Origin: a virus
Lineage: Duplodnaviria; Heunggongvirae; Uroviricota; Caudoviricetes
Reading direction: 5' to 3' (one strand)
DNA: 64,000 nucleotides
Virus record (IMG/VR): IMGVR_UViG_2778261223_000007
Location: 12,132 to 76,131 of that record
Shown: one piece after another, positions 1-64,000 of the stretch
How the letters are laid out: the number at the start of each line of letters is the position of its first letter
Position numbering within the stretch: the first letter of the stretch is position 1
Position numbers and translations under genes: made by a program
The notes under the pieces: generated by a model
What the model saw: the letters and a program-made list of their open reading frames with translations, nothing else
Database searches by the model: none
What the model was told of the DNA's origin: nothing

Positions 1-1
1 T

Positions 2-1948
2 AAGGATACATTTTTATCCACTGACGAAAACACAAAACAAGTAAAAAAAGCTGTTGAAGACGGCACCAAAAAAACTGTCGATGCGATTCATTCTTTAGGT
101 GAGCAGCTACAAGGCGGGCGTGATGGTGAAGATGGTGTTGGTGAGCACGGGTATACTTCCCCGGCTGAATTTAATGCCCCTACCAGCAACACCATTGCAG
201 CGGATCTGAATATTGGTGGCAGCAACGCCAAAAACCGCAATTACCGGAATAATAATCTCGGCAACCTTGTTTTCGCTAATCAGGAAGGGGCGACGCTGGA
301 AGCACCAAATGCAAAAGGTGAACAACGTTTTGCGCGATTTAACACGCCTGAAGAAGGGATCAGGGCGCTGGCAAACCAGGTGTCAAGCTATTACAACGGC
401 ACCAGCGCCGCTGCTGGGTATCAGAAGCTACAGACGGTATCCAGTATTATTTCCAAATGGGCACCCCCAAAGGAGAACAATACTAATCAATATATTGATA
501 ACGTCAGCAAATATCTTGGCGTCTCGCCTAATGAAAAAATAGACGTCAGCAACCCAGAGGTTATGACGCAATTAGTTCGTGCAATAGCGACGAAAGAAGG
601 TGGAAACCCGGCGGTTAACAATGAGTTCATAAAGAATGCTCTTGGGGCATTTAACACAAATACTGGTCGATGGGAGGGACAATTCTCTGACGAAACATTG
701 GCGCGGATTAATAAAATTCAGAAAGAAAATGGTGGTCAGCTAATTGCCCGCGATTCGCAATATAGTGTTGGTCGCAAGATAAAATATGTTAATGGAAAAT
801 CTCCAGCTCAACCAGTTTTGAATGCCGTTCCGACAGCAACACAACAGCCAATTGAGGTTGCACAACATGCCCAGGCAGTCAAAAAGCCACAAAAAACAGG
901 CAATCAATCGCAACCGATTAATCCAGAGAACGTTGATGTTAATACTGGCTCTCCATCAAGTCTGCTTGAGAGATTAATCGCTATAAATGACAGCGGGGTA
1001 GGTAATTTATTTGGAGGTGCGGCTACCAGCCTTGCTGGTACAAGCCTTGGCCTGATTAAGGATTTTGCGTCGGCGACTTCGTTTGGTTCTATATCTTCGC
1101 TTTCCGAAAAAGCGAAAGGAATGGATCAGGCTCTTACTGAAAAGATATCCAGCTTAACCGGTAAATCTTTTGGATTTCAAAAAGCAAGCCAGGTAACTGA
1201 TATAAGAGACGCTTTACAAAAAAGACCAAAAGCTGAACGCGATATGCCTTCAGTGGATCTTCTTTCCGGTGTTTCTTCGGCAAGTGAGAGTGAAAAAATC
1301 CCTGTAAACTCAAGGGGGATTCCAGTTTATGACAATGGATACAAGGTAATTGATGGTGAAGATAAGGGGGTGCTTGGCTCTTTGTTTGACTCGTCATTAA
1401 CAGGTCTGAAACGTATTAGCTCTGCTGTGTTACCTGCAATTGGCGATAACGTTTCACGACTTATTGGTGGGGTAGATGGCACTGGCATTGTTAATGATTT
1501 GGTTTATCAGGCTACTGGGCAGAACTCAACAATTGCTAGGGCTATTAGCCCGCTTACCAGGAGCGCCGGTAGTTGGCTGAATAATGGTATTCAACAAACC
1601 GCAGATAGCATTAGAGGTATATCAAACGAAGCCAATAATGCCATATTTGGCTCTGCGTCAGCCGTGCAAGAACCTTTTCTTGCTATGCCACCACAGCTTC
1701 CTACTGTAACAGATCTCGCACGAAGCGGAATAAGACAACCATTAACTACTGACACTATAAATAACGATCCTGCTATGTTGAAGGCGCTGGATAACATCTG
1801 CTCTATCCTGAACGATCTTCTGAATGTGAACAAGAACAATACAAAAGGCGATCCGGATAAGGTTGTCAAAACATCGCAGCCGCAACCGCGACCACGTGCT
1901 AGCACAACTATTAATGACCCGTCGCTGGATGCTCTGCTTGAGGATTAA
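2..1948 (+). CDS. sit: Sit-like tail tape-measure / injection transglycosylase, C-terminal part (5' end outside window)
   Basis: Frame 2 is open from nt 2, so the ORF-track Met at 380 is internal. NNNLGNLVF..RFNTPEEGIRAL muramidase-type motif at about nt 245-370. Lies upstream of baseplate and tail-fibre genes as in P1. Confidence 0.65.
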   Translation, partial: KDTFLSTDENTKQVKKAVEDGTKKTVDAIHSLGEQLQGGRDGEDGVGEHGYTSPAEFNAPTSNTIAADLNIGGSNAKNRNYRNNNLGNLVFANQEGATLEAPNAKGEQRFARFNTPEEGIRALANQVSSYYNGTSAAAGYQKLQTVSSIISKWAPPKENNTNQYIDNVSKYLGVSPNEKIDVSNPEVMTQLVRAIATKEGGNPAVNNEFIKNALGAFNTNTGRWEGQFSDETLARINKIQKENGGQLIARDSQYSVGRKIKYVNGKSPAQPVLNAVPTATQQPIEVAQHAQAVKKPQKTGNQSQPINPENVDVNTGSPSSLLERLIAINDSGVGNLFGGAATSLAGTSLGLIKDFASATSFGSISSLSEKAKGMDQALTEKISSLTGKSFGFQKASQVTDIRDALQKRPKAERDMPSVDLLSGVSSASESEKIPVNSRGIPVYDNGYKVIDGEDKGVLGSLFDSSLTGLKRISSAVLPAIGDNVSRLIGGVDGTGIVNDLVYQATGQNSTIARAISPLTRSAGSWLNNGIQQTADSIRGISNEANNAIFGSASAVQEPFLAMPPQLPTVTDLARSGIRQPLTTDTINNDPAMLKALDNICSILNDLLNVNKNNTKGDPDKVVKTSQPQPRPRASTTINDPSLDALLED

Positions 1949-1953
1949 TAAAG

Positions 1954-2328
1954 ATGCTTTATGAAATAGACGCAAGACTTCAAACGAATGAGAGCGGTGT
2001 CATTATTGCAGAAGGAAGTTCCGCAGCATGGATGGCCCGACTTGACGAGTGGCTACGAACCCCTGAAGGGAGTGTTTATGGTTTACCCTCTTGGGGGAAT
2101 CCAATGGAAGAATTTAAGCATGAACCATTCGGCTCTGAAACTTCGCACATAGTTGAAGTGGCTATTGAAGGGAGAATGATGAAAAAACTACGACAAGACT
2201 TGCCAGGTTTGGATGTGCAGGGGATTCGTTGCACATCAATTTCTGAAGATTCTTTATTAATTAGTTTTTATGCGAAAGGTGGGAGCATGGATATTGTTAT
2301 GCAGAAATCAAGTGGGGTGGGCGCGTGA
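1954..2328 (+). CDS. small baseplate/tail morphogenesis protein (PmgA position)
   Basis: 124-aa ORF packed between sit and the bplA-like gene; its stop overlaps the next start (GTGA). Confidence 0.45.
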   Translation: MLYEIDARLQTNESGVIIAEGSSAAWMARLDEWLRTPEGSVYGLPSWGNPMEEFKHEPFGSETSHIVEVAIEGRMMKKLRQDLPGLDVQGIRCTSISEDSLLISFYAKGGSMDIVMQKSSGVGA

Positions 2329-3755
2329 CGATTACAGAATTACTGGACAAATTTAACGCCAAGTTAAATGAAAACACATGGTGGTCACGATTTGTAAATA
2401 GTCAGTTTGTGCAGATGCACGCTATATTCGGATCACAGCTTATTTATATTGCCCGTACATTTGCAAGCCGCGGCCTCACTGAGGGACTTATTTCAACGGC
2501 TACGCGCCGCTCAAGTATTTTAGCGGTTGCTGAAGACCGTAGCTACGTAGGGCGATTTGTTAGTGCTTCATACGGAACAACGTCTATAACCAATAAAACT
2601 GATCGGGATATTACGTTACCAGCCGGGGCTGAATTGCTTGCCAATGACCAAACACCTTTGGCAATTATTAACAGTGTTGTAATTCCTGCTGGAGGAACTG
2701 TTTCTGGCGTAGAAACTAAACAGCATGAAGCTGTTAGCGTTACATTTGATATTGAGAAGGAAACTTTATTTCTGACATTGTTGCTTTCCAGAGAATTAAC
2801 AAAAGAAGTCTCTAGCCTGGATGTTTATGTTATTACAGATGGCGTAGAAGAAAAATGGACATATAACCCATTATTTAGAATGTCCAGAGACAAGAGTAAG
2901 CACTATTCATTGGCATATAAACCTACAGAACAACTTGGAGTCAAGTTTGGTGATGGTTCTATGGGTATGATGCCTCCAGCAGGCTGTCAGGTTCGAATCG
3001 ATGTTATGGCTAGCCTTGGCGACTATACTTTGGCTGAAGGACAAAAGTTAGAACCGGCTGGAAATATCGCTCAATATGTGGAGTCACTAGAGTTTAAAAC
3101 TGATTCGATCATTACCGGTGGTAGTGGTATGGAAACTACAGAAGAAACTCGAAATCGTGCTCAGTATTATGTTGCATACGATGAACAAGTGGTATGGGGC
3201 GGTGATTATCGCCAATTCATTCAGAATGTTGTTCATGGAACTTCATGGTTGAACGTTTGGGGCGAAGCGTTGCAAGAGAAAATAACTGGGTTTGACGTTC
3301 GAAACATCAACAAGATTTTCTTTTGCGGACATAAGCCAGGTGTAAGCCAGGCTCAGCTAAAATCAGAAATACTGAAAGCTCTAGAGAATGTTCCAAATGA
3401 GTTGAACAAGCGGTTTGAGTATGTAGATACAAATGAACAACCATTTACTATAATATTTACAGGTATTGCACGTAAAAATGTTCTGATAGACGACGCTCAA
3501 AATGCTATTAAAGCAGCGTTGGAAGAAAATTTTGGTCGTGATTCGTCATCATTCAGTTTATTACTACAGAGTGATGATGATTCTCAGCAATGTTATGCAC
3601 AGGTAAAAGTTAAAGATATTTGGCGAGTAATAGAGTCGCTGGATATGTTTCTCTCTTATGACATAACAATACAAAATATGAAAGATGCAGTTTACTTTAA
3701 TGACTTCATTTATCTTGACGTGAAATCTTCAACGTTCAGCATTTCTTACCCGTAA
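2325..3755 (+). CDS. bplA: baseplate protein, BplA-like
   Basis: 476-aa ORF with a GTG start overlapping the upstream stop. Size and position match P1 BplA; no catalytic motif checked. Confidence 0.55.
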   Translation: MTITELLDKFNAKLNENTWWSRFVNSQFVQMHAIFGSQLIYIARTFASRGLTEGLISTATRRSSILAVAEDRSYVGRFVSASYGTTSITNKTDRDITLPAGAELLANDQTPLAIINSVVIPAGGTVSGVETKQHEAVSVTFDIEKETLFLTLLLSRELTKEVSSLDVYVITDGVEEKWTYNPLFRMSRDKSKHYSLAYKPTEQLGVKFGDGSMGMMPPAGCQVRIDVMASLGDYTLAEGQKLEPAGNIAQYVESLEFKTDSIITGGSGMETTEETRNRAQYYVAYDEQVVWGGDYRQFIQNVVHGTSWLNVWGEALQEKITGFDVRNINKIFFCGHKPGVSQAQLKSEILKALENVPNELNKRFEYVDTNEQPFTIIFTGIARKNVLIDDAQNAIKAALEENFGRDSSSFSLLLQSDDDSQQCYAQVKVKDIWRVIESLDMFLSYDITIQNMKDAVYFNDFIYLDVKSSTFSISYP

Positions 3756-3765
3756 TGAGGTTAGC

Positions 3766-4611
3766 ATGAAAGATAATTGGCTTAAGGAACGATTAACTAA
3801 AGTAAAACAGGATTCACATCTCTGGAGTGCATTTATAGACGCTTTACAGGATGTCTGGAATGAGGCAGTAGAACCAATATTAACAAGAATAAGTAACAGA
3901 AAATCCTTCTTCACTATGGACAGTGAGGACATGGATGCCCGCATTGCTGAATACGGGCGTTTTTTCGTTATCACTGAAAAAGATAAGGCTCGTAGGCCAA
4001 TGCTGCTGGCACAACGTTTAGATGAAGTGCACTTTAAAGGCACTATCTTGCCAATTGAGCAGACATTCTGGCGTGAATTCGGTTGTATTCCTGTTAGTTG
4101 GGAACCGCTGTATGCACCTGTAAATATAGAAAAACACCCCTATGGTTCATATTTTGCGACCGAAATAGAAATACCTACGGCACAGGCTCAATTCGGTGAG
4201 TTCTTCCTGACATCAAGGGGGCTGGTCGTTGTTGATCAGAACAAGCTATATCGCTCATATGGAGAGCAGGATAAAGAAGCCGCTGTACAGAAATTGTTAT
4301 CTGACTTCGAAACAGTAATAGCCCCTTTATTGCCATTGCATATTGTTTTTGATGGCGTCTCGTTTCGGCTTAGTGCTGTATTCCCTGAAGTGGCAGAAAT
4401 ACTAAATTGCTTGTCTACGGATGTTTCGGTAATTGAAGGTGTTTATGTTACTGAGAGTATGGCTGATATGCTATCCCGTAGTGATACCTCCTGCCAGGTA
4501 GACAATATTTCTCTTAACGCCATACCGAACCGAACGGCAGAAAAGCAATTACATCTTGATGTAACCCCACTCGATGCGTGGCCTTTGGATTACCACCTTC
4601 AACCTGTTTAA
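3766..4611 (+). CDS. baseplate/tail protein (P1 gene 16 position)
   Basis: 281-aa ORF, co-directional, 10 nt after the bplA-like stop. Call is from synteny only. Confidence 0.45.
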   Translation: MKDNWLKERLTKVKQDSHLWSAFIDALQDVWNEAVEPILTRISNRKSFFTMDSEDMDARIAEYGRFFVITEKDKARRPMLLAQRLDEVHFKGTILPIEQTFWREFGCIPVSWEPLYAPVNIEKHPYGSYFATEIEIPTAQAQFGEFFLTSRGLVVVDQNKLYRSYGEQDKEAAVQKLLSDFETVIAPLLPLHIVFDGVSFRLSAVFPEVAEILNCLSTDVSVIEGVYVTESMADMLSRSDTSCQVDNISLNAIPNRTAEKQLHLDVTPLDAWPLDYHLQPV

Positions 4612-4646
4612 TAATTCCTCCCCCGCATTTGGGGGAAGAACAACGG

Positions 4647-4667
4647 AAATCACAAACTGAGCATACT
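4647..4667 (+). promoter_or_regulatory. candidate late promoter AAATCACA-AACTGAG-CATACT
   Basis: One of 8 copies of AAAT(C/A)ACA-N7-YAYNNT. The -10 ends 39 nt before the R start codon. Confidence 0.55.
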
Positions 4668-4705
4668 CTCCTTTGGTTCATTGCTTATGAAGGAGCTATG
4701 TTCGT

Positions 4706-5152
4706 ATGGCTGAAAATTTAAAGGCAAGAGATGGTAACCGCCTGTATAAGGCACAATTGCTTTCCTACTATTATTCACGCCGCGCTGAGTCGGCGATCGG
4801 CAAAGGTGCGCGTTTTGTTATCTCTAAGGCGTATTGGTGCAAATCTAGTCTGGTAACTGCTAATGGTGCAGGAGGCTGGAATATAGCGGACATTCCACTC
4901 GATTTTAAATTGAGTGACGCTCAACAGTTTGCTGTGTCCGATCTGATATTGTCCAGCGTGGATGGGATTATCACTATCAATGCAGCCTTCCCACAAGAAA
5001 GAATGCCGGATAACACGCCTTACGATTTTAACACGCTTGTGCTTGTTGATGCTGAGGAACGGGCTTTTGGTGTGCTTTGCACCCAGCAAGATACCCTCTA
5101 TAAAGGTAAACGTTACAGTATTCTCATGACAATCGAGCAAGTTGAGGGTTGA
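4706..5152 (+). CDS. R: tail-fibre-associated protein R
   Basis: 148-aa ORF immediately upstream of and overlapping the S start; position of P1 R. Confidence 0.5.
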   Translation: MAENLKARDGNRLYKAQLLSYYYSRRAESAIGKGARFVISKAYWCKSSLVTANGAGGWNIADIPLDFKLSDAQQFAVSDLILSSVDGIITINAAFPQERMPDNTPYDFNTLVLVDAEERAFGVLCTQQDTLYKGKRYSILMTIEQVEG

Positions 5153-5154
5153 TT

Positions 5155-8154
5155 ATGGGGGCTGATAAAACGAACAACATAATGACACTATCCTCTGGTG
5201 TCTCACAGCCTTTGCTTGCTGATGTTCAATATTTCGAACTCTATAGTAGTTCGGCTCTTAACAGAAAACTTAAAAATATTGTTTTGCCTGGCTTTTACTG
5301 TGGATTTGAACCAGTTCCCGGCACAGGGTTGAGTGTTCGTATAACTTCTGAAAACTCAGAAGGTAAAGGGGCTGCTTCAGTAGATGTAAATAATGTTCAG
5401 ATATCCGTTCAGCAAATAGAAGATGTGACTGTCTCGGTAAAGGCTGGGGCTACCAACATTATTGTGCTGGAAGCCAATTTTGAACATGGTGTAAAAACGA
5501 CACAGGTAGATAGCGCATCTTCTGTCAGTGCTGCAAGAATTTACGCGCGTACGGACAATACTATTGGGCAGAATCAAATTGAATTATGTCGAGTTATCGT
5601 GCCTAACGGCGCAACGGCTGTGACTAAAGAAATGATTGTGCTTAAATACCGGGTTAACCGTGCTGTTGGTGTCGAATTCTCTAATGAAATAAGCAGTACA
5701 GAAGAAAGAAAAGCGGCTACACCTCTGGCTGTCAAAACTCTCCATGATTTGGTTGATACAAAAGCTCCGCTCGATAGTCCGCATCTGTCAGGTACGCCGA
5801 CTTCGCCGACACCTGAACCCGGTACAAACAACACACAGATCGCAAATGCGGCCTTTGTCTATGCTGCTATAAATGCGCTTATCAATGGTGCTCCGGGAAC
5901 GATGGACACGCTGAAAGAAATAGCGGCTGCGATCAATAACGACCCGAATTTCAGCACAACTATCAACAATGCCCTGGCTCTTAAAGCTCCTTTGGCAAGC
6001 CCGGCGTTCACAGGTACGCCGACAGCACCTACGGCCTCACAAGGCACAAATAGCACGCAGATTGCAAATACAGCCTTTGTTAAGGCAGCTATAACGGCAC
6101 TTATCAACGGTGCGCCTGGCACACTGGATACGCTGAAAGAAATAGCGGCTGCGATCAATAACGACCCGAATTTCAGCACAACTATCAACAATGCCCTGGC
6201 TCTCAAAGCGCCTTTGGCAAGCCCTGCATTAACGGGTGTCCCTACTGCGCCGACCGCCGCACAGGGCACAAATAATACGCAGATTGCTACGACCGCTTAT
6301 GTAAGAGCTGCCATATCCGCATTGGTTGGTTCATCACCAGAAGCTCTTGATACCCTGAATGAGCTTGCCGCAGCACTTGGCAATGACCCGAACTTTGCGA
6401 CAACAATGACAAATGCGCTGGCAGGCAAACAGCCTCTGGATGCAACTTTAACCGCGCTCGCTGGCCTTGCGACTGGTGCAAACAAACTGCCTTATTTCAC
6501 CGGTAAGGATACGGTAGCGCAGACTGATTTAACGTCAGTCGGTCGCGATATTCTGGCTAAAACAAGCACACTGGCCGTTATCCAATACCTTGGTTTAAGA
6601 GAACTCGGTACCAGTGGTGAAAAGATCCCCCTGTTGAGTACGGCTAACACATGGAGTGCGCGCCAGACTTTCAATGGCGGGATCACCGGGGCGCTGACAG
6701 GGAACGCCGACACCGCGACGAAATTGAAAACAGCCATAAACATTAATGGCGTCAGGTTCGATGGTTCGGCTGACATTAATATCAATACTCTGGTATCGCG
6801 TGGTCGCGTAACGGCTCTGGGGGCGAATGCACAGGGGACATCCGGGATTCAGCTGTATGAGGCATACAACAATGGCTATCCTTCCCCCTATGGCAATGTG
6901 CTTCACCTTAAAGGTGCCACCGCTGCTGGCGAAGGTGAATTATTCATTGGCTGGAGTGGCTCGAGCGGTGACCATGCGCCCGTACATATCCGTTCGCGGC
7001 GTGATACTGATTCTGCCAACTGGTCTGAATGGGCACAGGTCTATACGTCAAAAGATTCAGTTCCCGGCGTTAATGCCAAAGGGAATCAGGATACCTCTGG
7101 TAATGCGGCTACAGCGACCAAATTGCAGACGGCGTGTACTATCAACGGTGTCTCGTTTGATGGTTCTAAAAACATTGAGCTAACGGCGGAAGATTTAAAT
7201 CTTGAGCAAACCGTAGAATTAGCCGCAGGAGCATTGCAGAAAAACCAGAACGGTGCAGATATTCCGAATAAAGATAAATTCATACAAAACACAGGGGCCT
7301 GTCGTGCATTTAGCGGTCAGACTGATATCGATGGTTCACAAGGTGAATGGTCGACAGTTGCATTTATCTCGTGGCTGGAGAATAACGGAGCTTTCCGACA
7401 TCCATACTGGATGTGTAAAGGGTCATGGTCCTATGCCAGAAACAGGGTTATTACGGATACCGGTTGTGGAAATATCTGCCTTGCCGGAGCCGTGATTGAG
7501 GTTATGGGAACCCGCGGCGCAATGACCATACGCGTTACCACGCCGAGCACGTCCAGCGGTGGCGGAATCACTAACGCTCAATTCACTTATATTAATCATG
7601 GTGATGCTTACGCTCCTGGCTGGCGACGAGACTACAACACGAAAAACCAGCAGCCTGCATTTGCTTTAGGGCAAACAGGACGCAGGGTCGCAAATGATAA
7701 AGCTGTTGGCTGGAACTGGAATAGCGGCGTTTATGATGCAGATATCAGTGGCGCATCGACATTAATCCTCCACTTTAATATGAATGCGGGGAGTTGCCCT
7801 GCTGTACAGTTCCGCGTGAATTACAGAAATGGCGGTATCTTTTATCGTTCAGCGCGTGATGGTTATGGCTTTGAAGCTAACTGGTCAGAGTTTTACACCA
7901 CAACACGCAAACCCTCTGCGGGAGATGTTGGTGCATATACGCAGGCAGAATGTAACTCAAGGTTTATTACAGGTATTCGCCTTGGCGGTCTGTCATCTGT
8001 TAAGACATGGAATGGTCCTGGCTGGTCTGACAGGTCAGGTTATGTCGTTACTGGTTCAGTTAACGGAAACCGTGATGAATTAATTGATACAACTCAGGCA
8101 AGGCCAATTCAGTATTGCATTAATGGAACGTGGTATAACGCGGGGAGTATTTAA
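5155..8154 (+). CDS. S: tail fibre protein S (constant part fused to the currently expressed variable part Sv)
   Basis: ATG 5155 with a GAGGG SD overlapping the R stop (the ORF track uses TTG 5149). N-terminus ADVQYFELYSSSALNRK resembles P1 S. Contains fibre collar repeats, and the ORF crosses the cix site at 6578-6603. Confidence 0.9.
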   Translation: MGADKTNNIMTLSSGVSQPLLADVQYFELYSSSALNRKLKNIVLPGFYCGFEPVPGTGLSVRITSENSEGKGAASVDVNNVQISVQQIEDVTVSVKAGATNIIVLEANFEHGVKTTQVDSASSVSAARIYARTDNTIGQNQIELCRVIVPNGATAVTKEMIVLKYRVNRAVGVEFSNEISSTEERKAATPLAVKTLHDLVDTKAPLDSPHLSGTPTSPTPEPGTNNTQIANAAFVYAAINALINGAPGTMDTLKEIAAAINNDPNFSTTINNALALKAPLASPAFTGTPTAPTASQGTNSTQIANTAFVKAAITALINGAPGTLDTLKEIAAAINNDPNFSTTINNALALKAPLASPALTGVPTAPTAAQGTNNTQIATTAYVRAAISALVGSSPEALDTLNELAAALGNDPNFATTMTNALAGKQPLDATLTALAGLATGANKLPYFTGKDTVAQTDLTSVGRDILAKTSTLAVIQYLGLRELGTSGEKIPLLSTANTWSARQTFNGGITGALTGNADTATKLKTAININGVRFDGSADININTLVSRGRVTALGANAQGTSGIQLYEAYNNGYPSPYGNVLHLKGATAAGEGELFIGWSGSSGDHAPVHIRSRRDTDSANWSEWAQVYTSKDSVPGVNAKGNQDTSGNAATATKLQTACTINGVSFDGSKNIELTAEDLNLEQTVELAAGALQKNQNGADIPNKDKFIQNTGACRAFSGQTDIDGSQGEWSTVAFISWLENNGAFRHPYWMCKGSWSYARNRVITDTGCGNICLAGAVIEVMGTRGAMTIRVTTPSTSSGGGITNAQFTYINHGDAYAPGWRRDYNTKNQQPAFALGQTGRRVANDKAVGWNWNSGVYDADISGASTLILHFNMNAGSCPAVQFRVNYRNGGIFYRSARDGYGFEANWSEFYTTTRKPSAGDVGAYTQAECNSRFITGIRLGGLSSVKTWNGPGWSDRSGYVVTGSVNGNRDELIDTTQARPIQYCINGTWYNAGSI
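5764..6429 (+). repeat. three tandem 222-bp (74-aa) tail-fibre repeats inside S
   Basis: Unit APLxSPxxTGxPTxPT..GTNxTQIAxTAFV..LINGAPGTLDTLKEIAAAINNDPNFSTTINNALALK. Units 1 and 2 are near-identical at DNA level over about 120 bp (5878 versus 6100, offset 222). Confidence 0.9.
6578..6603. other. cix recombination site inside S (TTATCCAATACCTTGGTTTAAGAGAA)
   Basis: 26-bp Hin/Gin/Cin-type crossover site, inverted relative to the copy at 10843-10868. Sequence homology between the two arms begins exactly here. Confidence 0.85.
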
Positions 8155-8156
8155 TT

Positions 8157-8690
8157 ATGATGCACTTAAAAAATATTACTGCTGGCAACCCTAAAACAAA
8201 AGAGCAATACCAGCTAACAAAGCAATTTAACATCAAATGGCTTTATTCAGATGATGGAAAAAACTGGTATGAGGAACAAAAGAATTTCCAGCCAGACACT
8301 TTGAAAATGGTCTATGACCATAACGGCGTTATTATTTGTATTGAAAAGGATGTTTCAGCAATTAATCCGGAAGGCGCAAGCGTCGTTGAATTACCTGATA
8401 TTACAGCAAATCGCCGGGCTGATATTTCGGGTAAATGGATGTTCAAAGATGGCGTAGTGATAAAGCGAACTTATACCGAGGAGGAACAGAGGCAGCAGGC
8501 AGAGAATGAAAAGCAAAGCCTGTTGCAACTTGTCAGGGATAAAACCCAGCTATGGGACTCACAGCTACGGCTGGGTATCATTTCCGACGAGAATAAACAA
8601 AAATTAACCGAGTGGATGCTCTATGCGCAGAAGGTCGAATCCACAGACACCTCCAGCCTGCCAGTAACGTTTCCAGAACAACCAGAATGA
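8157..8690 (+). CDS. U: tail fibre assembly chaperone U
   Basis: 177 aa. N-terminus [22 protein letters not shown] is paralogous to U' on the opposite strand. Confidence 0.8.
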   Translation: MMHLKNITAGNPKTKEQYQLTKQFNIKWLYSDDGKNWYEEQKNFQPDTLKMVYDHNGVIICIEKDVSAINPEGASVVELPDITANRRADISGKWMFKDGVVIKRTYTEEEQRQQAENEKQSLLQLVRDKTQLWDSQLRLGIISDENKQKLTEWMLYAQKVESTDTSSLPVTFPEQPE

Positions 8691-8693
8691 AAC

Positions 8694-8720
8694 AAGGCCC
8701 GCTATCGGGCCTTAATTTTT
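8694..8720. terminator. hairpin between convergent U and U'
   Basis: AAGGCCCG-CTAT-CGGGCCTT followed by AATTTTTA. Confidence 0.6.
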
Positions 8721-9249
8721 ATTCAGGCTTTTGTGGCCATTCAGGATTTGCCGTATCCACACGGCTGACCAGAACACTATAGCGTTCCCATGACTCCAGT
8801 CGTGCGCGTTCCTCATCCGTCGCCATATTCAGCCTGACAGCGCGTTCCAGTGGCTGAATAACGTTTTCTGCTTCGGAAAGTAACGCGGCCTTTTGTGATT
8901 CGGCCTGTTGTTGTTGCTCGTCTGCCGTATAAATCCGTTTAACCACAGCTCCGTCCTTAAACATCCACTTCCCTGAATCATCGGCACGACGATTGGCTGT
9001 TATATCTGGAATCTCAACGACGCTAAAGCCTTCGGGATTAAGCGTTGAGGCATCTTTGGTTATGGCAACAATAATATTATTTTCGTCGTATACAATCTTT
9101 ATGGTGTCGTCCTGAAAGTTATTTACTTCTTCATACCAGTTTTTACCGTCTTCGGACCATAACCAGATAACATCAAAATTCTTTGTTAGCTGATATTGTT
9201 CTTTCGTTTTAGGATTTCCAGACTTAATATTTTTTAAATGCTGCATCAT
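8719..9249 (-). CDS. alternative tail fibre assembly chaperone U'
   Basis: 176 aa, paralog of U ([23 protein letters not shown]); silent in this orientation. Confidence 0.8.
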
Positions 9250-10857
9250 TTACACCTGTGCGACGTTATACCATGTGCCATTGATGTATTTTTGTATTGG
9301 CCTGAAGATGGCTTCATCATCGCCATCTACTTCACCAATGATTCTTAATCCGGTAATTGCGTGTCCGGCTTTTTCATAACGACCACCACGCGCCATCAAT
9401 TGAACAACACGTGTGCCAAGTCGGACATCTCTCACATAGCGTGAGTCAAAATTGCCATAATTGCCGGGAATAACTTGCGCACCACAAAGCCAGTTACCGT
9501 TATTATCCATGTACGCCTGACCATCGGTGCCATTGGCTGTCCTTGAGTTATTAATCATGTAGATGCCAAATTGCTTGTTCCCCAGTCCACCTATCATGAA
9601 CTTTCGGTCGGCGTGATTCTGGCGAAGTAACGCCTGAGCGCTATCAGTGTTAACTATATTTTTCCCAAAGATAGCGTTGTTATCGCGCATCTGAATCCAC
9701 ATACCATTACTGCTGTTAATAGCAAAACGGTCTGAAAGTGTCTCCCCTGAAACATTAAGACCACGTCCCATCGAAACAGCGCCAGTAGCGTTATTAATCC
9801 ATAATGGCCTTAATCCGTTATAAGTCCCCATGTTGTCACCGGAGTTTGTCAACATGAAGTATGTATTTGAACCATCATTACGAATAAAGAATCCGTAATT
9901 ACCATAAGCAATACGTAGGCCGTTTGCTGATTTTGATATGACTTCGCCATTTACAATGGCATTGACAAGAACATACAAAGCATCCCATTTAAGATTCATC
10001 AGGTCTTTTGTTGTGGTACTTTGTTTGCTTCTCCATTTGAAATATTCATTGCCGTTGTCGCCTGTCTCAAACCACATGTATGAATCAGTATCGCTGTCGG
10101 CATCATTTTTAAAACCAATCTTCGCCCAGTCAGTATTCCGAATCCAGGCAAGGATTGAGTCGTTTTCAAAAGTAAGTCCACCGGACAAGGTATCGCCTGT
10201 CTTTTGAACCGCGTTATCAGCCTTGTTTACCGTTTCCTGTAGATTTAAATCTTCCGCCGTTAGCTCAATATTTTTAGAACCGTCAAACGAGACGCCGTTG
10301 ATAGTACATGCTATCTGCAATTTGGTCGCTGTAGCCGCATTACCAGAGGTGTCCTGATTCCCTTTAGCATTGACGCCGGGAACTGAATCTTTTGACGTAT
10401 AGATCTGTGCCCACTCGGACCATGCCGCAGCAGTGCTATCTCTTTTGGATCGAATGAAAGCAGGTGCATGAGCGCCATTTGTGCCACTCCAGCCAATGAA
10501 TAACTCACCTTCGCCAGCAGCGGTGGCACCTTTAAGGTGAAGCACATTGCCATAGGGGGAAGGGTAGCCATTGTTGTATGCCTCATACATCTGCAATCCA
10601 GTAGCAGCACCTTGCGTTGTACCGGTAAGCGCAGTAACGCGTCCTCTAGACGTAATTGTTGGTATCGAAATGTTCGTAGAACCATCGAACCTGACGCCAT
10701 TAATGTTTATGGCTGTTTTTAATTTCGTCGCGGTATCGGCGTTCCCTGTCAGCGCCCCGGTGATCCCGCCGTTGAAAGTCTGGCGTGCACTCCACGTGTT
10801 AGCCGTGCTCAACAGGGGGATCTTTTCACCGCTGGTACCGAGTTCTCTTAAACCAAG
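9250..10857 (-). CDS. alternative tail-fibre variable segment Sv' (no promoter or start of its own)
   Basis: Reading frame runs in frame up to the cix site. Its first roughly 200 aa parallel Sv (STANTWSARQTFNGGITGALTGNADTATKLKTAININGVRFDGS...). It would fuse to Sc after inversion. Confidence 0.85.
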   Translation of the reverse strand, partial: LGLRELGTSGEKIPLLSTANTWSARQTFNGGITGALTGNADTATKLKTAININGVRFDGSTNISIPTITSRGRVTALTGTTQGAATGLQMYEAYNNGYPSPYGNVLHLKGATAAGEGELFIGWSGTNGAHAPAFIRSKRDSTAAAWSEWAQIYTSKDSVPGVNAKGNQDTSGNAATATKLQIACTINGVSFDGSKNIELTAEDLNLQETVNKADNAVQKTGDTLSGGLTFENDSILAWIRNTDWAKIGFKNDADSDTDSYMWFETGDNGNEYFKWRSKQSTTTKDLMNLKWDALYVLVNAIVNGEVISKSANGLRIAYGNYGFFIRNDGSNTYFMLTNSGDNMGTYNGLRPLWINNATGAVSMGRGLNVSGETLSDRFAINSSNGMWIQMRDNNAIFGKNIVNTDSAQALLRQNHADRKFMIGGLGNKQFGIYMINNSRTANGTDGQAYMDNNGNWLCGAQVIPGNYGNFDSRYVRDVRLGTRVVQLMARGGRYEKAGHAITGLRIIGEVDGDDEAIFRPIQKYINGTWYNVAQV

Positions 10858-10868
10858 GTTTAGGATTG
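10843..10868. other. cix recombination site next to cin (TTCTCTTAAACCAAGGTTTAGGATTG)
   Basis: Inverted partner of 6578-6603; shares the core TTCTCTTAAACCAAGGT. Confidence 0.85.
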
Positions 10869-11420
10869 AAATGATGATGCCGGAAACTTCTTATAAAGCG
10901 TGGAAACAGCCACATCATAGATGATTGCAACCTGCTTACGAGGGATGCCCTTCTCCAGCAATCGCCGCATTTGCTGCCATGTTTCTTCTTGGTATTTAGG
11001 CCGACGCCCACCTATACGACCTTCTGCGCGAGCTGCATCAAGTCCAGCGCGTGTACGTTCAATGATAAGCTCACGTTCCATTTCTGCCAGCGCACCCATT
11101 ACGTGAAAGAAAAAGCGCCCCATTGGTGTACTGGTGTCGATGGAGTCAGTGAGACTCCGGAAGTTAATGCCTCTGTCACGCAGCTCTTCCACCAGCACAA
11201 CCAAGTGACGCATGCTGCGCCCAAGGCGATCTAACTTCCATACGACCAGGGTGTCACCTCTGGAAAGAATACGCAGAACCTTTTTTAACCCTGGGCGTTC
11301 AGCCTTTTTGCCGCTCGCCTTATCCTCAAAAATTAGCTCACATCCTGCGCTTTCAAGGGCGTTTCGTTGTAAAGCGGTGTTTTGGTCATTAGTTGATACG
11401 CGAATGTATCCAATAAGCAT
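10860..11420 (-). CDS. cin: serine DNA invertase Cin
   Basis: 186 aa. MLIGYIRVSTNDQ..GDTLVVWKLDRLGRS resolvase/invertase catalytic domain plus a C-terminal HTH; adjacent to cix. Confidence 0.95.
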   Translation of the reverse strand: MLIGYIRVSTNDQNTALQRNALESAGCELIFEDKASGKKAERPGLKKVLRILSRGDTLVVWKLDRLGRSMRHLVVLVEELRDRGINFRSLTDSIDTSTPMGRFFFHVMGALAEMERELIIERTRAGLDAARAEGRIGGRRPKYQEETWQQMRRLLEKGIPRKQVAIIYDVAVSTLYKKFPASSFQS

Positions 11421-11423
11421 ATG

Positions 11424-11448
11424 TCCCCCCTTGTATGTTAAGGGGGGA
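11424..11448 (-). promoter_or_regulatory. hairpin in the cin 5' leader that pairs the G6 Shine-Dalgarno run with a C6 run
   Basis: mRNA sense reads TCCCCCC-TTAACATACAA-GGGGGGA-CAT-ATG. Confidence 0.4.
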
Positions 11449-11472
11449 GATTCTAGAAGATGTCCTGTAAGG

Positions 11473-11493
11473 AAATAACAAACTGACTAAGTT
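11473..11493 (+). promoter_or_regulatory. candidate late promoter AAATAACA-AACTGAC-TAAGTT (dar operon)
   Basis: Motif copy 33 nt upstream of the first dar-operon start codon. Confidence 0.5.
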
Positions 11494-11525
11494 AGTGGCG
11501 CATTAGATGTTATTTCTGGAGGGGT

Positions 11526-11852
11526 ATGTTTGCAGATTATGAAAATCTGGCTGTAGTAGTCATAACATCCCTACTAAGTGGAACCGGCGTATTCCTTCTC
11601 GGAGTTAGAGACGGGCGCATTTCTGCGTCCCTGCTCAATCTTGCGAGTGAATTGTTTACTGCGGTAACAGCCGGGCTTGCGGGGTATGGGGTGGCGGTTA
11701 GCCAAGAATGGCCTGAAGGTATCATTTTCTGCGTTGTTCTGATTGCCAGTAACAACGGTAGTGAAATTTTACAGGGCTTGAAGTCCAGAGCTAGTAACGT
11801 CTTGAATCTCTTAAGCGTAATAGCGAATGGGGGAAAAGGTGGAGAGAAATAA
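11526..11852 (+). CDS. holin-like small membrane protein (LydC position)
   Basis: 108 aa with about three hydrophobic helices; first gene of the darA-type operon. Confidence 0.45.
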   Translation: MFADYENLAVVVITSLLSGTGVFLLGVRDGRISASLLNLASELFTAVTAGLAGYGVAVSQEWPEGIIFCVVLIASNNGSEILQGLKSRASNVLNLLSVIANGGKGGEK

Positions 11853-12298
11853 TGGGTAACTTTGGAAATTATTTCATTTTTATCATGGCATTTGTTGCCA
11901 TCATTGACCGTTTCATTTTTCGTCGCAAGAGTGTTGAGATTTTGAGTATTGGTGACGCTGTAGTGAAAGAATCCGCTATAGCATTTCCTGTTTCGCTACG
12001 TGTTAAGCGAAGCTGGGTGAGCAATGCTCAAATCGAATATTGGTTGCAAGACCTGAAAAATCCATCTGTGGTTATTTCAGGGAAAACGCGACCAGTTGAC
12101 GCCTCAAAACGCGGTGAGAGAGAAGAGTATTTGCTCATCGATACGAAATATCTTGAGCCAACGAAGTGGGATCTGAAAGTCACATTGACTAACGGTAACT
12201 GCCGACTGAATCCGCTTTATCGCATTTTCCCTATCAATGACTGCATAGAGCGCCAATTTACGATCGAAAAGCGTGAAGGAGACTGGGATGTCAAATAA
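11852..12298 (+). CDS. membrane-anchored protein (LydD position)
   Basis: 148 aa with an N-terminal TM helix (NYFIFIMAFVAIIDRFIF); ATGA-type overlap with the upstream gene. Confidence 0.4.
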   Translation: MGNFGNYFIFIMAFVAIIDRFIFRRKSVEILSIGDAVVKESAIAFPVSLRVKRSWVSNAQIEYWLQDLKNPSVVISGKTRPVDASKRGEREEYLLIDTKYLEPTKWDLKVTLTNGNCRLNPLYRIFPINDCIERQFTIEKREGDWDVK

Positions 12299-12908
12299 AA
12301 ATAATTATGTTCTTCTTAATTATGATGAGTTAAACGAAAAGGGGCTGTCAAAACTCGTCAAAGAAATCAGCAAAGGTGGTTACAAGATAGCGAGGGTGAT
12401 CCCTGCAAGTAATGGCAGGAAGAAAGATGGGATCATGACGCGCACGTTTACCCTTATTGGTATTGATGAACAGACAATGGAAGTTCAGGTTAACGATACC
12501 GGTGATATATCTGGGATCAAACTGAATGGTAAAACAGTACCGTTCAAGCCAGTAAAAACAATGTCGGCTTTGGGGCAATCTCTTGCGGCTTTATTTAATC
12601 GTGGAGCAACTTCTTTCCAGAAGTCACTAGCTCGAAAACTTGCTCGTGCAGCAAAAAATATTGATGACGGAAATAAGAAGCGGCAGGGAGTTAAATCTAA
12701 CGCTCAGAAATTAGCTGAAGCGAAAGAATCACGTGATGCACTCCGTGAAGATATCGCTAATGCTAACGACAAACTGTCTAAACTCCAGAGCAAGTCAGAC
12801 AAAGTAATGCAAGATACGGGTAATGTTAAAGCTGCCTTGTCTCAGGAAGTAGCTAAGACACGTGCTCTTAAAGAAGAAATCGCGCGCCTGGAGGATGAGC
12901 ATGATTAA
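12288..12908 (+). CDS. hdf: Hdf-like Dar-system head protein
   Basis: ATG 12288 preceded by GAAGGAG (the ORF track starts at 12273). Coiled-coil C-terminus; directly upstream of darA. Confidence 0.5.
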   Translation: MSNKNNYVLLNYDELNEKGLSKLVKEISKGGYKIARVIPASNGRKKDGIMTRTFTLIGIDEQTMEVQVNDTGDISGIKLNGKTVPFKPVKTMSALGQSLAALFNRGATSFQKSLARKLARAAKNIDDGNKKRQGVKSNAQKLAEAKESRDALREDIANANDKLSKLQSKSDKVMQDTGNVKAALSQEVAKTRALKEEIARLEDEHD

Positions 12909-14838
12909 CAATCCTTTACGAATTAATATTCAGTCTACTTTTGCTGATACGATCCCCGGCTATATGCCAAGTCGCTGGTCTTCAGAAGAATTAAGCGAAG
13001 ATGACCTGATTTTTGAGGCGGCGACCTTAGAAGATATTGAGCTTGCCTATATGGGCAATGAAATTCTGGTTGTGTCTGACGAAGCTATGTTTGAGTCCAT
13101 AACTACAACCAGAATTCGGTTAGCTCAAACAATGCGAGCTTTCGTCCGTGCGCTGAATCGTGGCCTGAATGGTACGAATATTATGGCAGGGACTGATGAA
13201 GCTGGGACCGATGAAAATGGACGTAATTGTATTGGTGGTGCGATTATCGGTCGTGTACGTCGGGTAGCTAATATCCCCGTTTTGACCGCGCAGATACCGC
13301 TTACTGACGGGCAGAGTACAAGCATAATTTTCCACTCTCCAACAGCTGACGGGGCAAAAATAAAGAGTAACGACGAGCTTGTTGCATTTCAGTTTTTACT
13401 TAATAAGCGTAACGTAACTCACGTTGTCGCCCCGATTGGTGGGAGAGATGTTTCTTTAAACCAGGTATGCCAGGCGCTATCTAATTTGATTGAGCGTAAC
13501 AGCGAAAAATTTAAGAAAGCAAAAGAGCGCCAGGACAAAATGAAGGCAGATATTGAGAGTTATCTCAATGAAGCAGATAAACTGGCAGAAGAACGGTCAA
13601 TAATGATTGATCAGGTGGAAGTTGCGCAACGAGGGCTGACTGAAAAGCGTGCTGCTCTTACGGAGATGCAAAAAAAACTTGATTCCCAGAAAGCCATCAA
13701 CGAGGAATTACAAGCAAAACGCGATAAATTGTTGTCTGCTAAAGGTGAAAAAACGAAAGAACGAGCGTTTAGTGACCAGCTGCGACATGTAAAACATAAT
13801 CTTGCCATTGACGGAAAAACAGTGCTGGATAATGGCGCTGAAGTTAATTATGTCACGTCCGGCAGTGATAATTTCGTTACGATAGTAGCACCTGAAGGTA
13901 AATTCAGTATTGATGCCAGTGCTGTCAAAGGAGGCAGTTTGGCAGATGCTGCAACCAAATTACTTAAAGCCTACCGAGAGCATAACGCAGATAAATATAA
14001 AGTTGATGTGTTACCAGGCCAGCAGGAAGACCCCGAACCACCACAGACAGACCCCGAGACGAACCCAGTATCACAACCAGAGAGCCAGGATGTAGGTAAA
14101 TACCACTATGCACTTCAATCTCGCCCGGCTGGTGTTGGTGCTGTGCCGGATGGAAATAAAGCCGTGCTTGATCGTCCTGACCAGGCTGATCAGTATTACG
14201 AATATGCTCGTCACGGTATCATTACGTATGACCGTAAACTGACAGATGAAGAAGTCAGCCAGTACGAGTTGCTCTATCTTCCTGATGAAGATGAGCTGAA
14301 AGATTTTGCAGGCCAATTGGTTGTGTCCAGCATGTCGAAACATATTGATGGCTATGTAGACCTGTTTGGCAGTGACCTGAAAACATTCAAGGCGCAAGTG
14401 AAAATTCTTTTCCGCAAAGCGTTTCCAAACGTGGCGTATCCACTTGGTGATGGGGAGAACCTTTTCATTATGGACGTATATAACGCCCTTCAAAATCATT
14501 CAAACGAAGTAACGCCAGAGCCTGAATTAGCACCTGTAGTTGAGCCAGAATCACACCCACAAACAGCACCAGAGCAACAGCCAACGCCGGAAGACGCTGA
14601 AGAAGCGGCAACTGAAGCTGATCAGGAAGCAGATAAAGCGTTGGAGTACCTTAAATCCGTCCCGGTGCAGTTTACATCTCGCGATCTGACGGTAATCAGT
14701 GCCGAACTTGACCATGTGCAGGAAGCTGCAAACGCTCTTATCAGTGCTGGTCGATACGACGAGAACGAATCAACGGTTGGCGCAGCAGTTGACTACCTGA
14801 TCAACATTCTGGCTGAAATTCAGCAGGGAGGTGCTTAA
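12901..14838 (+). CDS. darA: DarA antirestriction internal head protein
   Basis: ATG 12901 preceded by GGAGGA and overlapping the hdf stop (the ORF track starts at 12862). About 645 aa, close to P1 DarA in size; same operon context. Confidence 0.65.
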   Translation: MINNPLRINIQSTFADTIPGYMPSRWSSEELSEDDLIFEAATLEDIELAYMGNEILVVSDEAMFESITTTRIRLAQTMRAFVRALNRGLNGTNIMAGTDEAGTDENGRNCIGGAIIGRVRRVANIPVLTAQIPLTDGQSTSIIFHSPTADGAKIKSNDELVAFQFLLNKRNVTHVVAPIGGRDVSLNQVCQALSNLIERNSEKFKKAKERQDKMKADIESYLNEADKLAEERSIMIDQVEVAQRGLTEKRAALTEMQKKLDSQKAINEELQAKRDKLLSAKGEKTKERAFSDQLRHVKHNLAIDGKTVLDNGAEVNYVTSGSDNFVTIVAPEGKFSIDASAVKGGSLADAATKLLKAYREHNADKYKVDVLPGQQEDPEPPQTDPETNPVSQPESQDVGKYHYALQSRPAGVGAVPDGNKAVLDRPDQADQYYEYARHGIITYDRKLTDEEVSQYELLYLPDEDELKDFAGQLVVSSMSKHIDGYVDLFGSDLKTFKAQVKILFRKAFPNVAYPLGDGENLFIMDVYNALQNHSNEVTPEPELAPVVEPESHPQTAPEQQPTPEDAEEAATEADQEADKALEYLKSVPVQFTSRDLTVISAELDHVQEAANALISAGRYDENESTVGAAVDYLINILAEIQQGGA

Positions 14839-15212
14839 TGACTATCTCTGTTTTAGACCGTCTGAAATTGGGTAAAGAGCTATCAGATTTAATGCAGGCG
14901 CAGAAAACCGCGCCAGTATTACAACGCGTCGCCATTGGTAAGCAGATTGTCGATCTGATGCTTAAACTGGGGTTGGGTACTGCCGCTCAACCGATGTCGG
15001 AACCGCAACCACAACCACAGTCTGATCCTGTTGCAGATGAAGTTCCTAAGATAGTGACTGACTTCCTGGGCGGCGTGTTCACAAAGTCCACACAAATGGA
15101 ATTTATTGATGCGCTGCGTGGGATCTCAAACTATGTTGGTGAGTTCCTTACGTTGGAGCAGGCTAAAGAGCAGACCATAAGCTGGGTGAAAGCCAACGGT
15201 TATGCCGGGTAA
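14838..15212 (+). CDS. ddrA: DdrA-like Dar-system protein
   Basis: 124 aa; start overlaps the darA stop (TAATG). Confidence 0.5.
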   Translation: MTISVLDRLKLGKELSDLMQAQKTAPVLQRVAIGKQIVDLMLKLGLGTAAQPMSEPQPQPQSDPVADEVPKIVTDFLGGVFTKSTQMEFIDALRGISNYVGEFLTLEQAKEQTISWVKANGYAG

Positions 15213-15215
15213 TCA

Positions 15216-15237
15216 AAAGGGGGTGAAATGCCCCTTT
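15216..15237 (+). terminator. hairpin after ddrA (weak T-tract)
   Basis: AAAGGGG-GTGAAATG-CCCCTTT. Confidence 0.35.
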
Positions 15238-15256
15238 CACTTCTCTGTTCTCACAT

Positions 15257-15277
15257 AAATCACACTCTTTTTACACT
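15257..15277 (+). promoter_or_regulatory. candidate late promoter AAATCACA-CTCTTTT-TACACT
   Basis: Motif copy 30 nt upstream of TTG 15307. Confidence 0.5.
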
Positions 15278-15306
15278 CACAGCTTTCTCTATAGTTGGAG
15301 TGTATT

Positions 15307-16671
15307 TTGAACAAATCAGTTACTTCTGCGCTTTCCGAGGCCGCAGATATTAACAGCGTCATTGCTCTGGTTTCTTCATTAGAGAGGAAAGAAACACGCC
15401 TGGGGCGAAGTAGCTACGTAGTCACCAGCAAAGGTGCAGAGGTAAAGACGGCTTTTAAGGTCGTTGATGCCAGCAGTCTGATCATTTCGAACAACCTTGA
15501 CGGTACGATTAACCCGGCCTTCCCGGAAGAACTCCAACCACGAGATCGTACCCGGCTATCCAGCAAACTCCAGGTTAACCGTATTGCCTCCGATTTACGC
15601 CCGGCACAATTAACGGATTCCGGTATGAGCAGCCACGGAGCGCCGATAGTTGGTCCGGACAACGTTGTTGAATCCGGCAACGGAAGGAGTATGGGTATCT
15701 GGCGTGCCTATGAGCAAGGACAGGCGGATGAGTATCGCCAGTACCTGATCGACCATGCGAAAGAGTTTGGTCTGAATCCTGACGAAATTTCGCAAATGTC
15801 TATGCCCGTACTGGTGCGAGAAAGACTCACAGATGTAGACCGCGCTCAATTTGCCCGCGATTCAAACATTAGCGATCTGCAAGAGATGGCAGCAAGTGAA
15901 AAAGCGTATGCGGATGCGCAATTTCTCACTGAGAGCGTCATGGCGCTATTTAATCCTTCAGATGATGGAAATCTGCTGGCGCGGTCCAATGATGCGTTTA
16001 TTCGTGCGTTTTTGCGCGAAATTGGCGATACAGCGACGGCAGGCTTGCTTACTGCCGATGGGCGTCCCACGAAACAGCTTATCGATCGCATCCAGAATGC
16101 AATTTTTGCCAAAGCGTACAAGGATGAAAGGCTTGTTCGGCTGGTGTCGGAAGAGCCAGATCCGGAAATGCGTAATATCCTGATCGCATTAAATACGGCA
16201 GCCAGCGATTTTGCGCAAATGCAGTCGCTGTCTGGCGATGTTCACCATGACACGGTAACCGGACTGGTAGACGGTATAGAGCAATTGAATGGTCTGGATA
16301 AACAGGCTATTGCAGCGCTACAGGAAGCAATTAACCTTGTTCGTGAAGCAAAAGATAACGGTCAGGCAGTAGAAGAGGTGATCGCACAGCGTGGATTGTT
16401 TGGAGATAGCACTCCGGAAGCAGAAGCGCTTGCTCTGTTTATTGTTGCCAACAACCGAAGCGCTAAGCGAATGGGGGCCGCTTTCAAGAAACTGGCGCAA
16501 AAAATTAACGATGAACTTATTCACCAACAACAAGCGTTAGGCGATATGTTCGGCGGCGGAGATGTCGATCTGCGTAGCATTTTATCTGCCGTTTCTGATG
16601 AAATTGAGACTGAGTTTGGCGAAGGTAAAGGGTTAATTTTTTCTATGTTTGAGCCAACCTCTGTTGGGTAA
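15307..16671 (+). CDS. DdrB-position virion protein with a ParB/Srx-like N-terminal motif
   Basis: TTG 15307 lies 7 nt after GGAG (the ORF track starts at 15295). Motif ELQPRDRTR...VVESGNGRSMGI resembles a ParB-like nuclease fold. Shorter than P1 DdrB as I remember it. Confidence 0.4.
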   Translation: MNKSVTSALSEAADINSVIALVSSLERKETRLGRSSYVVTSKGAEVKTAFKVVDASSLIISNNLDGTINPAFPEELQPRDRTRLSSKLQVNRIASDLRPAQLTDSGMSSHGAPIVGPDNVVESGNGRSMGIWRAYEQGQADEYRQYLIDHAKEFGLNPDEISQMSMPVLVRERLTDVDRAQFARDSNISDLQEMAASEKAYADAQFLTESVMALFNPSDDGNLLARSNDAFIRAFLREIGDTATAGLLTADGRPTKQLIDRIQNAIFAKAYKDERLVRLVSEEPDPEMRNILIALNTAASDFAQMQSLSGDVHHDTVTGLVDGIEQLNGLDKQAIAALQEAINLVREAKDNGQAVEEVIAQRGLFGDSTPEAEALALFIVANNRSAKRMGAAFKKLAQKINDELIHQQQALGDMFGGGDVDLRSILSAVSDEIETEFGEGKGLIFSMFEPTSVG

Positions 16672-16796
16672 CATCAATGTAACTTAATGCTCTTTCTGTG
16701 CGTTCATCACATATCTGAAGATGGGCGCATAATTCATTTTTGTTCCTGTTTAATAATATGTAAACTAGCTGAAAATATAATGAATGAGGATAACCG

Positions 16797-17354
16797 ATGT
16801 CATCATTTACAGATTTGGTTTCAGCTCTTGCATGGCCATTGGTGTTTGTGTGGTTTGTTAATAAGTATGGGGTTGATATTAAGGAGTTAATAGTACGTCT
16901 GAGTAGATTCAAGATTGGAGTAGCTGAAGCTGAGTTTAATGCGGGACTAACCGCAGCAGAAGTATTAGCAACAGATGCATCAGTTGGGAATAGAAATATT
17001 AACAATGGTAATAATAACTCTGAATATATAAATAAAATCGCACAATTAGAGAGAATTGCTGATTTTTCACCTAGAGCTGCTATTATGGAGTCATGGTTGA
17101 TGGTAGAGGAGGCTGCCGGGCGCTCTGGTTTTATACAGGGAGGGTTAAAGCCGAAACGGAATCCAGAACTATTCATTGACTGGTTGATTCAAGAAGGAAA
17201 ACTTGAAGATTCCGCTGCTTTGCTGTTAAAACGGCTTCGCTCGCTAAGAAATGAAGCCGCGCACTTTCTGGATTTTGAAATCACCAGAAATGAAGCTGAA
17301 CGCTATATAAGACTTGCAGCGAAGGTTTCACAACTTATTGTTGATCCAGATTAG
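16797..17354 (+). CDS. membrane-anchored DUF4145-like protein
   Basis: N-terminal hydrophobic helix (LVSALAWPLVFVWFV). C-terminal SPRAAIMESWLMVEE...LLKRLRSLRNEAAHF matches the DUF4145 signature (LR.LRN.AAH). AT-rich by eye. Confidence 0.6.
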   Translation: MSSFTDLVSALAWPLVFVWFVNKYGVDIKELIVRLSRFKIGVAEAEFNAGLTAAEVLATDASVGNRNINNGNNNSEYINKIAQLERIADFSPRAAIMESWLMVEEAAGRSGFIQGGLKPKRNPELFIDWLIQEGKLEDSAALLLKRLRSLRNEAAHFLDFEITRNEAERYIRLAAKVSQLIVDPD

Positions 17355-17398
17355 TTTTACTTACTTAGCTTTGATAATTTATAACATGGAGTATAGTT

Positions 17399-17731
17399 AT
17401 GAGAAATATAATCCTGGTTTGTGCTTTATTAGCTTCTGCATCAGTTTGTGCTGCGCCCTATAAGATAAAAATCCCTTCTGATCCAAAAGCTACTTATACA
17501 GTGCTGGATATTGGTCGTGAAGGTGAATATAAAACTATCATTACAAAAAGGGAAGGCCCATCTGGGACAGCATATTCGAAGAGAATATATAATTGCATGA
17601 CAAATGAAGTGAAGTATCTTGGTTCTGGGGAGACGCTTGAACAGATGAAAAATTCAAAACCTGATCCCAAAATGGGGGGGATTGTAAGTGGTTCCATCGC
17701 TGACTATGTGGGCAGGGAAGCGTGTAAGTAA
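17399..17731 (+). CDS. small secreted protein
   Basis: 110 aa with a Sec signal peptide MRNIILVCALLASASVCA|AP; AT-rich. Confidence 0.6.
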   Translation: MRNIILVCALLASASVCAAPYKIKIPSDPKATYTVLDIGREGEYKTIITKREGPSGTAYSKRIYNCMTNEVKYLGSGETLEQMKNSKPDPKMGGIVSGSIADYVGREACK

Positions 17732-17762
17732 TCATTAACAGCACCAATAAAACTCTCCTATC

Positions 17763-17783
17763 AAATCACATACTGATTATGCT
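17763..17783 (+). promoter_or_regulatory. candidate late promoter AAATCACA-TACTGAT-TATGCT
   Basis: Motif copy 33 nt upstream of the portal start codon. Confidence 0.55.
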
Positions 17784-17815
17784 GCCGCAAAACTGGAAAC
17801 AATTTGCGGTGATTC

Positions 17816-19498
17816 ATGGCAACGAAAGACAAAAACAAAGGCTTTCTGTCAGCATTGAAGAAAGCCTTCAACGGTGGTGATGTTACGCCCGCCGATCCGG
17901 TCGTTTTTACGAGCGGGCATAGTGTCGTTGCTCGTTCCGGCCTGTCTGCTTTACGTCCAGGTATACTGGGGAGCAACAGCGATGGCATGACGAGTGCAGC
18001 AGATTCAATTTCTTTATCCGCTGAACTGCCCGGCGAGCGCCTGCAAAAGTACAACATCCTGGAAACGATGGCTAAAAGCCCGACTATCTCGACGGCTTTA
18101 AACATTCACATTGCACATGCGCTTGCGCCTTCAAAAAAAACCGGACAAGCATTCATCCTTTCGCCAAAGGATGGTTCCGATGCTGAGGCAGTAAGTAGAT
18201 GTGAAGAGTTAACCGCTGATTTGGGGGCGATGATTAATGACGGACTTCCTTCATGGGCCATGATTATGGCTATCTTTGGGGTGTCTTATGTCCGACCTTA
18301 TGCTGAACAGGGCAGGGGGATAACAGGCATTGAGTCCAGTTATTACACTCTGCCACACTTCGTCCAGGAGTTTTATCGTGGTAGCCAGCTGGTAGGTTTC
18401 AGTGGTGATTACATTCTGGATACGCATAGTTTGCGCAGAGTAATAACCGAACCGTGGAATCTGGTTTCCATGAAAAATCCCTATTGGACGCCACAGCATA
18501 AAGTTATTCCGGTTAGCTACGGCACAAAAGGGTACTCACTGTTAAGTGATCAGGCTGATAAGCCGTTAATGGAGACGCAGAATTACGGAACTTCATTCCT
18601 GGAATACAGCTATGAACCTTACCTTAATTTATGTGCTTCGCTCGCCGCGCTGAAATCAACGCGAAATAATGCAGCCAAAATTGACCGCCTGATTGCTCTT
18701 ACGACGAACACACTGGACCCGGTTAATGCGGCGAACTATACGCGTGGCGTCAGCCAGGCATTGAAGCGTCATAGTGACCTGGTGGCGCAAAGGTCGATTA
18801 ATGCCAACGCTATTCCGACTGTGCTTAACCATCTGATACCTGTTATGGGAGACGGGAAGAACGGCATCACCATTGATACGCAATCCATACCCGCAGATAT
18901 CAGTGGTATCGAAGACGTTATGTTTCACCTCCGGCAGCTTGCTGCAAGCCTCGGCATTGACGCAACAATGCTTGGCTGGGCTGATCAGATGAGCGGAGGG
19001 CTTGGAGAAGGCGGCTGGCAGCAAACTGCTATCCAGGCTGCATTGCGTGCGAACTGGATCAGACAGGCCGCCCAGCGAACTATTTATCGGCTTCTGGACA
19101 TTCACCTCGCTTATAAATACGGCAAGGTTTACACCGAAACAAACCGCCCTTATGACGTGCAATTCAACTCAATGAACACTGCTATCCAGGAAGAGGAAAA
19201 CCGAGAACTGGATGCACGCGCCAACTTTGTTGCTGTCATCTCCCAAATTATGGACCAGATCCAGAACAACCCGAAACTGGCTGGTAGCGACGCGTTTATG
19301 CGTTATCTGTTCACTGAGCAGTTGCACATCGACGATGACACTCTCAACACCATGATCAAAGAGTTTAAGGCGAATGAATCAGAGCAAAACAACGAGCATG
19401 GTATGTACGAATCCGCGCCGTTGTCGTCCGGTGACGATCCGGAAAACTGGACGCCAGAACAGTTAATAAACTTTGCAAAATTTGTGATGAGCAATTAA
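17816..19498 (+). CDS. prt: portal protein
   Basis: 560 aa; followed immediately by a protease/scaffold-like gene, the P1 prt-pro arrangement. Confidence 0.65.
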   Translation: MATKDKNKGFLSALKKAFNGGDVTPADPVVFTSGHSVVARSGLSALRPGILGSNSDGMTSAADSISLSAELPGERLQKYNILETMAKSPTISTALNIHIAHALAPSKKTGQAFILSPKDGSDAEAVSRCEELTADLGAMINDGLPSWAMIMAIFGVSYVRPYAEQGRGITGIESSYYTLPHFVQEFYRGSQLVGFSGDYILDTHSLRRVITEPWNLVSMKNPYWTPQHKVIPVSYGTKGYSLLSDQADKPLMETQNYGTSFLEYSYEPYLNLCASLAALKSTRNNAAKIDRLIALTTNTLDPVNAANYTRGVSQALKRHSDLVAQRSINANAIPTVLNHLIPVMGDGKNGITIDTQSIPADISGIEDVMFHLRQLAASLGIDATMLGWADQMSGGLGEGGWQQTAIQAALRANWIRQAAQRTIYRLLDIHLAYKYGKVYTETNRPYDVQFNSMNTAIQEEENRELDARANFVAVISQIMDQIQNNPKLAGSDAFMRYLFTEQLHIDDDTLNTMIKEFKANESEQNNEHGMYESAPLSSGDDPENWTPEQLINFAKFVMSN

Positions 19499-19511
19499 CC
19501 GGAGGGAAATA

Positions 19512-20510
19512 ATGCAATCACTGAATACTGTTACGGATCGCTTCTCCCTGGTAGAGAAAATCCGCAAACACACACCGCAGAACAACCGAAATTACGTCAT
19601 TCAGTCGGTACGAGACACATTCAACTCGCCAGAAACAAAAGAGCGTATCGCGCTGGGTGAGATGTATGGTTATTACGGTCATGGTCGCCGGGCGATGCAC
19701 TATAACAAAACGAAAAGCCTGAACTTGCCGGAAGTCTCTGTTGTGATGGTAGATGGGAAGCCTGTTGTATTGGAGAACGTGCCGTCAAACAGGACTATCG
19801 ACATTTCGATTGACGACAACGGCATTGTTACGCATACGCAGGAAATACTGGATACAGACACCGGGCGTATTGTTCAGGGCATGATTAATTCTGGTGCTGG
19901 TGGTTGGTCGTGGGCTACATCTGGTCCAGATTCATCGGTATCCCTGGTAAAGTCTTTCCACGGCTTTGATTACGTAACTGTGCCTAACTATATCAGCCTC
20001 GACAAGAAAAGCCTGATGCTTGAATCAGCAGAAGAGCGCGATGCGGCTATTCATGCAGCACTTATCGAACAAGGTTTTACCGATAACGCTGCTACGGATC
20101 TGGTTCACCACTTTTCAGCAATGAAAAATCAGCAAGCCATGCTCGAATCTGCACATCGTGAAGCCCTGGAATCAGAATTGATGCTCCTTGAAGTGGAAAA
20201 CATACAGCTTCGAGATAAGCTGCGCGCTCAAACAGCGATGATGGAAAGCCAGGGGGAAAATGCAAAGCAATGCCGCCGGATTTTGCGTGACGCTATCCAG
20301 GAAATGCCTGTTTTTATCAGCGCAGAACAGCGCCGGGCGCTTTGCCGTATGCAGTCTGAAGATGATGCCCGCATAGTGGCTGCGATGCTTGAATCTCTTG
20401 GGGCAAATGCTACTTATGGCTTACCGGTATCAGGCAAGAAAGAACCAGAGTTATCACCGAAGGAGAACAAAAACACCACCCCGTTACTCTTCGTTTCTAG
20501 AAGGGGGTGA
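19512..20510 (+). CDS. pro: prohead protease / scaffold
   Basis: 332 aa with a globular N-terminal half and a coiled-coil C-terminal half; downstream of the portal gene. Confidence 0.55.
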   Translation: MQSLNTVTDRFSLVEKIRKHTPQNNRNYVIQSVRDTFNSPETKERIALGEMYGYYGHGRRAMHYNKTKSLNLPEVSVVMVDGKPVVLENVPSNRTIDISIDDNGIVTHTQEILDTDTGRIVQGMINSGAGGWSWATSGPDSSVSLVKSFHGFDYVTVPNYISLDKKSLMLESAEERDAAIHAALIEQGFTDNAATDLVHHFSAMKNQQAMLESAHREALESELMLLEVENIQLRDKLRAQTAMMESQGENAKQCRRILRDAIQEMPVFISAEQRRALCRMQSEDDARIVAAMLESLGANATYGLPVSGKKEPELSPKENKNTTPLLFVSRRG

Positions 20511-20522
20511 TTGCCTTGTTAA

Positions 20523-20539
20523 GTTAAATTTCTAACATA
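20523..20539 (+). promoter_or_regulatory. repressor-operator-like site GTTAAATTTCTAACATA
   Basis: Exact TTTCTAACA core, one of at least 10 copies in the window. Confidence 0.6.
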
Positions 20540-20625
20540 GTGTATTTATATACACTGTTGATCCTGGTGGATGGGATCGAGTAGGATCGCGGTCACTGCT
20601 CCGGTAGCGACTGCCAAAAAAGCAA

Positions 20626-20648
20626 AAGCCGCTGAGAAGCGGCTTTTT
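20626..20648 (+). terminator. intrinsic terminator after prt-pro
   Basis: AAGCCGC-TGAGAA-GCGGCTT followed by T5. Confidence 0.75.
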
Positions 20649-20710
20649 GGGTGTATAAATCCACTGCCATAGATTTATACGGTAGATAGATTTTTTCACG
20701 GAACTATCTG

Positions 20711-21673
20711 GTGAGTATTTTAAATTCAGTTTCAGTAACTTTCAACACTTCTGAGTATAAAAACAACACTGAATACCACAAAAAAATCAAAGGTCATCAG
20801 TTGAGTTTTTTTGCTCGTCATAGCGGTCTTCTTTCCCCTTCACATAGCGCCATTATTGCCGAGTTCGCCAACCTGGCAGGGTCTACCGATGAATACATGA
20901 TCCGTCGCTCATATGCTGATATGTCCGAGATTACAGGACGCAGTATTTCTACTGTGCGCCGGGCATTTGCTGAAGCGACGAAGTGCGGAATGCTTGTTAA
21001 GCAACATCAGGTAGCGAATAACAATGCCCAGGTGTGTAACGTATATCGGTTTACGACACAATTTCTCCACTTCATTCATGTAGCAATGGAGATAGGGGGT
21101 AAGCAGGGCATCAAATTTGCCAACGCCACAAAACTGGTTAAGCAGTTGATTTCAAAGGTTCGTTATTTTTTTGAAACTGGGAACCCCCTGTTCAAATTGA
21201 ACAAGTCCCCCCATGTTCAAAATGAACAGCCAATAGAAAATAAGAGTCACTCTATAGCCAAAAGAAGAGAAAGATCATACGCGGTTCAGCCAAAGGCTTC
21301 ACCAGCAGATAGTTCTCAAACGGATAACGGTGTACTGGATAAAAAACCAGTAATCAGGGAAGAACATACCAACCACTGCCTGGCGGCGGCAAAAGCGAGA
21401 GCTGCAAAGCGTCGTTCAGACGAGGGGCACGCAAAACGGCAGGCTCTGTATCGTACCGCTGAAAAGCTGGCAAAAAAATTTGCATGGATACGTAGTGCCG
21501 CTACCGCAGTGAATAAGCCTAAACAATCCAATGCCCTGGATTTCTCAATGGATTATTCTGGCTCCCAGGGGTGTGCAACCATTGGTGAAGCCTTTGACCT
21601 GATGAAACAGCGTGGCTATCGGTCTGAATTTGACCGGGAGGATTGGTCAATCCCTGCGGGATTTAGGGGATGA
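20711..21673 (+). CDS. winged-HTH DNA-binding protein (regulator or replication-initiator-like)
   Basis: 320 aa, GTG start. HTH segment YADMSEITGRSISTVRRAFAEATKCGMLV; basic, low-complexity centre. Confidence 0.45.
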   Translation: MSILNSVSVTFNTSEYKNNTEYHKKIKGHQLSFFARHSGLLSPSHSAIIAEFANLAGSTDEYMIRRSYADMSEITGRSISTVRRAFAEATKCGMLVKQHQVANNNAQVCNVYRFTTQFLHFIHVAMEIGGKQGIKFANATKLVKQLISKVRYFFETGNPLFKLNKSPHVQNEQPIENKSHSIAKRRERSYAVQPKASPADSSQTDNGVLDKKPVIREEHTNHCLAAAKARAAKRRSDEGHAKRQALYRTAEKLAKKFAWIRSAATAVNKPKQSNALDFSMDYSGSQGCATIGEAFDLMKQRGYRSEFDREDWSIPAGFRG

Positions 21674-21725
21674 CCTGTGTGTCTACAAAGCATCCCAATG
21701 ATCGGAAAATGCCCGCTCGATGATT

Positions 21726-21743
21726 TATGTTAGAAAATTAATT
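21726..21743 (-). promoter_or_regulatory. operator-like site (TATGTTAGAAAATTAATT) overlapping promoter TTGCTG-16 nt-TATGAT
   Basis: Exact core; the promoter hexamers lie at about 21744-21771 facing the icd/ant module. Confidence 0.6.
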
Positions 21744-21954
21744 TGCTGTTTCTAAATCGGAATGTATGATCTGCATCATCGACTGAAGTCATCCATTGCT
21801 GAAATTTTTAGTTGATCTTCCATGTTTTCAGGCTTATATTCATGCCGTCGTAGCAAATTCTGCGACCAGGTTTGACAGCCTGAATGTTAGTGCGGACAAC
21901 CGCAGATTTCCGATATTGCGGTATTTTTGTGTCCGTAAACCGCGTTACGCCCGA

Positions 21955-22085
21955 ATTATGGTGGGGCGTGATGGGGAGGCTTCGGCCTGCTGGTTTCACT
22001 AACGCCAGTCTGTCAACCCTGTCACGTCCTGCCACCTGTTTGACAGCGGGTAGCAGGTTGTTAAACCTGTTAGTGAGGCCGTAAC
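21955..22085 (+). ncRNA. candidate c4-type antisense/immunity RNA region
   Basis: ORF-free, hairpin-rich leader (GAGGC-TTCG-GCCT; CTGTCAA..TTGACAG) directly upstream of the icd-like ORF, as in P1 immI. Boundaries not determined. Confidence 0.25.
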
Positions 22086-22086
22086 T

Positions 22087-22311
22087 ATGGTTAATGCCAA
22101 TCCTTGCTCACGTCCAGAATTCATCTGGCGTTTCCACTCCCTGCAAAAACACTGCGATCACTTCGCAATTGCCGCAACCGAAAAAGAAGCCCGTTCTCTG
22201 ATCCCTGATCAGCATGGTGTTCTTACTGGTCGTTTCTCTACTTCCCCACAACCAAACACTAATCCCTGGTATCGCAATATTACCAATCCCGGCATTGCGG
22301 AGGCACACTGA
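22087..22311 (+). CDS. icd: Icd-like cell-division inhibitor
   Basis: 74 aa. EFIWRF..AATEKEARSL motif shared with the paralog at 58280; its stop overlaps the ant start (TGATG). Confidence 0.65.
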   Translation: MVNANPCSRPEFIWRFHSLQKHCDHFAIAATEKEARSLIPDQHGVLTGRFSTSPQPNTNPWYRNITNPGIAEAH

Positions 22312-23018
22312 TGGATATCTGCATTCTTGAAAAGCCATCAATGACCAGCATTGAGATCGCGGAGCTGGTGGGAAAACGTCATGACAATGTGAAGCGTACC
22401 ATTGAAACATTAGCCGAATCCGGCGTTATTGTTCGTCCTCAAATTGAGGATGAACCAAAAATAGATGTAATGGGGCGTTCTCGATTAATTCAGGTGTTCC
22501 GATTTAGCGACGAGCAAGGCAAACGAGACAGCATCATTGTAGTCGCACAGCTTTGTCCTGAGTTTACTGCCCGGCTGGTGGACCGCTGGCGCGAACTGGA
22601 AGAACAAGTACGCCAGCCGTTGACCGAAATAGAGATGATCGCCGCAATGGCTGCAAATGCAGTTCAGCAGCAAAAGCGGCTTCATGCTGTTGAGTCAAAG
22701 GTTAGCCAGGTCGCTGAAACCGTCGAGCAAATCAAGAAGGGCAATATGCCAGATGGCTACATTGGCTACCGCCAGCTGGCGGCGAAATGTGGCCTGACCG
22801 AAGCCAAATGCCGTAACCTGGTTAACGCTTACCGGATTCCCACCGATACACATGAGTTTTTAACTCCAGAGGGGGTATTGTCGCGTCGTTCCATCGTGGC
22901 CTTATCTCCCTTCATGAATGCTTTTAACCGGATGATGTCGGAGGCTGAACACCGAGGAAAACGCTGGTATCACCCCAAAATGGGGCAATTCCAGGTGATC
23001 GGTTGGGGAGGTGAGTGA
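22311..23018 (+). CDS. ant: antirepressor (Rha-type N-domain plus KilAC-like C-domain)
   Basis: MTSIEIAELVGKRHDNVKRTIE is the Rha-family signature; paralog of 58495-59421. Confidence 0.75.
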   Translation: MDICILEKPSMTSIEIAELVGKRHDNVKRTIETLAESGVIVRPQIEDEPKIDVMGRSRLIQVFRFSDEQGKRDSIIVVAQLCPEFTARLVDRWRELEEQVRQPLTEIEMIAAMAANAVQQQKRLHAVESKVSQVAETVEQIKKGNMPDGYIGYRQLAAKCGLTEAKCRNLVNAYRIPTDTHEFLTPEGVLSRRSIVALSPFMNAFNRMMSEAEHRGKRWYHPKMGQFQVIGWGGE

Positions 23019-23215
23019 TGGACATCATGCAGGCGGTAAAAAAAATCAGGGAAGGACAGGCTGAAGTGTGCCGCCGTAAAGCATGGAGTGTTGGTGTATG
23101 GGCCTGGCCTGATAATTACTCTACTACCGGATGGTTTTGTATTAATGGACTCCAGATCCGGGAAGTTGATTTATCGACGGCTGATATAGTCGGTAATGAT
23201 TGGATCGTGACTTGA
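23015..23215 (+). CDS. short DUF2829-like protein
   Basis: 66 aa with CRRKAW...DIVGNDWIVT. Homologous to the C-terminal 64 aa fused to Ant in the second module. Confidence 0.55.
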   Translation: MMDIMQAVKKIREGQAEVCRRKAWSVGVWAWPDNYSTTGWFCINGLQIREVDLSTADIVGNDWIVT

Positions 23216-23223
23216 AGCGTGAT

Positions 23224-23248
23224 GCCCCGGCCTGGCCGGGGCTTTTTT
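23224..23248 (+). terminator. intrinsic terminator
   Basis: GCCCCGG-CCTGG-CCGGGGC followed by T6. Confidence 0.8.
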
Positions 23249-23733
23249 CATGCCTCATTAGTTGAGGTTGCTGCGTCTCCGACTGGTAACAGAGCGGTAT
23301 TGCGTGGTTCGCCAGCAGGCCAGCGATAGCCAGACACTCTTGATGTTGGGAATGCGCGAATATTAACCGCATCCCCCTGGTTCCCACCCAGGACAAGCAG
23401 ATCGCCATTGGCGCGGCGTCCGACAACGAAGCCTACGTGCCCACCGCCTACACGGGTAAATACAACGATACATCCGTATGCCGGTGTATCTAATTTCTCG
23501 CCCCAATCCAGATAGGATTTTGCCGACTCAAATCTTGTTGAGCGGATGCCTACACGTTCCAGCATTGCACCGACAAATGCTGCGCACCACGGCGTTTCAT
23601 CGTCTTTAATTCCGCCGCGCTTGATGTCGCGCCAGAACTGAACGATTTCAGGGTTGTGTTTAGCGCCTTTTATTTCAGTCAGGCCAATGTGCTTACGGGC
23701 TTCAATTAGCCAGCGAGGTTCAATGTTTGCCAT
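23248..23733 (-). CDS. NlpC/P60-CHAP-type cell-wall hydrolase (TIGR02594-like), candidate endolysin
   Basis: 161 aa. ETPWCAAFV (catalytic Cys) and GGGHVGFVV (His); LVLGGNQGDAV. No signal or SAR sequence. A late-promoter motif lies upstream. Confidence 0.6.
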   Translation of the reverse strand: MANIEPRWLIEARKHIGLTEIKGAKHNPEIVQFWRDIKRGGIKDDETPWCAAFVGAMLERVGIRSTRFESAKSYLDWGEKLDTPAYGCIVVFTRVGGGHVGFVVGRRANGDLLVLGGNQGDAVNIRAFPTSRVSGYRWPAGEPRNTALLPVGDAATSTNEA

Positions 23734-23768
23734 ATTTTTCTCCCGGTCATGGGTTAATAAGTAGGCAA

Positions 23769-23789
23769 ACTATGGGGAGTATGTGATTT
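23769..23789 (-). promoter_or_regulatory. candidate late promoter AAATCACA-TACTCCC-CATAGT (minus strand)
   Basis: Motif copy 36 nt upstream of the hydrolase start codon. Confidence 0.5.
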
Positions 23790-23812
23790 TGACGGTAGTA
23801 TCGTCCCCCTGA

Positions 23813-23833
23813 AAATAACATTCTCCATACCCT
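23813..23833 (+). promoter_or_regulatory. candidate late promoter AAATAACA-TTCTCCA-TACCCT
   Basis: Motif copy 52 nt upstream of darB; divergent from the previous one. Confidence 0.45.
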
Positions 23834-23884
23834 CTCAACCGTACCGCATAGCGGAATTTTTTACGGTTTAGAGGGGGAAATCCT

Positions 23885-26800
23885 TTGGACAAACTACTTC
23901 ATTCAATCAGTGAAGCCTCCAGCTTAGGCGAACTGATTGAAATTGTTAGTCGGTTGCATAAATTACGTGCTGTTGCGACCTTTGGCGTCAGGAAAGCCGA
24001 TGGCGTCAGTATTCAGAAAACACGCCGGGCAGCAAATAATGCCGCAGTAAATCTTCTTAATTCCCTTCCGCCCGGCTTCGATGGGGCGAAATTAACTGAC
24101 GAACAACGTCAGATTCTTGCCGGGTATACCGGTGAAGGCGGCCTGACAGATGGTGAGGGCAGCCAATACGAATACTACACGCCACAGTTTATGGCTGAAG
24201 GTATATGGGATCTGTTTGCTGACTACGGTATTGATGGCGGGCACGTACTGGAACCATCAGCGGGCACAGGTATTTTCCAGGAGACAAAACGGCAGGGCAT
24301 GATAATGACCAGCGCGGAACTGTCTCCGATTTCTGGTCGAATAAACCAGCTTTTGCACCCGGAAGACGATGTGAATATCGGGGCGTTTGAGGCGCTGGCG
24401 GCGAAAGATGCAATGTATGACCACGCTGTTGGTAACGTACCGTTTGGTGAAGGGCGTTCCGGCGTTGCCGGGCTTGATCCGGCATATGCAAACGAGAAGA
24501 ACGTTGGCAATTACTTTGTGCTGCGCACGATCGACAAGGTTAAGCCTGGTGGGCTTATCGTATTGGTGGTGCCAAATGGCATGACCGATGGTACGAAATA
24601 TAAAAAATTGCGCGATAAAGTCAGCCGTAAAGCGGAATTTTTGGGCGCACATCGTATGCCTTCCGGTACGTTCAGCGAATCCGGTACAGATACCGTGGTG
24701 GACGTATGGGTATTGCGTAAACACCCGGAAACCTTCCTGGAGATGATCCCCGACACGGATGATTCAACACTCAAATCGGCAAACGTCCTTTGGGATACCT
24801 TCCTCAAAGGAAAATGGTTTACAACCGAAGGGAAGCGATTTGTTTACGGCGACATGGAACGTGCCAGCTTCCGCAATACCCTGGTGGTGAAAAAAGACGG
24901 TCGTGTATCCAATGAGTCGATGAAAACCGCGCTATCTCGTCGCTTTGATAGTCGCATCAATTGGGATTTGCTCGGCGTAACTACTCAGGCATGGCAGGGC
25001 GCGAAAGTGGGCGATAAACGCCTTGTAGGCGGTATCTGGCATGAGTTTGATGGTCTGAAATGGGTTAAGGACACGACAACCAAATCCTCCGCGCTTGATG
25101 TAAGTCGATATGGTGTTTCGACGTTTGGCGATCTGCAGATCGCGTTCCAGTCAACAAACGGGATTCTGGCTTTGTCATGGGACCAGATATCGGCGATCGC
25201 GTCCGACTATCCATCGGTTGTCAGTGATGAAGTGGCAGCAATGATTCGCTTTGCTGGCAAGCAGCGAGAAAAAGATAGAGAGCGCGTTATGCGCGGTGCG
25301 CTGATAGGGCAGTTGATCAACAAGGCACTTGATTTGCGTAACCTGGGGGTGAACGTTGATGACAAACTGGCAGATGCATCCCGCCTGGCGGCAGCAGAAG
25401 TTGCGAAGTATGGACCACCACACGCCATTAAGCTGAATGGGCTTGCTGAAGCTGGCGCTAAAAACTGGATGACGTTCACTGGCAATGTGAAACAGGATGG
25501 TTCCACTTCTGACCTTCTGGCAGGGCGACTTGATGTAACGGATGGTGCTGCCGGTATTGACTTTACACGTCCTGAACAAGTGATAGCACATCTTTTCAGT
25601 GATGTAGCCCTTAATCCTATAACGCTGGGAGACTTTCGTGAGGCGTTTGCTGGTGAACTGCCAGAGGACGACGACGCGGCCCTTGAATACCTGGCGAAAT
25701 TTGATGATATCGCTATTGATGGGTATGGCTGTCTGCTGCCGATGGACCGCGCCACCAGCGGCGATGTTGCAACCAAAACAGCACTGCTGGTGGGCTGGCG
25801 TGATGCGTCAACAGGTGAGCAGAAAGCGAACTTTGAGCGTCAGTTGGCGAAAATCGAAGAGAAACGCATTTTCACGCCACTAAATAAAGTCACCGTTAAT
25901 CTGAATGCCCGCTGGCTGGATCGCCGCTTGATAAAAGAGTTCTTGGCAGAGCAGGGCTATGACGAGTTTAAGTACACTGAACCTGATCTGAAGGTCGTCG
26001 ATGGCATTCTGGTATCTCCGGACGATTACGAAGGTAAGGACGGGGTATTTACCGGCTATCAGCTACGAACCGTAAACGGCAAAAACGGGAATGAGTTCAA
26101 GAAGGCCAACAATAAAGACGGCTTCCTGAACCAGTTAGAAAACTACCTGAACGGTGTTAAACCGCGTGGGCAGAACGCTAACGAGTACCTGGATAAAATT
26201 GCTCAACTGGAAGTTAGCTTTAACGACTGGTTACGCACCCACCCGCAGGCGGATCAGATAGCCCGTGACTATAACGACGCATTCAATGGTTTCATTCCGT
26301 TCACACATTCTGACGCACCGCTTGGCCTGGAAGGGATTAGTGGAAAGCGCATTCCTCTGACTTATCAGAATGAAGAAGTTCGGCGCTTGTCAGAAGATGG
26401 GCGTGGCATCATGGGATTTGGTACCGGGCTGGGTAAAACCACGACCGCGCTTGCGCTTGAGGCGTATAACTTCGAAACAGGTCGCACTAAACGCACGTGT
26501 ATTGTTGTTCCGAAGGCGGTTTATCAGAACTGGTATCACGAGGCACAGAGTTTCTACAGTGCTGATGCCTTCGCCAATATGATGTTTATCGGTTTGGATG
26601 AAGTTCGTGATGACAGCGGAAATATTCTGACCGCGCCGGTGCTTGATGAAAATGGCGAACCACGCCTCGACAGTAACGGGCAGCCTCTTACCAGAAATGT
26701 TGTGAAAGAGTCCTCCAGCGCCGTTATCGTTCAGCGTATGAACATGATCCCGTCGTCAAATTGGCGAACGGTCATCATGACAAAAGAACAATTCGCGTCT

Positions 26801-29800
26801 ATCCCGCTACGAGAAAAAACCATCGAGGAGAACTCACAGCAAGCTGTCTTTAATGCTGTGGAAATGGGGCGTCTTGACCTGGCGTCCGGTAAACACCGTG
26901 ATGCGCAGAAGAAGAACAAGATTAAGGATCAGGCCGCGAATACCGGTACAACGAAGAAGCAAAATATCCCGTACTTTGAGGATATGAACTTCGATAGCGT
27001 GATTGCCGACGAGGGGCATAACTACCGCAACTCCTTTAATGCCGGGCGTGAAGCGGGACAACTGGCATATTTGCCTAACCCGGCAGTATCCAAGATGGCC
27101 CGCGACATGGCTGTAAAAGCTGCGTACATGATGAAACGCAACAACGGGCGTGGTGTAGTCATGCTGACGGCAACACCGCTGGTGAACAGTCCGATTGATG
27201 CCTTCAACATGCTGTCTACTGTCATTCCGCAGGAAGAGTGGATGCGTATGGGCATCATTACGCCTGATGATTTCGTTCGTGTGTTTGGCAAAACAGCCAC
27301 AGTTCAGGTCCAGAAAATTTCCGGGGAAGTGGAAGAGAAGCAGGGGCTGGTGGGCTTCCAGAACCTTGACGGCCTGCGTGGTATTTTCCATCGTTGGGCC
27401 ACTCTGAAGACTGCTGCAGATGTCGGAGCGACGGTTAAAATTCCCGACATCATCGAGAACACCTTGCAGATCCCGATGACAGGGGAGCAGGAGACTGCTT
27501 ATGAAGAGCTTCGTAAGCGTGCTCAGGAGTTAAGTCGCAATGATGAGCTGACAGTCGATGAAAACGGGCATATCACTAACGACAAACCGGATGATTTCAT
27601 CTTCTCCATCATCCGTGACATGGATAAGGTTGCTATAGACCCGGATCTGTATGCCAGTGCGATTACATTCCAGTTCCCCGTTGAGCTTGCAGACCAGGTA
27701 AAAGCTATTGCTGATGCCTTGCCAAAAGTAGCTGGCGGTAAAGTGGCAGATGATGTTGATGAGGCCGAGGAAGACGGCGCTGGCGGGCTGGTCAGTACGC
27801 GTACCAGCAAGGTAGTGAAGACCGCTTTTAGTGAACATCCGACGCATGTTGAAATACGTGCCAGCATTGAACTGGAAGCTGAAATACTGAAGGCCATTGC
27901 GGCTGCCGGCATTGATATGCAGCAGGTATCGCACCCCATCCCGCCGAAGTATGCCGCGCTGATCGAAAATCTTCGTGAAGGTCTGAAGAACGGTAAGCAG
28001 ATCGTCTTTATTGATGAAAAAGCCCAGCACCAGAAGCTGCGCCGTATTATCGCCAGTGCACTGCAAATGCCGGAGCAGGAGATTGGCATTATCAATGCGA
28101 CGACAGTTAGCCAGGCTGGTGGCATCAAACTGAAGAAGGTGAATAAGCCGACCGAACCTACTCCAAACAAAAACGGTGAATACAAAGAAGGGGCATGGGA
28201 AACCTACTACAGCAAACTTGCCCAATATGAGGATTATCTCTCCGCTAAAAATGATGCTGGCCTTGAGGGCATGGAAGGTATTGCCGCCGACTATAACGAA
28301 GGTCGCACGCGCATCATAATCTGTAACAAGAAGGCTGAAGTAGGTATTAACCTGCACATCGGGACAACCGATATCCACCACCTGACACTACCCTGGACAC
28401 CAGCCAGTATCGACCAACGAAATGGGCGCGGTGCGCGCGTAGGTTCACCGCAAGAAAAGGTCAATGTTCACTACTATTGTGGCAAAGGCACATTCGATGA
28501 CTTCCGTCTGGATACGCTTAAACGTAAGAAAGACTGGATCAAGATGGTGATGACCTCCGACATGTCAGAGATCGCCAATGGTGATGCGGATGATGCTGAT
28601 GAACGCGCCATTATGCTGGCGGCAAACCCGGAAGAACGCCGCGCAATCATGGCTCGCCAGGCGCAAGAGCGTGAAGAACGTCTGAAACTGAAAGCACAGC
28701 GCGAGGCCAACAATGCTCTCGATATCTACCTGAAAGCGGCAAACGCCGCCGGAAAAGATATCGGCATGATGGAGACAGAACTGAAAAGCGCGATGGAACA
28801 GATAGAGTATTACCAGCGAAATCTTGACGACCTGATAAAAGCGGGTACGAACAGGAATGGGCAAAAATACGCGCTTGAGCAGTTGAGTAGCTACAGAAAA
28901 CGTGCGCGGGTGCTGCGGTTTGCGATCACCAGGGCAAAAGACGCGGATACCATAATGAAACGCTCTCGTGGTGATGTGGAGCGCGCTATTAAGTCTGGTG
29001 TGCTGGATATCAGTATCGATGTTATTCAGAACCCACAGGAATATATGCGCACTGACAAGAATATCCTGTTGCATAAAGGTAGTTATTACCGTGCAGTCAT
29101 TGATGATCGCGAAACAACAGCGATTGTCCGGGTGGAAAAAATTGACGGTGAAAAAGCACAATACCTCTGCCGTATCGCCTGGCTGGATAGAGCAAGTCGT
29201 TACGCTCGAGCACCGGGGTCAATCGTTACATTGCCGTTTGACTCTGTGATTGAAGCGGTAACTTTTGAAGAGGGGGTAGCTGAATCGCGCGCAACGGCTG
29301 CGCGAGGTGTTCAGTGCCACCAGCTATCAACAATACTTACTCGCGATCAGTTCTATGATGCTATTCGCAATGGGGTAATGAATGTTATTGCTGGTAAACC
29401 TGGTAATGCATGGGGCGGTGGGTCAGCTATTAAATACTGGGCATATCGCACAGATGATGGTCAGATCGCGCTGTCATCGGCCTATGATGGCGTGATAGGC
29501 CAAAAAATCGGGCGAGCATCGGATATAGCACCTGAGCGATGGATATATCCTGATGGCAACGACGAGGCGCTGAAGCGTGAAGTGGCAAAAATACAAGCCA
29601 GTGATAACCCGCTGAATATCGTGGACGGCGAGGGATTCCTCCAGGCATTGTATGGGTATGATTACATCCAGGGAATGCAGGCATGGGGCGCACAGGCAAC
29701 GATGGATGATGTTGCCCAGGAGTTCGAAAACTGGATGGCTGGGCGTGGTCTGTCAGGTCGTTCGCTTAATAAAGTCACTTCTGAAGATATTCTTAGCTTG

Positions 29801-30721
29801 TTCCGCAAACCGTCCGGAGAAGGTCTGGAATCATTCTGGAGGACCGTGCTGGCATACCGTTTATTCCAGGGCAGGATGAAAGCCTTTAGCAATATCGATG
29901 ATATTGAACGGATGTTTAATCAGGTCAAGATCGCGAAAATTAAGGCGAAGATCGAAAAAACACGTTCTGCGCTGGTGGCCTGGCGCGATGCATTGTTTGA
30001 GCAATATAAATCACTCAGTGATGCAGATGGATGGGCGGCATTGGAACAGCTGGCGAATAATGGGGTAGATGGAGCGAAACTCGCCATTGTTCAGGCTGAT
30101 AACCCCCTGGAATCACCGGCAGCACAGTGGATTAAGGTGGGGGCTGTCATCAATGCATTTGATGAAAAACACATTAGTAAGGACGATTTTGCTGATGCTG
30201 TTTCTGTTAATCGCCTGGTAGAAATGGCTACCCGCCGCGCCCGTGAGTTGAAAGACGGCGACTATGTGAATGAGTTGCCGGATACGCTCAAATCGGCAAC
30301 GTGGCAGGACTATGTATCGCTGAAAAACGGCGGGGCCACTGAATCAGAGATCGCGGAAAGGCTTGAGCAGGCTGAAAGCAAAAGAGAAGAGCAGGCGGCA
30401 GTGGCTGAAGCCAGAGCTGATGAAGCGGCGAATGATGACTATATCATTGTGGTTAATGATAAGCCGATTCGCGCTAAGGCGCGTGTTCGCGGGCGCTGGT
30501 GGAGCGTCAGCGAGGACGTTGGCGCGGTTTATCTCATTGCCGACCAACCAGGTTCCTCGACAATACGGAACGCCAAAGACGCGATTAAGAAGATTGGCGG
30601 GCGTTTCTGGAATTTTGAAGCAAACCCGGTTGCTGATGTGAACTTTGACCGTCCTGCATGGATGGTATCTACGCGTTACTCGGTAGATGAACTGCGTAAA
30701 ATAATCGCCGATGCGGCCTAA
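23885..30721 (+). CDS. darB: DarB antirestriction protein (N6-adenine methyltransferase fused to an SNF2/DEAD helicase)
   Basis: 2278 aa, TTG start after GAGGGGG. Motifs: VLEPSAGTGIF and GNVPFG (methyltransferase I/IV), GFGTGLGKTTT (Walker A), ADEGHNYRN (DEAH-like), QRNGRGARVGS (helicase motif VI). Confidence 0.9.
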   Translation: MDKLLHSISEASSLGELIEIVSRLHKLRAVATFGVRKADGVSIQKTRRAANNAAVNLLNSLPPGFDGAKLTDEQRQILAGYTGEGGLTDGEGSQYEYYTPQFMAEGIWDLFADYGIDGGHVLEPSAGTGIFQETKRQGMIMTSAELSPISGRINQLLHPEDDVNIGAFEALAAKDAMYDHAVGNVPFGEGRSGVAGLDPAYANEKNVGNYFVLRTIDKVKPGGLIVLVVPNGMTDGTKYKKLRDKVSRKAEFLGAHRMPSGTFSESGTDTVVDVWVLRKHPETFLEMIPDTDDSTLKSANVLWDTFLKGKWFTTEGKRFVYGDMERASFRNTLVVKKDGRVSNESMKTALSRRFDSRINWDLLGVTTQAWQGAKVGDKRLVGGIWHEFDGLKWVKDTTTKSSALDVSRYGVSTFGDLQIAFQSTNGILALSWDQISAIASDYPSVVSDEVAAMIRFAGKQREKDRERVMRGALIGQLINKALDLRNLGVNVDDKLADASRLAAAEVAKYGPPHAIKLNGLAEAGAKNWMTFTGNVKQDGSTSDLLAGRLDVTDGAAGIDFTRPEQVIAHLFSDVALNPITLGDFREAFAGELPEDDDAALEYLAKFDDIAIDGYGCLLPMDRATSGDVATKTALLVGWRDASTGEQKANFERQLAKIEEKRIFTPLNKVTVNLNARWLDRRLIKEFLAEQGYDEFKYTEPDLKVVDGILVSPDDYEGKDGVFTGYQLRTVNGKNGNEFKKANNKDGFLNQLENYLNGVKPRGQNANEYLDKIAQLEVSFNDWLRTHPQADQIARDYNDAFNGFIPFTHSDAPLGLEGISGKRIPLTYQNEEVRRLSEDGRGIMGFGTGLGKTTTALALEAYNFETGRTKRTCIVVPKAVYQNWYHEAQSFYSADAFANMMFIGLDEVRDDSGNILTAPVLDENGEPRLDSNGQPLTRNVVKESSSAVIVQRMNMIPSSNWRTVIMTKEQFASIPLREKTIEENSQQAVFNAVEMGRLDLASGKHRDAQKKNKIKDQAANTGTTKKQNIPYFEDMNFDSVIADEGHNYRNSFNAGREAGQLAYLPNPAVSKMARDMAVKAAYMMKRNNGRGVVMLTATPLVNSPIDAFNMLSTVIPQEEWMRMGIITPDDFVRVFGKTATVQVQKISGEVEEKQGLVGFQNLDGLRGIFHRWATLKTAADVGATVKIPDIIENTLQIPMTGEQETAYEELRKRAQELSRNDELTVDENGHITNDKPDDFIFSIIRDMDKVAIDPDLYASAITFQFPVELADQVKAIADALPKVAGGKVADDVDEAEEDGAGGLVSTRTSKVVKTAFSEHPTHVEIRASIELEAEILKAIAAAGIDMQQVSHPIPPKYAALIENLREGLKNGKQIVFIDEKAQHQKLRRIIASALQMPEQEIGIINATTVSQAGGIKLKKVNKPTEPTPNKNGEYKEGAWETYYSKLAQYEDYLSAKNDAGLEGMEGIAADYNEGRTRIIICNKKAEVGINLHIGTTDIHHLTLPWTPASIDQRNGRGARVGSPQEKVNVHYYCGKGTFDDFRLDTLKRKKDWIKMVMTSDMSEIANGDADDADERAIMLAANPEERRAIMARQAQEREERLKLKAQREANNALDIYLKAANAAGKDIGMMETELKSAMEQIEYYQRNLDDLIKAGTNRNGQKYALEQLSSYRKRARVLRFAITRAKDADTIMKRSRGDVERAIKSGVLDISIDVIQNPQEYMRTDKNILLHKGSYYRAVIDDRETTAIVRVEKIDGEKAQYLCRIAWLDRASRYARAPGSIVTLPFDSVIEAVTFEEGVAESRATAARGVQCHQLSTILTRDQFYDAIRNGVMNVIAGKPGNAWGGGSAIKYWAYRTDDGQIALSSAYDGVIGQKIGRASDIAPERWIYPDGNDEALKREVAKIQASDNPLNIVDGEGFLQALYGYDYIQGMQAWGAQATMDDVAQEFENWMAGRGLSGRSLNKVTSEDILSLFRKPSGEGLESFWRTVLAYRLFQGRMKAFSNIDDIERMFNQVKIAKIKAKIEKTRSALVAWRDALFEQYKSLSDADGWAALEQLANNGVDGAKLAIVQADNPLESPAAQWIKVGAVINAFDEKHISKDDFADAVSVNRLVEMATRRARELKDGDYVNELPDTLKSATWQDYVSLKNGGATESEIAERLEQAESKREEQAAVAEARADEAANDDYIIVVNDKPIRAKARVRGRWWSVSEDVGAVYLIADQPGSSTIRNAKDAIKKIGGRFWNFEANPVADVNFDRPAWMVSTRYSVDELRKIIADAA

Positions 30722-30757
30722 CAGATAAGGAGCGGCCCCAACTGGGGCCGAATTTGA

Positions 30758-31192
30758 ATGACGACATTAATTGACACTGTAAAACCGACGGAATCCTACC
30801 TTGAGGACATTTTGCCGCAGGCGCTCAATGGCAGGAGTGAAGAGGCGTTTCTGGATGCATATCTGAATGGCATGGTGGAAAGGCTGAAACGAGATCCACA
30901 GCTTTATCACCTTTATGGGCCGTGGTGGCCTGCGCTTAAAACGTTATTGCTGGAGCGCGGCGACATATCATTTGGACAAGTGGTAGATAGTGATGTGGCA
31001 GAGATCTACAAAATGAGTCGCCCGGCGCTTACGGTTTTGGCTGGGCATCTGTATTCGAGCGATCGCCTGGAAAATGACGCGGTATACAATCCTGTTCATG
31101 CTCTGGAAGTCGCACCTTATGCCGATGATACAGAGCCATACGTGTACACAAGTTACGACGAGTCTATAGAGAAATATCGAATTATGGGGTAG
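30758..31192 (+). CDS. ulx: Ulx-position protein (Dar-system accessory?)
   Basis: 144 aa directly downstream of darB, as ulx is in P1. Positional call only. Confidence 0.35.
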   Translation: MTTLIDTVKPTESYLEDILPQALNGRSEEAFLDAYLNGMVERLKRDPQLYHLYGPWWPALKTLLLERGDISFGQVVDSDVAEIYKMSRPALTVLAGHLYSSDRLENDAVYNPVHALEVAPYADDTEPYVYTSYDESIEKYRIMG

Positions 31193-31194
31193 CC

Positions 31195-31455
31195 ATGCGA
31201 AAGAATCGTAGGTTTACGGTCGAAGACCTAAAGGAATATTCCATATCGAAGGGGTATATCCTTGAGTTCCACCGATACAAGAAGGTTTTTACGCTGCGAA
31301 AAGCAGAAAACCCTGCGAACTGGAGCTGGATATACTTTCCTCACACCGATGATAAGTTGGTAGAACTTGTTGATGATTTAACCTATGAAGGTTGGTTGAT
31401 CGCAATCGACAAGACAATCAAAGAATTATCCGAACAGGATAAAATAACCCTTTAA
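31195..31455 (+). CDS. small protein at the Lxc/Bof position
   Basis: 86 aa following the ulx-like gene. Positional call only. Confidence 0.3.
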   Translation: MRKNRRFTVEDLKEYSISKGYILEFHRYKKVFTLRKAENPANWSWIYFPHTDDKLVELVDDLTYEGWLIAIDKTIKELSEQDKITL

Positions 31456-31575
31456 AAATAACAGGTTGGGTAAATGCCATGCGATTTACCCTCCTTGTTG
31501 ATTAAGGTCGCTCTTTACTCTAAAAGCAAATCCGACCTGTTGCATATAGACCATCCTTGAGTAGTATCTCTCTTG

Positions 31576-31644
31576 TTTTACAAATCTAACGTTGTTGTTA
31601 TTATTTCGCATATTTACTATCAATTGGTGTGTTAGAAAAATAGC
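31576..31644 (+). promoter_or_regulatory. promoter TTGTTG-17 nt-TACTAT (31591-31619) flanked by two operator-like sites
   Basis: Left site is degenerate (AAATCTAACGT, 31576-92). Right site has the exact core on the minus strand (TGTGTTAGAAAAATAGC, 31628-44). Confidence 0.5.
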
Positions 31645-32086
31645 GCGAAAGAGAAGGCGTCGCAGTGAATATTCTGAAACATCCCCACATGCCGCAGCTC
31701 TTAGAGAACTGGAGAAAAACCCAGATCTAATCAAAAGGAACCATGAGCATTACGAGCAGGTTCGCGTCCTGGACTGGATGTATCGCAATATGCGTTATGT
31801 GTATGAGCATACTCACGCCACTCCAAACGGTGGCCTGCGAGGCATAAGGACGGCAATAAAAATGGTGGCAGAGGGCCAAAAGAAGGGATATCCCGATCTT
31901 TCTATAGACCTTGCTTGTGGGGGATACCACGGAATGCGCATTGAGATGAAACATGGGAGAAATCGCCTGACTCCCGAACAACTCGTCTGGATGACTCGCC
32001 TCACAGAAGCCGGTTACTACTGCTTTGAGGCGCGCAGTGCCGCTGAAGCCATAAAAGCTATCACGGAGTATGTTTGTCTTGATTAA
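31592..32086 (+). CDS. VRR-NUC family nuclease (start codon uncertain)
   Basis: HEHYEQVRVLDW..THATPNGG..KGYPDLSI..GMRIEMK..LTPEQLVW matches the PD-(D/E)xK VRR-NUC pattern. The ORF-track TTG start lies inside the predicted promoter, and the first in-frame ATG (31778) would clip helix 1. Confidence 0.65.
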   Translation: MLLLFRIFTINWCVRKIARKRRRRSEYSETSPHAAALRELEKNPDLIKRNHEHYEQVRVLDWMYRNMRYVYEHTHATPNGGLRGIRTAIKMVAEGQKKGYPDLSIDLACGGYHGMRIEMKHGRNRLTPEQLVWMTRLTEAGYYCFEARSAAEAIKAITEYVCLD

Positions 32087-32100
32087 ACGGAGAAATCGTT

Positions 32101-32301
32101 TTGCGTTTACATAACGTGGCAGAACTTATCCCTGCAGGAACTAATGCTATCGCTCGTCGTCGCTCATGGCAGCAGGCTCTATGTATTGAGATCTCGAAAC
32201 GTATCAATGGAAGTTTTGAAGCTCGCAATATTGTTACTGGCGATAAGGTTCACATAACCCCGGAAAGTGCAAGCGCTGATGATTGGGAGTTTGTACATTG
32301 A
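32101..32301 (+). CDS. short DUF2829-like protein
   Basis: 66 aa, TTG start 8 nt after ACGGAG. IARRRSW...SADDWEFV. Confidence 0.45.
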   Translation: MRLHNVAELIPAGTNAIARRRSWQQALCIEISKRINGSFEARNIVTGDKVHITPESASADDWEFVH

Positions 32302-32597
32302 GCAAAAAATATTATGTGAGTCTGGCGTTCGCTGACGATGCGGGGAGGACGCGGAGTATCACGTTGAGCACACCGGTTCAGGCTGTGACAGCGCCGTTAA
32401 TCCGTGAAGCTCTCAGAGAGCTGGAATTGGGTGAAAACTCGGCACTGTTGTCGGTTAGTTGGTTAGGGAAAATGTCAGAGAAACAATACGTGGATGGAGT
32501 TACCCCAATAACAGTAATGAGGCTACTTTCATTGCTGCAATGGGCCATCGTACCTGTATTTATCGCGTATCTTATTTATCAGGCTGCAACACAGTAA
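32298..32597 (+). CDS. C-terminally membrane-anchored small protein
   Basis: TTG 32298 overlaps the upstream stop (the ORF track starts at 32283). C-terminal TM helix LLSLLQWAIVPVFIAYLIY. Confidence 0.4.
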   Translation: MSKKYYVSLAFADDAGRTRSITLSTPVQAVTAPLIREALRELELGENSALLSVSWLGKMSEKQYVDGVTPITVMRLLSLLQWAIVPVFIAYLIYQAATQ

Positions 32598-32604
32598 TTG
32601 CATA

Positions 32605-32630
32605 AAAACCCGCCAATTAGCGGGTTTTTT
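32605..32630 (+). terminator. intrinsic terminator
   Basis: AAAACCCGC-CAATTA-GCGGGTTTT within a T6 run. Confidence 0.85.
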
Positions 32631-32670
32631 GTTTATTGCATCTTCCGATACCGTCATCAAACTAATAAAA

Positions 32671-32688
32671 TATGTTAGAAAACTAATT
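32671..32688 (-). promoter_or_regulatory. operator-like site TATGTTAGAAAACTAATT
   Basis: Exact core, 23 nt upstream of ATG 32711. Confidence 0.6.
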
Positions 32689-32710
32689 TAACAAAGTGAC
32701 GGGAACAGCA

Positions 32711-33919
32711 ATGAGTCAACACACTGATACTTCTAATCTGGAAATTATCTCGACAGCAATTGAAACGCTGCGCACACAAATCGCTCTTATACAGAAACGG
32801 AATCCTGGTGATGACCTGTCAAAGCGACTGCACGAGAGTGTCATTGCCACTACAGATAACCTGGTGGCGGAAATCAACAAGCTGCTTGATGATGGGGCAG
32901 TTGATTACAATAAGCTGGTGGATCAGTTTGAGGAATACCAACAAGCCGTTAATGATGGCTTGATCCGTTTTTCACAAGTCACAGGCGTATCAGCGACAGT
33001 TGAAAGCCTGGGTGATGCAGTTAATCAATTTGCCACGAATATGCGTAATGAGATCGGCAATCTGGAAGCGCGTCTTGAACAGGCAAATACACTGCGTAAA
33101 TCTGCTGAAGCCGATTTGAACCGTTACAAAAAAGACTATCCGCCCACCCTGACAAAGCGGCTGGATGTTGCGGAGAAGGATAACCGCACGCTGAAAAGAG
33201 AGCGCCGGGAACTAAAAGAGCGTTTAACCAAGCTCAATCAGCAATGCATTGATTATCAAGGCGAAGGCGTCACACTGCGTAAAAAGTTGGCTACAGCGCA
33301 GAGCATTATCGAAACATTAAAGCGAGAGTGCTCACAGCTTGGTCACGATCTGAACCGTGCTTGTGGCATGGGACAAAGACCAGAGACATTTCCACTTATG
33401 TATGACGGAAGGGATGCCATTGCCTACATCCATGAGTATCCGCACGGCCTGGTTGCGGAAACTGGGCAGCGTGGCGAAGCACTGCTGACGGCTAATTACC
33501 ATCAACAAATCAGAACCAATCGCCTGTTAACGATGGATGTGATCCCATCGGTATGGGGAACGCCGCTTTACTATCGCCTGCCGGGCTTCGAAAAGGACTG
33601 GAATACCGACATAGACGAATGTCTCGCAGATAAAATTATGGCGTACCTGGAGACGGATTTTCCGCGCTTATATCGCCGGATTATGGACTCAAAGGATGCG
33701 CCAATCGATGAATTAAAAATGCGTCCGGAGACGCTGGAGGCAATCAAGCAGACGGAGTTTGATACTGTATTCAGTGTGGCCTGCATTCCAAGCTGTTTCC
33801 ATGAAAGCATTCCGTTCATGCAAGGAGATCGTCGTCAGGAAATCATTGACGCTTGCCGGGTATGGGCGAACGAATGGGATAAGAAGAATGGGGGTGTAGA
33901 AGATCTTTACGGGAAGTAA
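32711..33919 (+). CDS. coiled-coil protein of unknown function, monocistronic and operator-flanked
   Basis: 402 aa from ATG 32711 (the ORF track uses GTG 32696). N-terminal ~230 aa are heptad-rich; the Cys-containing C-terminal domain has no motif I recognise. Confidence 0.6.
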   Translation: MSQHTDTSNLEIISTAIETLRTQIALIQKRNPGDDLSKRLHESVIATTDNLVAEINKLLDDGAVDYNKLVDQFEEYQQAVNDGLIRFSQVTGVSATVESLGDAVNQFATNMRNEIGNLEARLEQANTLRKSAEADLNRYKKDYPPTLTKRLDVAEKDNRTLKRERRELKERLTKLNQQCIDYQGEGVTLRKKLATAQSIIETLKRECSQLGHDLNRACGMGQRPETFPLMYDGRDAIAYIHEYPHGLVAETGQRGEALLTANYHQQIRTNRLLTMDVIPSVWGTPLYYRLPGFEKDWNTDIDECLADKIMAYLETDFPRLYRRIMDSKDAPIDELKMRPETLEAIKQTEFDTVFSVACIPSCFHESIPFMQGDRRQEIIDACRVWANEWDKKNGGVEDLYGK

Positions 33920-33920
33920 T

Positions 33921-33938
33921 GTGTTAGAAATCTAAAAT
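33921..33938 (-). promoter_or_regulatory. operator-like site GTGTTAGAAATCTAAAAT
   Basis: Exact core immediately after the stop of the 402-aa gene and upstream of the promoter at 33954. Confidence 0.6.
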
Positions 33939-33953
33939 CACAATTCGAATGTG

Positions 33954-33982
33954 TTGATTGTGAAGGTAACTTAACATAGAAT
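33954..33982 (+). promoter_or_regulatory. sigma70-type promoter TTGATT-17 nt-TAGAAT
   Basis: Near-consensus hexamers with ideal spacing; no ORF follows. Confidence 0.55.
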
Positions 33983-33988
33983 TTTCCT

Positions 33989-34693
33989 TGCTGGTGGGCG
34001 GTACCCACGTTTCGCTTGCTGGGCTTGATAGTCACTTATTGGTTATTGTTCGCCCACCAGCATTTAACAAATTAAAGCGTTAGAAAAGTATAGTAACGCA
34101 AGAGCACGCTTTGGCACTGTGCAGGCAAAAGTTCAGCAGGTTTAGTGCGGAAAGTGGTTTCAGAGAGAGCACTTTGCGGAGTAAACGACAATACATGTTG
34201 AGCCACGGAAGGTCTTTTTAAGGTGTTCATTGATGATGGTCCGGCAGAGAGTAACGGTACATGCTGCATCTAATCATCAATGCACATCTTCAACATTAAG
34301 GAGGCATAGGGATTTTTGTGGCGGTTACCTTTTGCCCTGAGTCTCCTTAATGTTGCAGTAATGCACCTATGCGGATGTGGCCTTGCATTGTGTCTTGAAA
34401 GAATGGGGTAAGGCCGGGGATATCCCCAGGGGGAGGCACTCCCGCTGCAACGAACAGCCACAGACGGCAGTCGAGTGATGGGAACGTGAAAAGACTTTAA
34501 ACCTCGTTATGGCTGGCGTGGCAAACGCGACAACCGAGACAGAGCGGTGACGGGCGGAGAGAGTGCCGCATCAAGAAAGAAGCCGACTTGTGATCCCTTT
34601 CAGCGGGCATTTGAAAGTGAATCCAACTCAGGCAGTCGGCTTCTTTCTTGTGTGAGATGTAGCGTATTTGCCCATCTTCGGGTGGGCTTTTTT
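33989..34693 (+). ncRNA. candidate ~0.7-kb structured non-coding transcript
   Basis: Promoter-to-terminator unit without a credible ORF. Perfect stems of 10, 10, 13 and 16 bp (see findings). Confidence 0.35.
34670..34693 (+). terminator. intrinsic terminator
   Basis: GCCCATC-TTCG-GGTGGGC followed by T6. Confidence 0.8.
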
Positions 34694-34867
34694 AGGGTTT
34701 TCGTCATGGTTAGCGACTTTGCGGCGGTTTAGAAACCGACCATTAAAGTAAATGCAAACGATGATCTGATGATGGTAGCGGCCTAAGAAGCCAGACGCCA
34801 CGGGGTATGAGTCGTCCCCCGTCAAAAAATCGACCGCAGAGTGTCCCCGTCTGTGTATTAGGGAACG

Positions 34868-34964
34868 GGGAGGCATAACAGGCAAGGGCGCTGGTGTGAT
34901 TAACCAGATGAATGAGAAGGGTCAGGTCTTTCTGGTCAGCGCCCTTACCTGTTACGTCCCTCCC
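34868..34964 (+). other. long hairpin A of the CAYAACAGG family
   Basis: AACAGGCAAGGGCGCTG (34877-93) pairs with CAGCGCCCTTACCTGTT (34937-53); extended by GGGAGG/CCTCCC. Confidence 0.6.
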
Positions 34965-35153
34965 GCGTAACAGCCATTGCTTAATGGCATCCTGGGGGAA
35001 TTTCTTGTAACGGGTATATCCCGTCATGCTGAAGGCGCTAATCACGCTGGAAGCCAGGGTTGTGCATCCCCTGTTACCGAATTGCAGCCAGGGCGCGGTG
35101 CGCCGAAAAGCATACGGAGGTGGAAGCCCTCGCCGGAGACGTACCCGGCAAGT

Positions 35154-35229
35154 GATGGTGTAGCTCAGCGGTTAGAGCGGTTGACTGTTAATCAACGGGT
35201 CGATGGTTCAAATCCATCCACCATCGCCA
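35154..35229 (+). tRNA. tRNA-Asn (GUU)
   Basis: Manual cloverleaf: acceptor GATGGTG/CACCATC, D stem GCTC/GAGC, anticodon loop CTGTTAA, T arm GATGG-TTCAAAT-CCATC, encoded CCA. Confidence 0.9.
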
Positions 35230-35231
35230 AT

Positions 35232-35307
35232 GCCGGTTTAGCTCAGTTGGTAGAGCGCCTGCCTTGTAAGCAGGATGTCAGCGGTTCGAGTCCGTTAATC
35301 GGCACCA
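35232..35307 (+). tRNA. tRNA-Thr (UGU)
   Basis: Acceptor GCCGGTT/AATCGGC, anticodon loop CTTGTAA, T loop TTCGAGT, encoded CCA. Starts 2 nt after tRNA-Asn. Confidence 0.9.
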
Positions 35308-35308
35308 G

Positions 35309-35395
35309 CACAACAGGTAAGGGTATTTTGCGACGTCGGAGATCGCCGAGCTTGGCAGAGGGTTCGAATCCCTACGAAGTACCCTTACCGTTGTG
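35309..35395 (+). ncRNA. tRNA-like element lacking an anticodon arm, closed by a 16-bp bulged stem (hairpin B)
   Basis: CACAAC-A-GGTAAGGGTA pairs with TACCCTTACC-GTTGTG. Interior has a D-arm-like GCGA-CGTCGGAGA-TCGC and a T-arm AGGG-TTCGAAT-CCCT. No CCA. Confidence 0.45.
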
Positions 35396-35535
35396 ATGAA
35401 GTGCAGCTCTTTGAAGCAACCAGAAGATAAGCATCTGGCTTCACAACATAAACCGCAGGAACGACCAATAAACGGTAGTCCGTACGGAGAACACCCCGTT
35501 GAGGAAGAGGCCTGGCCGGAACCGTAACCGGCACT

Positions 35536-35627
35536 ACAACGTTGAGAACACTGGCGTAACGGGGTCATATCCCAATCTACGAATAAATGTTGCGTTGCAG
35601 CGTGACAACCAGTGTTCTCAACGTTGT
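35536..35627 (+). other. 19-bp perfect hairpin D (ACAACGTTGAGAACACTGG / CCAGTGTTCTCAACGTTGT)
   Basis: Perfect inverted repeat 35536-54 / 35609-27 with a 54-nt loop. Confidence 0.7.
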
Positions 35628-35772
35628 GGTGGATTCGCAGGCTGATGCGATAGCTTTCTTGGATGTTAGGGAAATGCGGCCGCAAATCTTCCCTTTCGCG
35701 AGCGGTGATCGTCCGTAGTCCTAATTGGCTGCACCGTATGCCGGAGATTCAGTACCGGCCACCACAACGGCC

Positions 35773-35859
35773 GGAGAGTAGGGCGCATGGTGCTCAAGCG
35801 GTCTTGAAAACCGTCCCATTGCGCAAGCGATGATGGTTCGATTCCATTACTCTCCGCCA
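35773..35859 (+). tRNA. class II tRNA-Ser (UGA), slightly non-canonical
   Basis: Acceptor GGAGAGT/ACTCTCC, anticodon stem GCGGT/ACCGT with loop CTTGAAA, variable arm ATTGC-GCAA-GCGAT, T loop TTCGATT, encoded CCA. Position 8 is A rather than U. Confidence 0.7.
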
Positions 35860-36126
35860 GCGCAACGTTAAGAGTATTTGGCTAATTAAGCGAATGCCGG
35901 AAGCAGAACCGGATCACCAAATGCGTACAGGCGTCATCGCCGCCCAGCCAGCCAAGTGCTCTTACCATTGCGGTGAATGCGGCTAAGCGCACGCGGAACA
36001 GTTAAAACAATCCTCCTTAGTGGTTAAGTCAAAAATCCCGGCGTTAATTGTTAACTGGTTAACGTCACCTGGAGGCACCAGGCACCGCAACCTAATAAAT
36101 ACGTCATGTTTATTGAGGGATAACCA

Positions 36127-36561
36127 ATGTTCGGTAAATTTTTCGGTAAGAAAGTCGCTTCAGCAAAAGTAGAGCTGAAAAGGGTTGAGAATCGCGATCT
36201 GATGGAGGCCATTATCGGTGGCTGTTTGTTGGTGTCTGCCGCAGATGGTGAAATCGAAAAGGAAGAAACAGCGAAACTTGATCAGCTTGTCCGCTCTAAT
36301 CCTCGCTTAAGTCATTTTGGCAACGAAATTACCGCAACAATCACCCGTTTTACTGAGCAACTGGAAGCTGGTTTCCGTGTTGGTCGCATGAATATCCTTC
36401 GCGAAATTGAAGATATCAAAAATGATCCAAAAGAAGCGGAAGAAGTATTCGTTAACATGCTGACGATTGCAGAAGCGGACGGTGAAATCGAGCCAGCAGA
36501 ACACAAAGTACTGGAAGAAGTAGGCCGTCGTTTGGGCCTTCGTGTGGAAGATTATCTGTAA
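36127..36561 (+). CDS. tciA: TerB-domain protein TciA
   Basis: 144 aa with two SAADGEIEKEE / AEADGEIEPAE TerB-type repeats; embedded in the tRNA cluster as in P1. Confidence 0.75.
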   Translation: MFGKFFGKKVASAKVELKRVENRDLMEAIIGGCLLVSAADGEIEKEETAKLDQLVRSNPRLSHFGNEITATITRFTEQLEAGFRVGRMNILREIEDIKNDPKEAEEVFVNMLTIAEADGEIEPAEHKVLEEVGRRLGLRVEDYL

Positions 36562-36725
36562 TGATTGGCAAGGCGCGTATTGCGTGCGCCATTGGTTTTC
36601 TCGTTTTGTCCGTGCTGGTGGATTTCACCAGCAAAGTGATGTCGGTGTTGGCTGATGGGGCACTGGTTTCAGTAGCTGTGGTATTGCTATTGCCGATTAT
36701 TAAAGCTGCGTTCAGGAACTCATGA
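36561..36725 (+). CDS. tciB: small membrane protein (TciB position)
   Basis: 54-aa ORF below the ORF-track cutoff. ATG overlaps the tciA stop (TAATG). Two hydrophobic helices. Confidence 0.5.
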   Translation: MIGKARIACAIGFLVLSVLVDFTSKVMSVLADGALVSVAVVLLLPIIKAAFRNS

Positions 36726-36835
36726 TGGATTTTTGGACGTATATTGATAAGAACCCTGGATGGTCTTTGCTATTTCTGCTTGTGATCGTATACGGAGTAG
36801 AACAAGTAGCGAAGAATCTCAGGCGTCGAAAATAA
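36722..36835 (+). CDS. tciC: small membrane protein (TciC position)
   Basis: 37-aa ORF MMDFWTYIDKNPGWSLLFLLVIVYGV..; overlaps the tciB stop. Confidence 0.45.
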   Translation: MMDFWTYIDKNPGWSLLFLLVIVYGVEQVAKNLRRRK

Positions 36836-36844
36836 AAACTAATT

Positions 36845-36920
36845 GGCCCCTTAGCTCAGTGGTTAGAGCTGGCGACTCATAATCGCACGGTCACCGGTTC
36901 AAGTCCGGTAGGGGCCACCA
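36845..36920 (+). tRNA. tRNA-Ile2 (CAU, lysidine type)
   Basis: GGCCCCTTAGCTCAGTGGTTAGAGC..CTCATAA.. is nearly identical in its 5' half to E. coli ileX as I remember it. Encoded CCA. Confidence 0.85.
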
Positions 36921-37104
36921 TATTTGGTTGTAACACGGCGTCTGGCACATGCGTCGTTAGCGGTCTGGTGACGTTAAAGGGGTTACCTTTTCCCCTAGCT
37001 CAGGCAACAAACCAGGTAGCCGGAATGTGCAAGCCCCGTTCATATCGTCGGACCGAGGATTCACCATCCTGGCGATTCGGTGTGACAGCCGGAAGAGCAC
37101 GGCG

Positions 37105-37152
37105 CACAACAGGAAAAGGCGTTTAATTAGCGTGAGCGCCGTTTCCGTTGTG
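37105..37152 (+). other. hairpin C of the CACAACAGG family
   Basis: CACAAC-A-GGAAAAGGCG pairs with CGCCGTTTCC-GTTGTG; same bulged A as hairpin B. Confidence 0.55.
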
Positions 37153-37374
37153 GTAATTGCGGCTATGCGCTCGTGACGAAGCCATTTTCATTCACTACGT
37201 TCTGATAAGTGACGTCGCCAGGAGTGGCTAACCTGGCAGGTGGAGGCACCACCGCCACAACTCCTTTCAATTCATCATATAGCCGCTCAGGCTGTACCCC
37301 TTAATTAATACGAAGTTACGACATCACTACCGGCACTTCCGGGGGATAGTCGCGCGTGTAAAAAAGGAGACGTT

Positions 37375-37950
37375 ATGTTAATGGCGAACGATAACGCATA
37401 TGCAGAAGAAGATCTCATTTTGAGTGACTTCATAGGGAAGCGTGAACGCTGGACCCAAAAGCGAGAGGAACTTTACGCCTCATTAGTTCGCAAAGGCGTC
37501 AATATCGAAACCGCACAGAGCGGCGATATGACAGTGGTAAGCGTTGGATTGCACGGTGTAAGCGTGTCAGCAATCAATCATGAGCCATACGTTGCGTTAT
37601 CCGAGTCAATGGTAAGGTTAGTTAAGTTCCTGAAGTACACAGAAGCGAATAATGTAATCATTGGCAAAAAGAATATCCCTTTTTCCTCGGCTTTTTACTG
37701 GATGATGAAAGGGCTTGATGCCCGGCGGACATCATGGCCTAAAGGGAGCTATATATCGATGTTCCGTGGCAGCATTGGCAGCAAAGAAAAGCTCTTCGAA
37801 TTCTTGCCGGAAGAGGCATTCGATATTGTGGAAGGGTGCGATGTGATGGTGATGCCTCGCCTGGTAATGATGAATGGTGATTTACAGGCGCAGACAGACT
37901 GGTTTGCAACTGGTGTGGATATTATCGCGACTGACTGGGAGGCTTTCTGA
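37375..37950 (+). CDS. protein with a C-terminal DUF2829-like domain
   Basis: 191 aa. FSSAFYWMMKGLDARRTSWPKG...DIIATDWEAF. Confidence 0.55.
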   Translation: MLMANDNAYAEEDLILSDFIGKRERWTQKREELYASLVRKGVNIETAQSGDMTVVSVGLHGVSVSAINHEPYVALSESMVRLVKFLKYTEANNVIIGKKNIPFSSAFYWMMKGLDARRTSWPKGSYISMFRGSIGSKEKLFEFLPEEAFDIVEGCDVMVMPRLVMMNGDLQAQTDWFATGVDIIATDWEAF

Positions 37951-38342
37951 TGTACGGGACTACCAAATTAAGCACTCAACAGGCCACCAATATTGAGTGG
38001 TCTATCGCTAACTGTAAGATCGTGTCATGCAATGCCACGCGTACTGATGTGGGCCATAAAAGCACTATAACAGGCTATCTAGTAATGACCACCAGGGGGA
38101 TGAGGGTTAGATTTCGTTGGAAAGCAGAGCAAGTAACGCCATTCAGAGAGCCATCAATGCCGCTGCAGGTTGAGCAGGATTATCTATGTTTACCAGAAAT
38201 AGATGGCGGAATGCTGGTGGAGTCTGATGGTAGTAAGGCTGATTTTGAAGCCAATTTGAAGCTGGCACAGGCCGTAATCAATAGTTATCGCGGACAGTGG
38301 ATCGCAAAAGTGAAACATGTTGTTCGTTTGTCTCGCTGGTAG
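37950..38342 (+). CDS. hypothetical protein
   Basis: 130 aa; ATGA overlap with the upstream gene. Confidence 0.45.
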   Translation: MYGTTKLSTQQATNIEWSIANCKIVSCNATRTDVGHKSTITGYLVMTTRGMRVRFRWKAEQVTPFREPSMPLQVEQDYLCLPEIDGGMLVESDGSKADFEANLKLAQAVINSYRGQWIAKVKHVVRLSRW

Positions 38343-38374
38343 TATTAGATATTTGGTATTAATTTTCTAATACA
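38342..38374. promoter_or_regulatory. bipartite inverted operator-like pair, TCTAATA variant (GTATTAGATA..TTTCTAATAC)
   Basis: Two half sites in inverted orientation, 77 nt upstream of the lpa-like start. P1 lpa is also C1-controlled. Confidence 0.45.
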
Positions 38375-38450
38375 ATCATCTTTTTGCCAGTCTATACAGT
38401 TTTAACATTCTCATTATCATCCCCTCGGTCATTTCCTGCCCGGGGGATTA

Positions 38451-38843
38451 ATGGAACAAATCAGCAGCGCAGAAATTGCGGATATCATGATCAGGGCTGA
38501 CTGCTATCTGACAGTCACTGAAATTACCACTCTCGCCAAAGAAAAATACCCTCATCTCCATGTTTCACGAGTAAGTGTAACTAACATCATTCGTCATTTT
38601 GTTCGTTCAAGCAGGGCAATCTGTGAGCTTGATGATCGTGTGTATCCACGAAAATACTGGTTGCATGGCCTGAACGGATATCAGTTCAAGGTGCGTGGGC
38701 GAACCCCGGAATACGGCAGTTTACTGGTTAAAAACTGTAGCAGGAAATCAGTCGAACAGGCGCGAAAAGAGCAACGAGAGCTGGTGGACATGGCGAATAA
38801 GCTGTGGAATGCCGCCGTTAAAAAGCGTGGTGTTGCTTTATGA
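38451..38843 (+). CDS. lpa: late promoter activator Lpa-like
   Basis: 130 aa immediately upstream of and overlapping pacA, preceded by the operator pair. Positional call. Confidence 0.5.
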   Translation: MEQISSAEIADIMIRADCYLTVTEITTLAKEKYPHLHVSRVSVTNIIRHFVRSSRAICELDDRVYPRKYWLHGLNGYQFKVRGRTPEYGSLLVKNCSRKSVEQARKEQRELVDMANKLWNAAVKKRGVAL

Positions 38844-40204
38844 GTCTGGTTAATTGGGAGGAGCACCGCGCCCGCTTTATGGCGTTGCGTGAAGAAAAAG
38901 GGATCACTGTAAAGGAATACTGTGAGGAGCATGGCCTTAGCTTCAATACAGCCAGAAAGCATCTCAATATGAAAAAAAATGAGGTGCGGTCGCAGGTAAA
39001 GACAACAAAAAAAAGCACCAAATCACCTGAAAAAAAACGGGCGGGAAGAGCAACAAAAAAGCTGGAAGAGGGTGCAGAAAAAACAAAATTTACAGAAATT
39101 GACAATTCGCAGGGCGCAGGTTCTTTCCGAAGTATGCCGAGAAAGAAAACTTCGGATCATGAAAATAATTCAAATAATAACAATGAGATAAAAGAATCCG
39201 TCAGGAGATCATTGCGCGAAAAAATGGCGAAAATGATCCCCGAAGAAGATAAAAGCGCCCCAAAAATTGAGGGATCTTCTGCAATGATCCCTGACGGTGC
39301 TGTGCAGCGTGCCACATTGCCAACTACGAATGTGGCTCGCGATATGATGAAGAACGGCGCAGAAGAACACCTGCGGTTAGCAATTCAAATGGCGCAAGAG
39401 CGCGCACTTCAGTATCAAAGCATTGTTGATCAGGAGGCCGAACGTCTACAGGCGGAAATAGACGCCTTGGGCGATAAAGAGCCAGAAGGAATGCACCCTG
39501 GGCAGCGCCTTCTCGGTCTAATCAGTGACGCGGCCTACTACATGAATGATTTTATCAGTAGGTTGGCAGCTATATATCAGTCCGAACAAAAGCTGCGACA
39601 GGGGGATGAAAAGCTTCGTCAGAGCGCTCGCCAGCAAGCATTCAAAGAGGCTGAGGCCAGAGAAAAACTCGAATTAGCACGCCTACAGGCCGAACAGCGT
39701 GGCAAAGAGATTGAATATCGCATTGGCGCTGACGCACGCGCAGCCAGAGTTATCGCCGCCGCTATACGTATGCGTGAGCGCGAGGAACTGGATGATATCG
39801 GTGTTGCTGAATACATCGAGCGCCAGGGTGTCAGCGTCCCGGCTATCCTCGCGGCGCGCGCGGCGAAAGCTATCACTCTTCTCGAACCACCTGTTTCTGA
39901 CGTCAATGATGTTGATGATGAACAGCTGGACAAAGAGGCAAGGGAGTTTGCAACGCTTCAGGCTAACCATCCGCAATGGCTGGCAGAGCGCCGGGCGGAT
40001 GTGGCAACCATTGTTGAAGAATTGGGGTGCGGAGATTACGACCGCAATGGCGAGCGTAAAGCAGGAGAATTCGAGGCCAACGACGAAGAGCTGGATATTG
40101 ACCCTTCGGCAACGGCTGAAATTTACGGTGATTATGATGCATCTGATGCAGGGTATGACGCCGGAGATGATGATATCGCGATAGAACCGCCGGAGGATGA
40201 TTAA
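38840..40204 (+). CDS. pacA: terminase small / pac-recognition subunit PacA
   Basis: 454 aa. N-terminal HTH (ITVKEYCEEHGLSFNTARKHL), acidic C-terminus; contains a GATC cluster; overlaps pacB. Confidence 0.75.
   Translation: MSLVNWEEHRARFMALREEKGITVKEYCEEHGLSFNTARKHLNMKKNEVRSQVKTTKKSTKSPEKKRAGRATKKLEEGAEKTKFTEIDNSQGAGSFRSMPRKKTSDHENNSNNNNEIKESVRRSLREKMAKMIPEEDKSAPKIEGSSAMIPDGAVQRATLPTTNVARDMMKNGAEEHLRLAIQMAQERALQYQSIVDQEAERLQAEIDALGDKEPEGMHPGQRLLGLISDAAYYMNDFISRLAAIYQSEQKLRQGDEKLRQSARQQAFKEAEAREKLELARLQAEQRGKEIEYRIGADARAARVIAAAIRMREREELDDIGVAEYIERQGVSVPAILAARAAKAITLLEPPVSDVNDVDDEQLDKEAREFATLQANHPQWLAERRADVATIVEELGCGDYDRNGERKAGEFEANDEELDIDPSATAEIYGDYDASDAGYDAGDDDIAIEPPEDD
39155..39289. other. 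candidate pac packaging site (cluster of 5 GATC)
   Basis: GATC at 39155, 39207, 39235, 39273 and 39286, two as GATCA and two as TGATCC. P1 pac is a Dam-methylated hexamer cluster inside pacA. Confidence 0.45.
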
Positions 40205-41712
40205 TGGCTGGAGGGCGCAAGATTAAATGCGTCACCAGCGATCCACGCTGGCGCGATATGGTAATCAAATACCGCTACAACTTTACCCAAGCTGTTGTCG
40301 ATATTTTTGGGATGTTCCCCTCCCACCAGCAGCAGCAGATCATTCAGTCCGTGCAGGAAACGGGGAGTAGGACGACCGTCACGTCCGGACACGGAACGGG
40401 GAAGTCGTCCCTTACCGCGATGTTGCTGTTGATTTTCATGATCCTGTTCCCCGATGCCCGTGTCATCATTGTTGCTAACAAGATAGGCCAGGTAAAAACA
40501 GGCGTATTCAAATACGTTAAACAGTATTGGGCGAATGCAGTTAAGCGTCATGGGTGGTTGCAGACCTATTTTGTCCTCTCTGACACCATGTTTTATGAGC
40601 GCTCCCGTAAGGGGATTTGGGAAGTTCTCTGCAAAGGTTATCGACTCGGCAACGAAGAAGCGCTGGCGGGGGAACACGCGGCACATTTGCTTCTAATTCT
40701 GGATGAAGCATCTGGTATATCTGATAAGGCGATCGGCGTAATGACCGGTGCTCTTACTGAAGAAGATAACCGGATGTTGATGCTATCCCAGCCAACAAGG
40801 CCAAGTGGTTATTTCTACGATTCGCACCATTCTCAAGCAAAAACCCCAGACAACCCGAAAGGGATCTGGACAGCAATTGTTCTTAACTCGGAAGAATCAC
40901 CGTTCGTCACACCACAATTCATCAAGCAGAAGCTTCTGGAATATGGCGGGCGCGATTCTATTGAGTACATGGTCAAGGTGCTTGGTCAGTTCCCACGAGA
41001 AATTAACGGCTATTTGCTTGGTCGTGATGAATGCGATCGCGCTGCTCGCCGCAAGGTGTTGTTGGAGAAAAACTGGGGATGGGTGGCAACGGCTGACGTT
41101 GGTAATGGGCGAGATAAGTCGGTCCTCAACATCTGCAAGGTATCAGGTCACAGGGATAAGCGGCGCGTTGTTAACTTTAAGGTAATGGAGATGCCTGGCA
41201 CTATGGACCCATTGGCCTTTGCTGACTTCATATATAACGAATGTACGCCGGAAAAATACCCGAATATAACAATCGCGGTTGATGCTGATGGTTTTGGTTC
41301 TGATACGTGTGCGCAGTTGGTGCGTCGTGGTGCGAACCCGGTACGTATTCGGTGGGGAAAACCCATGTTTGCGAACAAAGACAGGGAGCGATTTGTTAAT
41401 CAGCGTGCCTACGCAAATATTATGGCGCGTGATGCCATAAAGTCAGGGCGTATGCGGATAGACAGTGACCCTAAAACGGCAGAGCAAGCGTCAAAAATCC
41501 CCTTTTTACTGAATGAAGAAGGGAAAATGGCGATGATGCGCAAAGAGCACATGCGGCAAAAGCTAAACATCAAATCGCCTGACCGATGGGATACCTACTG
41601 CTTCACTATGCTGGTGGACTATGTGCCTGCTAATGAAGATATTGGTGCCGAAATGGCAACTTTCCGAGATCAGGTTCTGGCGGATATCGAAATGCCGGAT
41701 CTGGATATATAA
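40204..41712 (+). CDS. pacB: terminase large subunit PacB
   Basis: 502 aa with Walker A TSGHGTGKSS and Walker B LLILDEA. Confidence 0.8.
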   Translation: MAGGRKIKCVTSDPRWRDMVIKYRYNFTQAVVDIFGMFPSHQQQQIIQSVQETGSRTTVTSGHGTGKSSLTAMLLLIFMILFPDARVIIVANKIGQVKTGVFKYVKQYWANAVKRHGWLQTYFVLSDTMFYERSRKGIWEVLCKGYRLGNEEALAGEHAAHLLLILDEASGISDKAIGVMTGALTEEDNRMLMLSQPTRPSGYFYDSHHSQAKTPDNPKGIWTAIVLNSEESPFVTPQFIKQKLLEYGGRDSIEYMVKVLGQFPREINGYLLGRDECDRAARRKVLLEKNWGWVATADVGNGRDKSVLNICKVSGHRDKRRVVNFKVMEMPGTMDPLAFADFIYNECTPEKYPNITIAVDADGFGSDTCAQLVRRGANPVRIRWGKPMFANKDRERFVNQRAYANIMARDAIKSGRMRIDSDPKTAEQASKIPFLLNEEGKMAMMRKEHMRQKLNIKSPDRWDTYCFTMLVDYVPANEDIGAEMATFRDQVLADIEMPDLDI

Positions 41713-41713
41713 A

Positions 41714-41730
41714 GCCCCGCGATGCGGGGC
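41714..41730. terminator. hairpin between convergent pacB and the c1-position gene
   Basis: GCCCCGC-GAT-GCGGGGC; weak T tracts. Confidence 0.5.
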
Positions 41731-41739
41731 CGGTTGTGA

Positions 41740-42777
41740 TTACCAGAGCTTCGCGGCGTACTGCGTTTGGGGGAATGTGTATCCGTAACGTTCTTCGATT
41801 GCTTTGCCGTATTTTTTACGAGCTTCATTCAGTTTAATGCCGGTCAGGTCGTCTCCAGAGGCCATCATTACGTCTAACAATTCCAGATCCATTTTATCCA
41901 GCCTTGCCATTGCTTCACGTGATGTACGTATCTTACGCTCAATGATATGGCGAATAGCCGGATCGGCATCCTCCAGCATCTTAGCGGATTTCTGCTTAAG
42001 GCTTTCATTGCGAATATCGATGTTCCTTAAGATGTACGACTTCGCAACGTAGCTTGGCTGGTGTTTTTCCAGGTCACGAACACGATATAAGTTAAAATCG
42101 CCGAGAAGGCTGCAAGGTACCGATTCGACGCCAGAATAAATTGTAATGCTCCGGCGTTCACCAACATTATTGACAACGGGGATCGTTGTCTTCGGTTGTC
42201 TTGCGAAAACCAATGCGCCATGTGCGCCAACTCTAAAGCGAGAAAGGGCATTGCTGCCTTCGATGTTTGTTGTCAGCACAACATCTGTATATGCCTCTTT
42301 ACGCGCCCGGTAGATCTCGCCTTCAGGCTCAGCTTCAAAGAAGCGCTGTTCTTCTTCAAGAGCACCTACGATTTGAGAAAAAACCCTATTTTTCAGGCTT
42401 TTCTTTATGATTTTGTCGTATTTTTTTAGCAATTGTTCACGTGTAAATGTACGTGTTGTTGTAGCGCTTTGCACAACGACATGCGTGCTTTGATTGGTGT
42501 CCTCAATGATGAATGGGATCGGAGAATATACAGACTCAACAATGTTCGACGCTTTGCCGTCGGCATCGCGGCACATGTCAACGAAGGCTTTCCATTCAGC
42601 AAGACATTTTTCAGCTTCTTCTAATATGTTTTGGTCATGCGTTAATGCAACATGGCGGAATTCCTCGCCAGCATAACTGGTATCATGGAAAACAGAGTTT
42701 GCGACCACCAGCTCTTTCCACCGTTCAGCGGTTTGCAGGAACCGTTTGTACTCTTTCTCGATCGACTTCTTACTCAT
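41740..42777 (-). CDS. c1: protein at the c1 repressor position (putative immunity repressor)
   Basis: 345 aa on the minus strand between pacB and rox-dre, exactly where P1 c1 sits. An operator-like site lies 13 nt upstream of its ATG. No visible similarity to P1 C1 as I recall it. Confidence 0.45.
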   Translation of the reverse strand: MSKKSIEKEYKRFLQTAERWKELVVANSVFHDTSYAGEEFRHVALTHDQNILEEAEKCLAEWKAFVDMCRDADGKASNIVESVYSPIPFIIEDTNQSTHVVVQSATTTRTFTREQLLKKYDKIIKKSLKNRVFSQIVGALEEEQRFFEAEPEGEIYRARKEAYTDVVLTTNIEGSNALSRFRVGAHGALVFARQPKTTIPVVNNVGERRSITIYSGVESVPCSLLGDFNLYRVRDLEKHQPSYVAKSYILRNIDIRNESLKQKSAKMLEDADPAIRHIIERKIRTSREAMARLDKMDLELLDVMMASGDDLTGIKLNEARKKYGKAIEERYGYTFPQTQYAAKLW

Positions 42778-42789
42778 TATTCCTACTCG

Positions 42790-42807
42790 ATTTAGTTTTC
42801 TAACATA
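42790..42807 (+). promoter_or_regulatory. operator-like site ATTTAGTTTTCTAACATA
   Basis: Exact core in the leader of the c1-position gene. A degenerate copy (TTTTAGAAAA) lies at 42878-92. Confidence 0.6.
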
Positions 42808-42987
42808 AAATTACTATGACAAATTTATGTCGAATAACAGAGTGAGTAAAGGATCGAACTGTGATTTTTTGTCATCAATTTTAGAAAACCAACCGTAGAA
42901 ACCACACTTCGCTAATTAAAGACCATGAAGGCAACGTGTTACTGGTCATCATCAATCTATGATGGATTAAAAAAAATCGGCATTTTA

Positions 42988-43019
42988 TAACTTTAAATAA
43001 TTGGCATTATTTAAAGTTA
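42988..43019. other. rox recombination site TAACTTTAAATAAT-TGGC-ATTATTTAAAGTTA
   Basis: 14-bp perfect inverted arms with a 4-bp spacer. Reverse complement equals the published D6 rox sequence as I remember it. Confidence 0.9.
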
Positions 43020-43171
43020 GGCTATAATCATGTGTAGATGAACAGTATTGACATCACTGAAAATACGTGCATCCAATCAAAGGCTTGTATTTTGAAAATT
43101 AACTTATAGCTACCCTGTCATTTTTATATTTTTCGCGTAGCTTCATCTGTATATAGAGGTGAAATGGTTTC

Positions 43172-44200
43172 ATGAGTGAATTAATTATCTCTGGCAGTTC
43201 CGGTGGTTTTCTGCGCAACATTGGCAAAGAGTACCAGGAAGCCGCAGAAAACTTTATGCGGTTCATGAATGATCAGGGTGCTTATGCGCCGAATACTCTG
43301 CGCGACCTCCGGTTGGTGTTTCATTCCTGGGCGCGCTGGTGTCACGCTCGCCAGCTTGCCTGGTTTCCGATCTCACCAGAAATGGCCCGCGAGTATTTTC
43401 TTCAGTTGCATGATGCCGATCTGGCTTCGACCACCATTGATAAGCACTACGCCATGCTTAACATGCTGCTTTCTCATTGTGGCCTTCCGCCACTTTCGGA
43501 TGATAAAAGTGTTTCTCTGGCTATGCGGCGTATCCGGCGCGAAGCGGCAACGGAAAAAGGCGAACGAACAGGCCAGGCTATACCGCTGCGATGGGACGAC
43601 CTGAAACTGCTCGACGTCCTGTTGTCCAGGTCAGAACGGCTGGTGGACCTGCGCAACCGGGCTTTTCTCTTTGTTGCATACAATACGCTGATGCGTATGT
43701 CGGAAATCTCGCGTATTCGTGTAGGAGATCTGGACCAAACAGGTGACACTGTCACGCTACATATTTCACACACGAAGACAATAACGACCGCCGCCGGGCT
43801 TGATAAGGTGCTTTCCCGTCGCACTACTGCTGTGCTGAATGACTGGCTGGATGTTTCCGGGCTTCGTGAACATCCTGACGCGGTGCTGTTCCCGCCGATA
43901 CACCGTAGCAATAAGGCCAGGATTACGACAACGCCCCTTACTGCACCTGCAATGGAGAAAATATTCAGCGACGCCTGGGTGTTGCTGAATAAAAGGGATG
44001 CCACGCCAAACAAAGGGAGATACCGGACGTGGACCGGGCATAGTGCTCGTGTCGGGGCCGCTATCGATATGGCTGAAAAGCAGGTGTCTATGGTGGAGAT
44101 TATGCAGGAAGGAACCTGGAAGAAACCGGAAACACTTATGCGGTATCTGCGCCGTGGCGGTGTGTCTGTGGGGGCTAATAGCCGCTTGATGGATTCATAA
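43172..44200 (+). CDS. dre: Dre tyrosine recombinase (Cre homolog)
   Basis: 342 aa. MSELIISGSSGGFLRNIGKEYQEAAENF... matches Dre from memory. Tyr-recombinase motifs HSARVGAA and LMRYL; located next to rox. Confidence 0.9.
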   Translation: MSELIISGSSGGFLRNIGKEYQEAAENFMRFMNDQGAYAPNTLRDLRLVFHSWARWCHARQLAWFPISPEMAREYFLQLHDADLASTTIDKHYAMLNMLLSHCGLPPLSDDKSVSLAMRRIRREAATEKGERTGQAIPLRWDDLKLLDVLLSRSERLVDLRNRAFLFVAYNTLMRMSEISRIRVGDLDQTGDTVTLHISHTKTITTAAGLDKVLSRRTTAVLNDWLDVSGLREHPDAVLFPPIHRSNKARITTTPLTAPAMEKIFSDAWVLLNKRDATPNKGRYRTWTGHSARVGAAIDMAEKQVSMVEIMQEGTWKKPETLMRYLRRGGVSVGANSRLMDS

Positions 44201-44217
44201 ATTAAATTTCTAACACA
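44199..44217 (+). promoter_or_regulatory. operator-like site AAATTAAATTTCTAACACA
   Basis: Exact core overlapping the dre stop codon, upstream of the next operon. Confidence 0.6.
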
Positions 44218-44273
44218 TCTTTTTAGATTGATATCTTTGCTGTAAAGTACCCTCGCCTATTTTGGAGGGTGCT

Positions 44274-44618
44274 TTGCAGAGTCAAATCACGGAATCAAGA
44301 CGCTTCACGGTGGATGGTTACACCGTAACCTTCGCCGCTGGTGTTAAGAACAGTCATGCTGTCGTTGTATTCGGCATCATGACCGGGCTTGAGGCCGTCC
44401 CTGTGTTTACCCTCGAAAAAAACTGGCGAAATCTGGAGGAAGCAGAAAGCTACGTCCGGAAAGTAACCATCATTGCCGCCGAAAAACTCCTGGCCCACTA
44501 TCAGGAAAATTATCGCACTATGGTCGAGAAGATTAATCTCGCTTTCACTCGCCCCACTACCGGCTTTATTGCACCGGATACTAATGCAGGTCGATATCCG
44601 GCAAGGGGGCGTCGGTGA
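44274..44618 (+). CDS. hypothetical early protein
   Basis: TTG 44274 lies 5 nt after GGAGG (the ORF track starts at 44262). First gene after the operator. Confidence 0.4.
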   Translation: MQSQITESRRFTVDGYTVTFAAGVKNSHAVVVFGIMTGLEAVPVFTLEKNWRNLEEAESYVRKVTIIAAEKLLAHYQENYRTMVEKINLAFTRPTTGFIAPDTNAGRYPARGRR

Positions 44619-45091
44619 AAACTTATTACCCATCTCTGAATTGTTACCCGTCTTCCTATCCAGGATTGTCCGGGAAGCTGTTAGCTCTATTAGCTAAAGC
44701 ACCTACGGAATGGTTTAAGCCAGTCGTTATCAATCCACACTTCCTGGATTACGGATCTGTTCGCACTCGTAACGAACTCAAAAACCTACTGGCGCATGGA
44801 TTCATTCGACACCGTGCCGGTAAAGGCTATCAGTTATCGATTGCGCCAGAAGAGGCCGTGCGGCTATTCGCATATCGTGACAGCCAGACAAAAGCTCGGG
44901 TAATAGCTCAAATACTTCATAACGGCAGCACCTATGCCCGCCAGTTTGGCGGCGACACGTCGCAGTTCTTGCGGGCGGTGCGATCGCTGGAGGAGCAAGG
45001 AGTTATTGAAAGTTCCTGTCTTCCTGTTCCAACCGTTCCACATATCAAACGTCGGGTTTACACCTTCACGCAGAGAGCTAAAAAACAATGA
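44615..45091 (+). CDS. tandem winged-helix protein
   Basis: 158 aa with two wHTH-like segments (NELKNLLAHGFIRHRAGKGYQL; FLRAVRSLEEQGVIES); overlapping stop/start. Confidence 0.45.
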   Translation: MKTYYPSLNCYPSSYPGLSGKLLALLAKAPTEWFKPVVINPHFLDYGSVRTRNELKNLLAHGFIRHRAGKGYQLSIAPEEAVRLFAYRDSQTKARVIAQILHNGSTYARQFGGDTSQFLRAVRSLEEQGVIESSCLPVPTVPHIKRRVYTFTQRAKKQ

Positions 45092-45582
45092 TTTACGTAA
45101 AAGTGAAACGCCTACATCCGGCAGCAAAACTTCCAGCTTATGCCACCTCCGGATCGGCGGCGATGGATTTTGAGGCTGTTGAAATAAAACCATGTGTCGA
45201 TAGCAATGGTGCAATTTCCTCAAGCTGGTGGGTGTACACCGGATTGGCTATGGAGATCCCGCCCGGCTGGTGTCTGAAACTCTATCCGCGATCCGGATTG
45301 GGCTGCAAAAAACATACTCGCCTGGCTAACTGCGTAGGAATTATCGACTCCGATTATCGCGGCGAAATCATGGCAAAACTGATTACTGATCCCGGCGGGG
45401 AAGGCGTTTGTCTCAAGCCTGGAATGGCTGTCATGCAAGGAATTTTTGAGCGTGTTGAACAAGTCTCACTAGTCGAGGTTGAGGAACTCAACGAAACGGA
45501 ACGTGGTGATGGTGGCTTTGGTAGCACATCGGAAGGCCACTTTGAAATTAAGCGTTCACCGCTTCAGTACGAAAAGTTATAA
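45088..45582 (+). CDS. dut: dUTPase (trimeric type)
   Basis: Motifs AMDF, GIIDSDYRGE and RGDGGFGST. Confidence 0.9.
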   Translation: MIYVKVKRLHPAAKLPAYATSGSAAMDFEAVEIKPCVDSNGAISSSWWVYTGLAMEIPPGWCLKLYPRSGLGCKKHTRLANCVGIIDSDYRGEIMAKLITDPGGEGVCLKPGMAVMQGIFERVEQVSLVEVEELNETERGDGGFGSTSEGHFEIKRSPLQYEKL

Positions 45583-45596
45583 GCAGAGAAAAGACT

Positions 45597-46037
45597 ATGA
45601 ATAACATGGCAACGAAAGAGCTTTTTAAGTTCCTTCCAAAATACAAAGCTCACAAAAAAAATGGAACCACGGTCATCATTACGGATGACAACGGCGTGAT
45701 GATTAATCTTACCGGGAGCGTAACTATTTCTGCTGGTGGCATCACCACCCAGCAAGAAGAAATCGACCTTGAAGCAGCCGACTTTTCTGACGCGCTGATG
45801 TGGCTGAAGGATGGCAAGAAAGTTGCTCGACGCGGGTGGAACGGCGAAAACCAATTCTGCTGGCTGGTTCCTGAAGGACAGTACCCGGCACGAATGGAAG
45901 CCATTAAGGGATATTTCCCCGGCGACCTCGTTCCGTATGGTGCTTATTTCGCCTTAAAAAATGCACAAGGTGTAGTTGTTCCGTGGGTTCCTTCTGTAGG
46001 CGACTTACTGGCATGTGACTGGTTTGTGGTGGAGTGA
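45597..46037 (+). CDS. DUF2829 (Tad2-like) domain protein
   Basis: C-terminal half FSDALMWLKDGKKVARRGWNGENQF...VVPWVPSVGDLLACDWFVVE is a canonical DUF2829 pattern. Confidence 0.7.
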   Translation: MNNMATKELFKFLPKYKAHKKNGTTVIITDDNGVMINLTGSVTISAGGITTQQEEIDLEAADFSDALMWLKDGKKVARRGWNGENQFCWLVPEGQYPARMEAIKGYFPGDLVPYGAYFALKNAQGVVVPWVPSVGDLLACDWFVVE

Positions 46038-46043
46038 TTTAAC

Positions 46044-46820
46044 GTGGAAAATACTAAAGCAATTCAATACCGCTTGCGTAATGGCCTGCTGGTGGCTGTT
46101 AACGCCGACATGTCACTGCCGTTTGACACGATTGAACGCACTATCATGACATATCTCGGCTTTAATGAAGAACTGAATGAAGAGCATGGCGTAGCTATAT
46201 GGAGCGATGCAGAAAGCGGCGTTCATCGTTACATCACCGCCAGGGGCAAAGACTACTCTCTGGAAGAACTGTTTACCCTTGCACAGTCTTTCGAATGTGT
46301 AGCATTAGACATGTTTAATGATCCTGCTATAGCGCAACGACTTATACGCGAGCTTGGGCTATCCGTTACACCAATTATCTTTAAGAATGGCAGCCTGACT
46401 GGCACATGGCGCGTAGAACGCATCTCAAACTACCTTCCATATAACCGACAGTTAAATGGAGTAATCTCCGGCGTTAATCAGCCCGTAGCGTGTGAAAATG
46501 TAAACCTGGTTGTCGCTGTTTTGGCAACCGCATGTCGTGTTATCGGTTTGGCTAAACAGGCATTTATTCATTTCCCAAATGGTGCAGAAGGTAGCGCAGA
46601 GATTATCGCGTGTGATTTCGAATTTACCTGGATGCTACGCGAATATCTGGACCAAACAGTATTCCGTGCCGAAGAACTGGATATGTATATCACGTCAACG
46701 ATTCCAGACGATGTGCGAGCAGAAGCAATCGCTACAGCCAGGGCGAAATGCCGTGCGGCGATTGCAGAACGGGCCAAAGAAGAACAGTCCAATGATACAG
46801 CGGCAGAAGAGGTGGAATAA
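46044..46820 (+). CDS. hypothetical protein
   Basis: 258 aa, GTG start; last gene before the terminator. Confidence 0.5.
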   Translation: MENTKAIQYRLRNGLLVAVNADMSLPFDTIERTIMTYLGFNEELNEEHGVAIWSDAESGVHRYITARGKDYSLEELFTLAQSFECVALDMFNDPAIAQRLIRELGLSVTPIIFKNGSLTGTWRVERISNYLPYNRQLNGVISGVNQPVACENVNLVVAVLATACRVIGLAKQAFIHFPNGAEGSAEIIACDFEFTWMLREYLDQTVFRAEELDMYITSTIPDDVRAEAIATARAKCRAAIAERAKEEQSNDTAAEEVE

Positions 46821-46824
46821 CAAA

Positions 46825-46853
46825 AAGCCCGCTTGGTATGGCGGGCTTCTTTT
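46825..46853. terminator. intrinsic terminator between convergent operons
   Basis: AAGCCCGC-TTGGTATG-GCGGGCTT followed by CTTTT. Confidence 0.75.
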
Positions 46854-47050
46854 CAAATACTGGAAGCACTTTGTCTGCTACCAAGCATTCTCTGTTTAAG
46901 CACAACCATTTCCTGACGGCATAACACAGCAATAGCGGTCCTGGCACCAATTTGCTTACCAACCAGGTATTGCTTTACCTCGCGGCGACTCACGCCATCA
47001 AGAAGCATCTTTAACGCTTCACGGGACAACTTGTTGTATTTACGTGCCAT
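46853..47050 (-). CDS. small HTH-like protein downstream of doc (pdc position)
   Basis: 65 aa from ATG 47050, 8 nt after GGAG (the ORF track starts at 47071). Confidence 0.4.
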   Translation of the reverse strand: MARKYNKLSREALKMLLDGVSRREVKQYLVGKQIGARTAIAVLCRQEMVVLKQRMLGSRQSASSI

Positions 47051-47054
47051 TAAT

Positions 47055-47435
47055 CTACTCCGCAGAACCATACAATCTACGTAACGTGTCGGCGACAGAA
47101 GATACAGATATCTCGCCAGTCGCAGCGCCTACAGTAAGGTCTGCCAGTTCAGGTGAATCAAATACCTGAACCCCGTTACGGCGTAGAAATAGCAGCGCAC
47201 TGTTTAGCGCGGTACGCTTATTGGCATCATTGAATATATGCCCTCTCGCTGTAGCCACCAGGTAGGTGGCGGAGACTTCGAAAAGGTCGCTGATCTCTTC
47301 GTAGGCAACTCTGGCCTGAACTCTCCCGATAATGGCCTCTGCCCTACCCGGATCTGACATTCCCGGCAGGCCACCGTAGCGGCTTATATTCGCATCATGA
47401 AGCGCAATAAGTTCTTCCGGTGATATATGCCTCAT
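47055..47435 (-). CDS. doc: Doc toxin (Fic-fold kinase)
   Basis: 126 aa with [11 protein letters not shown] Fic motif; essentially the P1 Doc sequence from memory. Confidence 0.95.
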
Positions 47436-47656
47436 TATCGGTTAACCAGTTCCTTGTTGGTGGAGTCCAGGGTGTCAAACAGGGATGCAAATTCGGCATC
47501 CAGCGCCGCTTTTTTGTAGGCTTCAAAAGTAGCCTTGCTAACAATTACTGCTGGCTCACGGCCTCTGCGGGTGATTTCAACCTCTTCCCCGGCTTCAACA
47601 TTGTTGAGCACTTCAGAAAGGTTGCCGCGCGCGGTACGGAAGTTAATGGATTGCAT
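47435..47656 (-). CDS. phd: Phd antitoxin
   Basis: [40 protein letters not shown] matches P1 Phd. The stop overlaps the doc start by 1 nt. The ORF track adds 2 codons. Confidence 0.95.
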
Positions 47657-47764
47657 AAACACCTCGTGTGCTCGTTATGTGTACGCAATTATAGGTTTTA
47701 ATGATGCTGAATACCACTTCTTGGTGCCTTAAATCCTCGAGATGCAGTCTTGCAATTGCTGGGA

Positions 47765-48187
47765 TTAAGCAGAATAAGTGGTTGGAATTCTGAGCAGTAA
47801 TCCAATCTTGGCTATGTGCTCATATGGCAGCTCTCCGGTTTTACCGTCATGTATCGAGGCTATCAGATTCAATTCTTGCGCCGCTTTACGAATTTCAGTT
47901 TCTGATGGAACAAGGCGAAAACCGATGTGTAACATTTTGATATAGAAAGGTAATAGTTCGTACTTCACCCGTAACTGTGCTGCCGCATCTTTCAAATCAT
48001 GGATGATTTCTTGTTTTAAGTCAGAGCGGGGATTCGATAGCTTTGCTTGGTTAGACAATAACAGATGCGATATTTCCCCCAACTGTTCCTTGAATGAAAT
48101 GTAAGACTCAACCCCCTTGATGATGAGTCGACCTAGGACAAAAACGCTTACTCCAGTGACAACAGTGACAAAAGCAGACGAACTCAT
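47765..48187 (-). CDS. membrane-anchored protein of unknown function (insert between humD and phd)
   Basis: 140 aa. N-terminal TM helix SSAFVTVVTGVSVFVLGRLII followed by a helical cytoplasmic part; lower GC by eye. Confidence 0.55.
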   Translation of the reverse strand: MSSSAFVTVVTGVSVFVLGRLIIKGVESYISFKEQLGEISHLLLSNQAKLSNPRSDLKQEIIHDLKDAAAQLRVKYELLPFYIKMLHIGFRLVPSETEIRKAAQELNLIASIHDGKTGELPYEHIAKIGLLLRIPTTYSA

Positions 48188-48321
48188 TCGCGTACCTAAA
48201 AAGAGAATTATAACCTCATCTTATCTTCAAGTGAGTAACCGCGTCTAATGGGAGGAATCATTTAAATGGCCAGGGCGATATAGATCCAGTCATGCCTCTC
48301 TATGGTTTCTCTGAAAACAAA

Positions 48322-48711
48322 TCATATAGCAGGACTATCATCAAATTCACCGCCCCTGGCGTCATTGATAATGTGGGTGATCACACCAAAAACAGCATTA
48401 CTACCCGTGTAACCATCGTCATCTACTGGTAACGCCTCTTTCTTCCCGGTGCTTAAATCCTCCAGGTGCTGGCGCGGATACTTCCGGTATCTTTTTACGC
48501 GATATTCCCCCTCCATAGCGCATATAAGCAGTGAGCCATCAACCGGAGTAAGTGAGGAATCAACCACCAGCAAAGCACCCTGCAATATTCCCTCACGGTG
48601 ATGGCTATCAGCTGCCCGCATGAAGTAGGTTGCTGATGGATGTCTAATTAGTTGCTGATCAAGAGAAATTCGGCTTTCAACATAATCCGCCGCAGGAGAA
48701 GGGAAGCCCAT
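48322..48711 (-). CDS. humD: HumD, UmuD'-like SOS mutagenesis protein
   Basis: 129 aa, S24 peptidase-like (LLVVDSS..GSLLICAMEGEYRVKRY); LexA box upstream. Confidence 0.85.
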   Translation of the reverse strand: MGFPSPAADYVESRISLDQQLIRHPSATYFMRAADSHHREGILQGALLVVDSSLTPVDGSLLICAMEGEYRVKRYRKYPRQHLEDLSTGKKEALPVDDDGYTGSNAVFGVITHIINDARGGEFDDSPAI

Positions 48712-48729
48712 AGCGTTTTACCTCAATGA

Positions 48730-48749
48730 TACTGTTTATTCATACAGTA
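48730..48749. promoter_or_regulatory. LexA (SOS) box TACTGTTTATTCATACAGTA
   Basis: CTG-N10-CAG palindrome 19 nt upstream of the humD ATG. Confidence 0.85.
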
Positions 48750-48901
48750 TACATTGAAAAGGCATAGTTTGTGAAAGCGGGGTTTGTAAGCAACGCCGCT
48801 GGCGGCAAGGTCTACGTTCACCTTGTCTCGCTCTTCCTGGCTTTTAGCTGCTATATTTCGATCTGACACAAGAAACCTCCAGGAGTTAGTGGATCAGGCA
48901 C

Positions 48902-49252
48902 ATGCACAATAACGTTCTCAATGTTAGCCGTTCAATTCAGACAATCAGAGACTGCACCAGTGTGGTGGCATCAATCCCATTGCGAAACAGCATAGACGAA
49001 CTGCAAATTCGTGTATTGAATCTGAATCAGGCTAATAAGCAATTGCGCTTTATTTTGACGCTGAAAAGTGAAACAGAGGGGATAAAGCACAGCGTAAAAG
49101 TGTTTTCTGAGGCCATTCTGCTTAATGGGAAGCTCCGGCATCTAGTAAGGCCAGAACGTCAATATCCTGACGTCCTGGCGCGTGAAAAAGACCTTCTTTC
49201 TGAAGTTCAGGATAGGGTGATCGATTTCGTCAAATGCTATCCCCTGCATTGA
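48902..49252 (+). CDS. hypothetical protein (weak call)
   Basis: 116-aa ORF with no obvious SD; convergent with the leftward operon; a hairpin follows at about 49262-83. Confidence 0.3.
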   Translation: MHNNVLNVSRSIQTIRDCTSVVASIPLRNSIDELQIRVLNLNQANKQLRFILTLKSETEGIKHSVKVFSEAILLNGKLRHLVRPERQYPDVLAREKDLLSEVQDRVIDFVKCYPLH

Positions 49253-49358
49253 GGGCAGGTGTTCCCTTCCGCAAAGTAGGGAAAACTGCTATCAAGTTCA
49301 TCACACCATCTGCGATGGTCGTAGCACCAAAACGCCTCCCACGGTGCACGGAAATACT

Positions 49359-49511
49359 TCATCCACCAGGACACTCGATCAGGTATATCTGCTGGTGGCA
49401 GTTCTTCTGGCAATAATTTGCCTGATAATCCCGCGACAGCATTTTTTTGAGGCTCGCGTTCTCTTTTTCAAGCTCATCTACGCGCACCTGTAATTCAGCT
49501 TTCGTTGGCAT
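49359..49511 (-). CDS. small coiled-coil protein (weak call)
   Basis: 50 aa from the internal Met MPTKAELQVRVDELEKENASLKKM; overlaps the upstream stop. Confidence 0.3.
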   Translation of the reverse strand: MPTKAELQVRVDELEKENASLKKMLSRDYQANYCQKNCHQQIYLIECPGG

Positions 49512-50577
49512 GGTCCGCCTCATGCTTTTCAGCCACCAGCGGCAATAAAGCCCTGGCCATCTTATGAACCAATAGTGCATCAATAATGCCAAGCGTATGC
49601 CCCGGCTTAATGTTTAATGCCGCCTCAAGGTGACACCTTTCCAAGCCACTTTTCTCGGCTTGTTTATGATGATCTGGTGTAATAACGTCGCCCAAAACAC
49701 GGCTAATTCTTTCTCGTAATTGCTGGGTGCCCGCACTCTTGATCGCTGTATCGTGGAGACGGTTAACCAGTTCGCGATAAACATGCGGCTTAATTCGGAT
49801 ACGTTCACCGGTGACGCCCTTTCCTGGCGCTGGCACCGAACTATCCGGAATATCCGGATAGTTGCCAGCCAGTCTACGCAAAACGGCCTTAACAGCCTCA
49901 ATACGGTCATCATCGCAATTTTCCAGCGTATCTATGCGATCGAGCATGATGATGGCGTTATCAATATCAGGATTGCCGGTCCACTCATTACCGCGATTGG
50001 ATTCGGCAGCCTGGTTGCCGCGTACTGGTTGATTATCGGCTTTACCCAGTCTGTCGTTGCTGCATGAATGCCCTTCCAGCCAGGCCAATGCTTGTCGCAT
50101 GAAATACGCAATATGTTTGCCGTGGTAATCGTCTTCATCGATGTGAAAAGCGATACTGCGGATGTATTCAATTGCGTTTTCAATGGCCTCCGGCGTTATC
50201 GGCGCTGACATATTTTGATTTTGGAGTGCCAAGACGCGGCTGGCATCCTCAACACCTTTAACGGCATCTGCGCAGTAGTTATAGCGATTGCATTCCACTA
50301 ACTTCTGCTTGAGATTTTCAATTGCTTGCGCGACATCAGCCTGCAATTCCCGAACTGGCGGAGTAGCATATAACGGCACCCACTTTGGTGCTTTATCCCC
50401 GACCGAACGCTGATACCAGTCACCCGGTTTGTATTCATAAAACTCACCAACAGGCTCTGCTTCCAGCGATGCCAGCGCAATTTCATAAGCACGGCGCTCA
50501 ATATTGTCTCGAACGTCCAGACTGCCTATGCGCTCTTTGATTTCTTTAATCAGTTCTTTGTCGGTTAAAACGGTCAT
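49495..50577 (-). CDS. Ead/Ea22-like early protein
   Basis: 360 aa. HVYRELVNRLHDTAIKSAGTQQLRERISRVL motif is shared with the protein at 56007-56618. Confidence 0.55.
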   Translation of the reverse strand: MTVLTDKELIKEIKERIGSLDVRDNIERRAYEIALASLEAEPVGEFYEYKPGDWYQRSVGDKAPKWVPLYATPPVRELQADVAQAIENLKQKLVECNRYNYCADAVKGVEDASRVLALQNQNMSAPITPEAIENAIEYIRSIAFHIDEDDYHGKHIAYFMRQALAWLEGHSCSNDRLGKADNQPVRGNQAAESNRGNEWTGNPDIDNAIIMLDRIDTLENCDDDRIEAVKAVLRRLAGNYPDIPDSSVPAPGKGVTGERIRIKPHVYRELVNRLHDTAIKSAGTQQLRERISRVLGDVITPDHHKQAEKSGLERCHLEAALNIKPGHTLGIIDALLVHKMARALLPLVAEKHEADHANES

Positions 50578-50587
50578 AATTTATGCC

Positions 50588-51043
50588 TCAGTTGTAGCCA
50601 ATCGGATTAACAGCAACAAGAACGCCGTCGGCGAATAAGTCTTTAATGAGGTGTTCGCTCGGCTTGCCTTTTTCGTACTCTTCAATAAGGTAAGTGTCGC
50701 CATTTTCATTGATATAAACAGGAAGGATGGAGCCGTTGATAAAGTAGGTTCCGTTATTGTCGAGGATTTTTGCCTCGGCGATTTGTTTTTTGGTAAAACT
50801 CTCTTCTTTTGTCAAAGTTGCCATATCAGTTTCCTTGTATGGGTTAATTTTATTGTGTAGTGCCCCGAATGGTTTACACACTATATCGATATACAGGTCA
50901 ACTAACGGTTCAAATGCTTTCCCCACTAGAACAGTCACTAATATTGAGGATATCGGTATCAGCAGCACGATAAACAGAATGAGAAACAAGAGTTCTATAG
51001 CCCTGCTTCTTCGCGGATATTCTTTTCTGAATAATGTCGGCAC
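50588..51043 (-). CDS. membrane-anchored small protein (possibly two genes; alternative start 50824)
   Basis: GTG 51043 follows AAGGAGAG. An internal ATG at 50824 follows AAGGAAAC. N-terminal TM helix. Confidence 0.4.
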   Translation of the reverse strand: MPTLFRKEYPRRSRAIELLFLILFIVLLIPISSILVTVLVGKAFEPLVDLYIDIVCKPFGALHNKINPYKETDMATLTKEESFTKKQIAEAKILDNNGTYFINGSILPVYINENGDTYLIEEYEKGKPSEHLIKDLFADGVLVAVNPIGYN

Positions 51044-51044
51044 A

Positions 51045-51260
51045 TCACTCTCCTTTGTTGATCCTCAAAATTTTATGACCTGGCGCAAAAGCACGCGTTT
51101 TGTCGGCGCTTATTCGCCAGCCATCCTTACGCGCCTCTTTTGCACAGCCAGCCCATGACGTACCGATATACTCACCGAAGTCTGGCGTTTGATATTTACC
51201 ATTTGTACACTGGCGACAATCACAGTAGAGATGCATGGTGTAACTTGCGGCAATAGCCAT
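51045..51260 (-). CDS. small Cys-rich protein
   Basis: 71 aa from ATG 51260, which follows AAAGGAGA (the ORF track starts at 51368). MHLYCDCRQC. Confidence 0.45.
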   Translation of the reverse strand: MAIAASYTMHLYCDCRQCTNGKYQTPDFGEYIGTSWAGCAKEARKDGWRISADKTRAFAPGHKILRINKGE

Positions 51261-51439
51261 ATCAGTCTCCTTTAGTGCGCAGGTGGTTTTTCCAGCGGTT
51301 TTGCGCCGCGCTGCCCTTATCTCGGACTCCCTCTCTGGCAATTCCAGAAAATGAAAACAACACCACACGACGATTGCTAACTCTCAACCACTGGCTGGGA
51401 TAGCAAAGTCTGTATACACGGGAGATAAGCATCTTAGCT

Positions 51440-52087
51440 TTACGGTTTTTCATCGTTTTGCTCTCCTGCGTCTCCTTTGATGCAAATGCCAGCGACGCGT
51501 GGCACATTAACTTCCACGATGCGCACTGTTGGTTTGTACATCTCAATCGCTGTCAGCCAGTCAGCGCCAGTCATGCGCTTTTCTGCATCGCCATTAGTCC
51601 ACTTAACCGGTACACCAATAGCCTTCATCGCGATTTCTATTTCCCCGGCGATGGCGCTTTTTCCGCAACCAGTAAAACCAGAAACAACGACAAGAACTTC
51701 ACCTTTGGCTGGTTTTATTTCCCGTGCTTCCAGTTCTGCTATGCGCTTTTCTGATGCTTCAAGTAACGCCTGCTTATCGCGTAGCGCTTCTTCCAGTTCA
51801 GCAACATGGCATTCACTATCAATAAGGTTGTTCTCTGCTGCTTCCAGCTCAACACGCAGCTTCCCTACCGTTAGCGCAATATCCTCGTTCTCCTGATCGC
51901 GGCTTTTGATGTATTGCAGGTTTCTTTCCCGTTCATCCAACAATGCCAGCGCGATATCTGGCGAAAAGTGCTTCATAAAATCGTTAAGCGCATTAATTCG
52001 CTGATCGAAAGGCATTACAGGTGCTTCACCAGCAATTTTTGTTTTTTCAGCGATTTCACGAAGCTTTTGATAATCAATCTTGCTCAC
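51440..52087 (-). CDS. Ead/Ea22-like protein with a P-loop-like segment
   Basis: MSKIDYQKLREIAEK N-terminus, coiled coil, then GFTGCGKSAIA. Confidence 0.5.
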   Translation of the reverse strand: MSKIDYQKLREIAEKTKIAGEAPVMPFDQRINALNDFMKHFSPDIALALLDERERNLQYIKSRDQENEDIALTVGKLRVELEAAENNLIDSECHVAELEEALRDKQALLEASEKRIAELEAREIKPAKGEVLVVVSGFTGCGKSAIAGEIEIAMKAIGVPVKWTNGDAEKRMTGADWLTAIEMYKPTVRIVEVNVPRVAGICIKGDAGEQNDEKP

Positions 52088-52373
52088 TGGTTGCCTCCGC
52101 TTCCCACGTTTTCAGACTTTCACCACAGAATGGGCAAAATGAAACTCGAATAGGCGATTTAGAAAATTCACCAGACCGCAGCATGATCAGGTCCTGTGAA
52201 TGAATTAATTCATGGTTATAGACTTTGTATTTCAGCAGGCCTTTTCGCGTCGTGTATTCAGCATCCTGCTCCAGAGATTGTGCCAGCGCCGCGCACGGTT
52301 CTATTTTTCTGCCATTAATCAAACAAGTGGAGATTCTGCACTTTGCAGCTCCGTCACCGTTACCTTGACTCAT
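52074..52373 (-). CDS. hypothetical protein
   Basis: 99 aa within the overlapping gene chain; C-terminal CPFCGE. Confidence 0.4.
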   Translation of the reverse strand: MSQGNGDGAAKCRISTCLINGRKIEPCAALAQSLEQDAEYTTRKGLLKYKVYNHELIHSQDLIMLRSGEFSKSPIRVSFCPFCGESLKTWEAEATSEQD

Positions 52374-52386
52374 TGCGTTGTTCCCA

Positions 52387-53382
52387 TCAGTTATTAAACG
52401 TGATCACTCCGCGCTCGATGGCGAAGTCGAAAAGCTGGTTAGCGGCTACATAAAGTCGTATGCCATGTGCTTTTTCCCATGCCCGGACATCGTTTTCTGC
52501 GCTTCTGGCGCAGTCATCGCAAAGAGGAACAGCCCAGCGGTCGTGTTCGTTTAACGAGCGGACGCGGTACATGAACGGGTGGTTAACTTTGCCACCGCAT
52601 CCGATGCACGGACGAGAAACCACAAACCGGAGATAAGCTGGGCTTTTACCGAGGACCACTTTTGGTCGGCGCATATAAAGCAGGCCGGAATCCTCATCTA
52701 CAGACAGGTTGACGATCTGCTCTGCGGTTATGTCCACCAGCTCGCGGGTACTGTGCTCCCAAGTGATATCTGATTCTTTCAGCGTACCGGTAGGGATTTC
52801 AGTTTTTGGCTGACAAAATGCAATGCGACCGGCTTCATCTGGCAGCTCATCTTTCAGATTCCGGCGAATGGCCCAAAAAGTGAGTTCAACCATGCTCAGA
52901 TCGCGTTCTGGCGGTAGTTTTAACTCGCTCGCAGCCCAGTTCATAACCCAGTTGGCGCGATTCAGGGATAACTGGTCGTCCAGCTTGCTGTACCCCTTCA
53001 TCATGTATTCCGCATCATGCTTCCAGCACAGGCGAACGGCAGAGCCGTTATAGAAATGAGTGGTTAGCTGGTGGCTACAATCGCGCTTATCGTGCGCCTG
53101 GCAATCGTGGATATTGGAACTTACCCAATGAACAAGCGAATCTTCACCGCCTAACGCGTTAAATACGCGCTCGCTTTGAAAAAACGGTTTCAGAGACTGG
53201 TTGGCAACCAGCGAATAATTCAGATCCACTACGCCATCTGGCGTGTTTTCAGCCTGTTCACGCGGAAGTGGGGAGATAATGAAACGGCGACCTGCGCCAA
53301 TGTAGTTACTGGTGGGCTTGTCTACCGGAAAGACAGCCACACCAGCTCCGTTTACGAAATGAGGTGTGATTATTGCACTCAT
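52387..53382 (-). CDS. DUF968-like protein with an HNH-type Cys/His cluster
   Basis: 331 aa. C-terminal CIGCGGKVNHP...WAVPLCDDCA. First gene after the operator pair at 53423. Confidence 0.35.
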   Translation of the reverse strand: MSAIITPHFVNGAGVAVFPVDKPTSNYIGAGRRFIISPLPREQAENTPDGVVDLNYSLVANQSLKPFFQSERVFNALGGEDSLVHWVSSNIHDCQAHDKRDCSHQLTTHFYNGSAVRLCWKHDAEYMMKGYSKLDDQLSLNRANWVMNWAASELKLPPERDLSMVELTFWAIRRNLKDELPDEAGRIAFCQPKTEIPTGTLKESDITWEHSTRELVDITAEQIVNLSVDEDSGLLYMRRPKVVLGKSPAYLRFVVSRPCIGCGGKVNHPFMYRVRSLNEHDRWAVPLCDDCARSAENDVRAWEKAHGIRLYVAANQLFDFAIERGVITFNN

Positions 53383-53422
53383 AATGTATACCGACTCTGT
53401 TTTGTTCCGAGCGGTAAAATAA

Positions 53423-53456
53423 TGTGTTAGAAAACTAAAATCAATGTTCTAACGTA
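53423..53456. promoter_or_regulatory. inverted operator-like pair TGTGTTAGAAAACTAAAAT / AATGTTCTAACGTA
   Basis: Left half has the exact core and the right half is near-exact. Overlaps a leftward TTGATT-17 nt-TATTTT promoter. Confidence 0.55.
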
Positions 53457-53480
53457 ATTTTGAGTGCGTAAATGATTTGA

Positions 53481-54173
53481 TCAGACTTTAAGCTGCCCTC
53501 CCTTCACCTGCATTAGCGTCAGATTTCCGCAAAAAACCGCGCCCGTGTCTATGTAGTGCTGATTCCAGTATGCTTTTGGTCTTCGTACCGGTGTGTGCCC
53601 AAAGATAAAGCGATCTGCGCCTGTGATTTCTCCACCAATGCCATCTATCGAATCACCGACGCGACTGCGCGACCAGACAACATCAAAAAGCGACACATCC
53701 TTACCGAACTGGTACTCTCCACCTGGATAGTCGGCATGGGCTATAACGATAGTTTCATGCCCGGTGTTCAACTCAATGATATATGGCAGACGCTTTACCA
53801 GCTCCACCAGCGCCCAGGCTAATATTTCCTGATCAGTGTCCAGCATGAAGAACCATTGTCCGCCATTCATTAGCCAGTTATTCACGTTGCCATCAGGACT
53901 TAACGCATCAAGCATCAACCGCTCATGGTTCCCCATTACTGCCCTGAACCAGGGCATCTGCAATAGTTCCAGACATTCGACATTTTCAGTACCGCGATCG
54001 ATAAGGTCGCCAACAGATATCAGTAAATCCTGCGCCGGGTCAAAATCCACACGATGGAGTTCGGACATCAGTCTGGTGTAGCAACCATGCAGATCACCAA
54101 CAACCCATATGTTTCTGTAGCCAGAACCATCAATACGGCTATATAAATTCACTTCATGCATAGTCTGGATCAT
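53481..54173 (-). CDS. pap: Ser/Thr protein phosphatase (lambda PPase-like metallophosphoesterase)
   Basis: GDLHG, GDLIDRG and GNHE motifs. ATG 54173 follows GGGAGAAGG and overlaps the upstream stop (the ORF track starts at 54203). Confidence 0.85.
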
Positions 54174-54481
54174 GCGGCAACCTTCTCCCGCAGCCAGATA
54201 CAAACTGGACCATCTTCAGTGTCATGAATAGAGCCAACAAACCAGCCTTCACCCTCTGGTCGCTCCGGTTCCCAGGCGGCAATATCGGGACCAGCTGCGT
54301 CCAGATCAAAATCATCTTCATCCATACTGCGAATAGTCCACTGAAGATTATTTTCCTTCATCCAGGCGTCAAATTCCTCAGTGGAAATATATTCACGACC
54401 TGCGCAAAACTTCTCATACTCCGGATGTGTCCAGCAGCCATATTCATCACGTTCTACCGGCATTTCTTTAATGATGCTCAC
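54170..54481 (-). CDS. acidic hypothetical protein
   Basis: 103 aa within the overlapping gene chain. Confidence 0.45.
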
Positions 54482-54702
54482 TCTTCATCCTCCAAGTCGG
54501 CAACGGCCTCCATCACATCAGAACCGCGAATAACCGCAAAAGCACGGCAGGCCATTTCAAACACCTGTTGTTCTTGCGGATGCGGTGACTCCCAATACTT
54601 AAAACCAGGTCGATGCTCGTAACCCATCATGGAATAAAAATCGCCAGCAAGTTCAATCGCGGCATCAACAAGTTCGCGATTTGTCATCGTCTGTTCTGTC
54701 AT
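54478..54702 (-). CDS. hypothetical protein
   Basis: 74 aa within the overlapping gene chain. Confidence 0.4.
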   Translation of the reverse strand: MTEQTMTNRELVDAAIELAGDFYSMMGYEHRPGFKYWESPHPQEQQVFEMACRAFAVIRGSDVMEAVADLEDEE

Positions 54703-54973
54703 TTGGTTTCTCCTGTCTGAACATCACTATCATCAGGTCGCCTTTTATCGCTATTCTGGCTGTTGTGCCTGGTTCAATGCGGCTAAGTTCAAATGCGTCA
54801 TAGAACGCTTCTAATGCCTTCTGGCGTAGTTCCTGTTTGCGCCGTTTTTTCCACTCTTTTAGGAAAATGGAACCCAGCCATCGCCAGGTACGGGACATGA
54901 TGTAAAGCCAACCGAGAAGTGCCAGACCGGTATTTAGGGCCGTATCGATCGTTATCGTGGTGTCGATATTCAC
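54665..54973 (-). CDS. membrane protein
   Basis: 102 aa with TM helix GLALLGWLYIM; GTGA overlap with the upstream gene. Confidence 0.4.
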   Translation of the reverse strand: MNIDTTITIDTALNTGLALLGWLYIMSRTWRWLGSIFLKEWKKRRKQELRQKALEAFYDAFELSRIEPGTTARIAIKGDLMIVMFRQEKPNDRTDDDKSRTC

Positions 54974-55218
54974 TGTGGTGGCTCCTGCTTTTCTGCCTTT
55001 AATACCATGCGAGAACCATCATCCAGCTCCCAATTAATTTCACCGCCTTCAGCCATGACTAGATGCCAAACGAGTTGTGCGGCCTCGTTGGTTACATCAC
55101 GACCGCGATCATTGCCGACACGACGTTTTGTTCCATCCCCTAAGTCACGCATTTTTGCCAACACGATGGTTTTTGATAGCGGTGAAAAACCAAGCTGTAG
55201 TCGTGCGGTATTACTCAC
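54970..55218 (-). CDS. hypothetical protein
   Basis: 82 aa from GTG 55218, 6 nt after GGAGG (the ORF track starts at 55251). Confidence 0.4.
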   Translation of the reverse strand: MSNTARLQLGFSPLSKTIVLAKMRDLGDGTKRRVGNDRGRDVTNEAAQLVWHLVMAEGGEINWELDDGSRMVLKAEKQEPPQ

Positions 55219-55703
55219 TGTTTGCCTCCTTTGCGAAGCTGTTCCGCCCATTCTTCAAGGGATTTCTCCGCATATTCACCGGACAGGCCATCAATCGGGT
55301 GCGGTTCATTAGCCAACTCTTCTTTCGCTGACAGAATCATGCGCGTAACGTCGAAAACTTCACGTAAAGACTTATTGATAAATCCGTGGTTGAAAGCAGC
55401 AGCAAGACGGCTTGCGGTATAGTTAATCCCCTCGTTGCGAGCCGCCGCACGAATTTCAGCCAGAAAAGCATCGGTGGCTGGAGTTTCGCTGTGGTGCAGG
55501 GCATCGTTGATAATCATTGCAGCAACTCCGGCCTGACCTGCATCCGTGACCGACACATGCTCAAGAGTTACAGCCATTGCATGTTTCAGCCCAGCATTCT
55601 CCGCCGCCAGCGCAGCACACGCTTTCTCAAGTCGGGAAATTTCCGTTACATACTCAGCGTTACGCTCTGCCAGTTGTGCGGGCGTTAAACCTTCAGACTT
55701 CAT
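55215..55703 (-). CDS. hypothetical early protein
   Basis: 162 aa, helical. Confidence 0.45.
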   Translation of the reverse strand: MKSEGLTPAQLAERNAEYVTEISRLEKACAALAAENAGLKHAMAVTLEHVSVTDAGQAGVAAMIINDALHHSETPATDAFLAEIRAAARNEGINYTASRLAAAFNHGFINKSLREVFDVTRMILSAKEELANEPHPIDGLSGEYAEKSLEEWAEQLRKGGKQ

Positions 55704-56010
55704 ACACTCTCCTTTCGAAATAAACGTACTGATTAATCATGCCTAGGGGCATTTCGAGTTTTTCCGCGATCTCACGGCGGGGAACACCACACCGATGAAG
55801 CTGCCGTGCCAGTTCTATATCGCCCTGCCGGTATTTGGCTGACGGGTGAAAGTCTCCTTTCAGAATCATGCAGATCCGCAGTTGCCGCGCTTTGGTTCTG
55901 ACAGCACTACCGGTACGCCCGATCAGCCTCCCAATACTCTCGACTGTCATAGTCCCGGCGCACTGGCGGAGTATCATGATTTCTGCCCTTCCCCATCCCC
56001 GCCAGCTCAC
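55693..56010 (-). CDS. HTH protein
   Basis: 105 aa with two HTH-like segments (VESIGRLIGRTGSAVRTKARQL; REIAEKLEMPLGMINQYV). Confidence 0.45.
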   Translation of the reverse strand: MSWRGWGRAEIMILRQCAGTMTVESIGRLIGRTGSAVRTKARQLRICMILKGDFHPSAKYRQGDIELARQLHRCGVPRREIAEKLEMPLGMINQYVYFERRVYEV

Positions 56011-56618
56011 GCAGAACTCCTTCTAACCAAAAGCACGCCATCTTCAGAAACAACGTTGCAGGACTTCAGGTAATTCATTGCCTCTTTCGGTAATGGATTC
56101 TTTGGATCGGCGTTTGCCAGGGATTTCGATAACCTCATGATAAATTTGATCATTACCTTCTGGCGGAGCTTGTGCTCATGAGATAAAGACAGGTAATAGG
56201 AAATGGTATGGGCTAAACGCTCACGAAGCTGTTCTGTGCCGTGATATACAGCAGCGATATCACACAGTGCATTGACCAGTTCCCGGTAAATATGCGGAGC
56301 AACCTGGCATTCAATGTTGGTTGGTGACTCATAAATTACAGTCAGCCCCAGCTTTTCAGCCAGCGCGTGCTCTGCACGAGCACCAATCGATTCCTCCCAT
56401 CGATTGAGCAAGTAGATCGCATCAGCAGAACGCACCATTGCCAGGCAAATATCCATGTATTCACTCTGACAAAGGCCACCAGGTAACACAGCTGGATTCA
56501 GAACGATATGCCCTTCAGCCATCAGCTCGCTCGCTTTCGCATTAAACGCAGCACGGTTGTAATCTGGATAACCAGTCATCGGCCCCGCGATGTAAATTTT
56601 CAAAACACGTTTCACCAT
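56007..56618 (-). CDS. DUF4406 (nucleoside 2-deoxyribosyltransferase-like) domain fused to an Ea22-type C-terminal segment
   Basis: KIYIAGPMTGYPDYNRAAFN...NPA...LLNRWEESIGARAEHALAEKLGL is the DUF4406 pattern. ATG 56618 overlaps the upstream stop (the ORF track starts at 56645). Confidence 0.65.
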   Translation of the reverse strand: MVKRVLKIYIAGPMTGYPDYNRAAFNAKASELMAEGHIVLNPAVLPGGLCQSEYMDICLAMVRSADAIYLLNRWEESIGARAEHALAEKLGLTVIYESPTNIECQVAPHIYRELVNALCDIAAVYHGTEQLRERLAHTISYYLSLSHEHKLRQKVMIKFIMRLSKSLANADPKNPLPKEAMNYLKSCNVVSEDGVLLVRRSSA

Positions 56619-56770
56619 CAAAATTTCCCCAAAATCGTGACGCAAAACATAAGCACTGCGAAAAGCTCAATACCAAGCTCAAGTAGCGCCAACGCCCCGA
56701 AAAACAACACATAGAACAGGCCAATCTCATTCACAGATGGCTGGTGGATCGCACTTAAAGCTATAAGCAT
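56618..56770 (-). CDS. 50-aa hydrophobic peptide, first ORF of the leftward early operon
   Basis: MLIALSAIHQPSVNEIGLFYVLFFGALALLELGIELFAVLMFCVTILGKF. GGAGGA SD upstream. Below the ORF-track cutoff. Confidence 0.4.
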   Translation of the reverse strand: MLIALSAIHQPSVNEIGLFYVLFFGALALLELGIELFAVLMFCVTILGKF

Positions 56771-56810
56771 CATGTCCTCCAAACAGTTATCAGGAATGAT
56801 ATTAATGTTT

Positions 56811-56843
56811 TGTGTTAGAAAATCAATTTTGAATATCTAATCA
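56811..56843. promoter_or_regulatory. bipartite operator-like pair TGTGTTAGAAAATCAATTTT / GAATATCTAATCA between divergent operons
   Basis: Left half has the exact core and the right half is a TCTAATC variant. P1 ref is likewise controlled by a bipartite C1 operator. Confidence 0.55.
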
Positions 56844-56890
56844 TTTTGATCAATCATAGAAAAATCGCTGAAAAGTAAGAGGCAGCCATC

Positions 56891-57469
56891 ATGCAGAAAC
56901 AGAGCTATTGGGAGAAACAGAGACAAAAAGCCATGCAAAAATTGGCTGACCCAGCCTGGCGAGAGGAACAAAGGGCAAAGTGCCTTCAACAAGCTCAACG
57001 CCAGCAGCAGCGAGCGAGAGAAAAAGCCGCATCGCCTGAATATCGGCAAAAGAAAATTGAAAAAGCAAAGCAATATGAACAGCGGAGAAAAGATAAAGCT
57101 GTATCCGCTCCGTCCAAAAAAACACGCACGTCACGCGGCCTGAAAGGCAGATCACTCACAGCCGATGAACGCCGGATACAGACCGCTATCGGTGCTCTCC
57201 CCTGCATTGCCTGCCATATTCACGGGCAACATAGCCCAGTGGTATCCCTGCACCATATCTTCGGGAGAACGGCAGAGAACGCGCATAAATATGTCCTCCC
57301 TTTGTGTAAATGGCACCACCAGTACGCAGCGCCAGCCGAGGTCCGAGAACAATATCCCTGGCTGGTCCCTGTTCATGCTGACGGAAAAATAGGCGGAAAA
57401 GCAGATTTCATGCGGCACAATGCCGATGAAATGACGTTGTATCAGATGGCGATTGAATTGATAAATTAG
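56891..57469 (+). CDS. ref: Ref, RecA-dependent HNH endonuclease
   Basis: 192 aa. ADPAWREEQ..SRGLKGRSLTADERRIQTAIGALPCIACHIHG..VSLHHI..LPLCKWHHQYAAPAEVREQYPWLVPVHADG closely parallels P1 Ref from memory. Confidence 0.85.
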   Translation: MQKQSYWEKQRQKAMQKLADPAWREEQRAKCLQQAQRQQQRAREKAASPEYRQKKIEKAKQYEQRRKDKAVSAPSKKTRTSRGLKGRSLTADERRIQTAIGALPCIACHIHGQHSPVVSLHHIFGRTAENAHKYVLPLCKWHHQYAAPAEVREQYPWLVPVHADGKIGGKADFMRHNADEMTLYQMAIELIN

Positions 57470-57480
57470 TTTTCTAACAT
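57463..57480 (+). promoter_or_regulatory. operator-like site AAATTAGTTTTCTAACAT, followed by promoter TTGAAT..TACATT
   Basis: Exact core overlapping the ref stop; heads the second immunity-I-like module. Confidence 0.6.
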
Positions 57481-57714
57481 TTTAAGTTGAATTGTAAATT
57501 TCTCCGATGTACATTCACTACCGATTGGCACACCGGTCAACTTTTTGAGACAAACTGTTTAGTTTTTCGTATTATTGCCGCCGCTATACCTATGGCGGTG
57601 CAATATAGGTGGCTGAAAAGCCCCCGTTGACTCACGGTGTTCCAGCCTTTATTGCGCCGCCACCAGACCGTGGAACAGTCGATGGCGGCTCCGAAAGCAA
57701 GGAGTCACTACACT

Positions 57715-57804
57715 ATGAACAGCTACTGTCTTTTCCCATCACTCGTTGTCCGCCACTCACGCGATAATCTGCATTCTTTACTCGCGCTGGGGGTGTCAAA
57801 ATGA
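57715..57804 (+). CDS. 29-codon leader ORF (weak call)
   Basis: AAGGAG SD upstream of the ATG; its stop overlaps the next ATG (ATGA). Confidence 0.25.
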   Translation: MNSYCLFPSLVVRHSRDNLHSLLALGVSK

Positions 57805-57968
57805 CCGTTCGTTACCTCAACTTTCAAATCCAGAACATCACTGGCGGTTGCTATGACTGGTTTGTCACTCTCGGAAAAGAAGTGATCACCGGGAAGCTGG
57901 ATGAAGTGAAAACTAAAGCAATGGCCTACGCCTGCAAGCAAGCCCGGAAGAAATCCGCCAAAGCATAA
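57801..57968 (+). CDS. 55-aa basic protein
   Basis: MTVRYLNFQIQNITGGCYDWFVTLGKEVITGKLDEVKTKAMAYACKQARKKSAKA. Translationally coupled to the leader ORF. Below the ORF-track cutoff. Confidence 0.4.
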   Translation: MTVRYLNFQIQNITGGCYDWFVTLGKEVITGKLDEVKTKAMAYACKQARKKSAKA

Positions 57969-58073
57969 AATACTGACTGTTGCGCCCTGGCATTATCGTG
58001 GGGTATATTTCTACGGCACCTTAGAAAAACGGGTGCCGGGATTGGAACCCCGGATAATGTCAAAGGCGACACA

Positions 58074-58094
58074 GACGCCGAAAGCGTCTTTTTT
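58074..58094 (+). terminator. intrinsic terminator
   Basis: GACGC-CGAAA-GCGTC followed by T6. Confidence 0.65.
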
Positions 58095-58109
58095 GTGTCA
58101 TGCCATCGC

Positions 58110-58275
58110 ACAGCCATACGTAGCGTTTAGCTCAGAGATCAATGGTAGTGCTGGCTGGGCTGCCGAAAGGCAGGCCGGTTCCCTTTGACGCCGGTAGTTC
58201 CAACCCAGTCAGTGCTACCGCCATTGAGATTGGAACCTCACGCGGTAGCTCCTTAACTTAGTCAAAGGAGGCTGC
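58110..58275 (+). ncRNA. candidate c4-type RNA region with tRNA-like 5' sequence
   Basis: GCGTTTAGCTCAGAG (tRNA D-arm-like), a CTGCC-GAAA-GGCAG hairpin, and CTCCTT..AAGGAG pairing that sequesters the icd SD. Boundaries unknown. Confidence 0.25.
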
Positions 58276-58279
58276 CAAT

Positions 58280-58495
58280 ATGGCTACTATCCCTACCCCA
58301 ACTCATTCTGAATTTATCTGGCGTTTCTATTCCTGCCAAAAACACCTGTATATCTGCGTCATGGCTGCTACCGAAGCAGAGGCGCGCTCATACCTTCCCG
58401 AAGAACCCTGCATTTTTGCTGCTCGCTTCACTCTTGATGCGATGGAGATCCTCAATTACTGGAATCTGCCGATGAACTGCGTGGAGGCGCACTGA
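58280..58495 (+). CDS. icd: Icd-like cell-division inhibitor, second copy
   Basis: 71 aa. SEFIWRFYSCQKH..AATEAEARSYLP; the stop overlaps the ant start. Confidence 0.65.
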   Translation: MATIPTPTHSEFIWRFYSCQKHLYICVMAATEAEARSYLPEEPCIFAARFTLDAMEILNYWNLPMNCVEAH

Positions 58496-59421
58496 TGAAT
58501 CTGTCCATCTCTCAAAAAGCGACAATGACCAGCATTGAGATCGCGGAACTGGTAGGTAAGCGCCCTGATAACGTTAAACGCACCATTGAACACCTGGCGG
58601 AACGGGGCGTAATATCTTTTCCTCAAATTGAGGAAAAGCCCACCGCAGGCCGCCCGGCGAGCTATTACGTCTTTGAAGGCGAACAAGGCAAGCGTGACAG
58701 TATCATTGTCGTCGCACAGCTTTCTCCCGAATTTACCGCCCGGCTGGTGGACCGCTGGCGCGAACTGGAGAATGCCCGGGTACAGTTAAAATCAAAAGCC
58801 GAAATCCTGGCTGAAATGGCGCAAATGCATCTTGAGCATGAACGCCGGATCAACGCCGTTAATGCCCAGGTAGCCGAAGTATCGGCACAAGTGTCCAAAG
58901 TCGCTGAAACCGTCGAGCAAATCAAGAAAGGCAATATTCCGGAAGGCTACATTGGCTACCGCCAGCTGGCGGCGAAATGTGGCCTGACTGAAGCCAAATG
59001 CCGAAACCTGGTTAACGCTTACCGGATTCCCACCGATACGCATGAGTTTTTAACTCCCGATGGTTTGCTTGCGCAACGCTCCATTGTGGCCCTGGCCCCC
59101 TTCCGGAAAGCCTTTAAGCAGGTGATGTCGGAGGCAGAACCACGCAATAAACGCTGGTATCATCCAAAGATGGGGATGTTTCAGGCAATCCACCATCCTG
59201 TGCCTGAAAGTCCAAAGGCAAACCTGTCGTTGCATACCGCCAGAGAGAGGATTAAAACAGGCTATGCAATCGTATGCCGTCGAGCATCCTGGCCTGAAGG
59301 TGTATGGGTGTGGCCCGAAGGTGGATCACGAAAGCACTGGCGCACTATCCGGGATGGGAAAATCCATGCGATTGATTTAGCTCCAGAGGATGTTGTTGCT
59401 ACGGACTGGATTGTTAGTTAA
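58495..59421 (+). CDS. ant: antirepressor, second copy, with a fused C-terminal DUF2829-like domain
   Basis: 308 aa. Rha signature MTSIEIAELVGKRPDNVKRTIE; C-terminus CRRASWPEGVW...DVVATDWIVS. Confidence 0.75.
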   Translation: MNLSISQKATMTSIEIAELVGKRPDNVKRTIEHLAERGVISFPQIEEKPTAGRPASYYVFEGEQGKRDSIIVVAQLSPEFTARLVDRWRELENARVQLKSKAEILAEMAQMHLEHERRINAVNAQVAEVSAQVSKVAETVEQIKKGNIPEGYIGYRQLAAKCGLTEAKCRNLVNAYRIPTDTHEFLTPDGLLAQRSIVALAPFRKAFKQVMSEAEPRNKRWYHPKMGMFQAIHHPVPESPKANLSLHTARERIKTGYAIVCRRASWPEGVWVWPEGGSRKHWRTIRDGKIHAIDLAPEDVVATDWIVS

Positions 59422-59429
59422 TTACTGTT

Positions 59430-59451
59430 GCCCCGGCCTGTCCGGGGCTTT
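59430..59451 (+). terminator. terminator hairpin
   Basis: GCCCCGG-CCTGT-CCGGGGC followed by TTTA. Sequence-related to the terminator at 23224. Confidence 0.6.
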
Positions 59452-59480
59452 AACTACTAAATAACCGGATTCTCCGCACG

Positions 59481-59765
59481 ATGAAGAAAATAGATTTCAC
59501 TTACTCTGCTGCCACAATCCAGCGACGTTTCAGTCTCATAAGGGAAGTGGAACTATCAAAAAACTGCTATCAAATTCTACTGGATGAAGAGTTTTCACTG
59601 ATGGTTATAGCAGAAAAATTGGCTATGCCGAATGACCGGCACAAGGTCATAGCCAGCCTGGATCTGGTGACAAACAGATACTGGGAATACGAGGAACTAC
59701 TTGAAGTTGGCTTGATACGCGAGATGATAGAACAGGCTGTTCCCCTCCACTTACAGCAACCATAA
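59481..59765 (+). CDS. hypothetical protein (AT-rich island)
   Basis: 94 aa with no motif recognised. Confidence 0.45.
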   Translation: MKKIDFTYSAATIQRRFSLIREVELSKNCYQILLDEEFSLMVIAEKLAMPNDRHKVIASLDLVTNRYWEYEELLEVGLIREMIEQAVPLHLQQP

Positions 59766-59901
59766 TTGAAAGATCTTAACGATAGTCTGCCACGAATAGT
59801 TACTTCCACTGCCTAAAGTTATTTAATTGCATTACAAAGTGTAAATTAGTAACATTAGAATCTCACACAGCACTATAACTATATGTTTTTTATGTAAAAG
59901 G

Positions 59902-60261
59902 ATGATAATCGTGGCTACTAAAATTAAACTTGAAAACCCTCAAACTGGCGAATCAATCACCGGTTTTTATGGTTTTTCCTGGACTACATTCTTGTTTGGT
60001 GCTTTTCCAGCTTTGTTCAGGAAAGACTTTATAACTTTTATTGGGGTATTTGTAGTGATGCTGATACTGGCATTCCTCACAGCCGGAATTGGCCCGTGGA
60101 TTGCCTCATTTATCTGGGCGTTCATGTATAATAAATATTTCACCGTAAATAAGATAAAACAAGGCTTCATTTTTGCTGGTTCTCACACAGAAAATGAGTT
60201 GGCTGCTAGCAAGCTAGGATTGTCATTAAATCAAAACAACTGCAAAACTATTACCGAGTAA
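59902..60261 (+). CDS. two-TM membrane protein, DUF2628-like (alternative GTG start 59911)
   Basis: GFYGFSWTTFLFGAFPALFRKDF...FLTAGIGPWIASFIWAFMY. Confidence 0.5.
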   Translation: MIIVATKIKLENPQTGESITGFYGFSWTTFLFGAFPALFRKDFITFIGVFVVMLILAFLTAGIGPWIASFIWAFMYNKYFTVNKIKQGFIFAGSHTENELAASKLGLSLNQNNCKTITE

Positions 60262-60300
60262 AGCCAAAAAGCAGGCTTAATAGTAAGCCTGCTATGTCAA

Positions 60301-61134
60301 TCACGAATCTCTCTGACAATTCAGAAACATAAACGCCCGCTTGTCTGTTAAATCCGTAACATAATACTCTCTCATGCCTGTAGGTTTTATTCTACGAGCA
60401 TATACAAACTTATGAACTGGTTGTTTTTCCCCATAACTTACATCAGTCCTAAATTCATCAACCACGCTACCATCTTTTTCAGTTTCCTTTCTCACTAGCT
60501 GATTTTCTAATACAGGCTTTGATTCGTCCATGCCACTAAAAGCATCCTGACCTGTGCTGTTGCCTCGGTTTCCGCGTGGCAAATCCCATGAAAAATAAGT
60601 GCCATAGTCAGTAATCACACGATCCCATGTTCCGGAATCCCCCATATAGTTAGAACGCTCCCCCTTGTAAGTTACAGCCACCTTACAGGCATACGTTTCA
60701 CCATTATTTTTTTTATCATGTCCAGCCATGCTTGCAGGAGTTGCAGGGGAATTATGAATAGATGCGCTTACATCATCTTGCGTTAATTTCTCAACTGGAG
60801 CAAATTCATATATGGGTGTGCCGAGGCTATTTAAATATAACTTATATCTAACCCTAAGCGCACTTCCATCTGAGAATTCATACGTTCCCAGGCATTGGAG
60901 CTTATTGTTTTCTCTTATCTCATTGATCTGATTATAAGCATCAATTACAGAGATTGCTTCCTGCTCGTCCTTCAGCAGTTCATTATAATCATCGATTAAC
61001 ATCTGCCTAGTTTTAGGGGAATTGCAGTCAATTTTGCTAAAATCATAAGCAAAGGTGAGTGTGGGAACAAAAAGAGCAACAACAGTAGCTAGTATTGTTG
61101 AGGAAAATCTTTTTCCATTTTTTATAAAAAACAT
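60301..61134 (-). CDS. secreted protein of unknown function
   Basis: 277 aa from ATG 61134, 9 nt after GGAG (the ORF track starts at 61212). Signal peptide MFFIKNGKRFSSTILATVVALFVPTLTFA|YD. Confidence 0.55.
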   Translation of the reverse strand: MFFIKNGKRFSSTILATVVALFVPTLTFAYDFSKIDCNSPKTRQMLIDDYNELLKDEQEAISVIDAYNQINEIRENNKLQCLGTYEFSDGSALRVRYKLYLNSLGTPIYEFAPVEKLTQDDVSASIHNSPATPASMAGHDKKNNGETYACKVAVTYKGERSNYMGDSGTWDRVITDYGTYFSWDLPRGNRGNSTGQDAFSGMDESKPVLENQLVRKETEKDGSVVDEFRTDVSYGEKQPVHKFVYARRIKPTGMREYYVTDLTDKRAFMFLNCQRDS

Positions 61135-61322
61135 TTCATTAACTCCATACCTTACCATCTTAGCCGCGAGCGCGGTCCCTAAAACCATTAACTTCACTGC
61201 ACCGTCCTTCATGCAATCAAAATGACTTTTATGTTATAAAAATAATCAGCCAAATCAACATGATTTAGGCCAAATTTCTGTCAAAAAATAAAATCCACAA
61301 AAAGTGGTTGACACTATTTTGG

Positions 61323-61343
61323 AAATCACAAACTGCACATAAT
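61323..61343 (+). promoter_or_regulatory. candidate late promoter AAATCACA-AACTGCA-CATAAT
   Basis: Motif copy, unusually 137 nt upstream of the next ATG, with a terminator in between. Confidence 0.5.
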
Positions 61344-61427
61344 CCATCGCGCTAACGGCTCCCGTTGAAGGTTCTTTTGACGATTAACTTTCAGCCGAAG
61401 CGCGGTAGGGAGTCATAACGCCAAAGC

Positions 61428-61452
61428 AGGCCGCCATGTGCGGCCTTTTTTT
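61428..61452 (+). terminator. intrinsic terminator inside the leader
   Basis: AGGCCGC-CATGT-GCGGCCT followed by T7; ends 28 nt before ATG 61480. Confidence 0.8.
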
Positions 61453-61479
61453 GTATCCGTCATCCGTGGAGGAAGGACA

Positions 61480-62133
61480 ATGGAAAAGATCGCAATATTC
61501 AGCCTGACCACCAGCAAGCCTCAAATGCTCACTGCAATACTGAAAGACGGTGCTCTCATTATTAACGAAGTAAAACCCCTTCCCGCGTCAGCATTGGAGC
61601 AAAAGCAAAAAATTCCTCCAGCTATAGCAGCCCTGCGGAAAAGCAAATTTAAGGTACTGGTAGACGAAATTACGCCAACGATCTCCGCTGGCACCGGAGC
61701 AAGCCAGGTGACTCTCAAGACCCGTCATGCCGATGGCAGAGCAGCAATCATCGTCGGGATGGAAAGATACAGAGAGTTAAAACTCCAGAAGCTATTATCC
61801 CTGCCGCAAAATAACAAAGGTGCTTTCGAAATCCCTGACTCCATCGTTGACACCGAATACAACGGTAACGGAGAAGAAGTCTACCGGGTGAACTGGCAGG
61901 ATATCAGGCCGGAGCATATTTTGATGATCCTGTGTTGCTACGCGACCGTATACCACAATGTTGCCAGTGCGGATTACGTAGAGCAGATGACCGGTACAGT
62001 CGAGAAAGAGCAAAAAACAGGCATACTCGCTTCGTTCCTGTCCATTATTGGGCATGAAAAAGTTAAAGCAGGCACCTCCCAGCCAAAGTCACTGACTGGG
62101 AAAGAAGTTGATGAAGATACCGTGATACTTTGA
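61480..62133 (+). CDS. hypothetical late protein
   Basis: 217 aa from ATG 61480, which follows GGAGGAAGG. The ORF-track GTG 61438 would read through the terminator hairpin. Confidence 0.55.
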   Translation: MEKIAIFSLTTSKPQMLTAILKDGALIINEVKPLPASALEQKQKIPPAIAALRKSKFKVLVDEITPTISAGTGASQVTLKTRHADGRAAIIVGMERYRELKLQKLLSLPQNNKGAFEIPDSIVDTEYNGNGEEVYRVNWQDIRPEHILMILCCYATVYHNVASADYVEQMTGTVEKEQKTGILASFLSIIGHEKVKAGTSQPKSLTGKEVDEDTVIL

Positions 62134-62268
62134 TCACATTAGTAGCTTTGTTAACTCCCTCAATACCAGGTAGAAGAGTAACAAAAATATTGACGCCAGT
62201 ATTTGCGTGGTCAATGAAGCGTTCATAAACAGATCAATTAGCATTAATAATTCGAAGATAACATCCAT
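62134..62268 (-). CDS. 44-aa hydrophobic peptide
   Basis: MDVIFELLMLIDLFMNASLTTQILASIFLLLFYLVLRELTKLLM. GGAGTG SD upstream. Below the ORF-track cutoff. Confidence 0.35.
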   Translation of the reverse strand: MDVIFELLMLIDLFMNASLTTQILASIFLLLFYLVLRELTKLLM

Positions 62269-62409
62269 GTCATTCACTCCGTTTAATTTTTAATCTAATG
62301 CCAGCAAATGAAGCTGGCCCCCGCATAAAGATTAATGAAAGTCACTTGTCACCAGTGAGGGGATTTATGAACCACATCCCCCTGAACTGGTGGCCTGTCT
62401 GTTTCTCGC

Positions 62410-62430
62410 ATTTCACACCCTGCATACAGT
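62410..62430 (+). promoter_or_regulatory. candidate late promoter ATTTCACA-CCCTGCA-TACAGT
   Basis: Variant motif copy 32 nt upstream of ATG 62462. Confidence 0.45.
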
Positions 62431-62461
62431 TTCCCCCAGGTTATGACTGAGAGGCTTTGTT

Positions 62462-62791
62462 ATGGGCTATAGCAGACTCGACGATAGGTACATTGAAGAC
62501 GATATTTTTCGTGCGCTGTTTCACCAGGAAATGATTAAGCGGGTATCGGAGTATCACTCTGATAATTTCCAGTACACGATAAAGATTGATGAAGTATATC
62601 GTTCAGACCTTGCAGCCTACCGGGCGTATGGCAATGCAGATTTGCGCTGGGTATTCCGGGTGCTGGTGGGCCATGAGTCAGAAATGGAAGAAATGCCCGC
62701 CGGGACCACGTTAACTCTTCCTGATGTGGCATGGCTGAGGAACAAGATCCGTGATTACGCGAGCGCGGAACCGGAGATAGAAAATGCCTGA
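62462..62791 (+). CDS. tail-protein-X-like (LysM-like) small protein
   Basis: 109 aa. YTIKIDEVYRSDLAAYRAYGNADLRWVF...GTTLTLPD resembles P2 gpX-type proteins. Confidence 0.4.
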   Translation: MGYSRLDDRYIEDDIFRALFHQEMIKRVSEYHSDNFQYTIKIDEVYRSDLAAYRAYGNADLRWVFRVLVGHESEMEEMPAGTTLTLPDVAWLRNKIRDYASAEPEIENA

Positions 62792-63926
62792 TTTCCTGAA
62801 AAACCAGGACGGGCGCTATATCACTGACGGCCTGTCCTCTAAGGACTTCACGCGTTTATTCGACCTTATCAGGAAAGAACAAACCCGTAAGCGCCGACAA
62901 GCTCACCGGACGCTGACGCCAGGTAGACTGAGGAACAAATCCGCCGAAGATATTCTCAAGTTAGGGAAGAAAAAAGGCGGCACGTTCTTCACGCGAGACG
63001 ACCTGAAAGGTTTCGAAAAGCTACGGAGTAAAACACGCGAAAAATATGACAGCAAGACGGCTGGCATCACATACGCCCAGCTGGTGGCATCCAGCCAGGC
63101 AATCGATATTAAGCGTGCAAATAACGCCGTGGATGACGGATCTGGTATCAAAAGAGCTACACCCGTATCTCTTCGCCACAACGTGATTAATATCCGCGTA
63201 GAAGCATCGAATATATCCGTCCACCAGCACCATATCGTCCGGATACGCTTTGAAGAATGGGATCAGATGGTCGATGACATCGCAGAAGACGATAAATCAG
63301 CTCTGAAAATCACTAAATCACTGTGCGCCGGGCGGGTGTCTTTCGATTGTGACTGTGGTCGTCATCAATACTGGTATCGTTACATCGCTACTGCGGGTAA
63401 CTTTGCCCTGGCCCCGCCAAAAGAATACGCCTATCCAAAAGTTCGTAACCCTAAGCTACAAGGCGTCGCCTGTAAACACGTGATCCACTCAATGACGCGG
63501 TTACAGTCCGCCAGTTGGCAAATGAGTATTGCTCGTGCGTTACAAAAGGCTGCAACGCAAATTGCATTTGGTGACGATCGCCGCCGTACAACCAAACACT
63601 TCTCAAAAGAAGACGAGAGGGAGTTTAATCGCAATCGCAACAGTAAAACAAACGTTGACGCTGCCAAGCGCGAATGGAGGCTCTATCAGAAGCGCCAGGC
63701 AGCTTTAAGTACAAAACTGGCAAAGGACAACGGCAAGATCGACAAGCTACGTGACCAATTGACCAGGGCCAGAAAGTTGTCAGACGCACAGAAAAAACGG
63801 GCGGCTGCAAAAGAAGCGGCCTTGCAACGAGAGAAACAGAAAAACAAGGAGCTTCAGCAACGCCTTGCCGATCAGTTCGCACTGAAGAAGCAGGCGTTCA
63901 TTGATGCGCTTGTCATGGCAGGATGA
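62784..63926 (+). CDS. SWIM zinc-finger protein with basic coiled-coil tails
   Basis: 380 aa. CDCGRHQYWYRY...GVACKHVIH fits the CxC..CxH SWIM pattern. Confidence 0.5.
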   Translation: MPDFLKNQDGRYITDGLSSKDFTRLFDLIRKEQTRKRRQAHRTLTPGRLRNKSAEDILKLGKKKGGTFFTRDDLKGFEKLRSKTREKYDSKTAGITYAQLVASSQAIDIKRANNAVDDGSGIKRATPVSLRHNVINIRVEASNISVHQHHIVRIRFEEWDQMVDDIAEDDKSALKITKSLCAGRVSFDCDCGRHQYWYRYIATAGNFALAPPKEYAYPKVRNPKLQGVACKHVIHSMTRLQSASWQMSIARALQKAATQIAFGDDRRRTTKHFSKEDEREFNRNRNSKTNVDAAKREWRLYQKRQAALSTKLAKDNGKIDKLRDQLTRARKLSDAQKKRAAAKEAALQREKQKNKELQQRLADQFALKKQAFIDALVMAG

Positions 63927-63976
63927 ACCGCCCCGGAAATCCTGGAGACTAAACTCCCTGAGAAAGAGGTAAACAG

Positions 63977-64000
63977 GATGACTAAAAATACTCGTTTTTC
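63977..64000 (+). CDS. start of the next late gene (truncated by the window end)
   Basis: ATG 63977 follows GAGAAAGAGG; MTKNTRF... Confidence 0.4.

What the first reader, a model, noticed from the sequence alone, without database searches (positions are those of the whole stretch)
61323..61482. Late-promoter motif followed by a ~100-nt structured leader and a strong terminator just before the ORF
Unlike the other seven late-promoter copies, this one lies 137 nt from the ATG. Between them are hairpins (AACGG-CTC-CCGTT; a CGCGC...GCGCG long-range pair) and a strong terminator, AGGCCGC-CATGT-GCGGCCT-T7, which ends 28 nt before the SD.

Two explanations fit. A discrete ~100-nt late sRNA may be made here. 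Alternatively, expression of the downstream late operon may need antitermination or riboswitch-like read-through. The palindrome CCAC-AAAAA-GTGG abutting a TTGACA hexamer (61295-61313) sits just upstream.
Basis: seen in the sequence. Interest (0 to 1): 0.55.

Follow-up and report, generated by a model that had tools for sequence, protein, structure and literature searches.

The report
Late phage sRNA targeting capsid mRNA
The stretch between a late promoter and the mat gene of this P1/D6-type phage-plasmid looks like an undescribed ~105-nt small RNA whose conserved hairpin is complementary to the first bases of the phage's own major-capsid mRNA, and the two sites change together across the whole phage family.

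Summary
A late-promoter box sits at 61323-61343 and is one of eight in the window. It is followed by about 105 nt of structured RNA and a strong intrinsic terminator (61428-61452), and mat starts 28 nt later.

The window is a D6-like P1-family phage-plasmid. The same promoter-RNA-terminator-mat module exists in phage P1 itself, where the RNA is annotated as the N-terminus of Mat. It also occurs in at least eight other lineages. No Rfam family matches it.

The main result is a complementarity. Hairpin P2 (61366-61382, UGAAGGUUCUUUUGACG) is perfectly complementary over 17 nt to the predicted 5' end of the major-capsid (gene 23) mRNA of D6. That site is about 18 kb away and outside the window. 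The next-longest match in the D6 genome is 11 nt.

The two sites co-vary in D6-, E. hormaechei-, Pantoea-, Leclercia-, P1- and JK004-type genomes, through fully compensatory or G·U-only changes. An invariant GCGCGG pairs with an invariant CCGCGC in the same UTR.

Best reading: a late trans-acting sRNA, doubling as the mat leader, pairs with the capsid 5'UTR. In D6-type phages it probably frees a hidden ribosome site and start codon. No expression data exist, so the transcript ends and the regulatory outcome are inferred.

The parts
61308..61313 (+). TTGACA, a -35-like hexamer 24 nt upstream of the -10. It marks the left edge of the conserved promoter-RNA-mat module.
   Evidence: TTGAC(A/C/G) or TTGCAA is kept at this place in most D6-, Klebsiella/Leclercia-, Pantoea- and P1-type relatives. 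In several plasmids similarity to the window begins exactly here, at query position 79. P1 annotates the equivalent as the -35 of a sigma-70 promoter, Pmat. Its function here was not tested.
61323..61343 (+). Late-promoter motif. The box AAATCACAAACTG is at 61323-61335 and the -10 CATAAT at 61338-61343.
   Evidence: It is one of eight copies in the window. It is positionally equivalent to P1 LPmat, which has a -22 box AAGTGACTT and a -10 CAGAAT. Promoter activity is inferred, not shown.
61349..61452 (+). Predicted ~104-nt RNA (the mat leader / late sRNA), from the inferred start (G, 6-7 nt after the -10) to the end of the terminator U-tract.
   Evidence: A covariance model built on relatives hits only here in the window: 118 bits, E about 5e-27, at 61345-61452. 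The stretch is 95/82/84% identical to relatives whose mat DNA is 78/71/69% identical. No Rfam match was found.
61349..61363 (+). 5' strands of the closing helices of the three-way junction. PB0 is GCGCUA (61349-61354) and PB1 is GGCUCCC (61357-61363).
   Evidence: They pair with 61416-61421 and 61408-61414. Ten of the 12 pairs of this helix show compensatory changes on the model-fitted alignment, and 5 of 12 on a MAFFT-only alignment.
61366..61393 (+). Hairpin P2. The arms are UGAAGGUU (61366-61373) and AACUUUCA (61386-61393). The loop is CUUUUGACGAUU (61374-61385).
   Evidence: It is in the MFE of the transcript from the likely start. The helix is supported. The loop core UUUUG.C.A is invariant in 16 lineages.
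61366..61382 (+). Pairing site 1 (seed): UGAAGGUUCUUUUGACG. It is complementary to the predicted first 17 nt of the major-capsid (gene 23) mRNA, which is encoded outside the window.
   Evidence: There is a 17/17 match to D6 NC_050154 54102-54118 (minus strand), directly after a late promoter. The next-longest complement in the 91-kb genome is 11 nt. The sites co-vary in six further lineages.
61400..61406 (+). Pairing site 2: GCGCGG(U). It is invariant in all D6-supergroup leaders.
   Evidence: These columns are invariant. The motif is complementary to the invariant (G)CCGCGC in every D6-type capsid 5'UTR examined, at -13 to -15 kcal/mol. The site is short and GC-rich, so it is weaker evidence than site 1.
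61394..61421 (+). P3 (GCCG 61394-61397 / CGGU 61403-61406) and the 3' strands of PB1 (GGGAGUC 61408-61414) and PB0 (UAACGC 61416-61421).
   Evidence: P3 is the least conserved helix and is absent in L048 and shortened in L224.
61428..61452 (+). Intrinsic terminator. The stem is AGGCCGC/GCGGCCU, the loop CAUGU, and the tail U7.
   Evidence: Found by the terminator scan. The stem is paired in 100% of cells across 18 sequences, with 2 compensatory pairs. A terminator is also present in all P1-type leaders.
61468..62133 (+). The mat gene (ATG 61480, stop 62133) and its Shine-Dalgarno (61468-61476). It can be expressed only by read-through of the terminator.

Best explanation
The region is a small-RNA gene that also serves as the 5' leader of mat.

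Predicted transcript (inferred):
- At late times the Lpa-type late promoter (61323-61343) starts transcription near 61349.
- Most transcripts stop at the strong intrinsic terminator (61428-61452), giving a ~104-nt RNA.
- The minority that read through carry mat.

Fold (shown by covariation):
- The RNA forms a three-way junction, with a long closing helix, hairpin P2 and a small hairpin P3.
- A short A-rich linker and the terminator hairpin follow.

Complementarity (shown by sequence and co-variation):
- The 5' arm and loop of P2 (61366-61382) and the invariant GCGCGG (61400-61405) are complementary to two adjacent stretches at the very 5' end of the major-capsid (gene 23) mRNA.
- That mRNA is made from another late promoter about 18 kb away.

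Proposed mechanism (inferred, not shown):
- The sRNA pairs in trans with the capsid 5'UTR.
- In D6-type phages that UTR folds so that an outer stem holds the GUG start codon and an inner hairpin holds the Shine-Dalgarno.
- sRNA site 1 overlaps the 5' strand of the outer stem, and site 2 overlaps the 5' strand of the inner hairpin.
- Pairing should therefore open the structure and switch on, or stabilise, capsid-protein synthesis (an 'anti-antisense' activation).
- The terminator also keeps expression of Mat low. Mat is a terminase-nuclease-like protein.
For: 1. Identity of the element.
- The window is 98.8% identical to phage D6. The ORF downstream is mat.

2. Conservation of the module.
- Promoter, structured RNA, terminator and mat occur together in the D6, E. 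marmotae, E. hormaechei, Raoultella, Klebsiella/Leclercia/Salmonella, Enterobacter, Pantoea, L048, P1 and JK004 lineages.
- The element is always directly upstream of mat, in one copy.
- The leader is more conserved than the mat coding DNA and the upstream DNA.

3. Structure of the D6 type.
- On a MAFFT-only alignment 82% of cells are paired, and 10 pairs show double changes (4 of 500 shuffles reach this).
- On the model-fitted alignment 86% of cells are paired, and 19 of 30 pairs are compensatory (0 of 500 shuffles); slid controls give 34-55%.

4. Structure of the P1 type.
- The architecture is the same. 95% of cells are paired on a MAFFT alignment, with 5 compensatory pairs in the closing helix.

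5. The target.
- A 17-nt perfect complement lies in the D6 capsid 5'UTR. The next-longest complement in the genome is 11 nt.

6. Co-variation between the two unlinked loci.
- Pantoea: leader GGAAUUUUUGAC pairs with UTR GUCAAAAAUUCC. D6 has GGUUCUUUUGAC with GUCAAAAGAACC. That is three fully compensatory changes.
- Leclercia: a 1-nt insertion is present on both sides, and 15 of 16 positions pair.
- E. hormaechei: 14 Watson-Crick pairs plus 3 G·U.
- D6 sub-lineages differ only by changes that give G·U.
- P1 compared with JK004: two fully compensatory changes. The leader variants GGGAC, GGAAC and GGAGC all pair with UTR GUUCC.

7. Specificity.
- Cognate duplexes have -18 to -26 kcal/mol. Cross-supergroup pairs have -5 to -9.

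8. Position of the target.
- In every lineage the complementary stretch starts 6-8 nt after the -10 of the capsid late promoter, at the predicted 5' end of the mRNA.

9. Structure of the D6-type capsid UTR.
- The stems that hold the start codon and the SD are predicted as MFE in all six lineages.
- The outer stem covaries: UUCACG/CGUGAA, CUCGCAG/UUGUGAG and CUCACA/UGUGAG.
Against: - There are no expression data of any kind. Both transcription starts, the 3' end and the terminator's efficiency are inferred from motifs.
- The target lies outside the 64-kb window. It was read in the D6 reference and in contigs with an identical leader, not in this genome itself.
- Complementarity between two double-stranded loci equals the same DNA sequence in inverted orientation. 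A DNA-level explanation is therefore not formally excluded. Only the G·U-type differences argue for RNA.
- In the sRNA's own fold, both pairing sites are partly base-paired, so pairing needs strand invasion from the loop.
- In P1-type phages the capsid UTR does not show the same inhibitory stems. The activation outcome therefore cannot be generalised.
- Site 2 is only 6-7 nt and GC-rich.
- E. kobei and Vibrio relatives of mat lack the RNA.
- The Klebsiella sil/pco plasmid keeps the RNA although no capsid gene was seen in the 24 kb examined.
- The D6-type covariance model does not detect P1-type leaders. Homology between the two types rests on position and architecture.
Confidence: 0.62

Rival explanations
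1. The direction of control is reversed. The abundant capsid mRNA pairs with the nascent mat leader, unfolds the three-way junction and changes how often RNA polymerase reads through the terminator. Expression of Mat, a DNA-maturation nuclease, would then be coupled to the amount of capsid message.
For: - The same co-varying complementarity supports this reading as well.
- The RNA is always physically tied to mat, and read-through is the only route to mat expression.
- Mat has a terminase-nuclease fold, and its dose plausibly matters.
- The promoter-leader-mat unit moves as one mosaic block.
Against: - No alternative pairing was found that would link an unfolded junction to the terminator arms (checked by eye and by folding).
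- The spacer between junction and terminator varies from 6 to about 30 nt.
- Trans pairing would have to happen in the few seconds before the terminator is transcribed.
- In the Raoultella lineage about 45 extra nt, with a possible second late-promoter box, separate the terminator from mat. This would uncouple mat from the leader.
Confidence: 0.15
2. The RNA is only a cis element. It is a stable 5' structure plus a leaky terminator that insulates the nuclease gene mat and keeps its expression low. The match to the capsid UTR has no function.
For: - The terminator is strong and lies directly before mat.
- Mat is nuclease-like.
- P1 additionally represses this promoter through a C1 operator.
- Some mat lineages lack the RNA.
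Against: - A 17-nt perfect complement is far beyond chance, since the next best in 182 kb of transcript space is 11 nt.
- The complementarity is kept through compensatory changes in lineages whose Mat proteins are 34-75% identical.
- The invariant loop and the invariant GCGCGG are not explained by a mere stability element.
Confidence: 0.1
3. The shared 13-17 bp is a binding site on DNA for a phage protein that acts just downstream of two late promoters. It is present in opposite orientations at mat and at gene 23, and its sequence co-evolves with the protein.
For: - Complementarity of two transcripts is equivalent to identity of the duplex DNA in inverted orientation.
- Both sites lie close to late promoters.
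Against: - The differences between the two copies within one genome are of the type that keeps RNA pairing (G·U) but breaks DNA identity. There are three such positions in E. hormaechei and one each in P1, JK004 and two D6 sub-lineages.
- The leader variants GGGAC, GGAAC and GGAGC face one UTR sequence, GUUCC.
- The sites sit at different distances from their promoters, about +1..17 against about +18..34.
- At mat the site is embedded in a helix that itself covaries.
- The other six late promoters in the window have no such site.
Confidence: 0.08
4. The RNA is a riboswitch-like or put-like cis-acting element that senses a ligand, or modifies RNA polymerase, to control read-through of the terminator.
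For: - The domain is a conserved three-way junction with invariant junction-proximal bases, directly before a terminator.
- Two mutually exclusive folds can be drawn.
Against: - No Rfam family matches in any of nine lineages.
- No terminator/antiterminator alternative was found.
- Fold A has no covariation above shuffles and depends on bases that are probably not transcribed.
- The invariant bases are explained by the capsid-UTR complementarity.
Confidence: 0.04

Closest known systems
Anti-antisense translational activators (DsrA/RprA/ArcZ on rpoS, RNAIII on hla, GlmZ on glmS). Comparison from established knowledge.
   Same: A trans-acting sRNA pairs with the upstream strand of an inhibitory 5'UTR stem that hides the ribosome site or start codon. 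The D6-type capsid UTR has such stems, and the sRNA sites overlap their 5' strands.
   Different: Both partners are phage late transcripts. The pairing starts at the very 5' end of the target. Two separate sites are used. The outcome is untested, and Hfq dependence is unknown. The P1-type UTR lacks the same stems.
FasX-ska in Streptococcus pyogenes: an sRNA that pairs with the extreme 5' end of an mRNA and stabilises it. Comparison from established knowledge.
   Same: The complementarity covers the predicted first 13-17 nt of the target mRNA in every lineage.
   Different: This is a different organism and RNA family. Stabilisation here is only one possible outcome.
Phage P1 c4 antisense RNA (immI region; Rfam C4, RF01695). 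Comparison from established knowledge.
   Same: It is a small structured RNA of the same phage family. It acts in trans on a phage mRNA through two short separate complementary segments.
   Different: c4 is processed from a longer transcript in the immunity region, represses ant and acts in lysogeny. This RNA is made from a late promoter and ended by a terminator. Its target is a structural gene. It does not match the C4 or isrK models; the isrK hit of 14.7 bits covers the terminator only.
Lambda PR' 6S RNA and StxS of Stx phages: a short transcript from the late promoter, ended at tR'. Comparison from established knowledge.
   Same: A late promoter is followed after about 100-200 nt by a strong terminator, so a short RNA accumulates and downstream genes need read-through. 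StxS shows that such an RNA can act as a trans sRNA.
   Different: In lambda, read-through is driven by the Q antiterminator at qut. No Q-like factor is known or was found here. Only mat, not the whole late region, lies behind this terminator in D6, because gene 26 has its own late promoter at 62410.
5'UTR-derived sRNAs made by premature termination (for example SreA/SreB and rnTrpL). Comparison from established knowledge.
   Same: One promoter gives both a terminated small RNA with a trans function and a read-through mRNA.
   Different: No ligand-sensing or leader-peptide mechanism is evident. There is no conserved ORF, and indels break the frame between P1 and JK004.

Membership tests
Intrinsic (Rho-independent) terminator | G+C-rich stem of 5-10 pairs, a loop of 3-8 nt, and a run of U immediately after it | tested here: met
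   The stem has 7 pairs (6 G-C), the loop 5 nt and the tail 7 U, with -12.5 kcal/mol. The stem is paired in all 18 D6-type sequences and in 97% of cells of the 9 P1-type sequences.
Intrinsic (Rho-independent) terminator | Transcripts actually end there | not testable with these tools
   This needs Term-seq, a Northern blot or in vitro transcription.
P1-family late (Lpa-dependent) promoter | A conserved box centred near -22 plus a -10 hexamer, repeated before late genes | tested here: met
   The window has eight copies, seven of them 29-51 nt before late-gene start codons. The position corresponds to the annotated LPmat of P1. The D6 box differs in sequence from the P1 box.
P1-family late (Lpa-dependent) promoter | Activation by Lpa at late times | not testable with these tools
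   An Lpa homologue is annotated in D6. Its activity on this promoter was not tested.
Trans-acting base-pairing sRNA | A discrete transcription unit with its own promoter and terminator | tested here: inconclusive
   A promoter motif and a terminator are present and conserved. No transcript data exist.
Trans-acting base-pairing sRNA | A conserved accessible segment complementary to a target, with complementarity kept by co-variation | tested here: met
   The 17-nt perfect match is unique in the genome. Compensatory or G·U-only changes keep it in six further lineages.
Trans-acting base-pairing sRNA | A regulatory effect on the target, and chaperone (Hfq/ProQ) dependence | not testable with these tools
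   This needs reporter fusions, compensatory mutagenesis, and RIL-seq or CLASH.
Transcriptional riboswitch / attenuator | Mutually exclusive terminator and antiterminator pairings linked to a sensing domain | tested here: not met
   No pairing between the junction strands and the terminator arms was found. The spacer length varies from 6 to ~30 nt. The alternative fold A does not involve the terminator and lacks covariation.
Transcriptional riboswitch / attenuator | A leader peptide (for peptide-dependent attenuation) | tested here: not met
   The D6 leader has no ORF with a Shine-Dalgarno. The P1 in-frame extension is broken by an indel and a stop codon in JK004.
Any described RNA family (Rfam 15), including C4 and isrK | A match to the family covariance model at or near its gathering score | tested here: not met
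   The best overlapping hit is isrK at 14.7 bits against a gathering score of 50, and it covers the terminator only. Nothing was found in eight other lineages at E<=1.
Lambda-type late antitermination unit (PR'-qut-tR') | A Q-type antiterminator and its binding site at the promoter | not tested
   No Q homologue is annotated in D6. No dedicated search was made.

The most novel reading that the evidence does not exclude
The two late RNAs form a reciprocal RNA-RNA checkpoint.
- The terminated leader activates capsid translation.
- Pairing of the abundant capsid mRNA with the nascent leader tunes read-through into mat.
- Synthesis of the shell and of the DNA-maturation nuclease would then be coupled by one co-evolving duplex.
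- The sequence of that duplex also makes the D6-type and P1-type systems mutually orthogonal (cognate -18 to -26 against cross -5 to -9 kcal/mol). This would act as a specificity barrier between co-resident phage-plasmids.
Probability: 0.12. Interest if true: 0.9.

Novelty: new member of a known kind. Interest (0 to 1): 0.8.

Why it matters
- P1 is one of the most used and best annotated phages, and P1/D6-type phage-plasmids are common carriers of resistance genes in Enterobacteriaceae.
- If the reading is right, the family has a late regulatory RNA that nobody has described. In the P1 reference genome it sits inside what is annotated as the Mat coding sequence.
- It would control the most abundant virion protein.
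- It would add post-transcriptional control to a late programme so far explained by Lpa alone.
- It corrects the mat start codon in P1.
- It may explain odd genetics at mat, where knock-down guides or deletions designed on the long ORF would hit the RNA.
- The naturally co-varying sRNA/UTR pairs could be useful as orthogonal riboregulators.
- The prediction can be tested directly with standard P1 genetics.

Tried and rejected
- **Rfam.** Searches of the window region and of eight relatives gave no family.
The structure pairs in 71% of cells, but its covariation is not above shuffles. It loses to the three-way junction once the probable start is used.
- **RNAalifold on a raw MAFFT alignment.** It gave a poor, different structure, and I did not use it.
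- **Leader peptide.** No conserved ORF exists.
- **Antiterminator.** I looked for pairing with the terminator arms and found none.
- **Loop pairing with mat's own start region.** A 6-nt AAAAGA match exists in D6. It is lost in relatives whose second and third codons differ, so I rejected it.
- **Kissing between the P2 and P3 loops.** This is not conserved.
- **Mat as an RNA-binding regulator.** Its predicted fold is the nuclease domain of large terminases. No Pfam match was found.
- **Targets inside the window.** Only chance-level 10-11-nt matches were found, including the invertible-segment repeats at 7045 and 10398 and the simB-like start. A first energy scan timed out.
- **Detection of P1-type leaders by the D6-type model.** Only their terminators were hit.
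- **Genome-contig scan with Mat.** It gave only 3 loci.
- **Capsid-UTR partner of the Klebsiella type in IMG/VR.** The Klebsiella plasmid examined is a sil/pco plasmid, with no capsid gene in the 24 kb read. Leclercia served instead.
- **Literature.** No paper on this RNA, on LPmat leaders or on sRNA control of P1 gene 23 was found. The P1 genome paper is not held.
Full report
**What the window is.** The region 60300-63900 is 98.8% identical to Escherichia phage D6, a P1-family plasmid prophage. The finding lies between a simB-like gene (60301-61212, minus strand) and the D6 homologue of P1 mat, 'maturation control' (61480-62133, plus strand).

**Check of the observation.**
- The motif AAATCACAAACTG-CA-CATAAT is at 61323-61343.
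- With a loose pattern plus a -10-like hexamer I find eight credible copies: 4647+, 11473+, 15257+, 17763+, 23813+, 23777-, 62410+ and 61323+.
- In seven of them the -10 is 29-51 nt from a start codon with a Shine-Dalgarno. Here it is 136 nt.
- A strict version of the motif occurs 3 times against 0.02 expected.
- The terminator at 61428-61452 has 7 pairs (6 G-C), a 5-nt loop and seven U. Its hairpin energy is -12.5 kcal/mol.

**The same module exists across the family, including P1.**
- In P1 (NC_005856) the annotated late promoter LPmat ends at 2696, and mat is annotated from 2716.
- The similarity to D6 Mat, and to PHROG 1837, begins only at the ATG at 2827.
- The 130 nt between contain a 10-bp long-range helix, two hairpins and a terminator (AGCCGCC-GCU-GGUGGCU plus a U-run).
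- In Cronobacter phage JK004 an indel and a stop codon break that reading frame, while the RNA helices are kept.
- The P1 'N-terminus of Mat' is therefore most likely non-coding, and the real start is 2827.
- I collected the region upstream of mat from phages, plasmids, IMG/VR contigs and assemblies.
- A leader with a terminator is present in these lineages: D6-like, E. marmotae, E. fergusonii/Shigella, E. hormaechei, Raoultella, an ENA metagenome lineage (L224), Klebsiella/Salmonella/Leclercia, Enterobacter, Pantoea, L048, P1, JK004 and two further P1-type lineages.
- It is absent upstream of the distant mat homologues of E. kobei and Vibrio.
- It always occurs once per genome and always directly before mat.
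- In several plasmids similarity to the window starts exactly at TTGACA (61308), so promoter, RNA and mat travel as one block.
- The leader is more conserved than its surroundings. Against E. marmotae, E. hormaechei and Raoultella it is 95/82/84% identical. The mat DNA is 78/71/69% identical (50-58% at third codon positions), and the 110 nt upstream are 49-76% identical.
- No Rfam family matches in any lineage.

**Structure.**
- Most relatives fold differently ('fold B'), as a three-way junction. Its helices are:
  - closing helices PB0 (GCGCUA/UAACGC) and PB1 (GGCUCCC/GGGAGUC);
  - hairpin P2 (UGAAGGUU/AACUUUCA, with a 12-nt loop CUUUUGACGAUU);
  - a small hairpin P3.
- On a structure-blind MAFFT alignment of 16 distinct leaders:
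  - fold B has 82% of cells paired and 10 pairs with changes on both sides (reached by 4 of 500 shuffles);
  - fold A has 79% paired and 6 such pairs (reached by 48 of 500 shuffles).
- A covariance model of fold B finds every D6-type leader. This includes L048, which was not in the seed (28.7 bits). In the window it finds nothing except 61345-61452 (118 bits).
- On the model-fitted alignment 19 of 30 pairs show compensatory changes, and 86% of cells pair against 34-55% for slid partners. This alignment leans towards the model.
- On the same alignment fold A has no covariation above shuffles.
- Examples for PB1: GGCUCCC/GGGAGUC (D6), GUUUCC/GGAGAC (Raoultella), AGAUUCUUU/AAAGAAUCU (L224), GUGUUCCC/GGGAACAU (Klebsiella).
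- If the RNA starts at the probable +1 (G 61349, 6-7 nt after the -10), fold B is also the MFE of the window sequence, at -37.6 kcal/mol.
- The P1-type leaders have the same architecture. On a MAFFT alignment 95% of cells pair, against 35-45% for slid partners, and 5 compensatory pairs lie in the closing helix.
- The D6-type model does not detect P1-type leaders beyond their terminators. Their relationship therefore rests on position and architecture.

**The target.**
- I scanned the whole D6 genome for complements of the exposed hairpin.
- One hit stands out. CGUCAAAAGAACCUUCA on the minus strand at 54102-54118 is a perfect 17-nt complement of 61366-61382.
- The next-longest perfect complements of the entire leader anywhere in D6 are three 11-mers.
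- The site lies outside the window, which covers roughly D6 69.4-91.2 kb and 1-42.3 kb.
- It sits directly after a late-promoter box (AAATCACAAAGTAG..TATTGT) and 28-44 nt before the GTG start of the major capsid gene (gene 23). This is the predicted 5' end of the capsid mRNA.

**Co-variation between the two loci.**
- P1: leader UGGAUCCCUUUUC pairs with capsid UTR GAAAAGGGAUUCA, immediately after LP23. That is 13 pairs, one of them G·U.
- JK004: leader UGGGACUCUUUUCA pairs with UGAAAAGAGUUCCA.
- Between P1 and JK004 two positions changed on both sides (C:G to U:A, and U:A to A:U). Two more changed on one side and kept pairing.
- In other P1-type genomes the leader reads GGGAC, GGAAC or GGAGC opposite one UTR sequence, GUUCC. 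All of them pair.
- E. hormaechei: the 17 pairs are 14 Watson-Crick plus 3 G·U.
- D6 sub-lineages differ only by C-to-U changes opposite G.
- Pantoea eucalypti: leader GGAAUUUUUGAC faces UTR GUCAAAAAUUCC. These are three fully compensatory changes relative to D6.
- Leclercia: a 1-nt insertion is present on both sides, and 15 of 16 positions pair.
- Cognate duplexes have -18 to -26 kcal/mol. Pairs across the D6 and P1 supergroups have -5 to -9.
- The motif GCGCGG(U) (61400-61406) is invariant in all D6-type leaders and not explained by the fold. It is complementary to (G)CCGCGC, which is invariant in all D6-type capsid UTRs a few bases downstream of site 1, at -13 to -15 kcal/mol.
- In the P1 type the invariant GGCAC faces GUGCC.
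- These short second sites are suggestive only.

**Mechanism.**
- Shown: the fold and its covariation, the terminator, the complementarity and its co-variation.
- Inferred: both transcript starts, termination, and the outcome of pairing.
- In all six D6-type lineages the capsid 5'UTR has as its MFE two stems:
  - an outer stem whose 3' strand contains the GUG start codon;
  - an inner hairpin (GCCC/GGGC) whose 3' strand contains the Shine-Dalgarno AGGG.
- The outer stem covaries: UUCACG/CGUGAA in D6, CUCGCAG/UUGUGAG in Pantoea and CUCACA/UGUGAG in Leclercia.
- Site 1 overlaps 4-5 nt of the outer stem's 5' strand, and site 2 overlaps the 5' strand of the inner hairpin.
- The simplest model is therefore anti-antisense activation. 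Loop nucleotides of P2 nucleate on the free 5' end of the mRNA. The duplex then extends by displacing P2's own 3' arm; the intermolecular helix is all Watson-Crick in D6, while P2 contains G·U. The capsid start region opens.
- Protection of the 5' end against decay is an alternative or additional outcome.
- In P1-type phages the UTR does not show the same stems, so I do not generalise the outcome.
- The terminator has a second consequence: mat is reached only by read-through.
- A low, insulated expression level is plausible for such a protein.

**Rivals.**
- A purely cis-acting attenuator cannot explain the unique, co-varying complementarity.
- A common DNA-binding site in inverted orientation is formally equivalent at the sequence level. 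It is disfavoured by the within-genome differences, which are all of the G·U-compatible type. It is also disfavoured by the different distances of the two sites from their promoters.
- The reversed direction, in which capsid mRNA acts on the nascent leader to set read-through into mat, uses the same evidence. It cannot be excluded, and I give it 0.15.
- A riboswitch-like or put-like element has no support.

**What remains open.**
- No transcript data exist, and I found no paper that mentions this RNA.
- The target could not be read in this genome itself, because it lies outside the window.
- The Klebsiella sil/pco plasmids keep the leader-mat-26-25 fragment, apparently without a capsid gene nearby. 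They are near-identical copies and say little about selection.
- In the Raoultella lineage about 45 extra nt with a possible second late-promoter box separate the terminator from mat. If that promoter is real, the RNA is a free-standing gene there.

**Verdict.**
- The feature is real and conserved. It is very probably a late base-pairing sRNA that doubles as the mat leader.
- It is a new RNA family of a known kind, in a textbook phage, with a directly testable target.

Noticed in passing
L002 (P1 NC_005856) 2716-2826: The P1 reference annotates mat from ATG 2716. Homology to D6 Mat and PHROG 1837 starts at ATG 2827. The 37 extra codons cover the structured RNA and its terminator, and the frame is broken in JK004. 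The start codon is therefore probably misannotated. CRISPRi guides or deletions designed on the long ORF may hit the RNA rather than Mat. One published screen missed mat's known essentiality (PMC10695390).
   Followed up: partly
[not shown]
   Followed up: partly
D6 NC_050154 54074-54125 (minus strand); L358 5720-5770; L541 15730-15790; L542 19550-19610: The 5'UTR of the major capsid gene of D6-type phages has a conserved, covarying two-stem structure that encloses the Shine-Dalgarno and the GUG start codon. This suggests the capsid mRNA is translationally locked by default.
   Followed up: partly
window 61290-61313 and relatives: Unlike the other late promoters, the mat promoter keeps a -35-like TTGACA/TTGACC/TTGCAA hexamer preceded by an A-run, about 24 nt upstream of the -10. 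This is too far for a normal sigma-70 promoter using that -10. P1 annotates a sigma-70 Pmat and a C1 operator here. The CCAC-N5-GTGG palindrome is not conserved.
   Followed up: partly
window 62410-62430: Another late-promoter copy (ATTTCACACCCTG-CA-TACAGT) lies 31 nt before gene 26 (62462). In D6-type genomes mat is therefore monocistronic behind the terminator. In the Klebsiella, Pantoea, Leclercia and Enterobacter lineages mat-26-25 (and more tail genes) are contiguous and would all lie behind it.
   Followed up: no
L223 931-1000 (Raoultella contig): About 45 extra nt lie between the terminator and mat. They contain TTTCACACTTCA-TA-CATAGC, a weak second late-promoter-like box. If it is active, the RNA is a separate transcription unit in this lineage.
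   Followed up: no
L359 (Klebsiella pneumoniae NZ_OW970446.1 22000-46000) and L095: Widespread Klebsiella/Raoultella sil/pco resistance plasmids carry a fragment of a P1-like phage (ref, leader, mat, 26, 25), with the RNA intact. No capsid gene was seen in the 24 kb examined.
   Followed up: no
window 7045-7056 (+) and 10387-10398 (-): Inverted copies of ..CTATACGTCAAAAGATTCAGTTCCCG.. flank about 3.3 kb. They correspond to the repeats of the Cin-invertible tail-fibre segment (cix sites are annotated in D6). Their 10-nt match to the sRNA loop complement is at chance level.
   Followed up: partly
window 35154-36920: Four tRNA genes are present: Asn-GTT, Thr-TGT, Ser-TGA and Met-CAT. The D6 record annotates only three (Ser, Thr, Asn).
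   Followed up: no
L004 (Salmonella pSa1423-160k) 1555-1790: This is a decayed copy of the leader, with indels in the junction helices, in a 168-kb plasmid where mat is not annotated. It is probably a pseudogenised remnant.
   Followed up: no
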